Shown piece by piece: positions 1 through 64,000 of a stretch of 64,000 nucleotides of DNA. How positions within the stretch are numbered: position 1 is the stretch's first letter; the number at the start of each line of letters is the position of its first letter. The stretch lies in IMG/VR virus record IMGVR_UViG_3300021091_000015. One strand, 5' to 3'. The translations under genes were made by a program, and so were the position numbers. Source of the stretch: a virus. The notes beneath the pieces were generated by a model. It saw only the letters and a list, made by a program, of their open reading frames with translations. It ran no database searches and was not told where the DNA came from.

Positions 1-1
1 T

Positions 2-577
2 GATTCAAATTATAAATTTGGTAACTTCAGTTTAAACGAAAACTCAAAAAACAATCGTAATAAAAAGTCTATTAGATTGACTGAGTCGGACCTTATTAGA
101 ATTATTAAGAAGGTTATAATTGAACAACCCGAAAAAGATGACGTGTTATTAAGGTGGTTGGAGAATACCACGGTAATGCCATATATCGCACCCAATCCAT
201 ATAGCGGAGGTGTTTTAAAACTCGGAATTCAAATTAAAGGTAACGACGGAAACACGTTAGAATTATATGATATTAAAGGTAATCAAAAATTCAGCACACT
301 TATAAACCTTATTGAAAGGTTGGATATTACAACCGAGAACGGTAAAAGTGTTTATACCACGGATAAGGAATTTAGAGGTGAGACAGAAATAATTAATAAT
401 TCATATGTACATTATGGTTTATTTGGTCCCGATAGCGATTTGATGAGGAACTTAGATAAGTTTACCAACAAAACCAATAAGTTCATCGTTACAGTAACAC
501 CCCGTTTATCCGACGACCTCTTGAAAACAGGTTCCAAACTATTCAAAACAAAACCAAACATATTGATGGTTAACTAA
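2..577 (+). CDS. Hypothetical protein, 5'-truncated by the window edge; carries an internal KSIRLTESDLIRIIKKVIIEQ leader-like motif
   Basis: Frame is open from position 2 (DSNYKFGNFSLNENSKNNRNKKSIRLTES...) to the stop at 577, so the ORF-track TTG at 77 is probably internal. Confidence 0.7.
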   Translation, partial: DSNYKFGNFSLNENSKNNRNKKSIRLTESDLIRIIKKVIIEQPEKDDVLLRWLENTTVMPYIAPNPYSGGVLKLGIQIKGNDGNTLELYDIKGNQKFSTLINLIERLDITTENGKSVYTTDKEFRGETEIINNSYVHYGLFGPDSDLMRNLDKFTNKTNKFIVTVTPRLSDDLLKTGSKLFKTKPNILMVN

Positions 578-594
578 TATTTATTATAAAAAAC

Positions 595-915
595 ATGAAA
601 CCAAAAACATTAAACGAACAGGTAAGTAGAATTCGAGGTATAATGGGACTCAATGAATCAACAATACATGAAAGTTTTTGGAATAGTATTTTCGGTAAAC
701 CCGATGTAAAAGACGCTGCCAGTACTCAAATGAAATCTCAAGGTTATAGTCACATAGGTAGAGATGAAGAAAGAAAAGAAGAAAACTATCTTGTGTTTAA
801 TGGAGAAAAATTCTACCCAGAACAAATTGAATATGCTGACTACCAAGATTTGGGTGATTTACCAAGAGTAGAAGACGGTAAATTAATAATAGCAAACCCC
901 GCTTGGAATATGTAA
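595..915 (+). CDS. Hypothetical late protein with LNEQVSRIRGIMGLNE leader
   Basis: ORF; ATATTTAT at 577-584; A-rich start context. Confidence 0.7.
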   Translation: MKPKTLNEQVSRIRGIMGLNESTIHESFWNSIFGKPDVKDAASTQMKSQGYSHIGRDEERKEENYLVFNGEKFYPEQIEYADYQDLGDLPRVEDGKLIIANPAWNM

Positions 916-917
916 CT

Positions 918-1010
918 TTTATTAAATTAAATAATATTTATAATTAAAACGACTATGTACAAAAATTTTAGAATTTCAGAAGATGAGAAAAAACAAATTC
1001 TCGAAATGCA
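918..1010 (+). repeat. 93-bp direct repeat (late promoter + leader-coding cassette), copy 1
   Basis: Matches 4898-4990 with one mismatch (950 C vs 4930 T); partial third copy at 3643-3698. Confidence 0.95.
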
Positions 1011-1596
1011 CAGAAAACAAGGTTATAAAAGAGCAATAAACGAAGATGAGGAATCGATGAACCCCGAAAGTATGGGTTCACAAGATACATCAGTTGCAAG
1101 TCCCGAAAGTGGCAATCAAGGTATAAAACCTGAACTCGTTAAGGTTCTTAAAATATTAGCCGAAAGAAGTTTCCCAATAGTTAAAACTGCATTATCACCA
1201 GTTCCGTTCGTAAAAACTTCTGGAGGCGGTGGTTCTACGGTTTACTATGGTCAGTTCAACCCACAAAACACACCCGCCCTGCAAAAAAATTACAAGGTAC
1301 CTTATGAAGGTATTGGGCATGGAACAATATACTTTAGTATACAGCCAAACGGGTTTAATGCTGGTATTTCTGGTGAAGTCCTTCTTAACACTTTTAATTT
1401 CAAAGCCAGACTGACTGCCGATGAAATTAATAAATATACTCCAAATGACTTATATGGTCAAATCCTTGATGGTGTAAAAACACCAGGTGGGTTGATTAAT
1501 GCATTAAATAATCAATATATTGGTATACGAAATGGTGCAGGAAAATTAGAACTAATACAAAGAATGAAAGAGGATGGTTTTAAACAAGAAGGATAA
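955..1596 (+). CDS. Putative virion-internal protein, MYKNFRISEDEKKQILEMH leader family
   Basis: Leader shared with 3643 and 4935, unrelated C-terminus; ATATTTAT at 934-941. Confidence 0.75.
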   Translation: MYKNFRISEDEKKQILEMHRKQGYKRAINEDEESMNPESMGSQDTSVASPESGNQGIKPELVKVLKILAERSFPIVKTALSPVPFVKTSGGGGSTVYYGQFNPQNTPALQKNYKVPYEGIGHGTIYFSIQPNGFNAGISGEVLLNTFNFKARLTADEINKYTPNDLYGQILDGVKTPGGLINALNNQYIGIRNGAGKLELIQRMKEDGFKQEG

Positions 1597-1616
1597 CTTA
1601 CAGTAAAAACATAAAT

Positions 1617-1646
1617 AAAACCCCATCTTAAAAGGTGGGGTTTTTT
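1617..1646 (+). terminator. Intrinsic terminator
   Basis: AAAACCCCATC-TTAAAA-GGTGGGGTTTTTT hairpin with T tract. Confidence 0.85.
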
Positions 1647-1704
1647 ATTTGTGTTTGATAAAAATCAAAGTTTATTGATATTTTTCTCAAAGTTTTGTGA
1701 TATT

Positions 1705-1758
1705 TTAAAAATATTTCAAAAAAAATTTAGTTTATACAAAAAGATTGTTTTATCTTTG
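1705..1758 (+). promoter_or_regulatory. Bacteroidota-type housekeeping promoter (-7 TAnnTTTG) with conserved AAAATATTTCAAAAAAAATTT upstream block
   Basis: TATCTTTG at 1751-1758; similar upstream block at about 4820-4845, 5990-6020, 7860-7890 (minus) and 8330-8355. Confidence 0.7.
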
Positions 1759-1776
1759 TACCCACATAGATGAAAT

Positions 1777-2391
1777 ATGGAGAATTACTTAAAATTGGCT
1801 AAGGGTAAGAAGAAAACCCTAAATAAATTAACAAAGGAAGAAATGGACCTTCCAATGAAGGACTTCATTCCTTGTATATATTACAATTGTTCACCAAATC
1901 TATACGGTGTAAGATTCGCCAAAAAAATCTTGAAGGAGTCTAAGGGATTCTTAACGGAAACGAATCAATCCATGGATAACGGAGATTTTATGTTTTTTGA
2001 CGACACAACCAAAACGTACAAATATGGTGAAATCAAAATATCCTATAAAGGAATCAATGGTAAGTACAGAGTTACCAACATACGAGACCACCAACGATTA
2101 GACTATTTCATTTTGTGTTTCGTAGATACCGAAAATGATTTCAAACCAAAATATTATGTGGTACCAAAAGAACACGTAACTAATGGTACCTTTTTTAAAT
2201 TAAGTGCTATGAATGGTACTTTTATTGCTAATATGAATAATGAGGTTGTACCAAAGTCGATGACCGTATCCGAAGACGATGTTGATTGGTACTTTAGTCA
2301 AAAAAATCTATTAAATGGAAATACATATTCAAAACTCAAATCTTTTATCACTAAATCCGTAAACAATGAATACACAAAAATCAAAAATTAA
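1777..2391 (+). CDS. Putative PD-(D/E)XK restriction-endonuclease-like protein
   Basis: GDFMFFD...YGEIKIS acidic-x-K motif; host-type promoter. Confidence 0.5.
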   Translation: MENYLKLAKGKKKTLNKLTKEEMDLPMKDFIPCIYYNCSPNLYGVRFAKKILKESKGFLTETNQSMDNGDFMFFDDTTKTYKYGEIKISYKGINGKYRVTNIRDHQRLDYFILCFVDTENDFKPKYYVVPKEHVTNGTFFKLSAMNGTFIANMNNEVVPKSMTVSEDDVDWYFSQKNLLNGNTYSKLKSFITKSVNNEYTKIKN

Positions 2392-3358
2392 AAATCAAGG
2401 TAACATGTCACAAAAAACAAAACCCACCTTTTTCAGACAGGAAGTGTGGCCAACACAAAAATTCCTCTCTGTTGAAACATTCGAGAAAAATCGTGTTATC
2501 GAACCACGAATCAAAAAACTCACAAAACTTCTAAAACAAACCGATAACAATCGATTGTATGAAGTGGCAATTGGTATTGCAACCAAACCATTCAATAATG
2601 AATTGTCTCGGTACAAAAAGAATGACAAGTTTTGTCTTGATGGTAATGCACGTGCCGAAGTATGGCGTAGAAACCCTTCACTAGTTCCTGAGTATGTTTG
2701 TGTTAAAATCTATGATATTGACACAAAAGAAAAGGCGGATGAAACTTACTACACATTTGACAATTCAAGTGCAGCAGAAAGTTCAAGTGATAAGTTGAGT
2801 GGTTTTCTTCGTGAAAGAAACTATAACGCGGTAAGTGAACCGATTCGTTATGGTAAGATGAATACCTTTTTGAAAAAGGCAACCCGTTACGTACACGACG
2901 ATGATGGGTTATACTTATTAACAGCACCAATTGAAAAAATGTTGGACTATCATTGGGATGAATTAATTTTCCTCGACCAATACCAAGACATTTTTAGAAA
3001 AGGTGTTAAGAATTCTTGTAACATATACGCATCACTTTTGATGATTGGTAAAAAGTACGGTGTTACACATCCCCGTTTCAAAAAACTGTTGGATAACTAC
3101 TGTAGTGAAATATCAGAAATCAATAATAAAACTGATATGGACGGTGTTACCTATGTCTTCAATACTCTTTATGGTAAGAACAAAGAGATTTGGGGTAACA
3201 ACGCATACAGTGTGAATAAATTACCGTTGTTTGGTAAAATCCTATTTGCGTTTGATTCATTTATGAACAAACAAACAATCGTTAAAGGTTCCAAGATTAT
3301 GAAAAAGGAACAACAGTTTATCGATTACTATAAAAACTATTATCACCCAATCGACTAA
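2366..3358 (+). CDS. Putative ParB/Srx-like (DGxxR) domain protein
   Basis: FCLDGNARAEVW resembles the ParB-N DG(N/Q)(H/T)R motif; overlaps the upstream gene. Confidence 0.5.
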   Translation: MNTQKSKIKNQGNMSQKTKPTFFRQEVWPTQKFLSVETFEKNRVIEPRIKKLTKLLKQTDNNRLYEVAIGIATKPFNNELSRYKKNDKFCLDGNARAEVWRRNPSLVPEYVCVKIYDIDTKEKADETYYTFDNSSAAESSSDKLSGFLRERNYNAVSEPIRYGKMNTFLKKATRYVHDDDGLYLLTAPIEKMLDYHWDELIFLDQYQDIFRKGVKNSCNIYASLLMIGKKYGVTHPRFKKLLDNYCSEISEINNKTDMDGVTYVFNTLYGKNKEIWGNNAYSVNKLPLFGKILFAFDSFMNKQTIVKGSKIMKKEQQFIDYYKNYYHPID

Positions 3359-3380
3359 TAATTTTTATATCATTAAATTT

Positions 3381-3407
3381 AAAACCCTCCAACTCGGAGG
3401 GTTTTTT
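3381..3407 (+). terminator. Intrinsic terminator
   Basis: AAAACCCTCC-AACTC-GGAGGGTTTTTT. Confidence 0.85.
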
Positions 3408-3642
3408 ATTTGTTCTTGGTGTAATGGTCGAAGAAAACCATTCCCCATCCCATAACAATTATCCCTAAACGATACACGGTAAAATCATAACATTTGTTTT
3501 TATATAATATATTGAAATTATTTTTATAAACAAAACCATTTTCGGGCACCGGAACCGGGAATTGAATAAACAATAATAAAAAGACCGTCTTTGAAAGATT
3601 CTTTTTTGTTTTACCTAATATTTATTAGAAAAGAAAATTATC

Positions 3643-4314
3643 ATGTACAAAAATTTTAGAATTTCAGAAGATGAGAAAAAAGAAATTCTTGAAATGCACC
3701 AATCTCATGGGTATAGTGTACCGAAAAAAATAGTTATTACCGAAACACAACTTAAAACCATCGTTAATAAAATTATGAGTGAACAAGCTCGTCAGGGTTA
3801 CAAACCTTCTCAGATGTCACAATATACATTTAAAGATGAAGCAAGTTTCAACGCATACAATAAGATTCCAAAATTTACCCCACAAGCAGCATGGGTTAAT
3901 ATGTATGGTGAAACCATTTCGGGTTATAATAAAGATACAAAAGCATTTAACGCAGCCCCTGAATTCATCGCAAACATTGTAATGAATGTGGCAATGTTCT
4001 CAGGTAATAAGAAGAACATTACCGCTTACGGCACATGGGGAACGTTCAAAACGTATTTAACAAAATACATTACCGAGATAAACAAAATCAGTCCCGCTAA
4101 AGTAAGTGGTCGTTACAGCCCCTTAACAATCGTGGAAACCATCGAGAAGGTTAAAGCTCAAGCATTAAAAGCAAGAGATGAAGCCGGAAAAGATTTGGGT
4201 GTAACCAAATGGCAGAAGTTCATTACCGATGTGGTTCAACCATATTGGTTATCGATGTATCAAGCCAACGTTATACCGCCAGCTCCAACAGCGGAACCCG
4301 TTAAAAAACCTTAA
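3643..4314 (+). CDS. Putative virion-internal protein with two tandem leaders (MYKNFRISEDEKK...; KKIVITETQLKTIVNKIMSEQ)
   Basis: ORF; ATATTTAT at 3618-3625. Confidence 0.75.
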   Translation: MYKNFRISEDEKKEILEMHQSHGYSVPKKIVITETQLKTIVNKIMSEQARQGYKPSQMSQYTFKDEASFNAYNKIPKFTPQAAWVNMYGETISGYNKDTKAFNAAPEFIANIVMNVAMFSGNKKNITAYGTWGTFKTYLTKYITEINKISPAKVSGRYSPLTIVETIEKVKAQALKARDEAGKDLGVTKWQKFITDVVQPYWLSMYQANVIPPAPTAEPVKKP

Positions 4315-4318
4315 AAAC

Positions 4319-4344
4319 AAAACCCCACTTTCGTGGGGTTTTTT
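4319..4344. terminator. Bidirectional terminator between convergent genes
   Basis: AAAACCCCAC-TTTC-GTGGGGTTTTTT. Confidence 0.85.
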
Positions 4345-4345
4345 G

Positions 4346-4768
4346 TTATAAAGATTTTAGAATCTCAAAATTTGTAAAGTTCATGTACTCCACCTTATCA
4401 TTATCATACTGATACAGTATAACAGATTCATTCTCCAATACGGAGTTTATGATTAATCCGAAGTTAAAACCATCTTCGAGAATCTGTATGGTGTGAATAC
4501 CATTATGGGTTTTTACATTAAACAAACCCTCATCAACATATTCACCATCTCTATAAAAGATGAGTGACATGTTATTAAAATCCAATACATACCTACAATC
4601 TTTTAAGGTCGGTTCTGATACCTCCATGGGATGGGTTAACACCTCCTCAATCGTTTGCGTGGTATCACCGTAGAACGTTTGAATCTGATTTACCTGTATC
4701 ACAATTACCTGTGAGAATGTGTTTACTGAAATCAACACCGAGAACACAACTAAAATCAACTTTTTCAT
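4346..4768 (-). CDS. Small secreted beta-rich protein (Sec signal peptide)
   Basis: MKKLILVVFSVLISVNTFS-Q signal; start moved to the ATG at 4768; TAACTTTG promoter at 4793-4800. Confidence 0.75.
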   Translation of the reverse strand: MKKLILVVFSVLISVNTFSQVIVIQVNQIQTFYGDTTQTIEEVLTHPMEVSEPTLKDCRYVLDFNNMSLIFYRDGEYVDEGLFNVKTHNGIHTIQILEDGFNFGLIINSVLENESVILYQYDNDKVEYMNFTNFEILKSL

Positions 4769-4897
4769 AACACATAATTTTATTATTCTAAACAAAGTTA
4801 GAATATTTTTTTATATATCCAAATTTTTTTCGAAATATTTTTATTTTTTTCACAAATTATTGATTTTGGTTGGTTTATATTTTGGATTAATTAAGTG

Positions 4898-4990
4898 TTT
4901 ATTAAATTAAATAATATTTATAATTAAAATGACTATGTACAAAAATTTTAGAATTTCAGAAGATGAGAAAAAACAAATTCTCGAAATGCA
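4898..4990 (+). repeat. 93-bp direct repeat, copy 2
   Basis: See 918-1010. Confidence 0.95.
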
Positions 4991-5477
4991 TAAACAAGCA
5001 ATTAAAGAATCTTTTGATAAAGATTTGGGTGAACAAGTACCACCTAAAACACCAAATACTCAAGCACCAACAGACGACTCAAAAAGAAGAGAAATATATA
5101 ACTCCGATTTAGCTAAATGGAAAACATATTTTAATTTCAGAGATAGAGATTTGATTGAAGCAAAAGATGCAATTGAATCAGTTCAAATCCCAAATGTTAA
5201 TGGATACATGATGACCAATTTTAAATCAGTGGCGACTGTAATGGAGAAAGCCGTACCTCAAGATTGGCAGAGAGCATCAGCAAGTAGTTATAAAACATTT
5301 GGTAATTATACTGGTATAAAACCAGGTTCAGCGTGGCCAACAATTATTAACTACGTAATCGATTTAAAGCTTAATACATTAGCGTTGATTCAACAAAAAT
5401 CGGGTATGCCAGTCACACCACCAAAAAATCCTGCACCGTATCAAGCGGCTTTAAAAAATTTAGGTATCCAAGCTTAA
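4935..5477 (+). CDS. Putative virion-internal protein, MYKNFRISEDEKKQILEMH leader family
   Basis: Leader identical to 955; start placed at 4935 by alignment to its paralogs. Confidence 0.75.
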   Translation: MYKNFRISEDEKKQILEMHKQAIKESFDKDLGEQVPPKTPNTQAPTDDSKRREIYNSDLAKWKTYFNFRDRDLIEAKDAIESVQIPNVNGYMMTNFKSVATVMEKAVPQDWQRASASSYKTFGNYTGIKPGSAWPTIINYVIDLKLNTLALIQQKSGMPVTPPKNPAPYQAALKNLGIQA

Positions 5478-5494
5478 ACTAAAATATTATTAAT

Positions 5495-5524
5495 AAAAAA
5501 GGGGGTTTAAAACCCCCTTTTTTT
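5495..5524. terminator. Bidirectional terminator
   Basis: AAAAAAGGGGGTT-TAA-AACCCCCTTTTTT. Confidence 0.85.
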
Positions 5525-5942
5525 ATTTTACGACAGACTGCCATCCGTAGAATGTTCCGTTGAGTTCGGAACCGTAAACAATCATTTTTTCTTCAGGTGT
5601 GTTTTGGAAAACACAAAATGAACAAACAACACCTTCATCTTTGTAGTAGTACGCAATTATATCTACACCAATCGTATAGATACTATCAATCTGATAAACG
5701 AAAGTCTTATTGACATTGTGGTCAACAAATTCAATAATTTTCTTATCGTGATTGAAACTCACAGTGAAGTTTGTGTTGAAACTACCCATATCGACATCCA
5801 TGTGATTTTGGAACGCGGTGTAGGTGTCAACATTTGATGGGTGATTGAACATGTAGTAATCACCGATATAATAACTGTGTGTTTGTGCTTTACCTACAGA
5901 ACCGTAGATGACGAACAATAGGATTAAAATGTACTTTTTCAT
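5523..5942 (-). CDS. Small secreted beta-rich protein
   Basis: MKKYILILLFVIYGSVGKA-Q signal peptide; host-type promoter block upstream (TAACTTAG variant at 5968-5975). Confidence 0.75.
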   Translation of the reverse strand: MKKYILILLFVIYGSVGKAQTHSYYIGDYYMFNHPSNVDTYTAFQNHMDVDMGSFNTNFTVSFNHDKKIIEFVDHNVNKTFVYQIDSIYTIGVDIIAYYYKDEGVVCSFCVFQNTPEEKMIVYGSELNGTFYGWQSVVK

Positions 5943-6078
5943 GACTCTATTTTTATGATTAACAATACTAAGTTACAACATATTTTGAATATTCCAAATT
6001 TTTTTTGAAATATTTTAAAAAAAAATTCTTATCGGTTTACTTGTGATTTCTTGATATTTATTATGTAAAGAGGATTTC

Positions 6079-7347
6079 ATGAAAAAAGTAATACGGTTAA
6101 CAGAATCGAATTTAGTAGATATTGTAAAAAAAGTCATAACGGAACAAAATTATTCAGAAGTACAAGGAACGACCGACCCAACGAGAATTGCAAAACTTTC
6201 GGTTTTGACTAATGCGGGTTTACCTGCTGACGAAGCTAATTTTAGAGGAAGATGGGTATTGGAACAACCTAACATATATAAAACTTTTGGTGAGGTTAAA
6301 AATTTGAGTCTATTTAAAAATCAGAACCCAAAATCGCCAGCTGATTCTGAAAATTATATTGAAGTAACGGTTCAAAGATTTTTACCGAATGTTTTAAACC
6401 CCGATAGAACGGTTAAAGTAAAAGGTGGTCCCGACTTATCTACACCACCAGTAGTGGAATCTTTAACAAATAACGGTACAAAAACATTTAATGTAAAATA
6501 TAAAGACCCCGACGGTAAACACATTTGGAGTCTTGTTCAAATTGTTGCATCGGGTAACGGTCTATTAGCGTTATCGAGAGCTTTAAATGAGTCAACGGGT
6601 ATGCCAAATAAAATAACAATTGGTATGTCACAAACACAAAGAACCAGTGGTGGATTTACTTATGACGCATCTAAGATTGCTAACACCACACCAACCTTAA
6701 ACTCATTGTCAAATATAACTACAGCCGCGATTATAAATAAAAGTGATTTTGATGCCTCAACGAAAAAATACGTTAGTGGTGATATGTCGGGTATTGGTAG
6801 ATATTTCGATAAAACAAACGAACAGTTGGCGGACATTATGGCAAAATCTTTGTACTTTTTTGATACTCAATTTATACCAAAAGAACAAATACAAACTTAT
6901 AGAACAAAAGTAGATGCTTCAGGTAAATTACTTTTACCAAACTACAATTCAGCACCGTTTTTAGAAATATTAAATAAACTACCAGTGTTCACCGATTTTC
7001 AATCTTTATTTGATGCAAATACCGTTCAACAAAGGTGGGATTACATTAGTGTTAATGTGACCAAATCATATTCAACATTTAATGATATGATAAAAAACGA
7101 AGTTGTTGAACAGTACAAAAAAAGATTGATTGCATTTTTTACTATGGTTTACAAAGATGCAAATCAAGCAACCCAACTTGTTAATTCAACACAATTTAGG
7201 TCTGCTAGTTTGACAATTGAACGTTCTTTTCAAAATGCGATTGTTGGTGTAAAATATACGAGTGTTGCGAATTTAGATAAAGCAACCGAAAAAAAGACAG
7301 GAGCATCATATGAAGTTGGTCAATCAAAACCATCTGTTCAGAAATAA
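6079..7347 (+). CDS. Putative virion-internal protein, ITES(Q/N)L leader family
   Basis: MKKVIRLTESNLVDIVKKVITEQ; ATATTTAT at 6054-6061. Confidence 0.75.
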   Translation: MKKVIRLTESNLVDIVKKVITEQNYSEVQGTTDPTRIAKLSVLTNAGLPADEANFRGRWVLEQPNIYKTFGEVKNLSLFKNQNPKSPADSENYIEVTVQRFLPNVLNPDRTVKVKGGPDLSTPPVVESLTNNGTKTFNVKYKDPDGKHIWSLVQIVASGNGLLALSRALNESTGMPNKITIGMSQTQRTSGGFTYDASKIANTTPTLNSLSNITTAAIINKSDFDASTKKYVSGDMSGIGRYFDKTNEQLADIMAKSLYFFDTQFIPKEQIQTYRTKVDASGKLLLPNYNSAPFLEILNKLPVFTDFQSLFDANTVQQRWDYISVNVTKSYSTFNDMIKNEVVEQYKKRLIAFFTMVYKDANQATQLVNSTQFRSASLTIERSFQNAIVGVKYTSVANLDKATEKKTGASYEVGQSKPSVQK

Positions 7348-7377
7348 AAAAGGGAGGTTTAACCTCCCTTTTCTTTT
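7346..7377. terminator. Bidirectional terminator
   Basis: AAAAAAGGGAGGTT-T-AACCTCCCTTTT. Confidence 0.85.
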
Positions 7378-7378
7378 A

Positions 7379-7816
7379 CTATAAAGAACCTTTCCAAATT
7401 ATAAGATGGTCATCTTCAGGTAAGTGAACCTCAACAAAATTCTGATTCACAAATTTTATACTTCCATTTATTTTAACACCCTTAATTTGAACAATAGTGG
7501 TGTTTGTTTCTTGGTTACTGTCATATTGTAAAACTTTAAAACTTTGACACTCTTGTTTGTAATTGTAAACATAAACAGAGTCGGGTTTACCATCGTCGTA
7601 TTTTTTCCATTTCACAAAAATTCGTTGACCACATAATGAAGTATCAGTAATCTTTTCTGAATAAGATTCTTCATCAATGTAAGTGATTTTAGAAATGTCG
7701 TTAACGTCAATGTTTTTAATAACATACACTGCACCGACAGGACCATTTTGGTTTTCTTGTCCAAACAGAACTGATAAAGACAAGATGAAGACGAGGATTA
7801 ATGATAATTTTTTCAT
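7379..7816 (-). CDS. Small secreted beta-rich protein
   Basis: MKKLSLILVFILSLSVLFG-Q signal; TACCTTTG at 7839-7846. Confidence 0.75.
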   Translation of the reverse strand: MKKLSLILVFILSLSVLFGQENQNGPVGAVYVIKNIDVNDISKITYIDEESYSEKITDTSLCGQRIFVKWKKYDDGKPDSVYVYNYKQECQSFKVLQYDSNQETNTTIVQIKGVKINGSIKFVNQNFVEVHLPEDDHLIIWKGSL

Positions 7817-7929
7817 GACTTTGACTATTTTGTTAATACAAAGGTATATCGACTTTTAGAATATTCCAAATTTTTTTTGAAATATTTTAAAAATAAATCA
7901 TAAGTTATTGAAAATCAACAAAATAAATT

Positions 7930-8268
7930 TTACCAAAAAAGTTGAATACATATCATGACCACCGCTAAAATCAATGTTATGACCGTCTTCAAGGTCATTA
8001 CTTCCGAGAATAACCACATAGACATAAAGGTAAAAACAATCATACCCGAAGCAAACCCTATTAATCTGGCTGGCCATAACTGAAATCCAAAATATGTCAC
8101 AATAAGCCGAACTGATTCCAAAGTCAAAAATATTGATGGTACACCAAAAACGAGAACAGTAAGAATTTTATTGTCGGCCATCCACTTATATTTAAGTGGT
8201 CCTTGATATTGTATAAATGTCAACATATGGGCACATATACCGTAAAATAGTCCCAAAATTAATTTCAT
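7930..8268 (-). CDS. Small 4-TM membrane protein (SMR/DMT-like topology)
   Basis: Four hydrophobic segments in 112 aa. Confidence 0.6.
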   Translation of the reverse strand: MKLILGLFYGICAHMLTFIQYQGPLKYKWMADNKILTVLVFGVPSIFLTLESVRLIVTYFGFQLWPARLIGFASGMIVFTFMSMWLFSEVMTLKTVITLILAVVMICIQLFW

Positions 8269-8384
8269 ATCAAAAAGATACGAATAATATCTGTTAATAC
8301 AAAGTAAGGGGGGGGGGTAAAAAAAAGATAAAAATATTTTAAATTTTTTTTGGATATCTCAAAAATATGTTTTAAGTTTGTGGT

Positions 8385-8981
8385 ATGAAAAGGTTGATAT
8401 TGGTCTTATTTGTTTTTCCGGTTATAGGTTATTCACAAGTAAAAGTGAATGAAGATTCCGTAAATTATTATTTTGAACAAATTTTAAATGAATATCGAGG
8501 TAGTGTCGGTGGTGTATCAATTAATAAAGAATATAAACCATTTACCGACCATTGGGCCGCGTATATTTACAACTTAAAAAAGACAAAGGACAGTGCGAGT
8601 TATTATAGTGAATACTTGATTCACGGTAAGGGTAATGAAAGTCTTGAAAAACGAGCAGAAAGATATTCATCTTTAGGTATGTGGTTGTTCGAAAATGAAA
8701 TTGAGACGTTTAATTTAAACAAACCGATGTCTTTTGACAACTATAAATTTAATAACTTAAAAAATATAGATGATAGAAATTATTTAAAATATGTTGGTGG
8801 TAAATTTGGTGGTAACTACACAAATCGTGATATTGCGTGGTTTATCTTTTTAATGTGGAAAGACTCCCCAACACACAATGAGGTATTATTAAACCCAAAA
8901 GCGACAAAATTTTATATTACCACATATATTGTTGGTAATCAAATTACAGTTTCATATGTTGGACTTTCCGATATTTATTAA
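8385..8981 (+). CDS. Secreted CAP/SCP-domain protein
   Basis: Signal peptide; LNEYR, H, EN and WKDSPTHNEVLL CAP motifs; TTTG-N20-TAAGTTTG promoter ending at 8380. Confidence 0.65.
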   Translation: MKRLILVLFVFPVIGYSQVKVNEDSVNYYFEQILNEYRGSVGGVSINKEYKPFTDHWAAYIYNLKKTKDSASYYSEYLIHGKGNESLEKRAERYSSLGMWLFENEIETFNLNKPMSFDNYKFNNLKNIDDRNYLKYVGGKFGGNYTNRDIAWFIFLMWKDSPTHNEVLLNPKATKFYITTYIVGNQITVSYVGLSDIY

Positions 8982-8990
8982 TAAAAAACC

Positions 8991-9452
8991 ATGACTAAAA
9001 TTATATTAACAGAATCTCAATTAAGGAATTTAGCAAAAAATCTAAACGAAGATTCAATGGACAACAAATACAGAATGGAGTGTGAAGTTGATGTAAATCA
9101 CTTTGGTGCAAAATACAAAGGATTCGAAATTGATGATATTACAACCTCAAACATGACCTTAACTTTTGATATTGATATGGAGGGAAGAAGTTGGGGTATT
9201 AAAGATATTAGTGTTTATAACGTTCAAGGACCATCTGAAATTGAAGTAGAGATTGTTTATTATCCTGAGGACGGTGAAGATTCTGTAGACGAAACAATTA
9301 CTATCCCAATTAGTTGGGAAAATGTAGATATGCAAAAAGATGATGAAATGGGTTATATTGGTATCGGTAGAGACATTCAAATAGATTTAACCAATAATGA
9401 GAATGGTGAATTGGTATTTGACGGTATTATTGTGAATTATAATTCAATTTAA
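8991..9452 (+). CDS. Acidic protein with ILTESQL leader
   Basis: MTKIILTESQLRNLAKNLNE; ATATTTAT at 8971-8978. Confidence 0.7.
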   Translation: MTKIILTESQLRNLAKNLNEDSMDNKYRMECEVDVNHFGAKYKGFEIDDITTSNMTLTFDIDMEGRSWGIKDISVYNVQGPSEIEVEIVYYPEDGEDSVDETITIPISWENVDMQKDDEMGYIGIGRDIQIDLTNNENGELVFDGIIVNYNSI

Positions 9453-9490
9453 GATTTACATTTTTTTTAAGTAATCATATACTTATAATA

Positions 9491-9562
9491 GACCTTGTGG
9501 TTGAAGTCGAAGTGTCCTCGTGACATTTGAGTTGGAATTGATACCAGCGAATTCGGGTTCAA
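9491..9562 (+). ncRNA. Structured 5' leader (candidate cis-regulatory RNA)
   Basis: Hairpins AAGTGTC/GACATTT and GTTGG/CCAGC closed by TTGAA/TTCAA; its 5' end pairs with the 3' UTR at 10387-10398. Confidence 0.45.
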
Positions 9563-9583
9563 ATACAAAAAAAATATAAGGAA

Positions 9584-10378
9584 ATGAATTACACAACCTC
9601 AACAAGGTTTGTTGTACCTCAATCTTTTATTACCAAGGGTAAACAAAGATTAAAACAACACGTTGACACCGTTTACATGAATAACGGTGATGAGTTCGAA
9701 ATCGAACTTTACAATCCCACACAAAATAAAGTTTTGGCCAAGATTGAACTGAATGGTAAATCCATCGGTAATGGTATCATAGTTCGTCCTGGTGAGAGAG
9801 TTTTCCTCGAAAGGTACTTGGACGAGGCAAAGAAGTTTTTGTTCGAAACTTACCTTGTAAATGGGAATAATGAAGAAGTCCAAAAATCCATAGAAAACAA
9901 TGGTGATGTTGTTGTCAAATTTTATGATGAGGTAACAACATATCCCTATTATGGTAGTATTCCTGTTTGGAATAGTAATTGGAATAATAGTGGAACCCTT
10001 AGTTATCCACCGGGTGTAAGAACATTTACAACAAATGGTATGGGTATTGTTGGTTCCTCATCATCTAATTATTCATATGTGAATGATACTGTCACCAGTA
10101 GTATTGATGTGAACCTTAATATACCAAAATTAAAAAAGAGTAAAGAAAGACACGTTGAAACTGGTAGAGTTGAGAAGGGTTCTGAGTCTAACCAAACTTT
10201 TGTTTATGACAACAGTAATTTTAACTCTTTTCCATGTAAAACAAATTGGTGGAAAATAAAACCAAATTCAACCAAAGTGATGGTTAGAGAAGATTTAACT
10301 GTTTACTGTACTGAATGTGGTTCAAAGAGAAAGAAAGATTCTCATAAATTTTGTCCTCATTGCGGAACAAAATATTAA
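9584..10378 (+). CDS. Beta-sandwich protein with C-terminal double zinc ribbon
   Basis: C-terminal CTECG...FCPHCG. Confidence 0.7.
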   Translation: MNYTTSTRFVVPQSFITKGKQRLKQHVDTVYMNNGDEFEIELYNPTQNKVLAKIELNGKSIGNGIIVRPGERVFLERYLDEAKKFLFETYLVNGNNEEVQKSIENNGDVVVKFYDEVTTYPYYGSIPVWNSNWNNSGTLSYPPGVRTFTTNGMGIVGSSSSNYSYVNDTVTSSIDVNLNIPKLKKSKERHVETGRVEKGSESNQTFVYDNSNFNSFPCKTNWWKIKPNSTKVMVREDLTVYCTECGSKRKKDSHKFCPHCGTKY

Positions 10379-10400
10379 AATAAACTAATCGCAAGGTCAT

Positions 10401-10428
10401 AAAAAAAGGGGACATTAGTCCCCTTTTA
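10401..10428. terminator. Bidirectional terminator
   Basis: AAAAAAAGGGGAC-ATTA-GTCCCCTTTT. Confidence 0.85.
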
Positions 10429-10448
10429 TATTATAATGTTTGAATACA

Positions 10449-11318
10449 TTAGATAACTTGTGTGTTGAATTTTCTACATTCACTAAGAATCGTCATTGTG
10501 TCTTTTCCTTTAAAACTAAGATATCTTTCCACCATTTCACTGAACAATCCCTTTATACCACCCCAAACTGCTCCAGCACCTTTAGCGATACCACTTCCGA
10601 TACTTTTAGCAGTAGAACTAACCGCACTTGCTGCTCTGTTCGCCATGTTCGCAGCGCCTTGTTTAAGTTTGTTCCATTGTCCTGATGCCCAACTTTTGGC
10701 GTTTTCCCAAGCGACACCAACTTTATTTTGGATAGTAGCCCAACTTTGTTTTAACCAACCACCTAACATACTACCAAATTCTCTAACATTTGCGGCTGCA
10801 ACTAACACTTTACCCCATTGTTCGATACCAAATTGTTTAAACTGATTAAGTACCCATTTTAGAGTACTTAAAGTCGAGTCGGCCATGGAAGATAATTTTG
10901 CTTCAACCCACTTAGTGCCTTTATTCCAAGCGATTCCTGCAGATATTCCAAGGTTAATTGTCGCTTGGGATAGGGCGGTTGCTGCTCCAACGACAGCTTT
11001 ACCTGTTGCGGATAAAAATTTTAGTATAGCATTACCAACTACTTGACCTACTTTGAATAAACCTTTACCAATTAAAAACACAATAGCTGCGGTTGTGATT
11101 ATGGCGGTAAAAACTGTATTACCAATTTTTATAACAATTTGTTTTGCCCCTTGAACTACTGTATTTGCAGCACTTTTTATTGCTTGTTGTGCTTTTTGTC
11201 CAGCGGCATATCCACTTTGTTGTCCCTGTTGGAAACTTTGAGACATGGTTTGTTCTTCGATTATTTTACTAATCATAGTTTTTAATTGAGATTCGGTAAT
11301 ATGTACTACTCTTTTCAT
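10449..11318 (-). CDS. Ala/Gly-rich amphipathic helical protein with ITESQL leader (tape-measure/ejection-like composition)
   Basis: MKRVVHITESQLKTMISKIIEEQ; periodic Trp; hydrophobic segment; ATATTTAT motifs at 11331 and 11351 (minus). Confidence 0.65.
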   Translation of the reverse strand: MKRVVHITESQLKTMISKIIEEQTMSQSFQQGQQSGYAAGQKAQQAIKSAANTVVQGAKQIVIKIGNTVFTAIITTAAIVFLIGKGLFKVGQVVGNAILKFLSATGKAVVGAATALSQATINLGISAGIAWNKGTKWVEAKLSSMADSTLSTLKWVLNQFKQFGIEQWGKVLVAAANVREFGSMLGGWLKQSWATIQNKVGVAWENAKSWASGQWNKLKQGAANMANRAASAVSSTAKSIGSGIAKGAGAVWGGIKGLFSEMVERYLSFKGKDTMTILSECRKFNTQVI

Positions 11319-11373
11319 TTTTTTTATTTTATAAATATCTTTATTTTACTATAAATATATCATGTTTATAAAA

Positions 11374-12201
11374 TCACTCTGATAATGATGAAACTATTTG
11401 TCCAACGTTTTTGAGTGACCCCCAATGACTTGATGAATTTGATGATGACGCGCCTTGAACTATTCCTTGACCTCTACCTGAAGTATTACCAACAAAAACA
11501 TTTTCAGCTGGAACCCCATTTGAAACCGCATTATTTACAATCATGGTTGTTTTTTGACTTGCACCATATGGTTCTATAATATATATGTTTTTAACATCTA
11601 CATTTGGGTCTTTTGAAATTGATGCGGATTTGGAAGCCCCAGCACTGAACATAAACACAGGTATATTAGGGTTTTGACTTAGAAAATCTTTGATTATTGA
11701 AATATCGGTATTGTAAGGAAATCCCTTAACATTCTTATCTTCACCAAAACCGCTTTTAAACAATCCAACCTGAGCATCAATTTTATAGTCACTGGGTCTA
11801 TAATCCAATCCACCAATTAAAACTGCATCATATTCAGAATTATCTTTTACACGAGAAGTATCTGTTTCACCATCCCATTTGATGTCGATTGAATCTATTG
11901 ATTCCGATAATTTAAACTGTATGGGAATTGATTTTATATCGGAAATACTGATATTTTTTAAAGACAGAGTACCATGAGATATTGGTGCAAATACACCTTG
12001 CATAAATAAAAACTGAAAGTAATAGAAAAGATAATTTTTGTCTATCATGTCAAGATATTCGTCTTTAATTTTGACACCAATATTTTCTTCATAAAATTCT
12101 TTTGAAGGTTTACCAACACTCTGTTCGGAACCTTTTCTTTGTAACCAAAAATCGGCTTCAGGAAAATTGGTTTTAAAAATACAAACGTCTCCTATATTCA
12201 T
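11374..12201 (-). CDS. Two-domain protein: HsdS/TRD-like N-terminus plus alpha/beta-hydrolase-like C-terminus
   Basis: DKNYLFYYFQ...GTLSLKNISISDIKSIPI resembles the type I R-M specificity domain tail; MFSAGA looks like a nucleophile elbow. Confidence 0.45.
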   Translation of the reverse strand: MNIGDVCIFKTNFPEADFWLQRKGSEQSVGKPSKEFYEENIGVKIKDEYLDMIDKNYLFYYFQFLFMQGVFAPISHGTLSLKNISISDIKSIPIQFKLSESIDSIDIKWDGETDTSRVKDNSEYDAVLIGGLDYRPSDYKIDAQVGLFKSGFGEDKNVKGFPYNTDISIIKDFLSQNPNIPVFMFSAGASKSASISKDPNVDVKNIYIIEPYGASQKTTMIVNNAVSNGVPAENVFVGNTSGRGQGIVQGASSSNSSSHWGSLKNVGQIVSSLSE

Positions 12202-13802
12202 ATTTCTGAAAGTCTATCGTTTAAATAAGTATTAAACTCACCATCATCAATATCGGGTGACCATCTATCATCAAGATAGAATCTTGGTTTTTCGTAATAT
12301 TCACCTAATAACTCATGAAAGACACAATGTGTATCGTCATCACATTTCTCAAAGAATTCATCCATCTCGTCTTCACCATAACCCATATTGTCAATAATGT
12401 TCTTTAAGTTAACTCTTATCGTTGCACCTCTATCGTTTAGGTTTAGCACATCTCCATAATCACTAAGTGCATTTCGTAATTGTTTCATTGCATAATCATA
12501 GTATGATGAATTAGCGGAATCGGAGTACGCTGAACCTAATGCATTTATAACTTCATAGTTATCGTCGTACTCATCTATTAATTCATCTATAGACATATTA
12601 GGGTCAAATTCTTCACCCGCCCTATCTCTAAGGTAATCAATAATTATTTTTTTATTATCGTCATCAGCTAAGTATTCTAATGCAGATTTCCAATCATCAT
12701 AATAACCGTCCGTTAATTCCCATATATCACCCGATAATAAAGTCTCAATAAAACCTATTTTCTTTGTACGACCGTTTGCATCTTTTGATTGTCTAATTGT
12801 CCAATCACCATCAACATAATACGGAACAGAATCGGCTTCAATATCCCAATCAAAAATCATATCAGGTTCTTGGAAATCTTGAGTGATACCCATCTTCTGT
12901 AGTTTTCTTTTTAATTTACGAGTGTTAAATATTTCAGGTTTGGATTGATATATCTGCATGATTTGTTCATCAGATAAATCGTTAATACTGAAATCATCAG
13001 AACTATTGTATTCACTACCAAAACCTTTTACGATATCGGTATTCAATATTAAATCAACAACGTAAGGATAAAATTCTGGTCTTGGTTTACTATTCTTGGG
13101 ACCTTTTAATTGGTAAACAATCCCATCATCATCACCAATTGCTGCGGTTAAATGACTTTTATTAATTGTGTAATTATCTTTAAGTTTTTTTGTTTCTCTT
13201 AGTGAAAAGATTGTGTTACTTGAGTTGGTTCTACCACAGTGACCCATACGATTACATTCTTCTCTTGAATCGTTTGTATTAAGGTCCACCCAATAAAACC
13301 CAACACCATCTTTATCTCTATAATCTTTAATTACGTCATTTTTTTCAACATAATTAATATCACCCCCTCCCGATGTTAGTTCTTGATGCCATTTTCTTGA
13401 TTCAGAATATAATTGGTTGAAATCTAAATTTTTATATTCGCCTAAATTTCCGTTCAAACCAATACGAATCCAGTCCATTATCGATACGATATTACTTCTC
13501 ATACCTCTAACACCGGCACTTTTATTTATTGCATCAATACCCATTTTTCTTCTATACTCGGGGTCTTTTCTAAAAGCTTCTCTAGCTAGTTCTTTTTCAT
13601 ATTCGGGTACCGCACTCATCATATATTCTAATCTTTGTTGTGCAAATACATCGATTAGTTTATTGGCTAATATGATTGATAACGGACCACCCAATTCTTC
13701 AATTTGGTCGGCATTTTCGGGACTCAAACCAAGTTTGTTTACCAATATATCTTTTCTATTGGCTTCAAGAATTAACTCTTCAATTAAATTTATTGTTTTC
13801 AT
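12198..13802 (-). CDS. PcfJ-like domain protein with LIEELILEA leader
   Basis: SREECNRMGHCG...IFSLR...QLKGPKN matches the PcfJ-like E...HC pattern. Confidence 0.55.
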   Translation of the reverse strand: MKTINLIEELILEANRKDILVNKLGLSPENADQIEELGGPLSIILANKLIDVFAQQRLEYMMSAVPEYEKELAREAFRKDPEYRRKMGIDAINKSAGVRGMRSNIVSIMDWIRIGLNGNLGEYKNLDFNQLYSESRKWHQELTSGGGDINYVEKNDVIKDYRDKDGVGFYWVDLNTNDSREECNRMGHCGRTNSSNTIFSLRETKKLKDNYTINKSHLTAAIGDDDGIVYQLKGPKNSKPRPEFYPYVVDLILNTDIVKGFGSEYNSSDDFSINDLSDEQIMQIYQSKPEIFNTRKLKRKLQKMGITQDFQEPDMIFDWDIEADSVPYYVDGDWTIRQSKDANGRTKKIGFIETLLSGDIWELTDGYYDDWKSALEYLADDDNKKIIIDYLRDRAGEEFDPNMSIDELIDEYDDNYEVINALGSAYSDSANSSYYDYAMKQLRNALSDYGDVLNLNDRGATIRVNLKNIIDNMGYGEDEMDEFFEKCDDDTHCVFHELLGEYYEKPRFYLDDRWSPDIDDGEFNTYLNDRLSEI

Positions 13803-15616
13803 CTAAATCTATTAAAGGAAACTATTGTCTCAAATAATTTATAGTTTGTGGCGTAAGATGCCAAATTGTCCACTTTTACCGGTCCGTCAAATCTTTCCCC
13901 CGTTTTTTTATTGTAGTAAGTAATATTAACACTTTCTTTCTCACAATCAATTTTTAATGATGGGATGTATATTGAAAACTCTTCGTTATCAATTGTTGTT
14001 TGACCTTTAAAAACATTTTGAATCGTGTTGTTTAATATAGTTCTAAGTTCACCACACCTTTTAACCCCTTCACTATTATCAATAATATTTCCAAAATAAT
14101 TCTCAATGAAAGTTTTCATTTCATCGTAGGTTACATTTTCTTGTTGATAATCCCAAATACCTTCGTAATCGTTATCTATGTCGTAATAACTAACATATTC
14201 GTTTAATACATCTTCCATGAGGATATTAGTACCATCGATTGTTGTATATCCTTTTTTAACTAAGAACAATAAAAAATAAGGTATTCTAACAATGACTTTA
14301 TCTTCTCTATATCTGTAATCAAAATCTATATATTTTTCAATAGCATCAACTTCAACTTGAACCGCACCCTCATAAAAACCATAATTTTTATTAACAAACA
14401 ATGATGAGTAATCATCCCACAAACTATCACTTTCAACAAAATTATCATATTGGTCGGCTTTGAATTGTTCGTAATTCAAATAACCAAGATTTGATTTTAT
14501 TTCACTTTCATTTTGTTTATAATATTCTTCTAAATAATCTTCAAGGGTTGATTTGATATAATCACTGTCTTCGTTATTCATCCTATCCCACAACATATCA
14601 TAACCTGATTGTGCTTCAGCTTGGTAATAAGTTAAAGTATCTTTTGTTGTTTGAAGACTACCGCCGTAGTTTGACTTAAATGATAATATAAAATTTTCTC
14701 TATCTATTTCAAAATCACTAATGTCATTATCGGTTATTAGCTCTCTTAATTTATCTTCATCTTTTTGAACAAAAGCCATAATCAAAGGATTTGATTGTGC
14801 TGTTTTTGAGATTATTTTGTTCACAAGAATACCAGCATCATCTTCGTCTAAAGCGTTCATTCTTGCAATTTGTTGTTTTACAATATCTTCGGGTTGGTCA
14901 TCGCTTATCAAAGAAGGAAAAAAGAAATTTTTAACATCGGGATTTTCATTTAAAAATTCAGTAACATTAATTCTTTTATCATCCCTGTCCATATATTGTT
15001 TTGATTCGAAATGGAACTGGTACTTATCATTTACGTCAGAATCGGATATTAGAATATATAATGGACCCTGAGTATGGTAACGATTGAAAAGACTACCTCT
15101 GTCTTTGTGTTTTGGATTTAATGATTTTGGTCCCCACGTTGTACACCACTCGGTATTAACACCTAAAGTACATGAAGCTTTTTCTGTAAAAGGTGTAAAT
15201 ATTGTGAATTTTCTACCCCTGAAAAGTTCTTTATATTCTTTTTCATTGAGCGCGGAAATAATTGAACCTAAATCTTTTGTGTCTCTTGTGTAATAGTTTT
15301 TAACTACATCGTAAAGGTCTGTCAGGGATTTGATTTTAGTAACATCTAAAGCAACATTGTGTTTATAGACATATTCTAAGTACTCTTTTGCTCTTGGTAA
15401 ATCTTCGAGTTTTAACCCTTTTTTTCTATAAAGATTAATTAATAGTTTAGCGTACTTACCAATTCTCTTAATTCCCGACTCAGCGGATAATGAGAGGGGG
15501 TCCGCCATTACGATTTGATTGAACTCATCTCTTGGCAGGTCTTTATAATATGAATTGTAAATTTCATCAGGGGTGGCCTCCAATATAATAGACTCAATAA
15601 GATTTAAAATTTTCAC
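13799..15616 (-). CDS. Large protein related to the PcfJ-like/WC-motif family, LIESIILEA leader
   Basis: ASCTLGVNTEWCTT...LYI...KYQFHF...MDRDD; GTG start; GTATTTAT upstream. Confidence 0.55.
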   Translation of the reverse strand: MKILNLIESIILEATPDEIYNSYYKDLPRDEFNQIVMADPLSLSAESGIKRIGKYAKLLINLYRKKGLKLEDLPRAKEYLEYVYKHNVALDVTKIKSLTDLYDVVKNYYTRDTKDLGSIISALNEKEYKELFRGRKFTIFTPFTEKASCTLGVNTEWCTTWGPKSLNPKHKDRGSLFNRYHTQGPLYILISDSDVNDKYQFHFESKQYMDRDDKRINVTEFLNENPDVKNFFFPSLISDDQPEDIVKQQIARMNALDEDDAGILVNKIISKTAQSNPLIMAFVQKDEDKLRELITDNDISDFEIDRENFILSFKSNYGGSLQTTKDTLTYYQAEAQSGYDMLWDRMNNEDSDYIKSTLEDYLEEYYKQNESEIKSNLGYLNYEQFKADQYDNFVESDSLWDDYSSLFVNKNYGFYEGAVQVEVDAIEKYIDFDYRYREDKVIVRIPYFLLFLVKKGYTTIDGTNILMEDVLNEYVSYYDIDNDYEGIWDYQQENVTYDEMKTFIENYFGNIIDNSEGVKRCGELRTILNNTIQNVFKGQTTIDNEEFSIYIPSLKIDCEKESVNITYYNKKTGERFDGPVKVDNLASYATNYKLFETIVSFNRFR

Positions 15617-15705
15617 AATAATTGACTTACTATTATAAATACCCGAAACAATATCTTTTTTTCAGACTATTTATAATATGAAATAAACCTTAATACACAA
15701 AAAAA

Positions 15706-16299
15706 ATGAGTTGTTACACAAAAGAACAAATTGAAGAGGTTGTCAAATCTAAAGGTTATGTTTGGTTTGAGGGTACAAAAGACTACGATGTTAATATCGT
15801 TGGAATCAGAAACTCAAGTACGGGTGATAAAGTTACAAACGTATTTGATGATTGTTTAACCGTTTCCTATAAAGAAGGTGGTGTGTGGAAATCTCATTGT
15901 TGGCCCGCCACAACTGACCCTGGTAAAAAGGGTGTCATGGAGTATCATAATGCTGCGGGGGTGGCTAGATTGGTACCGGGTCAATATAGAGGGTCTCACA
16001 CAATCGGACTACACCAAGGTAAATATGAGGCGTTAAAACAACAAAAACCCGTAAAAGTATATCGTGATAAAGATAAGGACATGCAGTATGATGAAAATGT
16101 GATTCAAGAGGGTGTTTTCGGTATCAACATTCACAAAGCGGGTGCAGATTCTACATATGTAGAAAATTGGTCAGAGGGTTGTCAAGTTTTTAAAAAATCC
16201 GCAGATTTTGATAGTTTTATGAAAATAATGAATAAAGCGGCGTCGATACACGGTAAATCTTTTACATACACTCTTGTAGAATCAAAGGATATTAAATAG
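15706..16299 (+). CDS. Putative peptidoglycan enzyme, YkuD/L,D-transpeptidase-like fold
   Basis: GINIHKAG...WSEGCQV (H...S-x-G-C catalytic motif). Confidence 0.65.
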   Translation: MSCYTKEQIEEVVKSKGYVWFEGTKDYDVNIVGIRNSSTGDKVTNVFDDCLTVSYKEGGVWKSHCWPATTDPGKKGVMEYHNAAGVARLVPGQYRGSHTIGLHQGKYEALKQQKPVKVYRDKDKDMQYDENVIQEGVFGINIHKAGADSTYVENWSEGCQVFKKSADFDSFMKIMNKAASIHGKSFTYTLVESKDIK

Positions 16300-16303
16300 T
16301 TTT

Positions 16304-16900
16304 ATGGAAAAACTTATAAAGAAAATATTAAAAGAATATGTTGAGAAATCATTAGAAGAACTAATGCCAACAGTTCATTATGAAAAAAATATTAACGTAA
16401 GATTTAGGGGTCCATTAGAATATACTGTTAGAAAATTTTCAAGAACAAGAGGTAAATTGGAAATGAGAGACGTTGGGACGTATACATTATCAAAAAGAGA
16501 AAAATCAGAAGCGGAGTCAAATATAGATGAAGTGATGAAAGTTGATGTACCTGAAAATTTGGTTTTTGGTATTGAAGTTTACAGGTTTAATATTGATATT
16601 GACAGGATAAATTTTTTCTCCAAAGACGATAAGTATGAAACTTTAAGAGACACTCTCAGAGATGAAAATCCCGCATCAATATATTTGGTTGACCCACAAA
16701 CAGAATCTGTTGGTGACATTTTATTTTTTGTCATAAAAGAAAATAAAGTTATTACAACGTTTTTGGAAAGGTCATTTAATTATGATTCTATTAAACAAAA
16801 AAGAAATTTAGATTTTTTAATCAAAGCCGGCGACATTAAAAATTATTCGGTACCAAAAAAAGACAAACCATTTAATTTTAACGATTGGAGAAGGTCATAA
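16304..16900 (+). CDS. Hypothetical protein with LIKKILKE leader
   Basis: ORF. Confidence 0.65.
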   Translation: MEKLIKKILKEYVEKSLEELMPTVHYEKNINVRFRGPLEYTVRKFSRTRGKLEMRDVGTYTLSKREKSEAESNIDEVMKVDVPENLVFGIEVYRFNIDIDRINFFSKDDKYETLRDTLRDENPASIYLVDPQTESVGDILFFVIKENKVITTFLERSFNYDSIKQKRNLDFLIKAGDIKNYSVPKKDKPFNFNDWRRS

Positions 16901-16930
16901 AAAAGGGGAAGAGTAGCGAACCTTCCCCCT
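16899..16930. terminator. Terminator hairpin
   Basis: AAAAAAGGGGAAG-AGTAGCGAAC-CTTCCCC. Confidence 0.7.
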
Positions 16931-16984
16931 AAATCCGTGAACTAGTCCCGGTCCTAAGTGGGATTTCAACCCCAACTATCTTTA

Positions 16985-17602
16985 TTAGAATTCTAAAAAT
17001 TTCTTTAAATCACCCATAACATCAAGTTTTTTTGGTTTAAATAACTTACCAAATATGTTTGGAAACTTTGATTTATGTTTAGAAATTATTTGAACCGCAA
17101 TACTACCTCTTTTCATACCTTCTTGAGATGAATTCGCCGGTCTCTCAAAATTTTTGGTAAAAACCGCAGCAGTGTCTTTAGTAGATAAATTCGGGTTAAA
17201 TAACGCTTGTTTAGTTGCAGAGTAATAAGGTATTGTTTTTATCTCATGCATTAAGTAATCTACTTGGGTTGAAATATCGTCAGGACTTTTACCTTTCTTT
17301 TTTGCAAAATCAATCAGACCTCGTTTTCTCGATTCTCTCCATTGTGCAATCCCAACAGAAGACCCTCCGGGAATATTTTTGTCTCCAACCGCTTTTGGTT
17401 GGAATCTACTTTCCGCATATAAATTACCCATCACCGCAGCAATACTTTTTTCAGGTAATCCGTGTTGTTTTAATCTATTATATATCAACTCAGCATTTGA
17501 ATTCCAACTTGATGAACTGTATTTAACATCTTCATTAATTAAATTCTCTTTTTCTAATTTTATTAATGACTTTAATTGTGATTCTGTAATTAATATTTTC
17601 AT
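16985..17602 (-). CDS. Phage tail-type lysozyme domain protein with ITESQL leader
   Basis: AAVMGNLYAES...GIAQW...QVDYLMHE...FERP are phage tail lysozyme motifs. Confidence 0.8.
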   Translation of the reverse strand: MKILITESQLKSLIKLEKENLINEDVKYSSSSWNSNAELIYNRLKQHGLPEKSIAAVMGNLYAESRFQPKAVGDKNIPGGSSVGIAQWRESRKRGLIDFAKKKGKSPDDISTQVDYLMHEIKTIPYYSATKQALFNPNLSTKDTAAVFTKNFERPANSSQEGMKRGSIAVQIISKHKSKFPNIFGKLFKPKKLDVMGDLKKFLEF

Positions 17603-17603
17603 A

Positions 17604-17957
17604 TTAATTTTCTTTGATTAATAACTCACCTAAAACTTCAATTTTACCAACTAATTCTTGAAATGGTATTTGTTTAATACCCATACCATCTTTGGTTGAT
17701 TCGTATAGTTTTTCTAACAATTTTTTATATTCTTTTTCCATCGCTTCTTTGGTTAGTTTACCTTCAGATGCTTTCTTGTAATATGGTAATTTAACAACAA
17801 AGTGATGATAAGTCAATAAAGCAAGTCCACCTTTCTCTTTAGCATTTTCACTAATTTTTTTCGCACCACCCATTCGGGTTTCTGCAAATTTTTCAAATTC
17901 GGTTAATTCCGATTCGATAAGTCTTTTTAATTGAGATTCTGATAATAGTATTTTCAT
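17604..17957 (-). CDS. Hypothetical protein with LSESQL leader
   Basis: MKILLSESQLKRLIESE. Confidence 0.7.
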   Translation of the reverse strand: MKILLSESQLKRLIESELTEFEKFAETRMGGAKKISENAKEKGGLALLTYHHFVVKLPYYKKASEGKLTKEAMEKEYKKLLEKLYESTKDGMGIKQIPFQELVGKIEVLGELLIKEN

Positions 17958-17958
17958 G

Positions 17959-18687
17959 TTATCTACAGTTCCACAATACGGGGTCAGTTTCGAAGAGGTT
18001 TTTGAAATCTAAGAACACAAGTTCCGCAAGTTTCACCAAGAAACTCTTTTGGATATCTAAACCACAACTAACGCTTATTCTTCCAAGACCTTCATAGATA
18101 TGACACCTAAGAAGACGTAGGATTAACCATGCCCCAATTGCAATAAAAACACCCGTAGGTAATCCCAATAAGAAAATCTTAACAGATTCCCATGCTGCAA
18201 GTGCACCCGCTTGTTCGTTAACCTGTGTGGGTTGTGCTTGTGGTGCCGGTTGTTTATCTTGTCTTTTCTGTCTTCTCATTGCTTTGAGTTCCTGAATCAT
18301 TTTCTTTAACTCATATTTTGTTGCATTTGGAAGAACGGGATTCAACATCTCGGCAACCTTTGATTTTGCTTCGGTTACTTCAGGTGTGTTTTGGTCTGCA
18401 CCATTTACATCTTGAGCACTAACACCAAGACCTTTAATTTCATTAGCCAATGAGCTAACCAATTGCATTCCTTTTCGGGATTCGGGGCTAAAACATAAAT
18501 CTTGTTGGTTAACCTCTTTAATATCTTTTACTTCTTTATCATATTTCTTAAATCTATCTGGATTTGACATTAAAGCGCTTTTTGGGAATATCCTTTTTTT
18601 ACGAGTGTTTGCAAGGGTCCTTGACCTTTCTTCAATTTCACCGTCTATAATCTTCTTTAATTGAGATTCTGTTATGATGTACTTCAT
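17959..18687 (-). CDS. Hypothetical protein with ITESQL leader and C-terminal TM segment
   Basis: MKYIITESQLKKII; hydrophobic segment after VNEQ; GTATTTAT upstream. Confidence 0.7.
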   Translation of the reverse strand: MKYIITESQLKKIIDGEIEERSRTLANTRKKRIFPKSALMSNPDRFKKYDKEVKDIKEVNQQDLCFSPESRKGMQLVSSLANEIKGLGVSAQDVNGADQNTPEVTEAKSKVAEMLNPVLPNATKYELKKMIQELKAMRRQKRQDKQPAPQAQPTQVNEQAGALAAWESVKIFLLGLPTGVFIAIGAWLILRLLRCHIYEGLGRISVSCGLDIQKSFLVKLAELVFLDFKNLFETDPVLWNCR

Positions 18688-18723
18688 ATCATATAAATAC
18701 TTTAGAATTTATTATAAAAGCAT

Positions 18724-18748
18724 AAAAAACCCCTTGACGGGGTTTTTT
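18724..18748. terminator. Terminator
   Basis: AAAAAACCCC-TTGAC-GGGGTTTTTT. Confidence 0.8.
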
Positions 18749-18764
18749 GTTTTTAATCATAAAA

Positions 18765-19193
18765 TTATTTTAATTTTGAACTCAAACTTTCGATAATGGG
18801 ATTTCCCATGTATTTGTTGAATGTGTTTTTGAGTGATTTTTGTCCTTCGTTTAATGAATAATCATCTTCCATGGTCATACCTGTTTCCATGTCAATTTCG
18901 GCGTCTGCGGGTACATCTGAATAATCATCTTCTTCTAATTCAACATTAATTTCTCTTGGTGGATTAGGTAATTGGTTGGGGTCATTTTTACCCATATTGT
19001 AATCAACAAATTCACCATCCTCAACATCTAAATTAATTTTCGCTGGTGGATTAGGTAATTGATTAGGTCTATTCATACCCATATTATAATCGACAGGTTC
19101 AATATCTTCGAGACTTTCTCGTAATTTTTGTTTAGTATTGTATTGAATAAGTCTTTTCAATTGTGACTCTCTAAATATAACTTTTTTTCCCAT
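18765..19193 (-). CDS. Acidic protein with RESQL leader and a tandem peptide repeat
   Basis: VDYNMGxNxPNQLPNPPxxIN occurs twice. Confidence 0.7.
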   Translation of the reverse strand: MGKKVIFRESQLKRLIQYNTKQKLRESLEDIEPVDYNMGMNRPNQLPNPPAKINLDVEDGEFVDYNMGKNDPNQLPNPPREINVELEEDDYSDVPADAEIDMETGMTMEDDYSLNEGQKSLKNTFNKYMGNPIIESLSSKLK

Positions 19194-19234
19194 TTTTCAG
19201 TTTGTTTACATATATAAATATCAAGTAATATTAA

Positions 19235-19492
19235 TTAATACCTACCACTGAGGTAAACATATAAAACTTCTGGTATTTTAGTGCATGTTTGTTTAATACC
19301 TCCTTGGTCATAACAATCAATGTATGGTAGTTTTTCTATTATGTCTCTAATTTCTTTAGGTACAACATAATAACCTTTTTGATTTTTAACTAATAATCTT
19401 TTGACTAAAGTTTCTCTATGATAGAGTTTGTCAGGTTCGTAATATTCTTTTAGAATATTTTTGTATTGGGATTCCGATATTAATATTTTCAC
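19235..19492 (-). CDS. Hypothetical protein with ISESQY leader
   Basis: GTG start at 19492 gives MKILISESQYKNILKEY, matching the family leader. Confidence 0.6.
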   Translation of the reverse strand: MKILISESQYKNILKEYYEPDKLYHRETLVKRLLVKNQKGYYVVPKEIRDIIEKLPYIDCYDQGGIKQTCTKIPEVLYVYLSGRY

Positions 19493-19608
19493 AGTATTAA
19501 ATTTTAATTTTACTAAACAATTTAACAATTGAATAGTGTGACATAAAAACAAAAAACAAAATTAGGTAAGTAACGTAATTGAGTTTTTTCATTTACATAT
19601 AAATATAT

Positions 19609-19797
19609 TTACTCGTCTTTTTTTTCGTTTACGGATTGTAAAAAGTATCGAACACCGTCATGGATAATAAATTGAAGAGGCATGACTGTTGTTATGTTTA
19701 AGTTTGGGGTCCAAATTTCAGTAACACCAAAACCTTTGTTTTGTGGTTTCATAACCACTTTTTTGTTTGTAAATTTAACACTTCTTAATTCTGACAT
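19609..19797 (-). CDS. Small hypothetical protein
   Basis: 62-aa ORF filling the gap on the coding strand. Confidence 0.45.
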   Translation of the reverse strand: MSELRSVKFTNKKVVMKPQNKGFGVTEIWTPNLNITTVMPLQFIIHDGVRYFLQSVNEKKDE

Positions 19798-19871
19798 ATT
19801 TTATATAAACCATTTATTTAGGTTTATTAAAATATAACTAAATATTGCTAAATTATGTATCAATAATTTTT

Positions 19872-20447
19872 TTATACTTGTTCTGGGTCATTAACCATTT
19901 GGTCTTGAGCTAAAACATTTTTCATTGATTTAGTTAGAGAATTGTATACTTGTTCACCAAATCTATCCATTATTTCATTATCGTTTCTTAAGTCAATAAA
20001 ATTACCTCTGGCCATAAAACCTAAAACATTTTCTAAATTAATACTTCTCCAAGCACCTTTAGCCGCCTCCATTTTAGCTTGTTCATCTTCAACACCCATT
20101 CCTCTTAATTCTTTTAACTTTTTGATATAAGAGTTCATGTCAACAACTTTTTTAATGTTGTTATTCATCTCGACGTTCATTTGTTTTTCGCTTTTTTCTC
20201 TATCACTACCAACATATGAACTTAGAGATTTTTTAATTGACATATGACGAACAGTACCATCCTTTTTCACAAATGCGACACTAACAAGAATGTTATTATC
20301 AATCGCATCTCTTAATTGTTGTAGGTCGTTACCTTGACTAAACCCTTCGTAATCTAATTTTTCCTCAACATCCATAGATGATTCGGTAATTACTCTATCT
20401 AATAAACGTTTTAGTTGTGATTCAGTTACTATAATTTTTTTGCTCAT
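19872..20447 (-). CDS. WYL_2/SH3-like beta-barrel protein with VTESQL leader
   Basis: VSVAFVKKDGTVRHM...AWRSINLENV pattern. Confidence 0.6.
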   Translation of the reverse strand: MSKKIIVTESQLKRLLDRVITESSMDVEEKLDYEGFSQGNDLQQLRDAIDNNILVSVAFVKKDGTVRHMSIKKSLSSYVGSDREKSEKQMNVEMNNNIKKVVDMNSYIKKLKELRGMGVEDEQAKMEAAKGAWRSINLENVLGFMARGNFIDLRNDNEIMDRFGEQVYNSLTKSMKNVLAQDQMVNDPEQV

Positions 20448-20540
20448 ATTTTTTTATATATAAATACCGTGATACCGGTGTAAATTTAGTTCTATGTTTT
20501 ATAATATTTATATGAAAAATAACTAAACTTAAAAAAAACT

Positions 20541-21368
20541 ATGTTACTCAAAAAAGGTTCTACAGGAGAAGATGTAAAAAAAATACAAGAAAAATTAGGG
20601 TTGTCCGCTGACGGTGTATTTGGTACAGGTACCGAATTGGCTGTAAAAGGTTGGCAATCAACCAACGGTCTAATTGCCGATGGTATTGTTGGAGATGGTA
20701 CTTGGTCTAAAATGTTTGCAACACAAACAGTAATCACCGAACCGTCGCCAGCGCCTAACGTTGGTGGTTTAAAATTAGAAAAATTAAAAGGTCACATACC
20801 CGATGCGGTAATTGCTTTGATTCCTGACACCGCGCAAAAGTTTCAAATAAACACACCATTGAGATTGGCACATTTTTTAGCACAATGTGGTCACGAATCA
20901 GGTGGGTTTAAGGCGACACAAGAAAATTTAAATTATTCGGCAAAAGGTCTAAGAGGTATTTTTGGAAAATATTTCCCGACTGACGCATTAGCAGAACAAT
21001 ATCAAAGAAAACCCGAAGCGATTGCATCTCGTGTTTATGGAGGTAGAATGGGTAATGGTGCTGAACCAACAAAAGAAGGGTATAAATTTCGTGGCAGAGG
21101 GTACATTCAATTAACCGGAAAGGATAACTATACAGCATTCGGTAAAGCAATTAATGAGGATGTTATTTCAAATCCTGATTTGGTTTCTTCAAAATATGCC
21201 TTATTATCTGCGGCTTGGTTTTTTAGTAAAAACGGATTACACAAAATGGCGGACGAAGGTGCTACCGACGCGGTGGTTACAAAAATTACAAAAAGAGTAA
21301 ATGGTGGTACAATAGGGTTAGCTGACCGTATAAAACATTTTAAAGAATACTATTCTTTGTTATCATAA
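20541..21368 (+). CDS. Endolysin: peptidoglycan-binding domain plus GH19 catalytic domain
   Basis: LKKGSTGEDVKKIQ...ADGIVG PG-binding repeat; AHFLAQCGHES, FRGRGYIQLTG, INGG-like VNGG. Confidence 0.9.
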   Translation: MLLKKGSTGEDVKKIQEKLGLSADGVFGTGTELAVKGWQSTNGLIADGIVGDGTWSKMFATQTVITEPSPAPNVGGLKLEKLKGHIPDAVIALIPDTAQKFQINTPLRLAHFLAQCGHESGGFKATQENLNYSAKGLRGIFGKYFPTDALAEQYQRKPEAIASRVYGGRMGNGAEPTKEGYKFRGRGYIQLTGKDNYTAFGKAINEDVISNPDLVSSKYALLSAAWFFSKNGLHKMADEGATDAVVTKITKRVNGGTIGLADRIKHFKEYYSLLS

Positions 21369-21395
21369 AAAAAGGGGTTTAATAACCCCTTTTTT
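21367..21395. terminator. Bidirectional terminator
   Basis: AAAAAAAGGGGTT-TAAT-AACCCCTTTTTT. Confidence 0.85.
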
Positions 21396-22947
21396 CTTTT
21401 ATATCTGTGTAATCACCCGGTTTGTCTGTTTCGGGTTCACTACCATCATCAGGAGACAATTCTTTCATTAATATCTTAAATTGTTTAGATGACATAAAGT
21501 GTGCGTTGTATTCCGGATTTTCATCACCAACACTGTAAACTGAATAGAAAGAGTCGTCGTTTGCTTGAGTACTTGTACTGTAAACATCTACAACATATGT
21601 GTTTCCTTCCGTATCCACATAAACATCGGTATCGATGTGTGCATATTTTGGTTCATAAACCTTACCATCTTTTTCTACCCATGAATTTGTCGACACGTTA
21701 TACAATCCTGATTTACCGTTAATTTTACTTTCGTATAGTCTGATTTTTTTATTATCACCACTAACTCTCGCAATTTTAAATTCGTTAGCCATCAAGAAAT
21801 CAACGATAGTCCCAACTCCGTCACCAATACCTTTTTCTCTTAAAGTTCTGTCCAATAAATTAAATTGATTACCAACTTTTTTAATTTCACTGAGGAAATC
21901 AAAGTTACCGTATCTTTCTTTAACGTTGTACTGATTTATTTCGGGGTACACAATATACAAATTACGTAGTTCGTCATCCATTGACCTCCATGATTCCGGT
22001 TTTGCTAATGTTCCACCGTTTTGGATATAAGCTCTTTTATATCCCTTTTCCATTCTTTTAAATTCGTATTGTCCACCAACTCTTTCGTTTATTTGACCAA
22101 CAACATCTCTTAGAGATAATTCCTCTTGTGAAAATGGTTTGGTTGTTATTATATTTCTTTCGCCTCTAAGTTGTGGATATATTTCTTCTATCTCTTCCCA
22201 TGTTTTAACAAGGTCACCACCATTCATCATGTTTGTAATTCTGAAACCGGTATTAACTCCTGTGTCTTTTTGGATTGTACTTATAAAATATGGGTCATTT
22301 TCACTTTTATTTTCATCAATAACAAAATAAAATGTTCTTTCTCCTCGGTAATTACCCCACATATTTGATTTACCCATATCAGGTCTCCAAGTTACACACC
22401 ATGGAGAAATATCTCTGTCAGATTGTTCAGGTCTACCTAATGCTTTTTTGTACATTGTGTGATACCAGTATCCATATCGTATGGACATTTGTTGGTCTCT
22501 TATCGCATAAACCCTAAGACCATCTCTTTCGAATACTAAATTATCGTTACCAAACCATAATCTTCTTGACGCTTCTATTCTCTCTGGTGACGCTTTTGTA
22601 TCACTACCGGCAAAAACATCTCTCTCAACTGCTCTTTCTTCAGGTCTAAATTCGTTTAATAAAAACGATAATTGAGAATAAGAATATTTTTCAATCTGTC
22701 TTAAATTATTTGGGTCAAATTTTGGATATCCGTGTTCACCGTCGTATCTACTTAAAAATGTAAATACTTGTGGTCGGTCAGGCCTTAAACCTTCTTTTAT
22801 TTTAGCAAAGTCATAAAAAAGCCTTTCACCTTCTTCGTCTGTAATATTTGGTCTTTCTGTTTTCCAAATATCCATTAGGGTGTTGAAGAGCTTCTTGTTT
22901 TTTACCTCCTCTAATAATGTGTCAAACAGTATTTCTGTGAATCTCAT
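21379..22947 (-). CDS. Large protein of the WC-motif/PcfJ-related family, TLLEE leader
   Basis: SPWCVTW...MWGNY...FYFVID resembles 13799; GTATTTAT upstream. Confidence 0.55.
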   Translation of the reverse strand: MRFTEILFDTLLEEVKNKKLFNTLMDIWKTERPNITDEEGERLFYDFAKIKEGLRPDRPQVFTFLSRYDGEHGYPKFDPNNLRQIEKYSYSQLSFLLNEFRPEERAVERDVFAGSDTKASPERIEASRRLWFGNDNLVFERDGLRVYAIRDQQMSIRYGYWYHTMYKKALGRPEQSDRDISPWCVTWRPDMGKSNMWGNYRGERTFYFVIDENKSENDPYFISTIQKDTGVNTGFRITNMMNGGDLVKTWEEIEEIYPQLRGERNIITTKPFSQEELSLRDVVGQINERVGGQYEFKRMEKGYKRAYIQNGGTLAKPESWRSMDDELRNLYIVYPEINQYNVKERYGNFDFLSEIKKVGNQFNLLDRTLREKGIGDGVGTIVDFLMANEFKIARVSGDNKKIRLYESKINGKSGLYNVSTNSWVEKDGKVYEPKYAHIDTDVYVDTEGNTYVVDVYSTSTQANDDSFYSVYSVGDENPEYNAHFMSSKQFKILMKELSPDDGSEPETDKPGDYTDIKEKRGY

Positions 22948-23001
22948 TGTTAAAAATAATTATATACACATAAATACCCAATAATTTAGGTTTGTACATA
23001 A

Positions 23002-23346
23002 TTATTCCACAACTTCACTTTCTGTTTTTACAAAACTACGCTTTAAATTCTCAACTTCCTCCAATAACGATTTACACATTTTTTCAATCATGAGAATTTT
23101 CATGAGATTATCCGCTTGCGGAAAGTTGTTCTCTTGTTGATAGTTGTTTAAGATAACCATTTTTAAAAGATTTTCATTTTCCAACTTGTAGGTGCGTTCT
23201 TTCTTCTTTTGAAAGTACTTTTTTGAATTTACTTTTGTACAGTCAATGCAATAGTTACTGTGGCCGTCATGAATCAGCTTGTTTTTGTAGAAATTAGACA
23301 AAGGGAATACCCCTTTACATCCTGTGCACTTCTTGTGTTTTTCCAT
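23002..23346 (-). CDS. Zinc-finger protein (CxxC...CxxC as in homing-endonuclease N-termini) plus coiled coil
   Basis: KKCTGCKGVFPLSNFYKN...DGHSNYCIDC; TATCTTTG at 23366-23373. Confidence 0.6.
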   Translation of the reverse strand: MEKHKKCTGCKGVFPLSNFYKNKLIHDGHSNYCIDCTKVNSKKYFQKKKERTYKLENENLLKMVILNNYQQENNFPQADNLMKILMIEKMCKSLLEEVENLKRSFVKTESEVVE

Positions 23347-23442
23347 TGATGATTGTTAATTTATACAAAGATAGTACTTTTTTTGATATATTTTGTATAT
23401 TTCAAATAAAATATGAAATATGTATAATTTAAATAAATTTAT

Positions 23443-24009
23443 ATGGATAGACTAATCTTAAAGGTGGGGTTTTACTCGATATATGAAAAGGTTATTAATA
23501 ATCGTAAAATTTATACCGTTGATAACGGTAAAATTATCTATTCAAATAGATTTAAAAAGTATTTTCCTAATTCAAACAGGGATGTAAAGGAATTTAGTGA
23601 TTTGGATAACGCTAAAAAATATGTTCAAGGTGAAATCAAAAAACACGCGTTGAGTAAGAAGAAAAAAATAGAAAAGTTACCAAAATCACTATACTTGATT
23701 TTAATGAAAGAAGAGAAAACGCAAAAAATTTTTGTAAAAGTAGGTATTACATCAAAAAGATTTATTTTACGTAGATTTAGTAAGGGTTACGGATATAAGG
23801 GGTATACTTTAGAAACGATTTTAAGAAGAATTGACACTAAAGACGCTGAAAAACTAGAAGAAACAATAAAAGAAAAACTAAATAAAAAAAGGGGTGTAAA
23901 AAAATTTAAACCCATTTTGGAAAATTTTTCCGGTTATTCAGAATGTTTTTCTTACGATTCCCTAAATGAAATTATAACTATATTTGATTCACTAACAAAA
24001 AATTGTTAG
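23443..24009 (+). CDS. GIY-YIG-like (T5orf172-type) nuclease
   Basis: LYLI...VKVGIT..R...AEKLE...GYSECF. Confidence 0.6.
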   Translation: MDRLILKVGFYSIYEKVINNRKIYTVDNGKIIYSNRFKKYFPNSNRDVKEFSDLDNAKKYVQGEIKKHALSKKKKIEKLPKSLYLILMKEEKTQKIFVKVGITSKRFILRRFSKGYGYKGYTLETILRRIDTKDAEKLEETIKEKLNKKRGVKKFKPILENFSGYSECFSYDSLNEIITIFDSLTKNC

Positions 24010-24353
24010 ATTGATTTTGGTTTTCTGCCTCTTTTTATTGGTGTATCTAATACAGACACCTCCGTTTTCTTTTTTAACTCTTTGTTTTTGCTTTCTAAAA
24101 ACTCAACCTTTATTCTAAGTTCAGCAACTTCTCGAGTTAAATCTAATATTTTGGACCTTAGGTCGTCTTTTTCGGAAGACGACTTTTCTAACAAAATTTC
24201 AAGTTTTGTTATGCGTTCTCTACACTCATCTTTCATGTAATCCTCTGATTTTTCTTTTCTCATAGCTCTTTTTTCGTAATATCTCCACGCGCTAGCGGAA
24301 CCTAAAACCGTGATTATTGTAATTAGTACCGTGTAAAAAGAATCCATGTCCAT
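24006..24353 (-). CDS. N-terminal TM plus coiled-coil protein (possible lysis/spanin-like)
   Basis: One TM segment, heptad region; ATATTTAT at 24371. Confidence 0.5.
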   Translation of the reverse strand: MDMDSFYTVLITIITVLGSASAWRYYEKRAMRKEKSEDYMKDECRERITKLEILLEKSSSEKDDLRSKILDLTREVAELRIKVEFLESKNKELKKKTEVSVLDTPIKRGRKPKSI

Positions 24354-24435
24354 TAGCTAATTTTTATTTAATAAATATACCAAAATTACATATTGTTCAC
24401 TTTTTTATTTAAGTTAATTTTAATATATTATTGAT

Positions 24436-24990
24436 GTGAGCGTAATTGTCAATTTCTTTGGGGGGCCAGGTATTGGTAAATCAACACAAAGCTCTGAATT
24501 GTTTACTTTGATGAAAAAAAATCACATGGATGTTGAATTAACATTCGAATACCCAAAAATTGTTGCTTGGGAAGAAAATTACTCAACAATAAAAGACCAA
24601 TTTTTTGTTACAGCTAATCAACATAGAAATATCAGTAGGCTTTATGGTAAGGTAAAATATATCATTGTAGATTCACCAATAATATTAGGAACGGTTTACA
24701 AAGATTTATATAATGATACACCCGAATATCCCGCAACCTTCTATGATAATTCATTTGATTACTTTATTTTCAAATTATTTAAAAAGTACAACAATTTCAA
24801 CGTTTTATTAAACAGGGATGACACCACATTTAATGAAAATGGTAGGTTTCAAAATTTAATTCAATCTAAAGAGATAGATGATGTAATAAAACGTAGATTG
24901 ATAGACCATTCAATTCCTTTTGTTGAGTTTTCGGTTGGAAAAAATACTGCTGGAGATATATTTAGTTATATATTAAAAAACCAACTATGA
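24436..24990 (+). CDS. P-loop kinase, NadR/AAA_28-like
   Basis: GGPGIGKST Walker A; IIVDSP. Confidence 0.75.
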   Translation: MSVIVNFFGGPGIGKSTQSSELFTLMKKNHMDVELTFEYPKIVAWEENYSTIKDQFFVTANQHRNISRLYGKVKYIIVDSPIILGTVYKDLYNDTPEYPATFYDNSFDYFIFKLFKKYNNFNVLLNRDDTTFNENGRFQNLIQSKEIDDVIKRRLIDHSIPFVEFSVGKNTAGDIFSYILKNQL

Positions 24991-25589
24991 AAAAACTATC
25001 TATTCTTGTTGTTTTATCGTTTTTGTTGTTAATAACAACATCATTAACAACACAGAAAGATTTAATCCGTGTAAAAAATAACGTATTTGAAGTAAAGTAC
25101 TCACAAATATTAGAGGAGCCAATATGGTTAATTTATAAATCAACAAATAGACGAACAAATGTTAATAGAGGGTCAATGGATTTTTATACGGAACAAGGTG
25201 TACACACATCTGACGGTGGCGATTATAAAAACAATGTGTGGGATAAAGGTCATTTAGCACCTGCTGCCACTTTTTCCGACAATATGGAAAATTTAAAACA
25301 AACTTTTAGTTATTTAAATTGTGCATTACAACACCAAGACTTAAATAGGGGTGAATGGAGGTTACTTGAGGAACAAGAAAGACTTTGGGACGATAAAGAA
25401 CCATTAACTATTAAAATAGACTTGATTTTTGACAAAAATTCTCAGAAATTAGAGACAGGTGCAACAGTCCCATCTTTTTTTGTTAAACATATTCATTTTG
25501 ATAAAAGTGAAAAATGGTCTTGTTTCAAGTTTGAGAACAAAAAACCAACAAAAAGGTGGACAGAACATCAAATAACCTGTAAACACTAA
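24987..25589 (+). CDS. Secreted DNA/RNA non-specific endonuclease (NucA/EndoG family)
   Basis: Signal peptide; DKGHLAP; N..LQ...LN.GEW..LE. Confidence 0.85.
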   Translation: MKKLSILVVLSFLLLITTSLTTQKDLIRVKNNVFEVKYSQILEEPIWLIYKSTNRRTNVNRGSMDFYTEQGVHTSDGGDYKNNVWDKGHLAPAATFSDNMENLKQTFSYLNCALQHQDLNRGEWRLLEEQERLWDDKEPLTIKIDLIFDKNSQKLETGATVPSFFVKHIHFDKSEKWSCFKFENKKPTKRWTEHQITCKH

Positions 25590-25590
25590 T

Positions 25591-25800
25591 ATGCTCTGTA
25601 AAGAATTATTTAATTTTCAAAATAAATTATATTTTATTGAACGAAGAATAAAAGAAACAAGGGTTAAACCTGAATTTATCGAGGACTTAAAAAAATATTG
25701 GGGGTGTGATAATGTTGTTCGTCAAATGAATAGACAAACAAATGAAAATTATCTATTATTTTTGAAGGAAATACCCGAAGCGGAAATCTTACCTGATTAA
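25591..25800 (+). CDS. Hypothetical protein
   Basis: ORF in operon. Confidence 0.55.
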   Translation: MLCKELFNFQNKLYFIERRIKETRVKPEFIEDLKKYWGCDNVVRQMNRQTNENYLLFLKEIPEAEILPD

Positions 25801-26187
25801 TTTCTTTAATTCTTTTATACACTCTTTAGTGTATTTTATTTCATTTCTTTTCGCTTGTCTTTCACATGGATTTTGTGAATAGTAATAACATTTTTCATAA
25901 AGTCGATATAAATAACTTGATTGTAGGTAATGGGTATACTCATGAATTATTGTTGAGATTATATCATCTATGGTTTCGCAGTTAGAAATATAAATGACAA
26001 TTTTGTTTTTATTAAAACAGTATTGTCCATAGTACCACATCTTGCCTTCGATTCGAGATTTATCATTAATTTCAAGAATTAACTTTTTTCTCTTTCTACT
26101 GTTAACCCCAAAATTCTCAACACACCACTCAAGAGCCATCTTGGTGTAAGAAATCTTCAACTCTTCGTCAATATTTCTTTTAGACAT
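25789..26187 (-). CDS. HEXXH zincin-like metallopeptidase
   Basis: IIHEYTHYLQ...CERQA. Confidence 0.7.
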   Translation of the reverse strand: MSKRNIDEELKISYTKMALEWCVENFGVNSRKRKKLILEINDKSRIEGKMWYYGQYCFNKNKIVIYISNCETIDDIISTIIHEYTHYLQSSYLYRLYEKCYYYSQNPCERQAKRNEIKYTKECIKELKKLIR

Positions 26188-26554
26188 CGTTTGGTTTGTT
26201 TGTCTTAATAGTTCTTTTTGTTCTTATATTTGTTTTAGTCATATCTAACAATTTATCCAAGTTAGATTCTATATTTTTTAAGACTTCAGCAAATTCATAA
26301 TTCTCCAAGTTTTCATTTCTATTTTTTAATGATTTTAATAAATTTGGTAAAATAGCCTCGTTTGTGTTTAATTTAACATTCATCGATTTGATTACCATTT
26401 TGAGTATTAAAAATTGGGTGGTGATTTTTTTCTCCTTTGAGAATGTAAAATAACTTTCAACTGACACATTTAGAAGTACACTTTTACTTATTGAATCTAA
26501 AAATTTGATTACCGCCACCGATTGTTTTGCTTTCATTTTGACCTTTCGTTTCAA
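26180..26554 (-). CDS. Hypothetical protein with UVR-like motif
   Basis: LENYEFAEVLK. Confidence 0.5.
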   Translation of the reverse strand: MKRKVKMKAKQSVAVIKFLDSISKSVLLNVSVESYFTFSKEKKITTQFLILKMVIKSMNVKLNTNEAILPNLLKSLKNRNENLENYEFAEVLKNIESNLDKLLDMTKTNIRTKRTIKTNKPNDV

Positions 26555-26674
26555 TATAAATATTTTATTATTTTATTTTGAATTTAAAGGGCGTCATTAC
26601 CTTAAATTTAATTATAATATTGATAATCAATATATTAAATACTTTTTATTTGATAAGTAGTTGATTTTAAAAAA

Positions 26675-27034
26675 TTATTTTGCCCACTTACCTCGACTTA
26701 CTATTTGTGCGATTATACCATATACGGATAGGTCAGAATATGTGTCTTGAACACACTCACCTACAGTATCTTCTTTGCCCAATAATACTAACTGTTTGAG
26801 CCTTTGTATTTTATCATTCATTCTAAACCACAAACCCGTTTGAGATAATTTTATTTCCTCAGGAGTTTCTAATCTAGTACCAACCGAAATATTATCGGGT
26901 CCGTAGTTCATTTGTTTTTTACAAAACAGTTCGTACTGTTCTTTTAGGATTTTTTTAAATTCTGCGGTAGTTTCGGGATATCGTTCCTCACACGCTTTAA
27001 TTGATGAAGATGGTTCTATTTTTCCTGTTGTCAT
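26675..27034 (-). CDS. Nucleotide-modification-associated domain protein (DUF1599-like, all-alpha NTP pyrophosphatase fold)
   Basis: KQMNYG...RMNDKIQRL...DTYSDLSVYGII. Confidence 0.7.
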   Translation of the reverse strand: MTTGKIEPSSSIKACEERYPETTAEFKKILKEQYELFCKKQMNYGPDNISVGTRLETPEEIKLSQTGLWFRMNDKIQRLKQLVLLGKEDTVGECVQDTYSDLSVYGIIAQIVSRGKWAK

Positions 27035-27109
27035 ATTACATTTAATTTATTATTTAAATAATAAACAAAAAAATCTGAAAAACCAAATATTTATATAAAA
27101 ATCCCAGAC

Positions 27110-27343
27110 ATGGAAAATACAGAATTTAATAAAGAAACCAAATTTCCCGAAACAACAAAATCTAAACAATTAGTTCAAATGTTATCATTTAGAGTTGTTC
27201 CCGCGTATTTTAGAGAGATAGAAAAAGTTGCAAATAAGAAAAAAATGAGTGTATCTAAATTGATTCGTACCTACATTAAAGAGGGTATGAAAAGTGACAA
27301 TGCAATCAGTAGTGCGGAAGACAAAGAATTTAGAGTTGAATAA
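27110..27343 (+). CDS. Ribbon-helix-helix DNA-binding protein
   Basis: MLSFRV...IEKVA....MSVSKLIR. Confidence 0.65.
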   Translation: MENTEFNKETKFPETTKSKQLVQMLSFRVVPAYFREIEKVANKKKMSVSKLIRTYIKEGMKSDNAISSAEDKEFRVE

Positions 27344-28408
27344 TTATTTATCAAATCTTTTAAATCCATTCATTGAAATGTGATTATATTTGACTCCGCC
27401 GATGAAATGGTGGAGTTCTTTTTTTCCCGCATAACTCATCGCAGACTTTAGATATGATTCAAAATTATTTACCCAACCCTCAATTGTATATTCAACCACT
27501 TGAGTTCGAACCACACCTTCTGAAGTAGTTAGATTTTCTTTTCCCCAACTCGTTTGAACTTCTTTGGTTGACATACCCCTAAAAGTTTTATATAAATTAA
27601 TATCTGCGTCAAACATTTCTTTTGTTTCTTTTGAATATTGGTCAACTTTATCATAAACACTAATCGTTGAAGTTCCGGTTTTTTTACTTGTTTCACCAGC
27701 ACTCTCTAAACACTTATTCAAAATTGAACCTAACATTACAATATCCGCACCTAAAGCAAGGGCTTTAATTACATCCGAGTATTTTTTGAATCCACCATCG
27801 GCTACTATTTTTGTGTTAGTACTCAACCATCTTTCGTTTTTAATTTTTCTACACTCAGATATTAATGATGCCATAGGGTAACCAACGCCTGTTTGAACAG
27901 TTGTCAAACAACCATTGCCATTACCAATACCAATTCTTACGTAATCAGCACCTACTTTGGAATATTCATAAAATGTTTCGGGATTTGCAACATTACCAAC
28001 CATTAATTTAATATTTGTTCCGTATTTTTTCTTTGCTTGTTCGGTCATTATCAACAAGTCTTTCATGTGCCCATTAGCCACATCAATTAGTACTAACATT
28101 GGTTGTTCCTCGGAATATTCGGTCCTTGTTGACTCTAAAAATAATTTTTCAAAGTCAGACATACTGTAAGAAAGAAAAATACTACAATCCACCCACGATG
28201 AATCAGGATTTTTAATTCTTGGCAATACGGGTAAAATACCTTGCTCTTTAAATAAATCAAAATTGGTTTGACTTACAACCGTATCCATTGGGGCTGTCAT
28301 TAATGGTAATAATCCATTACTCAAACGACAATTAATCTCACTACGAGAGCGGACATCAGAAGTTATTGCTGGTTCAATTAGTATGTCGTCAAAATCAAAC
28401 AATTGCAT
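27344..28408 (-). CDS. guaC: GMP reductase / IMP dehydrogenase family
   Basis: APMDTV, DVANGH, GIGNGNGCLT, ADGG, FRGMS, EG; no CBS insert (GuaB vs GuaC not resolved). Confidence 0.75.
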   Translation of the reverse strand: MQLFDFDDILIEPAITSDVRSRSEINCRLSNGLLPLMTAPMDTVVSQTNFDLFKEQGILPVLPRIKNPDSSWVDCSIFLSYSMSDFEKLFLESTRTEYSEEQPMLVLIDVANGHMKDLLIMTEQAKKKYGTNIKLMVGNVANPETFYEYSKVGADYVRIGIGNGNGCLTTVQTGVGYPMASLISECRKIKNERWLSTNTKIVADGGFKKYSDVIKALALGADIVMLGSILNKCLESAGETSKKTGTSTISVYDKVDQYSKETKEMFDADINLYKTFRGMSTKEVQTSWGKENLTTSEGVVRTQVVEYTIEGWVNNFESYLKSAMSYAGKKELHHFIGGVKYNHISMNGFKRFDK

Positions 28409-28491
28409 TTTTTCTCTTTTTAGTTATTTATCAAAAAGGTAAGTAAAATAATTTAATTTACCAAACACCTAAACCAAGATATTTATAGGAT

Positions 28492-28824
28492 ATGGAATTA
28501 AACAAAATCAATGAAAATGACGTGTTGAATATACTTAGGAGCGTTTTGTATGAGGAAGTTTCTAAAGTTAACAGGAACGATTACAACAGGGTTCAGTTCA
28601 AAATCGATGAGTTGGAATTCCAACTTAGTGAAACCATTAAGGAGTTAAGAAAATTACAAGATTTAACACCAGATGGATTAAAAACTTTAACAAACGGTAG
28701 ATTCAAGACGATATCAGATAATTTATCTAATGCACATTCTACGTTGAAAGTTTTAAAAAACAAAGTTAAAACCCATAAAAAATATTCTAATCAAAGTCAA
28801 GCTGAAGAAAAGAGAGTAAAATAA
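28492..28824 (+). CDS. Coiled-coil late protein with VLYEE leader
   Basis: ATATTTAT upstream. Confidence 0.6.
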   Translation: MELNKINENDVLNILRSVLYEEVSKVNRNDYNRVQFKIDELEFQLSETIKELRKLQDLTPDGLKTLTNGRFKTISDNLSNAHSTLKVLKNKVKTHKKYSNQSQAEEKRVK

Positions 28825-29196
28825 TTATTCCTCATTATCTAACCCACTTCCAATATTCTTAACTATTTCCCTTCCTTTATCGGTCAAAAAAAACCTTTCT
28901 TCATTATTTTCATCTTCAATGGAGTCTATGATTCCTTTTTTTTGTAGTTCATATAAAAGACTACCGGTGACTATTTCTTTTAGAAATTCTTCCATGTCGT
29001 CTTGATTGAAGATATTTTCTAATGAGTCTTCATCTAAGTCGCCATTAATAAATTTTGTTGTGAGTTTATCACAGAAGAACTCCAACGCGTAAGATTCGTC
29101 TTCAATCTCATACTCATTAAAAAAATCAGATTCCCTAAGTAAGAGAACAATTTCACTCGCCTTTTCCATGACGATTGGTTGGTATATGTTTTTCAT
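28825..29196 (-). CDS. Acidic protein with C-terminal winged-helix-like motif
   Basis: LQKKGII...FFLTDKG. Confidence 0.55.
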   Translation of the reverse strand: MKNIYQPIVMEKASEIVLLLRESDFFNEYEIEDESYALEFFCDKLTTKFINGDLDEDSLENIFNQDDMEEFLKEIVTGSLLYELQKKGIIDSIEDENNEERFFLTDKGREIVKNIGSGLDNEE

Positions 29197-29298
29197 GTTT
29201 TAAGTGTCTTAGTAAAGTATAAGAAATAAAGATGAAAAAACAAAGACCTCTTGACATTGATACAATAAATGGTTATTTTTTAAAAAAAAGTTTACGGT

Positions 29299-30555
29299 AT
29301 GCCTGATAATAGAAAAATTTTTATACAGATAGCGGCCTACAGGGATAAAGAACTGTTACCAACACTCAAAGATTGTATAAAGAAAGCCAAAAACCCTGAT
29401 AAACTCGTATTTTCCATTGCCTGGCAACACTCAAAAGATGATGAGTGGGATAATTTAGATGAATGGAAATGTGACCCACGATTTAAAATAATCGACATCA
29501 ATCATACAAAAGCTAAAGGTCCGTGTTGGGCGAGACATATCTTACAACAACAATATGATGGTGAAGAGTACACTTTACAATTGGACTCACATCACAGATT
29601 TACAAAAAATTGGGATGAAGAATTAATTATAGAATTAAAAAAATTACAGGAAAAGGGTCATAAAAAACCCATGTTAACGGGATACATACCCTCATACGAA
29701 CCTGAGAACGACCCAAAAGGTCGTTTAGACGTACCATGGAAAATGAACTTTGATAGATTTAGTCCTGATGGTAATATACATTTTCTTCCGGCATCAATTG
29801 ATGATTTTAAAGAAAGAGACGAGCCTGTCAAAGCTAGATTTTATTCCGCTCACTTTTGTTTCACTCTTGGTCAATTTGCGTTAGAAGTACAACATGACCC
29901 CGATTATTATTTTCATGGTGAGGAAATTTCGATATCTGTTAGAGCCTATACCCATGGATATGATTTATTCCATTTACATCGAGTTTTAATATGGCACTAT
30001 TACACTCGTAGGGGTTCCACTAAACAGTGGGATGACGACCCGATATGGCACAAAAGAAATGAGTACAGTCATTATAAAAATAGGAAACTATTTGGTATGG
30101 AGAATGACGGTAAAGAAATTGATTTTGGTGATTTTGGTTTTGGTCCAAATAGAACTCTTGAACAATACGAAAGATATTCGGGTATCTCTTTTAAAAAAAG
30201 AGCGACACAAAGATATACATTAGATTACAACCACCCACCAAATCCATATATTGAAGACCAAATCGAATATGATAATTCATTTACTTCACATTTTAAACAT
30301 TGTATAGATATTGGTTACCATGATGTACCTCATGACGACTACACGTTTTGGGCGGTGTCTTTTAATGATGAAAATGGTAATGAAATTTACAGACAAGACG
30401 CCTCACCTGAAGAAATTCGAATGATGAAAAGAGATGTGGACGGTTACTGTAAACTATGGAGAAGTTTTGAAACGGTAAGTAAACCCGCTAAATGGTATGT
30501 TTGGCCACATTCAGAAAAACATGGTTGGGGTAATAGACTAGAGGGTGTAATTTAA
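29299..30555 (+). CDS. GlcNAc transferase-like glycosyltransferase (Skp1 Gnt1/GT60-like), paralog 1
   Basis: IFIQIAAYRD, LQLDSHHRF..NWD, FHGEE, WHYY. Confidence 0.8.
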   Translation: MPDNRKIFIQIAAYRDKELLPTLKDCIKKAKNPDKLVFSIAWQHSKDDEWDNLDEWKCDPRFKIIDINHTKAKGPCWARHILQQQYDGEEYTLQLDSHHRFTKNWDEELIIELKKLQEKGHKKPMLTGYIPSYEPENDPKGRLDVPWKMNFDRFSPDGNIHFLPASIDDFKERDEPVKARFYSAHFCFTLGQFALEVQHDPDYYFHGEEISISVRAYTHGYDLFHLHRVLIWHYYTRRGSTKQWDDDPIWHKRNEYSHYKNRKLFGMENDGKEIDFGDFGFGPNRTLEQYERYSGISFKKRATQRYTLDYNHPPNPYIEDQIEYDNSFTSHFKHCIDIGYHDVPHDDYTFWAVSFNDENGNEIYRQDASPEEIRMMKRDVDGYCKLWRSFETVSKPAKWYVWPHSEKHGWGNRLEGVI

Positions 30556-30563
30556 TAAAATAT

Positions 30564-31832
30564 ATGGAAAAAATATTAGTTCATTTACCAGCATATAGGG
30601 AACCTGAGTTATTACCTACAATAAAAAGTGCGTTAGAAAACGCCCAGTTTCCCGAAAGAATTCACTTTGGTATTTGTCGACAATTTAACCCCGAGGATGG
30701 TTTTGATAATGTTGATGAGTATAGAGATGACCCACGATTTAAAATAAAAGACATTCATTATACCGAAGCAAAAGGTTTAGCGTATGCACGTTCTGTCATT
30801 AATGAAGAATTGTTAACCGATGAAGATTTTGTTTGTCAATTAGACTCTCATCATAGATTTTCTGAGAATTGGGATTCTAAATTGATTGGTTGGTATCACG
30901 AATTAAAGGAGGATGGACATAATCCACTTATTTGTGGTTATTTACCTTACTATGACCCGTTTAATGACCCTGAAAAAAGAGTTCACGAACCTTGGTTCTC
31001 AAGAGCTGAATGTTTTTACCCACATGGTACAATATTCATAAGACCTGCCGGTGTTCGTGGTGGTTGGCAAGACTTGACAAAACCATATCCCGCCAGATTC
31101 TTAAGTGGTCATTTTTGTTTTGGTCCTAATAAATGGGCTAAAGAAGTTAGGCACGACCCAAATATCTTTTTTGCTGGTGAAGAAATCAATCTTTCGGTTC
31201 GGAGTTTTACACATGGATACGATTTGTTTCACCCACATCAAGTTGTTATATGGCACGCAACCATGAGAGAAGAACGCGCTGGTAAATTGGTATGGGATGA
31301 CCAACATAAACGGGGTGAAAGTATGTGGTGGAAAGGTAATGACGTTGCTCGTTCAAGAATTAGACAACTATTGTGCACTGAGGATAATGGTCACGATTTA
31401 GGACCATATGGGTTGGGAACTGATAGGACTATTCGTGACTATGAAAAATATGCGGGTATTCATTTCAAGAAAAGAGCGTTTCAAAAGTGGACAATTGACG
31501 ATAAATTCCCACCTAATCCACAATTTGATACAGAGGAAGAGTGGGAGGAATCATTTATGAAATCATTTTACTATTTAGTTAATATTGATAGAAATGACCT
31601 ACCTGAAAATGATTATGATTTTATATTGGTAGCGTATGATGATGAAAATGGGTTATCAATATTTAACAAGTACATTGATGGTCATAATTTACAAAAATTT
31701 TTAAATGGTGATGGACCAATTCACTACGAAGAAATGTTTTTGATTGAAAAAGAACCAAAAAGAGTCGTTTATTGGGCTCACTCACCTGAAAGAGGATGGG
31801 TAGAAAGAAAAGAAATAAATTTAAATAATTAA
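30564..31832 (+). CDS. GlcNAc transferase-like glycosyltransferase, paralog 2
   Basis: AYRE, QLDSHHRF..NWD, FAGEE; colinear with 29299. Confidence 0.8.
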   Translation: MEKILVHLPAYREPELLPTIKSALENAQFPERIHFGICRQFNPEDGFDNVDEYRDDPRFKIKDIHYTEAKGLAYARSVINEELLTDEDFVCQLDSHHRFSENWDSKLIGWYHELKEDGHNPLICGYLPYYDPFNDPEKRVHEPWFSRAECFYPHGTIFIRPAGVRGGWQDLTKPYPARFLSGHFCFGPNKWAKEVRHDPNIFFAGEEINLSVRSFTHGYDLFHPHQVVIWHATMREERAGKLVWDDQHKRGESMWWKGNDVARSRIRQLLCTEDNGHDLGPYGLGTDRTIRDYEKYAGIHFKKRAFQKWTIDDKFPPNPQFDTEEEWEESFMKSFYYLVNIDRNDLPENDYDFILVAYDDENGLSIFNKYIDGHNLQKFLNGDGPIHYEEMFLIEKEPKRVVYWAHSPERGWVERKEINLNN

Positions 31833-31836
31833 AAAA

Positions 31837-32580
31837 ATGAGCAAATTTACAGAAGTATTAAAAGCATGTAGTAATTTTAAAAAAACAACATACTATTGGG
31901 ACCACAATATTTTAACGCACGAGGAAAATAGTATTAGAAATTACCCCGCACCTTGGATTACAAAAACCGTAGAGTTATTGAAAATAATTGAAGGTAATGT
32001 TATCGTTGAAATTGGTTCAACAAGAAGAGAATTGACTCAGAGTTGTATTTCTTATCATAATAACTCAATGAAATTGGAAAGTAAAGACGCTCCCCCATGT
32101 TGTCAAGATGGTCATTCAACTTATTTTTGGGTTAGAGAAGGTTTTGAAGTACATACGGTTGATATCGACCAAATGTGTAAACAAGAAATTGAGAGTTCTT
32201 ATGAACATCACATTAAAGAACCAATACCAAGTAATTTACATATGCACATTCCACATGATGGTATTGAGTTTTTGAAAAATTTCAATAAGAAAATTGATTT
32301 ATTATTTTTAGATGGTTGGGATGTGGGTACTGATAATTTTGCTGAGAAACATTTAGAGGCGTTTATGGCCGCGAAAGATAAATTGGCTGACAATCATCTG
32401 ATTTCAATTGATGACACCGATTTTGATACGGATTTAGGTGGAAAAGACAAATACCTTACACCATATCTATTAGAAAACGGATATATCAAAGTTCTATGGG
32501 GTAGACAAACTGTTTTTGTAAAAAATTCTGATTTAGAAAATAATAAAACGGGTCTTTTTTCTAAATTATTTGGTAATTAA
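31837..32580 (+). CDS. Class I SAM-dependent methyltransferase
   Basis: IVEIGS, TVDID, IDLLFLDG, IDD. Confidence 0.7.
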   Translation: MSKFTEVLKACSNFKKTTYYWDHNILTHEENSIRNYPAPWITKTVELLKIIEGNVIVEIGSTRRELTQSCISYHNNSMKLESKDAPPCCQDGHSTYFWVREGFEVHTVDIDQMCKQEIESSYEHHIKEPIPSNLHMHIPHDGIEFLKNFNKKIDLLFLDGWDVGTDNFAEKHLEAFMAAKDKLADNHLISIDDTDFDTDLGGKDKYLTPYLLENGYIKVLWGRQTVFVKNSDLENNKTGLFSKLFGN

Positions 32581-33614
32581 TGTCGTCAATCAAAAAAATA
32601 GAATTTTATTTAGATTTTCCTCAAGTTACGGGGGTTGACGGGTTTAGTGAATTCGACGCAGACGATATTAAAAATCCCGACATTACATACGATGGTGTAG
32701 AATATATGCATCAAATATGTCCCATAGAAATTCTTAGAAGTTTAATTAAAAAATATCCAGAAATTGAATTCATACCAATTAATACAAGATTAATAAACAA
32801 AGATTGTTGTTGCCCCGCATATGGTATTGCCACACCTGTCATAAAAAATCCAAAAACGGGAAAGTTTATGATAATATCGTATTGCGATAGGGGGTATTAT
32901 ATAACAAAGGGCGAATCGCCTTGGGGTTGGGATTTAGATAATTGTGTTGATGTGTTTCAACCTGTGGGCATTAATTTTGATGTCGTACATTATAAACCAA
33001 TGATACCATTTGATTGTACCGATGAAGAGGGGTATAAAAAAAATTGTTTGGAATATGTCTACACACCGTGTACCATGTCAACATATTTTAAAAGTGGTAT
33101 GATTGAAATTGAAAAGTTATACAATAGGGTCGATAGGAAAATACCCGAAAAATTGTTTTTAAGAGGTGGTAATGCCCCGTTTAGGGAATACTTGAGACAT
33201 TTTGATGATAGGTTTAACATTTTTTATCCCGATAGGTTAACGGGTGATGAATTTATGATAGAACTTTCACAATATTCTATCATTATGGACGTAAACTCAG
33301 TGGTAGAAATATCAGGTCGTTTAATTGACGGTATGGGTTTGGGTTGTGCGGTTATAAGACCTGAATTAGCTATTCAATATCATAATAAATTGATTCCTAA
33401 TTATCATTATGCTAAAGTTGATTGTGATGATTTGTCTGATTTTCCCAGATTAGCGAACGCTTATATTGAAAAATTTGAAGAATTAAAAAACAAACCGAAA
33501 TTGGTAGAATTTATTGGTCAAAATGGTAGAAAATGGTATGAGGAAAATTCAAGATTAGATTCTTATTCAAAACTATTTGTTGATGAATTAATAAACTTAG
33601 ATAAACTTTTATAG
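32580..33614 (+). CDS. Glycosyltransferase (GT-B, GT90/CgeB-like C-terminus)
   Basis: LFLRG...R; LIPNYHY; IGQNGRKWY. Confidence 0.6.
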   Translation: MSSIKKIEFYLDFPQVTGVDGFSEFDADDIKNPDITYDGVEYMHQICPIEILRSLIKKYPEIEFIPINTRLINKDCCCPAYGIATPVIKNPKTGKFMIISYCDRGYYITKGESPWGWDLDNCVDVFQPVGINFDVVHYKPMIPFDCTDEEGYKKNCLEYVYTPCTMSTYFKSGMIEIEKLYNRVDRKIPEKLFLRGGNAPFREYLRHFDDRFNIFYPDRLTGDEFMIELSQYSIIMDVNSVVEISGRLIDGMGLGCAVIRPELAIQYHNKLIPNYHYAKVDCDDLSDFPRLANAYIEKFEELKNKPKLVEFIGQNGRKWYEENSRLDSYSKLFVDELINLDKLL

Positions 33615-34243
33615 TGAATTATAAAAAATATGAAAAAATATGGGTAATCGGTGATTCGCATTCAAACACTTTTCATATTGGTCACCCAAAAATAGGGACA
33701 CTAAACGTTGGACCAATAACCATGCATAGAGTTGGTAGAGATGGTTTAGAAGAAAACTTTGATAACTATTACATTCCGAGAGGTGAAGTTTCAAGAGAAG
33801 GTTTGTGGGTGTTGGCGTTTGGTGAAATAGATTGTCGATGTCATTTATGGAATCAGATTAATGTGAACGGTAGAAATGAAGATGAAGTAATAAACACATT
33901 AGTTTCAAACTATTTTGAATCAATTAAAAACGCAAATTATCATGAAATTGCAATAATGAGTGTCGTTCCCACAATAAGGTATCTCACAGGTAATTATGAC
34001 CATAGTCGATTCCAAGAACAATACCCTGTAATTGGATTAGACAGTGATAGATTACGTTACGTTCAAAAAATAAATGATTTATTAAAAGAAAAATGTAAAG
34101 AAAATAACTACCCATACATTGATGTACATTCATTATACTGTGATAACGAAGGTTACATGGTAAAAGAATGGTCAGATGGTGAAGTACATATAACTGATAG
34201 AGATAGACTATTTGATTTTTTTGAAAAAATGGGATTACTATAA
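33614..34243 (+). CDS. SGNH/GDSL hydrolase (possible acyl transferase/esterase)
   Basis: IGDSH, GEIDCR, DGEVH. Confidence 0.75.
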   Translation: MNYKKYEKIWVIGDSHSNTFHIGHPKIGTLNVGPITMHRVGRDGLEENFDNYYIPRGEVSREGLWVLAFGEIDCRCHLWNQINVNGRNEDEVINTLVSNYFESIKNANYHEIAIMSVVPTIRYLTGNYDHSRFQEQYPVIGLDSDRLRYVQKINDLLKEKCKENNYPYIDVHSLYCDNEGYMVKEWSDGEVHITDRDRLFDFFEKMGLL

Positions 34244-34260
34244 TTAAAGATAAAGAAAAA

Positions 34261-35046
34261 ATGATTGAGCAATTAAAATTATACGACGTTAAGTCACCCA
34301 AAGTTAGATTGGGAAATGAATGGGATGGTGGTTATGTTGCTCCCCAAATAATATTAGATTCAAGTGCAGCATTATTCTCTTATGGAGTTGGTTCTGATAT
34401 TTCATTTGAAATTGATTACGTAAGAAAAACTAATAAACCTTCATTCTCATATGACCACACAGTGGAAGGTGCGGGTATTCCTCATGATTTACAACACCTA
34501 ATGGTGTTTAAAAAAGAGGGTTTGTCTTACCAAAAAGAAACCGATTTAGATACATTCTTTGCTCACTATGAACAGAGTGGCATTAAAGAACAAGTTTTTT
34601 TAAAAATGGATATTGAGGGTGCAGAATTCCCCTTCTTTTTAAATTCTGATATAAAAAGATTATCAGAAATCGTAACGGGAATTGTTGTGGAGTTTCACCC
34701 AATTGACAACCCAAGATTACTACAAGAGTATTTTGACGTACTTAAAAAAATTAACGAATATTTTTATCATTGTCATATTCATTGTAACAATTATGCGGGT
34801 TCATCTCCATACTCAGAATATGGACTTGATATTACTTTACCACACATATTGGAAATGACGTTCATAAATAAAACACTGGTCGCGAATAATAAGTCGACTC
34901 TAAGTAGATTTTTAGACACTTTTAAAAGTGGTAAAAAAGTTGATTTAGATATGAACAATTACCCAAATCCCGAATATGATAGAAAAAACGATTTAAATAG
35001 ACCCGAACATTCTTTAGATTTTATAAAATTAATAAACAAACTATAA
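34261..35046 (+). CDS. FkbM-like methyltransferase
   Basis: DGGY, SYGVG..ISFE, LKMDIEGAE, VEFH. Confidence 0.8.
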   Translation: MIEQLKLYDVKSPKVRLGNEWDGGYVAPQIILDSSAALFSYGVGSDISFEIDYVRKTNKPSFSYDHTVEGAGIPHDLQHLMVFKKEGLSYQKETDLDTFFAHYEQSGIKEQVFLKMDIEGAEFPFFLNSDIKRLSEIVTGIVVEFHPIDNPRLLQEYFDVLKKINEYFYHCHIHCNNYAGSSPYSEYGLDITLPHILEMTFINKTLVANNKSTLSRFLDTFKSGKKVDLDMNNYPNPEYDRKNDLNRPEHSLDFIKLINKL

Positions 35047-35047
35047 C

Positions 35048-35899
35048 ATGATTTACATTTCACTTACAACAGTACCTAAAAGAATAAATCTTTGGGATTC
35101 ATTTAAAGAAAATCTGACCTCTCTTTTGAATCAGAAGACAGATAAAGATTACAAAGTATTGTTAAATATACCATACAAGTATAAAAATAATAACGATGAA
35201 GAATACATCATCTCAAATGACTTAATTGATTTTGTAAATAAAAATTCTAAATTAATAATTAATCGCGTTGAGAAAGATTATGGTCCCGTGGTTAAAATTA
35301 CAGGAGCGTTACTCTATATCACAAATCCCGACGACATAATGATTGTTTGTGATGATGACCATGTTTACCACGAAGACATGTTAGAATACCATTTAAAAAA
35401 GATGTCTCAATACCCTGAAGCTATGATTTGTTTCAGGGGTGATAATTGTATTGAAAAAAGAGAGTGGTTAGACAGTGATGGTATTGTTAAATATACCTTA
35501 AGTCCTACACATTTTTATTTCCCAATAAAATACGATGGTCAAGTTATTCAACCCGGTCATTGGCATTCGGTATCTTATCTAAGAAATTACTTTAGTGATG
35601 ATTTTATGGATGAATCATTTTTATCCATGGCAACAAATGATGATGTATTAACAGGTTATTATTTTAGATTAAGGGAAAGACCATATATTGTTGCAACTTG
35701 GGAAAATGAGACGGACTGGAGGTCTGTAAACAATAATGGAAGAGGTTCACATTCTTTCCCAATCGTAAGACAGATATTATTTCCTGATTCGGGATTTAAT
35801 GAGTTTAGAGCTCAATGCGGTCACCATATGGGTTATATGCATGATAGAATTTTTGATGAATTTACCCAAAATAACAATAAAATTTACACTCAAAAATAA
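35048..35899 (+). CDS. GT-A glycosyltransferase, paralog 1
   Basis: SLTTVPKR, DYGP..K, CDDD. Confidence 0.75.
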   Translation: MIYISLTTVPKRINLWDSFKENLTSLLNQKTDKDYKVLLNIPYKYKNNNDEEYIISNDLIDFVNKNSKLIINRVEKDYGPVVKITGALLYITNPDDIMIVCDDDHVYHEDMLEYHLKKMSQYPEAMICFRGDNCIEKREWLDSDGIVKYTLSPTHFYFPIKYDGQVIQPGHWHSVSYLRNYFSDDFMDESFLSMATNDDVLTGYYFRLRERPYIVATWENETDWRSVNNNGRGSHSFPIVRQILFPDSGFNEFRAQCGHHMGYMHDRIFDEFTQNNNKIYTQK

Positions 35900-35902
35900 A
35901 TT

Positions 35903-36748
35903 ATGTCAATTCTGAATACAATTAAAAATTTAATTATGAAACATAAGAGAAGAGTTATCGTAACATTAACAACAATCCCATCAAGACTTTCGGCGGAATA
36001 TGATACAGGGATAAAAAGTAATATTAAATCATTAATAGAACAAGAATATAATGGTGAATATGAAATACATTTAAACGTACCGTCTGTAAGTAAATTAACC
36101 GGTGAACCTTACGTTATACCAGAATGGATGAAAGAGTTGTCACAACAACATCCTAAATTTAAAATTTTTGAAGGTTTAGATGATTTAGGTACTATGACAA
36201 AGTTAGTTCCCACCTTAAAAAGAGTTACCGAAAGAGACGCTATTTTGATTGTATGTGATGATGATTTAGTTTATCACCCCAAGATGGTTGAAGAACAAGT
36301 TAAAAATCAAGAAACCTATACTGACACCGCTTGTGGATATGATGGAAGTAGATGTGAGAACCCGAGTGATTTTGATGATGTTAGAAACACTTTTGTTGTT
36401 TCCGTTTATAAAGACGTGTATGTAAAATTTTTACAACACTATAAAACAATTTCTTATCAAAGATATTTTTTCCAAGATGATTTATATAAGGAGTTTATGG
36501 ACGTATCATGGAATGATGACGTATCATTTTCTGCATACATGGGTAAACATGGATTTAAGAAATTGGTTAGATTTTACAGTGACGAAGAACCACTTATCAC
36601 CATTGAACAATGGAGAGAAAAAGGTGGTGTCACCACATTTCCAGTAATCAGACATACAACACACGAAGGTATCGAGGGTTGTAACATACACAGGAATCAA
36701 AATATTGACGACAACCACATGAGATTTATTCAATTAGGTTGGATGTAA
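35903..36748 (+). CDS. GT-A glycosyltransferase, paralog 2
   Basis: TLTTIPSR, DLG..K, CDDD, NDD. Confidence 0.75.
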   Translation: MSILNTIKNLIMKHKRRVIVTLTTIPSRLSAEYDTGIKSNIKSLIEQEYNGEYEIHLNVPSVSKLTGEPYVIPEWMKELSQQHPKFKIFEGLDDLGTMTKLVPTLKRVTERDAILIVCDDDLVYHPKMVEEQVKNQETYTDTACGYDGSRCENPSDFDDVRNTFVVSVYKDVYVKFLQHYKTISYQRYFFQDDLYKEFMDVSWNDDVSFSAYMGKHGFKKLVRFYSDEEPLITIEQWREKGGVTTFPVIRHTTHEGIEGCNIHRNQNIDDNHMRFIQLGWM

Positions 36749-36757
36749 AAAAACATT

Positions 36758-37897
36758 ATGAAAAAAATATGGTACGCACCTAATAAGTTTGAGTCATATG
36801 GTGAGGAGGAAATACAAGCGGTTGTTAATTGTTTAAGAGATGGTTGGATTGCCGGATTTGGACCTAAAACGATTGAATTTGAAGAAAGAATTAGTCGTTT
36901 TTTTGGTAAAAAATTCGGTGTTTTTGTGAACAGCGGTTCGTCCGCCTGTTTATTATCATTAGCTTGTTTACAATTAAACAAGGGAACTAAGGTGATTACA
37001 CCCTCTTGTACATTTTCAACAACTTTAGCACCTATAATTCAATTAGGTTTAATACCTGTATTTTGTGATGTTGGTATAAACTCTTATGTACCAACTGTAA
37101 GTGAAATAATTTCTTTGGTTGATAATGAAGTTAAAGTCATTATGCTACCAAATCTTATTGGTAACAAACCCAATTGGAAATTATTAAAAGAATGTTTAAT
37201 CGAAATTGGTAGAGGGGATATTATTTTAATTGAGGATTCTGCTGACACTATAACTCACACATTAGAATCGGACATCTCAACAACAAGTTTTTACGCTAGT
37301 CATGTGATTACAGCTGGTGGTTCGGGGGGTATGGTTATGTTCAATGACACCAAATTAAGAGACGTATGCTTACAATACAGAGATTGGGGAAGGTTAGGAG
37401 ATAATTCTGAAATAATGTCTGACAGATTTAACCATTCTGTTGACGGAATTCCTTACGACCACAAATTCTTGTATTCGGTGTTGGGTTATAATTTTAAAAG
37501 TTCGGAAATGAATGCGGCATTTGGTTTAGTACAATTAGATAGATTTAAAAATTTTGAACAAATAAGACGAAATAATATAGAAAGATACATTAATAATTTA
37601 AGAGGTGTTGGTGACATTATTTTACCCGATGATTCAATAAAACCCAATTGGTTGGCTATCCCACTACAAAGTGAGTACAGGTACGATTTACTTCATTTCT
37701 TAGAGGAAAATAATATACAAACAAGAGTAACTTTTGCTGGTAATGTTACAAGACATCCAGCGTATAGAAATTATTTAAAGTCATTTAAAAACTCAGACAT
37801 GATTATGAGAAATGGGTTTTTACTTGGTGCACACCATGGGATGAATATTGATGATGTTGATTACGTGACAGATAAAATTATAAAATTTTTTAATTAA
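36758..37897 (+). CDS. DegT-family PLP enzyme, RfbH/ColD-like NDP-4-keto-6-deoxyhexose 3-dehydratase
   Basis: VNSGSSA, EDSAD, SFYASHVITAGG with His at the usual Schiff-base Lys; RDWGR, YDHKF, GYN. Confidence 0.8.
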   Translation: MKKIWYAPNKFESYGEEEIQAVVNCLRDGWIAGFGPKTIEFEERISRFFGKKFGVFVNSGSSACLLSLACLQLNKGTKVITPSCTFSTTLAPIIQLGLIPVFCDVGINSYVPTVSEIISLVDNEVKVIMLPNLIGNKPNWKLLKECLIEIGRGDIILIEDSADTITHTLESDISTTSFYASHVITAGGSGGMVMFNDTKLRDVCLQYRDWGRLGDNSEIMSDRFNHSVDGIPYDHKFLYSVLGYNFKSSEMNAAFGLVQLDRFKNFEQIRRNNIERYINNLRGVGDIILPDDSIKPNWLAIPLQSEYRYDLLHFLEENNIQTRVTFAGNVTRHPAYRNYLKSFKNSDMIMRNGFLLGAHHGMNIDDVDYVTDKIIKFFN

Positions 37898-38844
37898 TGA
37901 AGGTAGTTTACATAACAGGTTGTTTAGGTTTTATTGGTTCTCATATTACAAGAGAATGTCTGAATTTAGGGTGGTATGTTATGGGTGTTGATAAAATGAC
38001 ATATGCATCAAATAAAGAATTATTAAAAGAATTTAATGAATATAAAAATTTCACATTTGTTAAAAGTGATATTAATGATTTAAAATTTTTATATGATTGT
38101 GACTATGTGATTAATACCGCAGCAGAAACCCACGTTGGTAATTCAATATCAAATAGTAATGAATTTGTCTCAAGTAATATTAATGGTGTCCATAATTTAT
38201 TGGAATTAATTAGAACATATCGTTTAGAAACGTCAAAGACACCTGTTTTATTACATTTTAGTACCGATGAGGTATATGGTGATATACTTAATGGTGAACA
38301 CAATGAAGATGATATCTTAAAACCAAGTAATCCTTATTCTGCAACCAAATCAGCCGCAGACCAATTAATAGTTGCGTGGGGTAGGACGTATAACTTACCA
38401 TATGTAATTATTCGACCAACAAACAATTATGGTGTTGGTCAATACGTTGAAAAACTTATACCAAAAACTTGCAAATATCTAATATTAGGTAGAAAAATAC
38501 CTTTACATAACAATGGTTTCCCAATTAGAAATTGGTTACACGCTGAAGATACTGCAAGGGCCGTAATAACAATAATAAATTCAAATAGAGTAAATGAGAT
38601 TTTTAATATCTCATCAAATTACGAACAGACAAATTACGAAACCGTGAGTAAAATAGTGAAAATTTACCATGGTAAAGACGACCCAAATGATTTTATTGAT
38701 TTAACATATTCCAGACCCGGTATGGATATGAGATATTCATTAAACGATTCTAAAATGAGGTCATTAGGTTGGACACCATTGAAAAATTTTGATGATGAAA
38801 TAATAAAAATAGTAGAATATTATAAAAATAAATTTATATGGTAG
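37897..38844 (+). CDS. rfbB: dTDP-glucose 4,6-dehydratase
   Basis: TGCLGFIG, DKMTYA, AAETHV, STDEVYG, PSNPYSATK, NNYG..Q..EKLIP. Confidence 0.85.
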   Translation: MKVVYITGCLGFIGSHITRECLNLGWYVMGVDKMTYASNKELLKEFNEYKNFTFVKSDINDLKFLYDCDYVINTAAETHVGNSISNSNEFVSSNINGVHNLLELIRTYRLETSKTPVLLHFSTDEVYGDILNGEHNEDDILKPSNPYSATKSAADQLIVAWGRTYNLPYVIIRPTNNYGVGQYVEKLIPKTCKYLILGRKIPLHNNGFPIRNWLHAEDTARAVITIINSNRVNEIFNISSNYEQTNYETVSKIVKIYHGKDDPNDFIDLTYSRPGMDMRYSLNDSKMRSLGWTPLKNFDDEIIKIVEYYKNKFIW

Positions 38845-39461
38845 AGCTAAAGAAACGAATAGTTGAAATCGCCTATAAACATAAATTAGGTCATCTTGGT
38901 AGTTATTTCTCAGCACTAGAAATAATTGATAGTATCTATCAAAAAATGAATAAAGATGATATATTCATCTTATCATCAGGCCATGCCGCATTAGCATTAT
39001 ACGTTTGCTTGGAAAAATATAGAGGACAAGATGCTGAAGCATTATTTTTAAAACATGGTGGACACCCACATTGGGATGAAGAAGCGGGTATATGTTGCTC
39101 AACAGGTAGTTTGGGTTTAGGTATTACTATTGCCCTAGGAAGAGCAATTGCTAATCTAAATAGAAAAGTATATGTGTTATTAAGTGATGGTGAGTGTGCT
39201 GAAGGTAGTGTTTGGGAATCTCTTAAAACCATAGTTGAACAAAACATTACAAACATTGAGGTACATGTTAACGTAAATGGATATGCAGCTTATAGAGAAG
39301 TAGACGTTGAATATTTGACAAATAGATTAAAATCATTTCTATCTAATATTAATATCCATTACACTACAGTAGAACATTTTTCATTTCTTAAAGGATTAAA
39401 TGCTCACTACCATATAATGAAAGAAAATGATTACCAAACAGCATTAGAACAATTATTATGA
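38838..39461 (+). CDS. Transketolase-like, N-terminal ThDP-binding subunit
   Basis: GHLGS, LSSGH, STGSLG.G, SDGECAEG..WE. Confidence 0.85.
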   Translation: MVELKKRIVEIAYKHKLGHLGSYFSALEIIDSIYQKMNKDDIFILSSGHAALALYVCLEKYRGQDAEALFLKHGGHPHWDEEAGICCSTGSLGLGITIALGRAIANLNRKVYVLLSDGECAEGSVWESLKTIVEQNITNIEVHVNVNGYAAYREVDVEYLTNRLKSFLSNINIHYTTVEHFSFLKGLNAHYHIMKENDYQTALEQLL

Positions 39462-39934
39462 GACGAGAATTTGCTAAATTATTGCTTAATGAAATGAAAT
39501 CTAATCCTGATATTTATCTTATTACAGGTGATTTAGGTTATGGTTTATGGGATGACATTATGAATATATTTCCTGATAGATTTTTTAATGTGGGGTCATC
39601 TGAAATGGCTATGATGGGCATAGCTATTGGACTAGCGATGGAAAATAAAATACCATTTGTATATTCAATTACACCGTTTGCTATTTATAGACCATTTGAA
39701 ATGATTAGAAATTACGTTAATCATGAAAATATTCCTGTAAAGATATTAGGTGGTGGTAGAAATGAAGATTATGGTTATTTAGGATTCTCACATTGGGCTA
39801 GTGAAGATTTAGCTGCTCTAAGCATATTTGAAAATCTTAAATTATTTAAACCACATACTCAGGATGAATTAGAAAATGATTTTAATTTTGCTGTTAATAA
39901 TAATTCTCCTGTTTATATTAATTTAAAAAAATGA
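39458..39934 (+). CDS. Transketolase-like, pyrimidine-binding subunit
   Basis: GDLG, NVG.SE, AIGLA, R.FE.IR, G.SH. Confidence 0.85.
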   Translation: MRREFAKLLLNEMKSNPDIYLITGDLGYGLWDDIMNIFPDRFFNVGSSEMAMMGIAIGLAMENKIPFVYSITPFAIYRPFEMIRNYVNHENIPVKILGGGRNEDYGYLGFSHWASEDLAALSIFENLKLFKPHTQDELENDFNFAVNNNSPVYINLKK

Positions 39935-40707
39935 GAATACTAATTACAGGAGCAAATGGATACATAGGTAAATCATTGTTTGAAAGTTTAAAAAATCAAT
40001 TTAATGTTGTTGGGATATCGAGAAAAGATTTTGATTTAACCGACTCTTTTGAAACTTTGAAATTTTTTTCAGACAAATATTTCGATGTTGTTTTACATTG
40101 CGCAGTAATTGGAGGAAGTAGACTAAAAAAAGATGATTTTCAAATAATGGATGAGAATTTGAAGATGTATTTTAATCTTTTAGGTTGTAAAAATCGGTTT
40201 GATAGATTTATTAATTTGGGTTCGGGTGCAGAAATTTTCAATAGTGAGTCACCATATGGTTTAAGTAAAAAAGTTATCCATAATTCCATTTTAGAAAAAG
40301 ATAATTTTTTTAATATAAGATTGTTTGCAGTTTTTGATGAAAACGAGATTGACACAAGATTTATAAAGTCGAATATAGTAAGATACATCAAGGAGGAGCC
40401 ATTTGTTTTATATGAAAATAAAGAAATGGATTTTTTTTATATGGAAGACTTTACAAGGTTGGTAAAATATTTTATCTTTAGTGATAAAGATATTCTACCA
40501 AAAATTCATGAATGTACTTACAATAAAACCTTTAAAACTATAGAAATTCTACAGATGATAAATAATTTAGGTGAGTTCAAATCACCAACCCTTAACGACT
40601 CTATAATAGGTAAAAAATATTGCGGAAATTTTATTGATTTAGGAATTGAGTATGTTGGATTAGAACAAGGAATAAAAAACACGTATAACAGATTACGAAA
40701 CAAATGA
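39931..40707 (+). CDS. NAD-dependent epimerase/reductase (SDR)
   Basis: TGANGYIG, YGLSK. Confidence 0.8.
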   Translation: MRILITGANGYIGKSLFESLKNQFNVVGISRKDFDLTDSFETLKFFSDKYFDVVLHCAVIGGSRLKKDDFQIMDENLKMYFNLLGCKNRFDRFINLGSGAEIFNSESPYGLSKKVIHNSILEKDNFFNIRLFAVFDENEIDTRFIKSNIVRYIKEEPFVLYENKEMDFFYMEDFTRLVKYFIFSDKDILPKIHECTYNKTFKTIEILQMINNLGEFKSPTLNDSIIGKKYCGNFIDLGIEYVGLEQGIKNTYNRLRNK

Positions 40708-40720
40708 AATAAATAAAGAG

Positions 40721-42430
40721 TTGGTGATGAATCAAGAGATTAATAAAAATTTAACTATTGTTACTGGTTTATGGAATATTGGTAGACCGGGGAGGGATTT
40801 TACACATTATATTGAACACTTCAAAATGTTCTTAGATATTCCACAAAATTTATTCATTTATATACCAGCGGAATATGAATATTTGGTTTGGGAAAAACGA
40901 AGTAGAGAGAATACATATGTACGAATAACCGAATTGGAAGATATAAAAAGATTATACGACCCTTTTTGGAATAAAACTCAAGAAATAAGGACATGTCCTG
41001 ATTGGTTAAATCAAGCTGGTTGGTTATCGGGTTCACCACAAGCAGTTTTGGAATACTATAACCCAATAGTTCAATCTAAAATGTTTATGTTAAATGACGC
41101 GTCAATTTGGAATCCATTTGACACTGAGTATTTCTTTTGGTTAGATGCGGGAATTACAAATACTGTGCCTCACACACATATAACTGAAAATAACATCTTA
41201 AATAAATTACCTGAATATGGTAATCCATTTTTATTTTTAAGTTATCCATATCAAGCCGAAAATGAAATTCATGGTTTCACTTTTACTGAAATGAATAAGA
41301 TTGCACGAACGAAGGTAGAATATGTTTGTCGAGGTGGTTTGTTCGGTGGACACAAACAACAAATACACGAAGCAAATGCAACATATTATTCAATCTTGAC
41401 TAACACATTGAATACGGGTTACATGGGAACAGAGGAAAGTGTCTTTACTTTGATGTCATACAATGAACCTCACTTGTACAAAAGATTTGAATTAGATGGT
41501 AATGGTTTGATTGTGAAATTTACCCAAGCGATTATTGATAAAAAAGTAGATATCGTTGCACCTAAAATAACCCAATCCCAAAAATTTATTAAGTACACAG
41601 ATAGGGATGTTGAAAAGGTTAAAACAAATTTATACGTCTTAACATTTAATTTCGCTGAGCAGGTTTTACACACCATTACATCAATGGAAAAAACGCCCGA
41701 TTGGTTAAATAGACCGCATTTAGTTTTACTCGATAATTCAACAACCCAAGAATCTCGAGATAAAAATAGGGAAATCGCTGAAAGTTTTAAATTTGAATAT
41801 GTTAGTTTAGGGGGTAACACCGGTATTTGTGGAGGTAGACAAGCGGCGTCAGAACATTTTCATAATTCTGATGCTGATTTTATGTTCTTTTTTGAAGACG
41901 ATATGACCGTTAATCCTCCTGAAATTGAAGGTCAATTTTGTAGAAACGGATTTAGAAAATACATCCCCAATCTTTACAATTTGGTTCACAGAATAATGTT
42001 AAAAGAACAATTTGATTTTCTTAAATTGTCATTTACTGAAGTATATTTTGATAACGACAAACAATGTTCTTGGTACAATGTGCCACAAACAATTAGAACA
42101 AGAGATTGGCCCAACTATGATAAATTACCTGTGACAGGTTTAGACCCAAATGTACCATTAACTAATTTTAAGAATATTAAAAGTATGGATGGATTATCTT
42201 ATATCGACGGTGAAATTTATTATGCAAATTGGCCAATGATTGTTAGTAAAGAAGGTAATTATAAAATGTTCATAGAAACAAAATGGGCACATCCATTTGA
42301 ACAAACGTGGATGTCATATATGTATCAATTAACAAAAGAAAATAAACTAAGACCTGCGGTATTATTAGCGTCACCGATTTGGCATGATAGAATTAAACAC
42401 TATCAACCCGACGAAAGAAGAGAAAATTAA
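40721..42430 (+). CDS. HtrL/WlaTC-like glycosyltransferase fused to a GT2-like domain
   Basis: TIVTGLWNIGR, WLDAG, GGLFGG, GTEE; C-terminal LDNS...N.G..GGR...FFEDD. Confidence 0.7.
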   Translation: MVMNQEINKNLTIVTGLWNIGRPGRDFTHYIEHFKMFLDIPQNLFIYIPAEYEYLVWEKRSRENTYVRITELEDIKRLYDPFWNKTQEIRTCPDWLNQAGWLSGSPQAVLEYYNPIVQSKMFMLNDASIWNPFDTEYFFWLDAGITNTVPHTHITENNILNKLPEYGNPFLFLSYPYQAENEIHGFTFTEMNKIARTKVEYVCRGGLFGGHKQQIHEANATYYSILTNTLNTGYMGTEESVFTLMSYNEPHLYKRFELDGNGLIVKFTQAIIDKKVDIVAPKITQSQKFIKYTDRDVEKVKTNLYVLTFNFAEQVLHTITSMEKTPDWLNRPHLVLLDNSTTQESRDKNREIAESFKFEYVSLGGNTGICGGRQAASEHFHNSDADFMFFFEDDMTVNPPEIEGQFCRNGFRKYIPNLYNLVHRIMLKEQFDFLKLSFTEVYFDNDKQCSWYNVPQTIRTRDWPNYDKLPVTGLDPNVPLTNFKNIKSMDGLSYIDGEIYYANWPMIVSKEGNYKMFIETKWAHPFEQTWMSYMYQLTKENKLRPAVLLASPIWHDRIKHYQPDERREN

Positions 42431-42435
42431 ATTTT

Positions 42436-43233
42436 ATGAAAATTGGAGTCATTGGTATTGGTGTTGTGGGTCAAGCAATTAAAGATGGGTTTGAATATAT
42501 TGGACACGAAGTATCTATTTACGATATAAAAATGCCTGAGACAAAAATAGAGGATGTTTTAGGTTGTGAAATCGTATACTTAACGGTTAGTACGATAATT
42601 GGTTTAAATGAAGAATGTGATTTATCCGCGGTAAGCAGTGTGGTGAGTCAATTAGATGAATTAAACTATAACGGTTTAATTGCAATAAAAAGCACGGTAG
42701 AACCTGGAACAACTAATAAATTAAAATTAGTTTATCCAAATTGTAGATTTGTTTTTGTACCGGAATTTTTAAAAGAAAGATGCGCATATAATGATTTTGT
42801 ATTTAATAATAACATACTTGTAGTTGGGACTGAAAATGATATCGATTATAACTTAATTGTTGAAAGTCATGGTAATTTACCTATTCATAGGGTAAAAATG
42901 AAAATTGTTGAAGCTGAATTAATGAAGTATTTTTCAAACACTTATAAAGCAACAAAAATTACATTTGCGAATTCATTCCACAAAGTTTGTCAACATTTTG
43001 GAGCTAATTATGGCGCGATTAAAGATGCGTTTTTATTTCACGGAGTGGGTGAAAGTCATTATTTGAACGTAAATGAAGAGTTTGGTGGATACGCGGGCCC
43101 TTGTTTACCTAAGGACACCAAAGCTATGAAAGTTCTTTGTAAAAAATATAATATCGATGTTGACATTTTCAAATTTATTGATGAGGAAAATGATAAATTT
43201 ATAAAAAAGGTCCCAAAAGGGATGAGAAAATAA
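42436..43233 (+). CDS. UDP-glucose/GDP-mannose dehydrogenase family (short form)
   Basis: GIGVVG, KSTVEPGT, PEFL, AE..KY..N...A.K..FAN, GYAGPCLPKD. Confidence 0.85.
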   Translation: MKIGVIGIGVVGQAIKDGFEYIGHEVSIYDIKMPETKIEDVLGCEIVYLTVSTIIGLNEECDLSAVSSVVSQLDELNYNGLIAIKSTVEPGTTNKLKLVYPNCRFVFVPEFLKERCAYNDFVFNNNILVVGTENDIDYNLIVESHGNLPIHRVKMKIVEAELMKYFSNTYKATKITFANSFHKVCQHFGANYGAIKDAFLFHGVGESHYLNVNEEFGGYAGPCLPKDTKAMKVLCKKYNIDVDIFKFIDEENDKFIKKVPKGMRK

Positions 43234-44166
43234 GTGAGAATTTTAGTCACAGGAGCCGCTGGATTTTTAGGTTCACATTTATGTGATTCTCTTTTAAGTA
43301 ATGGACATCAAGTTATTGGTGTTGATAATTTTTTCAGAGGTAAAAAATCAAATTTACCGATTCATGATAATTTTAGGTTTTACGAAATTGATTTAAGGAA
43401 TTTAAGTCAAACAAAGATTATGATGAATACCGAGTATCCTGAAATTGTTGTACACTATGCAGCAATCAACGGAACAAAGTATTTTTATGACATACCGTAC
43501 AAAGTTTGTAATGATAATATTCTTTTAACACAAAACATTTTAGAATCCTGTGGAAAGTCAGTTAGAAAAGTTGTTTATGCGTCGTCTTCTGAAGTATATG
43601 GTCCCGAACCTAAAGTCCCAACAAAAGAAACTGAATATATAATTTTAGATTCATTATCCGATAGAGATTCTTATGCGTCATCAAAAGCAATAGGTGAGTA
43701 TTTGGTTAGATTATGGGCTAGGGAAAATCAAAAAAATTATCTAATCGTTAGACCATTCAATACCTATGGACCAAGAATGGCAACAAACGGTTACGGACAA
43801 GTTATACCTGAATTTATAGAAAGAATTAAATCGAGCGAACAATTTTACTTGTTTGGTGATGGTAAACAAACTCGTTCTTTTTGTTATGTTACAAACCATA
43901 CCGACATAATGAATCAATTGATTGAAAATGTTAATGATAAAATTTTAAATATTGGTTTTGACGAAGAGGTGACAATAAATGAATTATCAAAAGTAATTCA
44001 CGAAATCATGGGTATTGAGTTCAACGTTATCTATAAAGAAGGTTGGAAGAACGATACTAAATGGAGAAAACCTGATTTAGATGAATTAAAAAATTGTACA
44101 AATTATAATAATTTTATACAATTAAAAGATGGTATTAAAAAAATGTTAGATTATCCGAATATTTAA
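43234..44166 (+). CDS. NAD-dependent epimerase / UDP-glucuronate decarboxylase-like
   Basis: TGAAGFLGSH, ASSSEVYG, YASSK, FNTYGPRM, GDGKQTRSFCY. Confidence 0.85.
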   Translation: MRILVTGAAGFLGSHLCDSLLSNGHQVIGVDNFFRGKKSNLPIHDNFRFYEIDLRNLSQTKIMMNTEYPEIVVHYAAINGTKYFYDIPYKVCNDNILLTQNILESCGKSVRKVVYASSSEVYGPEPKVPTKETEYIILDSLSDRDSYASSKAIGEYLVRLWARENQKNYLIVRPFNTYGPRMATNGYGQVIPEFIERIKSSEQFYLFGDGKQTRSFCYVTNHTDIMNQLIENVNDKILNIGFDEEVTINELSKVIHEIMGIEFNVIYKEGWKNDTKWRKPDLDELKNCTNYNNFIQLKDGIKKMLDYPNI

Positions 44167-44222
44167 TATAAACCCCGACTAATAGTCATAAGTATTTTAA
44201 TACACCTATATGGACCCCGATA

Positions 44223-44453
44223 GTGATACACAAACTGAAACACAAGGAGACAAGATTGACCCTTTATCGAGATACATCTCTAATGTTAGCGATGTTCTTT
44301 CTCCCATTTGGGTACGACGCTTCATTCAAGTTGTTGATGGAGGTCACTGGCTCGTATTGGGTTGCAGATATAATTTTTTACTTTATTTCAGGATGTTTTT
44401 GGTTATCGTATATATTTTTTACTCGAACATTATCTTCTAAAAAGGATAATTGA
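44223..44453 (+). CDS. Small 2-TM membrane protein
   Basis: Two hydrophobic segments. Confidence 0.5.
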   Translation: MIHKLKHKETRLTLYRDTSLMLAMFFLPFGYDASFKLLMEVTGSYWVADIIFYFISGCFWLSYIFFTRTLSSKKDN

Positions 44454-44772
44454 CATCTTTCAGTTTTGATTCTAATAATCTAAAACATTCATAAAAACCC
44501 TCTACTTCAATCAATTCTCTATTTGATTGAGAGTCTTGACAAGGAAAAAATATCTTGCCATCATTTAATGACAAACTATAAACCCAATTATTCCTTGTCA
44601 TCATTTCTACAGTAAGATAGATACCGTTTTTATCAAAAAATTTGTACAATTTCTTAATGTCGTAATATCGAAGAACCGATAAGCATGGTAAACCAACGTT
44701 AGGAAACATCATTTTAGAAAAGATGTTTAACGCTCTCGGATATAAATATTTAATGGTATACCAATCCATCAT
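44437..44772 (-). CDS. Hypothetical protein
   Basis: ORF. Confidence 0.55.
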   Translation of the reverse strand: MMDWYTIKYLYPRALNIFSKMMFPNVGLPCLSVLRYYDIKKLYKFFDKNGIYLTVEMMTRNNWVYSLSLNDGKIFFPCQDSQSNRELIEVEGFYECFRLLESKLKDVNYPF

Positions 44773-44852
44773 ATCAGTAATTATTTGAAATAAGATATTA
44801 ATTCAATTTTTTTTTTCAATGATAAATTACCATACCAACAATATTTATTAAT

Positions 44853-45221
44853 ATGGATTTTTTAAGTGACAAAAAAAAAGATAAAATTAGTGAGTTTGTT
44901 AAGTTTGTTAAAATCGAACTAAACTTAGAGAAGTGCCCTGTTGTTATTTTACAAAATGGTAGAGGTGAACTAAAAACCACAGCGAGTTACAATTATTTAA
45001 AGGACCCAAAAATAATTCGAGTTAATGTTAAAAATAGAGCTTTGGTTGACGTGTTAAGAAGTATCGCTCACGAAATGATTCACCATAAACAATATGAACA
45101 AGGTAGACTAAAAGTACAACCACCTGACATAGGGGGTGAAATTGAAGATGAAGCCAATTCTAAAGCTGGACAATACATAAAGATGTTTTCCAAGAAAGAT
45201 AATACAATATATGATGAGTAA
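44853..45221 (+). CDS. HEXXH zincin-like protein
   Basis: LRSIAHEMIHHKQ...IEDEAN; ATATTTAT at 44841. Confidence 0.7.
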   Translation: MDFLSDKKKDKISEFVKFVKIELNLEKCPVVILQNGRGELKTTASYNYLKDPKIIRVNVKNRALVDVLRSIAHEMIHHKQYEQGRLKVQPPDIGGEIEDEANSKAGQYIKMFSKKDNTIYDE

Positions 45222-45222
45222 A

Positions 45223-45813
45223 TTATCTTAAAAAGGTTAAAATTACTTTCACAGTAACCGCCCTTTCTCTTGTCCCATCTGAAAGATATAAATCCGTAAT
45301 TATTTCAGGGCTCATTAAAATTAATTCATTTGGTGGTGCAACCCCAACATTATTCGTTTTAAAAGTGTAATCGGTTTTTAAACCAAGAGTATGGTCTAAA
45401 ATTGACATCCTTGTGTAGTTTGTGTACAAACCATTTGATGGGTAAGTAACCCAAAATGGTTCATGAGAGGGTTTTTGACCTCCTGGTTGAAACGACCAAT
45501 CACAATACAAATTATATCCATCAAACTCCCACATCGTTTTATTCTTAATAAACCTACGTGACAACGCGGTGTTTTTATAATTTTGTGACATTAAAGTCCC
45601 TCCACTAATAAAACTTTGTTGATTAAACGAATTGATACAAATGGTGTCGTTTTTTATAAGCTCAACTTGACTTTGGGAACTTATTACAACAACATCATAA
45701 TCAACAAAAGTCCATTTACCACCACCCATGTACAAAATTGGTTCACTTACTTCTTCATATTTCTGACAACTTGTAAGTAATAGTAAAATAAAAACATAAA
45801 ATAAATTTTTCAT
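45223..45813 (-). CDS. Lipoprotein
   Basis: Lipobox LLTS-C followed by QKYEE, similar to the Bacteroidota lipoprotein surface-export signal. Confidence 0.7.
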   Translation of the reverse strand: MKNLFYVFILLLLTSCQKYEEVSEPILYMGGGKWTFVDYDVVVISSQSQVELIKNDTICINSFNQQSFISGGTLMSQNYKNTALSRRFIKNKTMWEFDGYNLYCDWSFQPGGQKPSHEPFWVTYPSNGLYTNYTRMSILDHTLGLKTDYTFKTNNVGVAPPNELILMSPEIITDLYLSDGTRERAVTVKVILTFLR

Positions 45814-45897
45814 GATATTTAAAATTTCAGCTAAAATAGGTATATTTTTATACTATACAATAAATTTTTAAAGATTTTTTTTACTATTTATAAGGAT

Positions 45898-46152
45898 ATG
45901 AAGATTATAATCTCAGAAAAACAATATAAAAAAATTGTAGATAGTGCTCAATTAGATGAGCAAGGTAATGACCCATCCGCGGCACAACCGTCCAGTGGTG
46001 TTGGTAGTTCAGGTAGCAAACAAGGTTATCCTGAGGTTGGAAAATGGGAAAGCGGTGTAACTAGAGGGCCTGGCAATCAAATTGGTGTGACCAAATGGTC
46101 GGACGTGGTTGGTTCAGTTTTAAAAAGAGGTCATGGAAATCCACTCAAATAA
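45898..46152 (+). CDS. Small late protein with ISEKQY leader
   Basis: MKIIISEKQYKKIV...LDEQ; repeated W-S-V-RG-GN. Confidence 0.65.
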   Translation: MKIIISEKQYKKIVDSAQLDEQGNDPSAAQPSSGVGSSGSKQGYPEVGKWESGVTRGPGNQIGVTKWSDVVGSVLKRGHGNPLK

Positions 46153-46193
46153 ATGATATTTATATGATATTTATTATATAGAAACACAAAAAA

Positions 46194-47495
46194 ATGGATT
46201 TTACTGTTAGTAAAGATAGAAGATATGTACAACTAGAAACTATGGTTGTAGATTTAGAAACGGGAATAAAATTTGATTTAAATCACGCCCACCCATCCGT
46301 TGTTTGTGAAATGTTCAAAAATCAGTTTACACACAGTTACAAATATAAATTAATGGAATCTACTGATTTGTTTTCAAAGATGAAACAATTAATATACCCA
46401 CTAATCACACACGATAGAGGTATTGTTTCGGAATATGAAATAAGATTTGGTATGCATCTCATTTATGAATCAACCGAAGAATTTAGTCTGACTACATATA
46501 GAACAATTGAGGAATCTTGGGATTTTGTCAAAACAAAAATGTTAGAAGTATTCCCTGTCACACCTTCAGAATTGTTGGAAGGATGGTTGGATGATACGTG
46601 GGGAAAAGTCAAACAAGGGGCTTCATATGTTTGGGATAAAGTCAAACAAGCTGGTTCTTGGATTTTAAATAAAGGACTTCCTTGGTTTTTTGAAAAACTC
46701 GAAGCATTTTTATTGAATCCCGTAACCATTGGTATTGAAGTTGCATTAATGGCAATAGGTGTGGGTAAAATCGCGGGAGCAATCTTATGGGGCGCTCTTG
46801 GAATATGGAAAATATATCAACTGTTCACAGGTAAAATTGAAAATAGCATATGGTCTTATCTTGATATTGGTGTTTGTCTTCTTGGTTTACTTTTAACAGG
46901 TGGCGCTGCAAAGGCCTTAGGTGGTGCAATAAAAGCAACAGGTAGAAGTATTGCTAAATTAGCAAAATTACCTGGTATCAAACAATTATTACAACTTTTA
47001 GGAAAGGGTGTTAGTTTCATTAGTAATATGATTTTAAAACCAATTGAATGGTTGGCAAAAACTTTGGGTGGTTCTAAGGTAACAGAAATGATAAACATCG
47101 CTAAGAATAAAATTGGTGAGGTTGTTAAAAAACTACAAAATGCCTTTAGTAAAGCTGCAGAGGGGCCAGGTCTTGGTAAAACAATAGTTCAAGGTGTTAA
47201 AACTGATGTTGTTAATCCATTAAAAACCGCACTAAAAACTAAAACCGCAGCGGAATTAGAGAGGGCAGCATTTAAAGGTGCTAAAACAGGTACCGCATTT
47301 GCTCTTGGTATGAAAGGTGTGGAGAAATATGCGGAAAGTAAGGCTAAAGAAGATGAAAATAAATTAAAACAAGAGAAAGCAAAAGCTGACCAAGCAATTG
47401 CCCAATACGCAAGTAATGACGAAACCTTAAAACAGGCGGCACAAACCGATATGCAGGCTTTAATCAATAAATTTAAACAAATGGATAATCAATAA
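46194..47495 (+). CDS. Putative virion/ejection protein with hydrophobic helical hairpins
   Basis: Tandem ATATTTAT at 46157/46167; LLEG site followed by W-rich amphipathic and TM segments. Confidence 0.6.
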   Translation: MDFTVSKDRRYVQLETMVVDLETGIKFDLNHAHPSVVCEMFKNQFTHSYKYKLMESTDLFSKMKQLIYPLITHDRGIVSEYEIRFGMHLIYESTEEFSLTTYRTIEESWDFVKTKMLEVFPVTPSELLEGWLDDTWGKVKQGASYVWDKVKQAGSWILNKGLPWFFEKLEAFLLNPVTIGIEVALMAIGVGKIAGAILWGALGIWKIYQLFTGKIENSIWSYLDIGVCLLGLLLTGGAAKALGGAIKATGRSIAKLAKLPGIKQLLQLLGKGVSFISNMILKPIEWLAKTLGGSKVTEMINIAKNKIGEVVKKLQNAFSKAAEGPGLGKTIVQGVKTDVVNPLKTALKTKTAAELERAAFKGAKTGTAFALGMKGVEKYAESKAKEDENKLKQEKAKADQAIAQYASNDETLKQAAQTDMQALINKFKQMDNQ

Positions 47496-47510
47496 ATTAA
47501 AAATAAAAAA

Positions 47511-49604
47511 ATGGAAAACAAAGACGCAATCCTAATAAGAAAGTATCTGACTCTAATGGAGTCAATTGATAATAAAGTTAAATCAAAAACAGAAGAACCT
47601 CTTAATGAACAGTTAAGAATGTTCCAAGATTTGGTAAAAACCTTAGCAAGAACAGTTGAAGTGGAAAAAGCGTTATGGCAAACACTTAAAACTGAAATTC
47701 CAGCAATTGGAAATAAATTTAAAAGTGCCGCAGAATTTAAAGCAGCCGCTGAGGCTGGTAAAATTACCTCTGTTGAGTCTGCAGAAATTGTAAAATATGC
47801 AATCAAGAATGTTCCTGAAGTTGCAATTAAAATGAAAGGACTTTTAAGAACTCAACCTGAATTTAAGGAAATTGCAAAACAAGTATTTCCAAAAGGAACA
47901 CAAATGGCTGCAGATGCGTCTAAACTAAAGTTAGCACAAGAAACAATGGCTAAATTTGGTATTGAGGGTAAAGAAGCTGAGGCTATGTTGAAAAAAGCAG
48001 CACAAGATGCGGGTGGTTCTACTAAAGTTACCGCGAAAGCTGTAGACAAGGCAGTCGCAAAAAGGGCTGGTGATACCACCAAAAAAGCCACAGGAGCGGG
48101 TAAAGATGCTGCTAAGACGGCTGAGGAAGCTTCTAAAATCTCAAAAGGTAAAGAAGTTATGATTGCTGGTGGTGGTAAAAAATACCACGAGTGGTTGAAA
48201 AAAATGTGGGAAAAATTCGGTAAGAAAAAAACTGTTATCGAAGATGGTATTAAAAAAGTTACCGTTACTAAAAAATTATTACAATGGGCATTATTGGCCG
48301 GTGGTGCATACTTCATTTACTCTTTATTAACCGATTCAGACGGAAGTGACGTTGTTGTTGTTGATGAGGAGGGTAAAAAAGTTGACCCAAATTTAATCGA
48401 TGGAATGGCAGAATGTTTAAGAAACCTTATTGATAATGGTTCTGCACAAATTGAAGAATCATCTGACGGTTCCCCAATAGTTTATGTTAAAAACACAGGT
48501 AACTCAGAATACGATAGTTTAGGTGGGTTAAATTTCTACATGAATGGTAGAGTTATTAGTGATGATGCATCTAAAAGAGGTAATTGGAAATGTAAACAAG
48601 GTAAAATTCAAACAATTCCTGAATCATTTGTAATTAATGAACAATCCGAAACCGAAATGACAAACGACGTTGAGACAATGATTGATTTGTTAGACTTTCC
48701 GGTTTCGGGTGGTGACTTGGTACAGGCAAGAACATTATTGGCAAAATATGCAAAAAGTCCAAAAGGAAAAGATTTCTTACAATTATATAAAGACTCAGGA
48801 TTAGGAAGTGGTTCGTTAAAAAAATCATTAGATTACATCGCAACATTCCAAGCAAGTTCAGTTTTATCTAAAAATAAAATGTATGAACTTATTAAACAAA
48901 TCGAATCTGGTAAAACAGGTGGTGGTGAAAATCAAGGAGGTAATCAAACCGCAGATTTATCTGGTATTGAAATTACATGGGATGGTGAAAAGAAAAAAGA
49001 AGAAGGTGGAGGCGGTGACGGTGATAAACCAATACCAGTGCCTCAACCAATAAAATATTATCAATGTGATGCGTTCCCATTCAGATTTGGTTGTAAGAAT
49101 GAAAAAATTAGAGAAGTACAAAGATGTTTAGGGATGGAATCGAAATACCAAACGGGTAATTTTGGGCCATTAACTTTATCTCAAATGAGAAATAAATTTG
49201 GTATGGATGTTATTGATGAAATCACATATAATGGAATTATCAGTAAATGTAAAAAAGTATCACAAACAGGTACCACGGTTAATACAGGAACTACAATTGC
49301 TAGTACTGGAACAACCGTAACACCACCTGTACAGGGTGGTGGAACTGTTTCACCAAAACCAACATCAGGTGGAGACACAACTGTTAAACCTGAAGCCTCT
49401 TTAAATAGAAGAACTTGTAAAAATTTGTTTGACACAATTAACGATAGAGACCAATCCGCGGGTAAAGCAACTGCTACGGATAAAGAAAAACAACAACTTA
49501 AATTCTGTATGCAACAGTACAACTTTGGTGTTGGAAGTGGTGTAACTAGAATGAAGAGAAGATATGGACTAACATCTTCAGGTGGAGACAGAGGAATAAG
49601 ATAA
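47511..49604 (+). CDS. Large putative virion/ejection protein with TM segment and PG-binding-like motif
   Basis: LNEQ and INEQ sites; WALLAGGAYFIYSLL; IREVQRCLG...TGNFGPLT. Confidence 0.6.
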   Translation: MENKDAILIRKYLTLMESIDNKVKSKTEEPLNEQLRMFQDLVKTLARTVEVEKALWQTLKTEIPAIGNKFKSAAEFKAAAEAGKITSVESAEIVKYAIKNVPEVAIKMKGLLRTQPEFKEIAKQVFPKGTQMAADASKLKLAQETMAKFGIEGKEAEAMLKKAAQDAGGSTKVTAKAVDKAVAKRAGDTTKKATGAGKDAAKTAEEASKISKGKEVMIAGGGKKYHEWLKKMWEKFGKKKTVIEDGIKKVTVTKKLLQWALLAGGAYFIYSLLTDSDGSDVVVVDEEGKKVDPNLIDGMAECLRNLIDNGSAQIEESSDGSPIVYVKNTGNSEYDSLGGLNFYMNGRVISDDASKRGNWKCKQGKIQTIPESFVINEQSETEMTNDVETMIDLLDFPVSGGDLVQARTLLAKYAKSPKGKDFLQLYKDSGLGSGSLKKSLDYIATFQASSVLSKNKMYELIKQIESGKTGGGENQGGNQTADLSGIEITWDGEKKKEEGGGGDGDKPIPVPQPIKYYQCDAFPFRFGCKNEKIREVQRCLGMESKYQTGNFGPLTLSQMRNKFGMDVIDEITYNGIISKCKKVSQTGTTVNTGTTIASTGTTVTPPVQGGGTVSPKPTSGGDTTVKPEASLNRRTCKNLFDTINDRDQSAGKATATDKEKQQLKFCMQQYNFGVGSGVTRMKRRYGLTSSGGDRGIR

Positions 49605-49615
49605 AAATATAGACA

Positions 49616-50218
49616 ATGGAATTAAGGAAATACATTAAAGAAACTCTACTCGAAGAAAGAGAAAGAAAGTTGTACGAATCTTATGATGAATTAAATGACA
49701 TCAGAGATAAGGAGTATTTTCTTGAAAGATACTTTGTTATAACCTCTGGTCTTTTAAATGAAGGATATTCCTTTGAAGAAGTTGAGTCTGTACTTAATGA
49801 AGTTGAAAATCCATTATCGGGTCTTGACTTAACTGGTGATGATTTATTAAGTGCGGGTGGTTCGCAATTGAAAGAGTACGCAATCAATCTATTATTAACA
49901 TTTATTTTTGGTGGTAAGAATCAAGGAATGATTACAACCATCTCAGTGGTTTTTGCTGATTATGATGTTAGAGACATACTTAAACCTTTTAAAGATGAAC
50001 CGAATTGTATGTCTCATATGCCAAAAATGGTTGATGGGGTATTAGAAGCTTTATCAAGATATGTGGCAGGTTCTGCTGTTGGTGTAGATAGGAATAATTA
50101 CGGATTAAATTTAGGAGGTTTATCTTCAGGTTTTGCTGGAAATATATTTGGTGAAGTAATAAAAGATTCTAATATAGGTGAAACCATATCAGACAAAATA
50201 TGTAAATTTATTCACTAA
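49616..50218 (+). CDS. Hypothetical late protein
   Basis: IKETLLEE leader; in operon. Confidence 0.6.
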   Translation: MELRKYIKETLLEERERKLYESYDELNDIRDKEYFLERYFVITSGLLNEGYSFEEVESVLNEVENPLSGLDLTGDDLLSAGGSQLKEYAINLLLTFIFGGKNQGMITTISVVFADYDVRDILKPFKDEPNCMSHMPKMVDGVLEALSRYVAGSAVGVDRNNYGLNLGGLSSGFAGNIFGEVIKDSNIGETISDKICKFIH

Positions 50219-51180
50219 TGGAATTCACTAAAAAACAAATAATAGAAAATAAAAAAGTATTAAAAGAAGATACATTAGAAAATATTCTAATGGTAGCGGG
50301 ATTTGTACCTGTAATTGGTGAAATCGCTGACATTATATTGATTATTAGATATATCTATAAAAAAGAATATCTATACGCAGCATTGATGTTAGTCGCGCTT
50401 ATACCTACAGTGGGTGACTTTATAGTTAAACCATTTATTCGAGTATTAAAGAGCGCAGGTATTGCTGGTAAAACAGCTCTTAGGAGTAGTGATGATTTAG
50501 CTAAATACTTGATGCAAAATCCAAGTGCGAAAGAACAATTCTTAAAGATGTCAAAACACTTTGACGATGCTGGTGTAAAACAAACAATAAATTCAGTATC
50601 AAATATAAACAAGGGTTGGGGTCAAAAAATGACTGATGGTCTTAGTTCTCTAAAAACCACAGCATCTAAATTAAGACCTGTACAAATGACTCAAAGAATT
50701 GGTAAAGAGATTGCAACACAACCTTCGGCTGGTTATCTTAAAATGATGTCAGGTAGAGGACCTGTGGCAACAGGTATGAAAGCATTCTTTAGAGAAGAAA
50801 AATTAGCTCAGTATATTGCGAAAAAAGGTATGGAACCTAGCAATTGGTTGAGTAAATGGTGGAATATAACAAGAGCAGGAAGACAATCAAGAAAAGACAT
50901 GTTTAGGTCAATTGTCATATCAAGTCAAGTTGCAAAAATGTTTGGCTTACCCAATTTAAGTATGAACCAACTCGATAGAGCGATGCTTGATGATAGATTT
51001 AAAAATGCTTTAGCTAATGACCCAACAGTTAGTCAATACATTGCACAAAACACGACTCCCGATGATTTAAGTCAAATTGAAGGTGATTCAAACACAAATC
51101 AAGGAGGGGAATCTGTGAACCCCTTAGCTGGAATTTTAGGTATAGGTTTATTAAAAACTTTAGCAAAAAAATACGTCTAA
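50218..51180 (+). CDS. Protein with pre-toxin-TG-like hydrophobic hairpin
   Basis: AGFVPVIGEIAD...ALIPTVGD directly after LKED. Confidence 0.55.
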   Translation: MEFTKKQIIENKKVLKEDTLENILMVAGFVPVIGEIADIILIIRYIYKKEYLYAALMLVALIPTVGDFIVKPFIRVLKSAGIAGKTALRSSDDLAKYLMQNPSAKEQFLKMSKHFDDAGVKQTINSVSNINKGWGQKMTDGLSSLKTTASKLRPVQMTQRIGKEIATQPSAGYLKMMSGRGPVATGMKAFFREEKLAQYIAKKGMEPSNWLSKWWNITRAGRQSRKDMFRSIVISSQVAKMFGLPNLSMNQLDRAMLDDRFKNALANDPTVSQYIAQNTTPDDLSQIEGDSNTNQGGESVNPLAGILGIGLLKTLAKKYV

Positions 51181-51204
51181 ATTAAGATTACAAGATATTT
51201 ATAA

Positions 51205-51309
51205 TTAGAATCAAATGGTTTGGTCGCCATGAGATGATAATTAGACTAAAAACGAAAGGAGGTATTCCACATCTCGGCAAAGGGGTCTGAATTGACCTCT
51301 TTGTTCGTT
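51205..51309 (+). ncRNA. Candidate late sRNA A
   Basis: ATATTTAT at 51195-51202; no ORF; hairpins ATGGT/GCCAT, GAGGT/ATCTC, CAAAGGGGTC/GACCTCTTTG. Confidence 0.55.
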
Positions 51310-51444
51310 ATATACCTCTCAAAGACAATATCGAGGACAAAGTGTCCTTAAAACAAAAAACCCACCAATTGGTGGGTTTATTATTTAATTAGTAACACCT
51401 CCATACTTTTCCCATTATCTCCATATTTATAATAAAGTAATAAA

Positions 51445-51966
51445 ATGGGAAAATGTATTTGTTCAAGCTGTGGGATTGAATTTGAAAAATCAAATTCTGA
51501 ATTAAATCGTAATAAAAAATTAAATAGACCTAATTTTTGTTCAAGAAATTGTGTTGGTATTAACAATACTAAAAATTTATTAAACGTTAAAAATCGATAC
51601 GATATACAAAGACACTCAAATAATAGAGGTGGGGAATATTCAAAATTCAAATATCATTTTAGAAATATTAAAAAAAGAAATCAAATTATTGATTTAACTA
51701 TTGAAGATTTGTCTAATCAATGGGTTTTACAAAATGGAATTTGTCCATTCAGTGGTATAAAATTAGAGTTGTCATCATATACCAAAATAAAAAAGAATCC
51801 AATATATTCTGCGTCTTTAGATAGGATAGATAATAAATTAGGTTATGTTAAAGGAAATGTTAGATGGGTTTCAAGGGCAATTAATTGGATGAAAAATGAA
51901 ATGGATGATGCGTATATTCATGAATTAATTAGTATTTTAATTAAAAATAAAAGGGAACCCTTTTGA
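51445..51966 (+). CDS. Free-standing HNH homing endonuclease-like protein
   Basis: N-terminal CxxC...FCS..C; SLDRIDNKLGYVKGNVRWVS..IN.MK. Confidence 0.8.
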   Translation: MGKCICSSCGIEFEKSNSELNRNKKLNRPNFCSRNCVGINNTKNLLNVKNRYDIQRHSNNRGGEYSKFKYHFRNIKKRNQIIDLTIEDLSNQWVLQNGICPFSGIKLELSSYTKIKKNPIYSASLDRIDNKLGYVKGNVRWVSRAINWMKNEMDDAYIHELISILIKNKREPF

Positions 51967-51976
51967 GGTTCCCTTT
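51949..51976. terminator. Bidirectional terminator between the HNH gene and tmRNA
   Basis: AAAGGGAACC-CTTTTGA-GGTTCCCTTT. Confidence 0.8.
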
Positions 51977-51980
51977 AATG

Positions 51981-52556
51981 TGGAGGTGGCGGGTTTCGAC
52001 AATTATTGGACTATATCATCATCTCAACGAGATGTCGGACGCTAATGTGGTATTACGATAGAAGCGTCTATCACCCACTAGTCTCTGCACCTTCCTGTTC
52101 CTATCAGGCTTGGCTCAGGATTATCTAAAAGACTTCCCCTGAGTTCATCCGATTTTCGACATATCTCACGATATGAAGGGGCTCGATTAAAAACCCGCGT
52201 CTTGCTCGCAATACAATAAATGGACTACACGTTTAGGACAGTATTTTCTAATACTCCGAAATTCACAATTCCCTTATTTTAAAGTGGTTCGGTTTACTGA
52301 GAACTAATCTTCCACTTTGTTTCTTTTAGGATAGAAACCACACCCTACAAGGACTTCTGTTCCAAGGTTATCTGTCCGTCGACCCGTTAGTTACAACCAA
52401 TTAGGCTGCAACTTTAGAAGTCGCAAGAAGACCTGCTACTTCCATTTGGTTATAAACGTTGCCGTTTAAAATTTACCACCGTGGATTAAAGTCGTAGATG
52501 ACATCCGACTACGTGCCCATTTACCATATCAACGCCAATCAATTCCATACACCCCC
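51981..52556 (-). ncRNA. ssrA: tmRNA (intron-containing); tag (A)GNVYNQMEVAGLLATSKVAA at 52463-52401
   Basis: 5' GGGGGTG pairs with 3' CACCTCC-A, giving G3.U70; T-arm GCGGG-TTCGAAA-CCCGC after splicing; tag ORF ends AA-stop; TATCTTTG promoter at 52575-52582. Confidence 0.92.
52000..52192 (-). mobile_element. Group I intron (IC3-like, no ORF) in the tmRNA T-loop
   Basis: Core motifs AATCCTGAGCCAAG, GGTGCAGAGACT, GATATAGTCC; P1 GGGU/GCCC with U.G at the 5' splice site; terminal G; P10 UCGA. Confidence 0.9.
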
Positions 52557-52583
52557 ATAAGTCAAAGAACAAGACAAAGATAG

Positions 52584-53303
52584 TTAATTTTCTTCGTCTA
52601 TATAATTTATTGTAAATATACCATCATTTTCGATTAAATCAAAAACTAATGGTTTATTTATTGGTCGATACCTTTCTGTACAAGTTGATGCGTTAGCAAA
52701 TACTGTATCGCCAATCATTGCAACACCATATGCACCATGTATGTGACCAAAAACATGTAAAAGTGGTTTTAAAACTTCAACACGCTCTCTTAAAAGTTCA
52801 CATCCGACCTGTAAATTATTGGGTGTAAAATCTCTAATTCCATGTGGTGGACCATGTGTTATTAAGATATCGGTATTATTTGGGATTGAGTCCCATTTTT
52901 CTTTTAACACCTCACCGTTTCTTGGTAAATTAAATGCCCAATCAAAAAATTCAGGTTGCCATGGAGAACCATAAATTTTTATTGGTCTTGAGAATTCTGA
53001 ACTAATAATTTCCAACTCACCATCTTCCAAATAAGTAACATTATTTTCTGTGAGAATTGATGGGTCTATGTAAAGATTTAACCATGTTGGTTTTCTTTGA
53101 AACGCAAAATCGTGGTTACCTGCAATGAAAATTTTATGGGTAAATCCTTGTATATTTTGAAACCAATTAATAAAATCACGAACATCATTTTGTCGTCCGA
53201 CATTTGTGCAATCTCCTGAGTGTATCAAAATATCTCCCTGTGGTATGTTATACAACATACCATTGTGTAAAGAGTGGGTGTCAGAAATACATACTATTCT
53301 CAT
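52584..53303 (-). CDS. Calcineurin-like metallophosphoesterase (MPPED/239FB-like)
   Basis: SDTH, HSGD, AGNHD, THGPP, GHIH. Confidence 0.85.
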   Translation of the reverse strand: MRIVCISDTHSLHNGMLYNIPQGDILIHSGDCTNVGRQNDVRDFINWFQNIQGFTHKIFIAGNHDFAFQRKPTWLNLYIDPSILTENNVTYLEDGELEIISSEFSRPIKIYGSPWQPEFFDWAFNLPRNGEVLKEKWDSIPNNTDILITHGPPHGIRDFTPNNLQVGCELLRERVEVLKPLLHVFGHIHGAYGVAMIGDTVFANASTCTERYRPINKPLVFDLIENDGIFTINYIDEEN

Positions 53304-53419
53304 ATTTGTAAATATATCAAAAAATATGTTTAAAAAAGAAGGGGTTAGTCACCCAACCCCTTTTTAGGACGACCGGTTTCTCGGTTCGACTCCACCACTT
53401 GGTTTAAAAAACCAAGAAA

Positions 53420-53866
53420 TTACTTTTCGTTAAGTAACTCCGTGATTGCTTCCAATTCCATTTGTACTCTTATCTCGGGTGAAATTAATGAATTCAAACG
53501 AGATTCAATTTCAGAAAGTTCTTTACGTTTTTCTTGAATTAAAATTTGATTTACTCTTGTTTGAAAATCATCTTTCCATTCATCGACAGTAAATCCTAAC
53601 CATGTGAATTTGTAGTTTACGCCAAGTTCTTTGGCTGCGGTTTCGGATTTATCTTTTCTTTCCATCAGAAATGCGTACATCTCTACGATTTTACGTACAT
53701 CTGTGATAGTTGGAATTGATGTCCTGTCATGTGCGGAATTCGCTGAATAACCAAAGTTACCGCTGGTTTTCCAACAAGGTCTTTCAGCTTTTTCAATTGC
53801 TAATTTTTTACTTTGAACTAAATCGAATAGTTCTTTTACTTTCTGGTCAGTTGTTTTTGTTGCCAT
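53420..53866 (-). CDS. Hypothetical coiled-coil protein
   Basis: Start moved to the ATG at 53866 (MATKTT), because the longer call overlaps RNA repeat 1. Confidence 0.65.
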   Translation of the reverse strand: MATKTTDQKVKELFDLVQSKKLAIEKAERPCWKTSGNFGYSANSAHDRTSIPTITDVRKIVEMYAFLMERKDKSETAAKELGVNYKFTWLGFTVDEWKDDFQTRVNQILIQEKRKELSEIESRLNSLISPEIRVQMELEAITELLNEK

Positions 53867-53907
53867 AATTGTTGTTTTTATGTTATTTATTTTGTTGTTT
53901 TTAAAAA

Positions 53908-54326
53908 ATGGAAACTGTGTCAATAATTGTTTTGATTATCGGTCAAAGTAGAAATAACTGAACACATATCCATGTGTGTTTTAAAAGTGGAAAGACTACA
54001 ACTAATTTTTGATTTTTTGCTTAAAATTTAGAAGTAAGTTGATAGATAGCCACTCAATATGATTGACGGAAAAAGTACGGGTAATGTAACATATAATTGT
54101 TATAGAAGGGGGGACATTAGTCCCCTAGCAGAAGTAACCCAATACATAGCCGTCTAAGAAGTTATGTGGAAATTGTGTGTCTGGTTTTCGTATCTGATAG
54201 TTGTTTGTTAGAAGTAAGACGTTTGCATTGATACTTTTGTCACCGCTAAGGACCAAAACAGAACCACTCCGTGGTTTGATGTGATGGTCAGTTGACTATC
54301 CTCTCAATGGCTCACATAGCCACATA
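53908..54326 (-). ncRNA. Tandem array of four structured RNA repeats (53908-53973, 53986-54054, 54065-54154, 54163-54326)
   Basis: Each unit: stem-GG-CTAT-3bp-bulge-5bp-TACTTCT-variable loop-stems-TTT-CC, with compensatory stem changes; boxA-like GTTCTTTGA at 54334-54342. Confidence 0.75.
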
Positions 54327-54354
54327 TAATATTTCAAAGAACTAATGGGTGAGT

Positions 54355-56427
54355 TTAGACACCCATCAATTTACCTGTCTCTTCATAAGAGTAACAGAAG
54401 TCCTCGTACTTGAAATGTGTATCCACATTCTCGTCAAGGGTAACTTGTTTTCCTCGACCTTCTACGTGTAGAAGAATAAGGTCATAAACACTTACTTTTG
54501 GTAATTCAGCGTATTGTTGAATTACTTTAAAGGTGTTATTGAAGTCGCTCCTCGCGGTTACAAAACCACTTGAATCAATGTCCAACATGATGTACTCTTT
54601 GGTTTCTAAGTCAATAATTGCAATCAAAGTGTTTGACGACTCAGATTCTAATGATTGACAATTTGAAATTGTCTCAGGTAACCATGTCGTGTTTGATTCA
54701 GGATGTTCTCTCTCCATGATACCAAAGGATGTTTCAAGTGAACTTAAACTACCGCCATTGAAGTTTCTTACGTCAATAACCGCGTACTTGAATCCACGAT
54801 TTAATCCATCTTGAATATCGATGTCGATGTACTCCGCACAAGGACCCTGTCTATGTCTCACGTCCCCCGAGTGAACAGAGTTACCAACTCTCAAGTTACT
54901 GAAAGATAGTACTTCTGACACTTTTTCACCAACAAACGTAACACTTAAATCCAAGTCTTCAGAACCACGTTTATCCATCCAATGAATAAATGGTCTGATA
55001 ACTTTTGCATCGGGGTTATCGAGCGGAACTCGTTGACCTCTGATGGTAGGTTTAGTTGAGAAGTTCATACTTCTCATGTTGGTTGGTAAAGGAATCTTTT
55101 TTAATTCCTCATCAATCCAACAGTTACCTAAAGAATCCATTACCGAAAACTTATCTCTAAGAGTTTCGAATAATTTAGAGTGGATGGTTTCCACAATCTC
55201 TTTAGGGATTGCTTGTAGTGATGGTAATTCGGTACGTTTTCTCGCTCCTTTAATCATAACTGACCTATTTGTTTTAGGTTCAGTACGACCTTCAAAGTGA
55301 GTGTAAACCTCAAACAATACTTTGTTTGATGTACCTTTTACCGCTTCTCCGAATAATTTCATAATTGTTTCAATATCTTGTGGATATGTACGAACCAACC
55401 AATCTAATCGACGAGAGAATTCACCGGGTCTTTGAGACAATACTCTCAAACCATTCTCCAAACTTTTTTTGAATCCCTCATCTACAAGGGAGAACCAAGA
55501 TTTTACTTTCTCGTTTCTAATCTTGTTGAACGCATCAAAAGATTTAGGGAATTGGTTTTTATACTCACCCGGGTGTAAGATTTCACCTAAACGAACCCAT
55601 CGTTGGTCTCTTAAAACCATTTCTCTTGGGTCACAGTTTGTGTTCTCAAGTAAATTCAAGATGTACTTCCTCTCTTTACGAGTGAATTTCTTGAATTTAA
55701 ACTTTTCTCTTTCGGGATTTACTCCTTTATCGGTAGACCATCTGTTTAGTCTAATTTCCTTTTCAGGAACTTTAGGTAAACTAATGTCTCCACCTGAAAG
55801 ATGAACGGCTATTCTTAACACGTCGGTTGAAGTTTTTACTGGAAGTCCCTCGATTCCCATTCCCGCAAGTGTACACAAATTCTCTTTGAAAGGAATTGTG
55901 TCAGGGAAAATCAATGTTTCACCACTTGATACAAACCACTTAACAATCTCAAGGTCTTGGGGGGTTAATGATGTGTTGATTGACACTAAGTCAGTGAAAA
56001 TTTTTGAGAATCTATCAGAGGTACCATACTTAATCAAGTTGTATTTAATTTTTTCAAACTTGATTTCTTTTTCGTAAGTGTGGGTTGATGGTTCCCATTG
56101 ACCATTACTCCAATAATGCAAGATTGCGTTCATGTATAATTCGAAGTCGGACATAACCATCACTTCTTGTGGGAAATTCTTATATAGGGGTTGGTAATTA
56201 CGATTACCACCCATTACATTTTTCAAATGATTCAATACTTCATGATTGAAGTTTTGAATAAACGATAATTCTGATTTGGACAACGCGAAGAAAGCATCTT
56301 CGTCTAACATGTAACCCCATTGCATTAAGTGGGATTGAACGGTTGCTACCGCGATTCTATTATCTTGACCGTCGTTTGGTGAACAGACCAAACCTTTTTG
56401 AAACGCAACTAAATTCCTTGTTGTCAT
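54355..56427 (-). CDS. Large alpha-helical protein with C-terminal TerD-like domain
   Basis: C-terminal FIHW...DLDLS...HSGD...AEYID TerD-type motifs; N-terminal PLY..FP, FKEN, TDVLR, HPGEY, RPGEF; TATCTTTG at 56464-56471. Confidence 0.7.
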   Translation of the reverse strand: MTTRNLVAFQKGLVCSPNDGQDNRIAVATVQSHLMQWGYMLDEDAFFALSKSELSFIQNFNHEVLNHLKNVMGGNRNYQPLYKNFPQEVMVMSDFELYMNAILHYWSNGQWEPSTHTYEKEIKFEKIKYNLIKYGTSDRFSKIFTDLVSINTSLTPQDLEIVKWFVSSGETLIFPDTIPFKENLCTLAGMGIEGLPVKTSTDVLRIAVHLSGGDISLPKVPEKEIRLNRWSTDKGVNPEREKFKFKKFTRKERKYILNLLENTNCDPREMVLRDQRWVRLGEILHPGEYKNQFPKSFDAFNKIRNEKVKSWFSLVDEGFKKSLENGLRVLSQRPGEFSRRLDWLVRTYPQDIETIMKLFGEAVKGTSNKVLFEVYTHFEGRTEPKTNRSVMIKGARKRTELPSLQAIPKEIVETIHSKLFETLRDKFSVMDSLGNCWIDEELKKIPLPTNMRSMNFSTKPTIRGQRVPLDNPDAKVIRPFIHWMDKRGSEDLDLSVTFVGEKVSEVLSFSNLRVGNSVHSGDVRHRQGPCAEYIDIDIQDGLNRGFKYAVIDVRNFNGGSLSSLETSFGIMEREHPESNTTWLPETISNCQSLESESSNTLIAIIDLETKEYIMLDIDSSGFVTARSDFNNTFKVIQQYAELPKVSVYDLILLHVEGRGKQVTLDENVDTHFKYEDFCYSYEETGKLMGV

Positions 56428-56524
56428 AATGTCGTATTAATGTTGTAATTTATTGTAATGGTACAAAGATATATAAACTTTTTGTAAAAACAAAGTTTTT
56501 TTTAAAAAAAATTAAAAAAAATTT

Positions 56525-56986
56525 TTAAATCCTCACCAAATGATTCGCGCTGTAGGTCATCATAGCCCCCGCGTGTTTGTATCTCACTTTATACCCCATA
56601 CCCTCAACCAAACCAACGGCTTGTCTTAAAACCTTATTTGATTTGTATTTTGGGTCAGGATTAAGGTCAATATCAATCCAAGTGACTTTTGGTAAACCAT
56701 TGTTTCTCAAGTGTTCAGCAACTTCAACCGCCTTCCACACTTCAGTCATTAGTCTACTTGACGTATCTTTTTCAAATGGTATTGTGTCTTTAGTACACAA
56801 TACGTGAGCACCCTTACCTTTTGTGTAAAGAGCAATAACCACCCCGTAAACTGTTTTAGAATTACTAAATGATTGTGAATCCGAACCAATCAATATTTCA
56901 ATATCGTTTTTATCCACCAAATAATCTTTGATGTAACCTATAACGTCGGTTATGAGTGTTCCGTGCAATGTTCTAAATTTTTTCAT
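56525..56986 (-). CDS. RNase H-like YkuK (DUF458) family protein
   Basis: IGSDSQ, RL..E...AVE.A, IDIDLNP....SN. Confidence 0.75.
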   Translation of the reverse strand: MKKFRTLHGTLITDVIGYIKDYLVDKNDIEILIGSDSQSFSNSKTVYGVVIALYTKGKGAHVLCTKDTIPFEKDTSSRLMTEVWKAVEVAEHLRNNGLPKVTWIDIDLNPDPKYKSNKVLRQAVGLVEGMGYKVRYKHAGAMMTYSANHLVRI

Positions 56987-57013
56987 ACCATTTTATAATA
57001 TATAAGTACTCCG

Positions 57014-57051
57014 CGGAAGGTGAGGGGCTCGAACCCTTGCGACTGTAACAC
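57014..57051 (-). pseudogene. 3' fragment of a tRNA (Ser-like acceptor)
   Basis: AAGGG-TTCGAGC-CCCT T-arm followed by CACCTTCC-G; no 5' half found. Confidence 0.55.
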
Positions 57052-57231
57052 CTTGTTATGTGTAGTAATTTTGTGGGGTTGATGTGGGTTGGTGAAAATT
57101 ATTACACATAACTACCAAGTAGTCTTTAATATAACCGATAATGTCGGTTATACGATATTCGCTTAAAAGGTAGACCCGGGCCCAACAAGCCGTTTTCGTA
57201 CGCAACGGAAGGGCCCTTTTTAAGGTCTACT

Positions 57232-57306
57232 TGGAGCGGGAAATGGGATTTGAACCCACGGCCCTCGCCTTGGCAAGGCGATGCTCTACCACTGAGCTAC
57301 TCCCGC
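57232..57306 (-). tRNA. tRNA-Gly(GCC), CCA encoded
   Basis: GCGGGAGTAGCTCAGTGGTAGAGC...CTTGCCAAG...GTTCAAATC...CCCGCTCCA. Confidence 0.95.
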
Positions 57307-57375
57307 TTGGAGTGGTCTTCCCATAACGATTTCCTTAATAGGTTTTGGAGTTAAGGGTACGACCACATGTTGATA

Positions 57376-57828
57376 TTATTTTTGATTTTTTTGTTGCCAC
57401 TCATAGGACACCGTATCTTCGGTAATTGGACCACCTTTTGCCCATGTTTTACATGTTCTTGCGGAGTGACATTTAAAGTGATGCATCCAACAGTACCCTA
57501 ATCTACCACTATCATCAGAAACCGAACCTGGCATACACTCATCCATTCTTGGTGATATATCAAATGCTACACAATTACCACATAGTGATTTTTTAGCAGC
57601 TTCAACAGTGGTGTTCCAATCAGATGCAACCATTTCCCAATAATCACCGGGTTCGTCAATATTAAGTGGACCATATTTTATATAATCCGCTTTTATTGAC
57701 TTGTCTCTATTATTGGTATTTAACTCTAAATCTTGAGTTGCTTTAGGACATTCCATTTCCGCTTCGGATAGGAGTCTTTTGTTTAATCTTTCGATAAGTT
57801 GTTTTTTCTTTTTTAATTCAATTCCCAT
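57376..57828 (-). CDS. Cys/His-rich late protein with LLSE leader
   Basis: CGNC, CWMHHFKCHSARTC; ATATTTAT at 57843 (minus). Confidence 0.65.
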   Translation of the reverse strand: MGIELKKKKQLIERLNKRLLSEAEMECPKATQDLELNTNNRDKSIKADYIKYGPLNIDEPGDYWEMVASDWNTTVEAAKKSLCGNCVAFDISPRMDECMPGSVSDDSGRLGYCWMHHFKCHSARTCKTWAKGGPITEDTVSYEWQQKNQK

Positions 57829-57854
57829 GATTTTTTTATTATATAAATATCTCG

Positions 57855-57928
57855 TGGTCCCTCACGGGCTTGAACCGTGGACCTACCGATTATGAGTCGG
57901 GTGCTCTGACCAACTGAGCTAAGGGACC
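57855..57928 (-). tRNA. tRNA-CAT, most like Ile2 (lysidine-modified, reads AUA)
   Basis: GGTCCCTTAGCTCAG...CCGACTCATAATCGG; lacks initiator features. Confidence 0.85.
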
Positions 57929-58079
57929 GTATCGTCGAAATAACCGATAAAATGAATTATCGTTTAAATCGGCGATATTAGTTTTTTACTTTGAATTTCA
58001 TCTGTGTGATAACAGCATTTGCCACCTTTTTATGTCCCGAGGGATTCATATGACATGTCCAATTACCACAATCTGTACG

Positions 58080-58258
58080 AACAAAAGTTCAATCGTTCAT
58101 ATGTCATTTTTGATTTTCACCATTTAAATCCTTCTGAAAAAGATGTTGATTGGTCAAAACTCAGATTGAAGTCTGATGAATCAATCAAAAATGAACTTAA
58201 TAAATGTGTTCTTTTATGTTCAAATTGTCATAGAAAGAGACATCATTTAAATTCGTAG
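58080..58258 (+). pseudogene. Truncated HNH endonuclease remnant
   Basis: FDFHHLNP...CVLLCSNCHRKRH C-terminal HNH with no credible N-terminus; antisense within the tRNA cluster. Confidence 0.6.
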
Positions 58259-58327
58259 GCCCACCAAGATTCGAACTTGGAATATCTCATTAGAAGTGAG
58301 AGGGTATATCCCTTTACCTATGGGCCC
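58256..58327 (-). tRNA. tRNA-Arg(TCT)
   Basis: GGGCCCA acceptor; TCTCA-CTTCTAA-TGAGA; GTTCGAATC. Confidence 0.9.
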
Positions 58328-58391
58328 ATTAAAATGGAAATTTCCTTCTACGATAACCGTAGTTGTAGATTTGAGGAGTTTTCCATTTTTG

Positions 58392-58477
58392 TACCGCTGG
58401 CCGGAATCGAACCGGCACGGACATTACTGTCCAAGAAATTTTAAGTCTCTCTTGTCTACCTGTTTCAACACAGCGGC
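58392..58477 (-). tRNA. tRNA-Leu(TAA)
   Basis: GCCGCTG acceptor; CTTAAAA loop; long variable arm GGACAG/TGTCC; GTTCGATTC. Confidence 0.9.
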
Positions 58478-58558
58478 ATCAATTTCACCAACATGTCAAA
58501 GAACAAATTCAGTTCAATCTGAACTATTGTACAATTATACAAAAAAAAGACTTAAAAT

Positions 58559-58593
58559 AAAAAACCCGAACTTCAAAAATAAAAGTTCGGGTT
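58559..58593 (-). terminator. Terminator of the putative attenuator
   Basis: AACCCGAACTTT...GAAGTTCGGGTT-TTTATTTT. Confidence 0.8.
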
Positions 58594-58623
58594 CAATTAG
58601 TTAGAGTTTACTCTCAGTATAAC

Positions 58624-58725
58624 TTACAACTTAAAATCCGAACTTGGGTTACTTAAATACAAACCTCTCCCATTACCACTTAGCGGGTTGTTTGACGTTT
58701 GTTGTATGTGTACCAAGTTCATCAT
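58624..58725 (-). CDS. Putative 33-aa leader peptide MMNLVHIQQTSNNPLSGNGRGLYLSNPSSDFKL
   Basis: Short ORF carrying alternative pairing segments, upstream of the terminator and tRNAs; ATACTTAT promoter variant upstream. Confidence 0.5.
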   Translation of the reverse strand: MMNLVHIQQTSNNPLSGNGRGLYLSNPSSDFKL

Positions 58726-58762
58726 TGTTTAATAAGTATATACAAATATACAAAAAGTTTTT

Positions 58763-59005
58763 TTAAAATAAATCATCACACCATATTGGTGTCTTCTCTC
58801 CCATGTATGAACCTGACACGTTAAAATCAAAATATTCAACCGCTTCAGTCATGTCCATACCTTGGTCCATGAGAATCTTTAAACACTTTTCAACCGAGTA
58901 AATCAATCTCATAGAGTTTTCATCAATTCCTAATACCGCGGAATCAAATCCATCCGCTATTAAAATTTCCTCATCTGCATATTGTTCTAAAATTTTTTCT
59001 AACAT
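58763..59005 (-). CDS. Conserved phage hypothetical protein
   Basis: ADGFDSAVLG...EAVEYFDFN..G.Y.GEKTP. Confidence 0.65.
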   Translation of the reverse strand: MLEKILEQYADEEILIADGFDSAVLGIDENSMRLIYSVEKCLKILMDQGMDMTEAVEYFDFNVSGSYMGEKTPIWCDDLF

Positions 59006-59060
59006 ATTGTCTTTTTTAGTTGTATCCCTATAGGAAATCGAACCACTCTTTCATCTGTGT

Positions 59061-59146
59061 CGGAGAGAGTAAAATTTGAACCTACGATACTTTGTAGTAC
59101 ACCTAATTTCAAGTCAGATGTAATCGACCAACTTCGCTTCTTATTC
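59061..59146 (-). pseudogene. Degenerate tRNA-Ser(TGA)
   Basis: TCTGA-CTTGAAA-TTAGG anticodon arm, variable arm, GGTTCAAAT and CTCTCCG end; stems mismatched. Confidence 0.6.
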
Positions 59147-59281
59147 ATCTGTTAACTTTTATTATAAATTATAACAAGTAAATTTCATATTTCAAAATGT
59201 TTAAAAAAATATATATAACAATCTTCATTGCCGAGGTATTTATAGTAAACCAAATAAATAAAACTAAACTAAATTACAACT

Positions 59282-59536
59282 ATGAACTTTAAAAAATGGA
59301 TTATTGACCTATTCAAAGATGAAAGAGGGTCAACTTCAATCAAACCGGTAATTGCTCTATTAGGCGCATTATTCCTTTGTGGTACCATGGCTGTAAATTC
59401 TTTTTCTCATGGTGACATTAAACCATCTGAAGAATTAGTAAACGCAGTTATGGTTATTACTGCAATTGGAATGGGTGCAGATACTGTAGACAAGTTCTCA
59501 CATAAAAAGAAATCAGACGACTCAGTATCTGAGTAA
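59282..59536 (+). CDS. Putative 2-TM holin
   Basis: Two TM segments, charged C-terminus; GTATTTAT upstream. Confidence 0.5.
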   Translation: MNFKKWIIDLFKDERGSTSIKPVIALLGALFLCGTMAVNSFSHGDIKPSEELVNAVMVITAIGMGADTVDKFSHKKKSDDSVSE

Positions 59537-59590
59537 GTGATTACGGAGTGATATAACCCGTTTAGGTGATATCAATCAATCATCATCTTA

Positions 59591-59935
59591 TTATTGAATC
59601 TGAAGTATTTTATTGTACGTATCGGTTATTTCAGCACAAGTTTCATAATCTTCGTTACCTTCAAAGAATGGTAGAATATCCCTTACTAAAACAATTGATT
59701 CTTTTCTTTTAAATTTTAACTCAGTTTCCCATTGTAAACCATTTATCTTAGCGCCTAACACTAAAATTACATTGTTTTTATCTTTTCTTTTAAGACTTTT
59801 AAAGAGGTTGACTAACGTCAGATAAATTAGTTCTTTGTTAACATTGTAAAAATCACCAAAGCTATTATAGTCCTGTTGGAGTATTAACTTTTTGATTACG
59901 GTATCGTTTGGTTTTTTAGGTAGTTTTGGTGGCAT
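59591..59935 (-). CDS. Hypothetical protein with C-terminal UVR-like motif
   Basis: NEDYETCAEI. Confidence 0.55.
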   Translation of the reverse strand: MPPKLPKKPNDTVIKKLILQQDYNSFGDFYNVNKELIYLTLVNLFKSLKRKDKNNVILVLGAKINGLQWETELKFKRKESIVLVRDILPFFEGNEDYETCAEITDTYNKILQIQ

Positions 59936-60018
59936 GTCGATTTAATTTTTGGTTCATCACAAATTTGACCAAAAAAATCGACCTATACAAATAAATGAAT
60001 AAATTGTTTAAAAAAAGT

Positions 60019-60429
60019 TTAAACCGTATGGTCCCACTGAACTCTCACACAGTTTTGGGGTAATCTGTGGATATGTCTATAATTATTGATGTACCCCATC
60101 ATATTAGCACTCCCAACCGCGTTGGCTGAATGTACAACCACATCAACAACAGGTTTTCCATCCAACCACTGATTAACTAACCATTTGGTACAGTCCATAC
60201 CTGTTTTCTCGGTGATATTGTCGTAGTTGATTTCGTAGTTTTTAACTACACCGTGTAACCATTCTTTCATTGCGCTATCACCCAAGTCGTGGTCTAAAGA
60301 AATCAACTCAACATTATCTAAACCAATCTCGGTTATCTTTTGAACCAATTCATCATAGGAACGAACCACTACCCAATTTTATTTATCAACGGGGGTTCTT
60401 ACATCATCTAAGTAAATTTTATATTTCAT
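60019..60429 (-). pseudogene. Cyclic-phosphate-processing receiver-domain protein with in-frame TAA at 60379-60381
   Basis: MKYKIYLDDVRTPVDK*NWVVVRSY...ISLDHDLG...TGMD...HSAN..G. Confidence 0.7.
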
Positions 60430-61465
60430 CTTTTTTAAATGGTTTTGTATATGGTGGGTATAATATTTTCCATATTATACTTTTATATTCTTTACCGTCC
60501 AACATATTAAATAATATTGATGGGTGGTTATATCTTTTTGCTAATTCAGCAAACTCGCGTCGGTTACATTCTTTTTGATGTGCCTCAAAATAAGTGTTTC
60601 GTATTTTATTGAATATCCATTGATATTCCTTCTCAATATTTTCATAACGAACCACAAAATCTTTAACAGTTTCTTTCACCCAACTGTTAAACTCATCAGG
60701 TACTTTTTCAAGTAACTCATCAAATGATTTATCTTCTTTAAGGTATTCCCAAATATCTCTACTTGACACATTGGTTAAAATTTTATGTAATCGAACATAC
60801 TCCTCAAATTTAATTTTCATTCTAAAATTTGATGGGTAAAATCTTACAACAAAACCTTCACTGTTTGATGTATTAAGTTTCTTATATGTGTCAAATGTTT
60901 CTTTATTGAAAGTTACCATTGTGCTTCCAACAACGTCTTCTTCCAAAATACCTGATGAATTAAAAATTGCACATGCGGTGTACCAGTTCAATTCACCTTC
61001 AGGGGTTGTTACAGAAAGGAATGTGATTTTTTCACAATTATAATTTACAACAATTCTATTCTCAGGATAAATAATTTCACATAGGTATGTAACCTCTTTT
61101 ACAAAATTATTTAAATTGTATTTTGATTTTAAAATTTCAAAACCACGGATAGACTGTTCAGAAGTAAATGAACCTCTTGTTGACATAATCCATTCCCCAT
61201 CGTAAAAGAATAGAATACCAAGAGAACCATCCATTTTATCTTGAATGTGAACATATTCACTGTCCCATGGAATTAAGTCCTTATCAATAACTTCCTCATA
61301 GTTAAAGAACTTACCAAACGGTTCTGCAATTACATCGCCTTTTGAATTGGTAACGAGTCCACGACATTGCATAGTAATATCGTCCCACAAAGATTCGTAT
61401 TGTACTCTTGGGGTATAATTCCATATGCACAAATCTTTTGTGGGGTGAGTTTGTTTTATTAACAA
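60419..61465 (-). CDS. RNA ligase, T4 Rnl1-like (true start may be near 61501)
   Basis: CRGL, KFFN, KMDGSLG (motif I), EII, EGFVV, RMKIK. Confidence 0.85.
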   Translation of the reverse strand: MLIKQTHPTKDLCIWNYTPRVQYESLWDDITMQCRGLVTNSKGDVIAEPFGKFFNYEEVIDKDLIPWDSEYVHIQDKMDGSLGILFFYDGEWIMSTRGSFTSEQSIRGFEILKSKYNLNNFVKEVTYLCEIIYPENRIVVNYNCEKITFLSVTTPEGELNWYTACAIFNSSGILEEDVVGSTMVTFNKETFDTYKKLNTSNSEGFVVRFYPSNFRMKIKFEEYVRLHKILTNVSSRDIWEYLKEDKSFDELLEKVPDEFNSWVKETVKDFVVRYENIEKEYQWIFNKIRNTYFEAHQKECNRREFAELAKRYNHPSILFNMLDGKEYKSIIWKILYPPYTKPFKKDEI

Positions 61466-61497
61466 ACCATCCTCATGGTATTTTTGTAACCTAACTA

Positions 61498-61911
61498 TCA
61501 GAGTTTTACTTCAAAACGATTTTTCATAATCTCTAATTTGTCAGAGGGTACTCCGTGGACATTTTCACCACCGTGTCTGTTTTCAACAACAATAGTGTGA
61601 ATTCGATATCCGTATCTTTTCGCCATTTCAAAATATGGTTCCATTTCCCATTCTTGGGTAAACGTATTTGACACAACAACTCTTACGACGCTATTCATCA
61701 TCAAATTTGCACACCTTTGTTGGCAGTCGTTATGAGCTTCCCTTAATTTTATTGGGTCAAAATTGTAGTTACCTTCCTTGTCTGTAAAGAAATCATCCGC
61801 CGACAATGGTTTCATTGGATTATTTGGGGTATAAAGAATGACCTCACCTAAAGTGGATTTACCCGAGCCGGGTAAACCCCTAACTAATATCAAATCTTTT
61901 GTATATTCCAT
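61498..61911 (-). CDS. Polynucleotide-kinase-like P-loop protein (AAA_33)
   Basis: RGLPGSGKST, SADD, SNT, HGVP; TATATTTG at 61930-61937. Confidence 0.8.
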   Translation of the reverse strand: MEYTKDLILVRGLPGSGKSTLGEVILYTPNNPMKPLSADDFFTDKEGNYNFDPIKLREAHNDCQQRCANLMMNSVVRVVVSNTFTQEWEMEPYFEMAKRYGYRIHTIVVENRHGGENVHGVPSDKLEIMKNRFEVKL

Positions 61912-61965
61912 GGTAAAATAGATTTATCGCAAATATAAATAATAATTTTTAGAATACCAAAAAAA

Positions 61966-62062
61966 TAAAAACCCCCAACAGAGAGTCGGGGGTTTGTGGT
62001 CATTTTGTGGTTTCAACACCACAGACTATAAAACGAAAGGAAATCGGCAAAGATATCCTGTG
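61966..62062 (-). ncRNA. Candidate sRNA B
   Basis: Minus-strand ATATTTAT at 62068-62075; TGTGGT/ACCACA hairpin; terminator CCCCCGAC/GTTGGGGG plus T tract; no ORF. Confidence 0.5.
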
Positions 62063-62102
62063 TGAATATAAATATATATGTTTTTTTAAAAAGTATGAAT
62101 AT

Positions 62103-64000
62103 TTACACCCTTTTTTTAAAAATTTTTATTTCACCGTCTTTAAATTTTAAATTAATGGAATCATTCTCCTTAATTTCGCCTTTTAAGATTGAATCACTTA
62201 AATAATCTTCACACATATTTTGGATGATTCTTTTAACTGGTCTTGCACCAAAATCTTCTTGAATATTAAGTTCCGATATTCTCTCCACAATTGTCTTATC
62301 AAAAGAAACTTTATAATTTTTTTCTTTTAATCTAACAGACAACTTATTTAATTCAATTTCAATAATCTTTTTAATTACATCTTTATCTAACGAATTAAAA
62401 CTGATTATGTCGTCTACTCGATTCAAAAACTCAGGGTTAAAGTGTTGTTTTAATGATTTTTGAACGATTGATTTTTTAACCTCAAAGTTTTGTGATTCTG
62501 AAGATGATGAACTAAAACCAACACCCTTACCAAATTCAGATACTTTTTTTGCACCAATATTGGATGTCATGATTACTATAGTGTTTGTAAAGTTTACTTT
62601 TCTTCCAAACGAATCGGTTAAATGTCCTTCATCCAAAATTTGAAGTAAGATATTGAAAACGTCTTTGTGTGCTTTTTCAACCTCATCGAACAATACCACA
62701 GAAAATGGATTATTTTTAATCTTCTCAGTAAGTTGGCCTCCTTCATCATAACCAACATAACCTGGAGGTGAACCAATTAATTTTGCCACGTTGTGTTTTT
62801 CCATGTATTCACTCATATCAACACGAATTACTTTTTCGGAGTCTCCGAAAAGTAGTTCAGCAATCGATTTTGCGAGATATGTTTTACCAACACCAGTTGA
62901 ACCTAAAAATATAAAAGAACCTATTGGTTTATTTGTATCTTTAATACCAACCCTATTTCTTCTAATTGATTTGGAAATTATTGAAATAGCCTCGTCTTGA
63001 CCAATTACTTTAGATTTTAATTTTTCTTCTAAGTTCAAAAGATTTGCGGTCTCTGTATCATCAATCTTAGAGAGAGGTACACCTGTAATTTGTGAAATCA
63101 TTTCATATACATCTGCAACCGTTACGGGTGTTTTATTGTCTTTTTGTTTGTCTAACCACTTCTTTTTTTCATCATTTAATTTACTCAGTAATTTTCTTTC
63201 TTCATCTCTTAATTTAGCCGCTTGTTCATAGTTTTGACTTTTTACAACTTCTATCTTCCTATTTTTTAAATCATCAGATTCCTTTTTTAGTTTTTCAATA
63301 ATCTCAGGAATTTTGGTATTTATTTTTTTTTCTGAACCCAATTCATCCATCACGTCAATTGCTTTATCGGGAAACTGACGGTCTGTGATAAATCTTGATG
63401 ACAAATTCACGATAGTTTCAAAAACCTCCGGTTCATAAAATACTTTGTGAAAATTTTGATATGAATCTTTTAAATTTTTTAAAATTTGAACTGTTTCTTC
63501 CTTACTTGGTTCTTTCAAAATTATTTTTTGAAATCTTCTAACTAATGCACCATCTTTCTCGATGTGTTTTTTAAATTCATCAAATGTTGTCGCCCCAATA
63601 CATTGAATTTCTCCTCGAGCTAATGCGGGTTTCATAATATTAGCGGCGTCCATTGACCCGCTAGCGTTGCCAGCACCAACCATTGTGTGTATTTCATCAA
63701 TAAACACAATTACATTAGGTTCATTCTGTATTTCGTTTAGAACTGCTTTAATACGTTCTTCAAACTGACCTCTGTATTTTGTACCAGCCACCAAAGATGT
63801 TAAATCTAATGATACAACTCGTTTGTCTAAAAGATTTGATGGACAATCTCCTTTTACAATCATCTGAGCGAGTTTCTCAACTAAAGCCGATTTACCCACA
63901 CCCGCGTCACCAATTATCACTACGTTGTTTTTCTTTTTTCTAGATAATATCTGTGCAATTCTTTTAACCTCACCATCTCTCCCAATTATTGGGTCAATTT
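62103..64000 (-). CDS. clpC: ClpC-type AAA+ unfoldase, 5'-truncated by the window edge
   Basis: DPIIGR, GDAGVGKS, GTKYRGQFEER, UVR segment QNYEQAAKLRD, GSTGVGKT, GARP; frame is open to the window end. Confidence 0.92.
   Translation of the reverse strand, partial: IDPIIGRDGEVKRIAQILSRKKKNNVVIIGDAGVGKSALVEKLAQMIVKGDCPSNLLDKRVVSLDLTSLVAGTKYRGQFEERIKAVLNEIQNEPNVIVFIDEIHTMVGAGNASGSMDAANIMKPALARGEIQCIGATTFDEFKKHIEKDGALVRRFQKIILKEPSKEETVQILKNLKDSYQNFHKVFYEPEVFETIVNLSSRFITDRQFPDKAIDVMDELGSEKKINTKIPEIIEKLKKESDDLKNRKIEVVKSQNYEQAAKLRDEERKLLSKLNDEKKKWLDKQKDNKTPVTVADVYEMISQITGVPLSKIDDTETANLLNLEEKLKSKVIGQDEAISIISKSIRRNRVGIKDTNKPIGSFIFLGSTGVGKTYLAKSIAELLFGDSEKVIRVDMSEYMEKHNVAKLIGSPPGYVGYDEGGQLTEKIKNNPFSVVLFDEVEKAHKDVFNILLQILDEGHLTDSFGRKVNFTNTIVIMTSNIGAKKVSEFGKGVGFSSSSSESQNFEVKKSIVQKSLKQHFNPEFLNRVDDIISFNSLDKDVIKKIIEIELNKLSVRLKEKNYKVSFDKTIVERISELNIQEDFGARPVKRIIQNMCEDYLSDSILKGEIKENDSINLKFKDGEIKIFKKRV

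Follow-up and report, generated by a model that had tools for sequence, protein, structure and literature searches.

The window analysed here is a stretch of 64,000 nucleotides from a large AT-rich phage (IMG/VR record IMGVR_UViG_3300021091_000015), which is a giant or jumbo freshwater phage of Bacteroidota from a bS21-encoding lineage. Among its relatives, IMG/VR contigs with lengths of up to 310 kb, four of the five large ones tested encode ribosomal protein bS21. The window contains the genes of two non-coding RNAs, called A (51207 to about 51310, plus strand) and B (62062 to about 61965, minus strand). The two genes are convergent and lie 10.8 kb apart in the window and about 17.8 kb apart in relative G014. 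As separate loci that do not overlap, they are not a cis-antisense pair.

A is adjoined by an HNH endonuclease gene (51445-51966, plus strand) and by a tmRNA gene (51985-52556, minus strand; ARAGORN, Rfam) that is split by a group I intron; the genes downstream of A differ among relatives. Near B, on the minus strand, are a ClpB/ClpC-type ATPase (62103-63998), a Pnk-like kinase (61498-61911) and an RNA ligase (60419-61465), and there are four tRNA genes around B. The kinase and the ligase, together with a metallophosphoesterase (52584-53303, minus strand), make up an RNA-repair style set, which along with the ATPase flanks the tRNA genes and sRNA B. The tmRNA intron sits in the T-loop (RF00028 match at 51990-52202, 68.8 bits) and is the reason why the tmRNA model scores 35.4 bits, under its cut-off. 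Contigs from RNA runs are almost identical to exon 1 of the tmRNA (2 differences in 187 nt), diverge from the genome at precisely position 52192 and read T-loop-like letters from there on, which fits either splicing or intron-less relatives. ARAGORN and Rfam find no tRNA-like or tmRNA piece at A and B, and the tmRNA of the phage is a one-piece, intron-containing molecule. The 288-kb close relative G010 carries a freshwater-1 RNA (RF02979, 84.7 bits; L153:2562-2623, minus strand) within an array of about 24 tRNA genes; the Rfam search gives no match to this RNA in the window.

The core of sRNA A (51207-51321, plus strand) is described by covariance model R2, which scores it at 128 bits, finds a single copy in the window and detects 22 homologues elsewhere with scores of 67-128 bits. 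Along the plus strand, the members of this family consist of GATATTTAT, a hairpin P1 with the loop TTTGGTCR, GATAA, an A-rich arm, a 12-mer, a hairpin P2 and a U-rich tail. P1 (51210-51235, plus strand) covaries, with changes on both sides in five of its nine pairs; its top three pairs are nearly invariant and its loop (51219-51226) is invariant. The A-rich arm (51243-51260, plus strand), which contains block 2, is single-stranded and complementary to positions 62041-62023 of B. Of the 22 family members, 18 share the core 12-mer (51250-51261) unchanged. P2 (51275-51307, plus strand) is a terminator-like stem followed by the U-rich tail, and its 5' strand holds block 3. It has 13 pairs, four of them with compensatory changes and many of them G-U, and 100% of its cells are paired; in the structure alignment of A as a whole 91% of cells are paired and nine pairs have changed on both sides. 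A bidirectional terminator hairpin (51358-51379, both strands) lies downstream of A and is shared with only some relatives.

sRNA B (61953-62062, minus strand; covariance model R1, 124 bits) is also present in a single copy in the window and has 22 homologues elsewhere, at 85-124 bits. The family has the following order on the minus strand: the box ATATATATTTATAT, a 5' hairpin, a U-rich arm, a hairpin with a GTTGAA loop, AAAATGACC and a strong intrinsic terminator. The loop and closing pairs of hairpin 1 (62038-62059, minus strand), at 62052-62044, are the complement of block 3 of A. The following pyrimidine-rich arm (62023-62041, minus strand) is partly anti-Shine-Dalgarno-like, a partial look-alike of the 16S rRNA tail, and is complementary to A at 51243-51260. 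Hairpin 2 (62007-62022, minus strand) shows compensatory changes in three of its five pairs. Both helices are paired in 95-100% of cells, and one pair flips from A-U to U-A. The single strand AAAATGACC (61998-62006, minus strand) is nearly invariant. The intrinsic terminator (61969-61995) is found on the minus strand only and has a 10-pair stem with four compensatory pairs. Across 20 sequences, 96% of cells of the B structure are paired, compared with 87% in shuffles, and eight pairs have changed on both sides.

Neither RNA appears to be coding. The ORFs of A do not exceed 5 codons and none of them is conserved. B has no conserved ORF: its sole ATG, at 62003-62001, opens a frame of fewer than 40 codons, and relatives with the reading AGACC lack this ATG. 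Searches of Rfam 15, both at the gathering threshold and with E up to 10, assign no family to A or to B and return only terminator-driven sub-threshold noise.

Both genes are preceded by the box ATATTTAT, which behaves as the phage's own promoter box. The copy ahead of A (51195-51202, plus strand) is invariant in 16 of 16 A-family members, and the copy ahead of B (62068-62075, minus strand) is kept as ATATATATTTATAT in all members of the B family. There are 25 copies of ATATTTAT in the window, compared with 14.9 +/- 3.7 expected. For most copies, an ORF on the same strand starts 15-25 nt downstream, an arrangement that implies very short leaders; examples are found at 934, 3618, 4914, 6054, 20504, 46167 and 51423 on the plus strand and at 11331, 19214, 26556 and 57843 on the minus strand. 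The original prediction had noted as a caveat that one end of the B repeat overlaps a promoter-like TATCTTTG site. The site is present (62055-62048, minus strand), but its TA varies among relatives, which rules it out as a Bacteroidota -7 promoter of B.

The assignment of A to the plus strand and of B to the minus strand, as predicted, is borne out by the orientation of the promoter boxes, by the terminators and by strand-specific G-U pairs in the covarying helices, which would be A.C mismatches on the opposite strand. With the sense strands opposed, the two transcripts are complementary and not paralogous in sense. Available RNA data are neutral on the expression of A and B, speaking neither for nor against it: in 24 riverine metatranscriptome runs 6-12% of the words of 52101-62100 are present, and in four riverine runs the contigs, which carry no strand information, cover the tmRNA and a gene for a 690-aa protein and almost nothing of A and B. 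No other stretch comes near the coverage of that protein gene (phrog_33734; 54355-56427, minus strand) in the four runs, where contigs that are 90-99% alike reach summed depths of 50-650.

The repeats linking the two loci, at 51243-51282 and 62023-62052, had been read correctly to the base. In A, the 18-nt block 2 (51243-51260, plus strand) is followed by a 13-nt insert (51261-51273, plus strand) and by the 9-nt block 3 (51274-51282, plus strand). In B, a copy of the 18-mer with one additional T (62023-62041), the spacer AA (62042-62043) and an identical copy of the 9-mer (62044-62052) are found. As DNA, the copies are direct repeats, both being on the plus strand. A third co-linear block, TGGTC, is newly found here and was not part of the original prediction. 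This block 1 is located at 51222-51226 in A and at 61999-62003 in B, 23-25 nt upstream of the 18-mer at both loci; a pairing of AAAATGACC of B with the P1 loop of A through it is speculative.

Within the single window, the likeness of A and B is borderline when compared with chance. When all 38 intergenic regions are aligned locally in a composition-aware way, it takes rank 12 among 1406 comparisons, an equal score is reached in two of ten shuffled sets, and the 10-mer and the 9-mer, each taken singly, are as frequent as expected by chance. A scan of IMG/VR for the two-block pattern yields two conserved families, the B type, with a spacer of 2 nt, at 22 loci and the A type, with a spacer of 12-17 nt, at at least 12 loci. 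These comparative data establish that the likeness is real.

The two RNAs tend to occur together. In a count in which all contigs are fragments, B is also present on eight of the ten A-bearing contigs and A on five of the ten B-bearing ones. A was not found in the close relatives G010 and G015, both contigs of which break within the tRNA array before the expected position of A; these misses are not evidence that A is absent, since the breaks fall between B and the expected A site. More distant A-like elements, scoring 30-36 bits, are present at L169:1501-1610 (minus strand) in relative G021 and at L174:1440-1560 (minus strand) in G022, a complete phage genome of 308 kb. Such an element retains a AGAAAGGGGAG-type purine tract together with the terminal hairpin, and in G022 it directly follows a stop codon and has no ATATTTAT box. 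No B is detectable in G021 or in the complete G022; the best candidate for a second B-like site in G022 lies within a coding repeat and was rejected. A-like elements lacking a detectable B suggest that A works without B, and that A is the older of the two and B a later addition, perhaps originating as a partial copy of A that was later read from the other strand.

The central part of A resembles an extended Shine-Dalgarno sequence. The element (51254-51268, plus strand) is the complement of the 3' tail of Bacteroidia 16S rRNA. Extended by the base that follows it, the core 12-mer ends in 10 nt that are exactly complementary to ACCUCCUUUCU, the 16S tail oligo used for Flavobacterium johnsoniae by Jha et al. 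(PMC7797042). The duplex of the A element with this oligo has a calculated energy of -16.4 kcal/mol. Positions 51262-51268 presumably extend the match beyond the 11 nt of the published tail, giving 15 nt if the tail sequence that we take to follow is right. A does not look like the leader of an rpsU-like gene, as no ATG, GTG or TTG is found at Shine-Dalgarno spacing (5-10 nt) after the element in the window. The first 7 nt of the element also belong to the complement of B block 2, so that bound B would cover half of it.

In the ribosomes of Bacteroidia, the 16S tail is hidden under bS21, bS18 and bS6 (PMC7797042, PMC9976891). Essentially only rpsU, the gene of bS21, has an extended Shine-Dalgarno sequence in Flavobacteriales, and it is used only by ribosomes without bS21 (PMC9976891), the ones on which the anti-Shine-Dalgarno sequence is free. 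The bS21 genes of the phages related to the window (L155-L158, in G015, G005, G010 and G011) encode proteins of 63-66 aa, and their upstream regions are A-rich and have no Shine-Dalgarno sequence; in G010 the bS21 gene is located about 11 kb from sRNA B. A search of genome contigs with the phage bS21 gave only two Kaistella loci, at which rpsU has the alternative Shine-Dalgarno sequence UGAGA and no A-like leader.

The energetics of pairing were calculated for the window sequences. The whole A/B duplex has an energy of -53.8 kcal/mol, compared with -29.8 +/- 4.3 for shuffled B, and cofolding gives a heterodimer with an advantage of 15.6 kcal/mol over the two monomers. The predicted heterodimer forms via block 2, and P1, P2 and the second hairpin of B stay intact. 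For block 2, a duplex energy of -21.4 kcal/mol and opening costs of 5.7 (A) and 6.6 (B) leave a net gain of about -9 kcal/mol, and the mean unpaired probability of the arms is 0.75 in A and 0.57 in B. For block 3, the duplex energy is -12.9 kcal/mol and the opening costs are 11.9 (A) and 3.8 (B), with a net of about +3 kcal/mol; the block has an unpaired probability of 0.15 in A. The original prediction had envisaged a pairing of about 27 bp around a three-way junction, with the 16S-complementary segment looped out of it. The calculations do not favor such a junction, because the 9-nt block is the 5' strand of the fully paired P2, the opening of which (+11.9 kcal/mol) nearly offsets the duplex (-12.9 kcal/mol). 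With block 3 locked in P2, only the 18-bp block 2 duplex is predicted to form between the mature RNAs, and on these energies it should form. Nor is the 16S-complementary segment looped out: the 18-bp block overlaps 51254-51260, and the segment would thus be half covered.

Covariation between A and B, proposed as a check of the pairing, was followed in 17 cognate pairs, each taken from one contig. Across these 17 genomes the complementarity is kept and partly covaries, with exceptions. In block 3, 15 pairs give 135 position-by-pair cells, of which 121 are Watson-Crick, 8 are G-U and 6 are mismatches. Cognate partners are more complementary than non-cognate ones in block 2 (permutation p = 0.004), in block 3 (p = 0.024) and in the variable linker taken without the invariant core (p = 0.0009), all three values ignoring phylogeny; the independent supporting events number about four to five. 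A G-C pair of block 3 is compensated to A-U in the pairs L131/L071 and L152/L067, and L007/L145 has the intermediate state, G-U. An additional A in A is matched by an additional U in B in L152/L067. In L038/L161 both partners carry other letters in the distal 4-5 nt of block 2 (GACU/AGUC to CUGG/CCAG), and L017/L162 likewise has a distal replacement on both sides (AACGA/UCGUU).

There are also changes that are not compensated. The TCAACAAAG clade of A (L128, L148, L149) has one or two A.C mismatches; in the closest relatives of the window, B occurs in the variants CCUCUCG and CCUCACG, which create mismatches in the middle of block 2; and L162 has an additional U without an additional A. Whenever block 3 of A has changed, the P2 stem of A itself has a compensating change, so that part of the agreement between A and B may reflect common ancestry and not selection for pairing. 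Eight of the 14 differences between cognate copies of block 3 keep the RNA pair as G-U; counted by lineage, about four events are compatible with pairing and two to three are disruptive, which is not significant. In block 1, the loop of A is invariant and the tail of B nearly so, and the two show no covariation (p = 0.33).

The observations described above suggest that B is probably a trans-antisense partner of A, an anti-sRNA that masks or remodels it. Of the sponge or antitoxin pair originally proposed, the kept complementarity favors the sponge-like half, and the antitoxin half finds no toxin ORF to act on. A type I toxin-antitoxin system was rejected, as there is no small toxic peptide gene, the ORFs of A being 5 codons or shorter and the frame of B unconserved. 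The strands and the complementarity of the original prediction have stood, as has, in part, the covariation that it named as a check; the 27-bp junction, the loop-out and the antitoxin have not.

It is possible to outline how such a partner would operate. We infer that both RNAs are transcribed and that they pair in vivo. A and B would be made as separate RNAs, transcribed convergently from phage ATATTTAT promoters. The contiguous 5' region of B (62052-62023) is complementary to two stretches of A that flank and half cover its invariant extended Shine-Dalgarno-like element. Pairing would start between the single-stranded arms, through 16-18 bp of block 2. Its extension into block 3, the 5' strand of P2, would take place only during the synthesis of A or by strand invasion. 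In nascent A, block 2 would emerge first and block 3 13 nt later, at a time when the 3' strand of P2 is not yet made; the complements of the two blocks in B are only 2 nt apart, an arrangement that would suit co-transcriptional pairing. Two outcomes can be envisaged. Bound B might block the site of A that is complementary to the 16S tail. Alternatively, B might act as an anti-terminator, preventing P2 from forming and giving rise to a longer A isoform, which would end at the terminator hairpin at 51358-51379 that also serves the minus strand. In the minimum-energy fold of the longer A of the window, a segment at about 51312-51319 folds back on the Shine-Dalgarno-like element.

Other explanations of the likeness between A and B have to be weighed against the anti-sRNA reading. 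B might be a real sRNA directed to other targets, namely Shine-Dalgarno-like sequences of mRNAs and above all the extended one of host rpsU. Its pyrimidine arm would then be a copy of part of the 16S 3' tail, matching A since A has the same Shine-Dalgarno-like sequence. Depending on the clade, the arm reads UCCUUUCG, CCUCUCG or ACCUCUUCG, all of which resemble ACCUCCUUUCU; rpsU stands alone among Flavobacteriales genes in having an extended Shine-Dalgarno sequence (PMC9976891), and the phage bS21 genes have none. However, the complementarity runs 8-10 nt past the Shine-Dalgarno-like core into a lineage-specific linker that covaries with B, which a host mRNA target would not explain, and we regard this explanation as unlikely. 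It is also conceivable that A and B are the two pieces of one stable RNA, possibly a ribonucleoprotein scaffold, and act as a unit rather than as regulator and target. Their common promoter class means that they are probably made simultaneously, and the three co-linear complementary blocks extend over about 75 nt with the full duplex energy given above. Against a permanent assembly of this kind, for which we see a rather small chance, block 1 shows no covariation, folding of the monomers leaves both it and block 3 weak or occluded, and the more distant phages have A-like RNAs without B.

The likeness could instead have nothing to do with pairing. If B arose by partial duplication of A and is read from the other strand, the shared blocks might be a relic, kept only for local roles, as terminator stem in A and as hairpin loop in B, with no interaction of the RNAs. 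The borderline statistics within the window, the explanation of A block 3 by its own stem and the several uncompensated changes would all agree with such an origin; but cognate pairs are more complementary than non-cognate pairs even in the variable linker, the replaced distal blocks of two divergent lineages are still complementary, and A and B co-occur, so that a relic is as improbable as the two-piece RNA. The blocks might also be DNA sites, such as operators or other protein-binding sites, that are present in the same orientation and by chance in two unrelated transcription units. On the DNA the copies are indeed direct repeats, and coincident changes would be expected from a shift in the specificity of a binding protein as well. 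This is the least probable of the explanations and a very unlikely one: the blocks form part of RNA helices or of accessible arms for which covariation is seen at the RNA level, the spacer of 2 nt in B and of 12-17 nt in A is unsuited to a bipartite protein site, and 8 of the 14 block 3 differences keep a G-U pair, this last point not being significant by lineage.

With B taken as the anti-sRNA of A, a further function can be proposed for the pair, as an unlikely possibility. A would be a decoy of the extended Shine-Dalgarno sequence of host rpsU, and B its antidote or timer, the two forming an RNA-only switch that acts on ribosome specialization in Bacteroidota. A would target ribosomes lacking bS21 and capture their liberated 16S 3' tail. 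The autoregulatory synthesis of host bS21 would then be shut off, and the phage bS21, which is made without a Shine-Dalgarno sequence, would take over the ribosome. B, being an anti-Shine-Dalgarno look-alike, would cover half of the A site and could also prevent the terminator of A from forming.

To our knowledge, base-pairing RNA regulation in Bacteroidota and their large phages is almost unexplored. We know of no virulent-type phage with genes for an sRNA and for an antisense RNA directed against it, none having been found in the literature searched, and this search found no published description of the A/B pair. The sequence carried by A is one that host rpsU otherwise has to itself, in organisms with ribosomes that are normally blind to Shine-Dalgarno sequences. 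If A and B act in the proposed way, the exploitation or rewiring by phages of anti-Shine-Dalgarno sequestration and ribosome heterogeneity, a question of current interest, can be tested directly in the existing Flavobacterium johnsoniae assays. The covariance models R1 and R2 allow the A and B RNAs to be annotated in metagenomic phage genomes.

The phages considered here are of the same kind as the bS21-encoding freshwater Bacteroidota phages described by Chen et al. in 2022 (PMC9723584), as bS21 is found in four of five relatives. The A/B pair is absent from that description, the text of which contains no occurrence of tmRNA, small RNAs or non-coding RNAs. The system of rpsU, with its extended Shine-Dalgarno sequence and bS21 autoregulation (PMC7797042, PMC9976891), is similar in that A carries 10-11 nt of 16S-tail complement. 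In contrast to rpsU, A has no start codon or ORF after the element and sits in a phage sRNA; its binding to the ribosome is putative, and this phage lineage encodes its own bS21 without a Shine-Dalgarno sequence.

The conserved complementarity to the seed region of a distant sRNA is shared with the sRNA sponges AgvB and AsxR of EHEC prophages, which are directed to GcvB and FnrS, and with SroC, which is directed to GcvB (PMC4474525). As in these sponges, pairing would titrate or remodel the partner, here putatively. Unlike the sponges, both partners are encoded in one lytic-type jumbo phage, under a common promoter class, and the host phylum is Bacteroidota, where Hfq-type sRNA biology is not established. 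Furthermore, the complementarity of A and B is split into co-linear blocks that reach the terminator stem of the partner, and the downstream target of the pair is only putative.

In the countertranscript attenuation of pT181, pIP501 and pAMbeta1, the terminator hairpin forms or not depending on the antisense RNA, which binds the nascent RNA further upstream. The kissing pairs RNAI/RNAII and CopA/CopT make their first contact via accessible single strands or loops. Antisense RNAs of both kinds are cis-encoded and fully complementary, and termination is induced. The A and B genes, however, are 10.8 kb apart and their complementarity is partial, and pairing of B with block 3 would prevent, rather than induce, the formation of the P2 hairpin.
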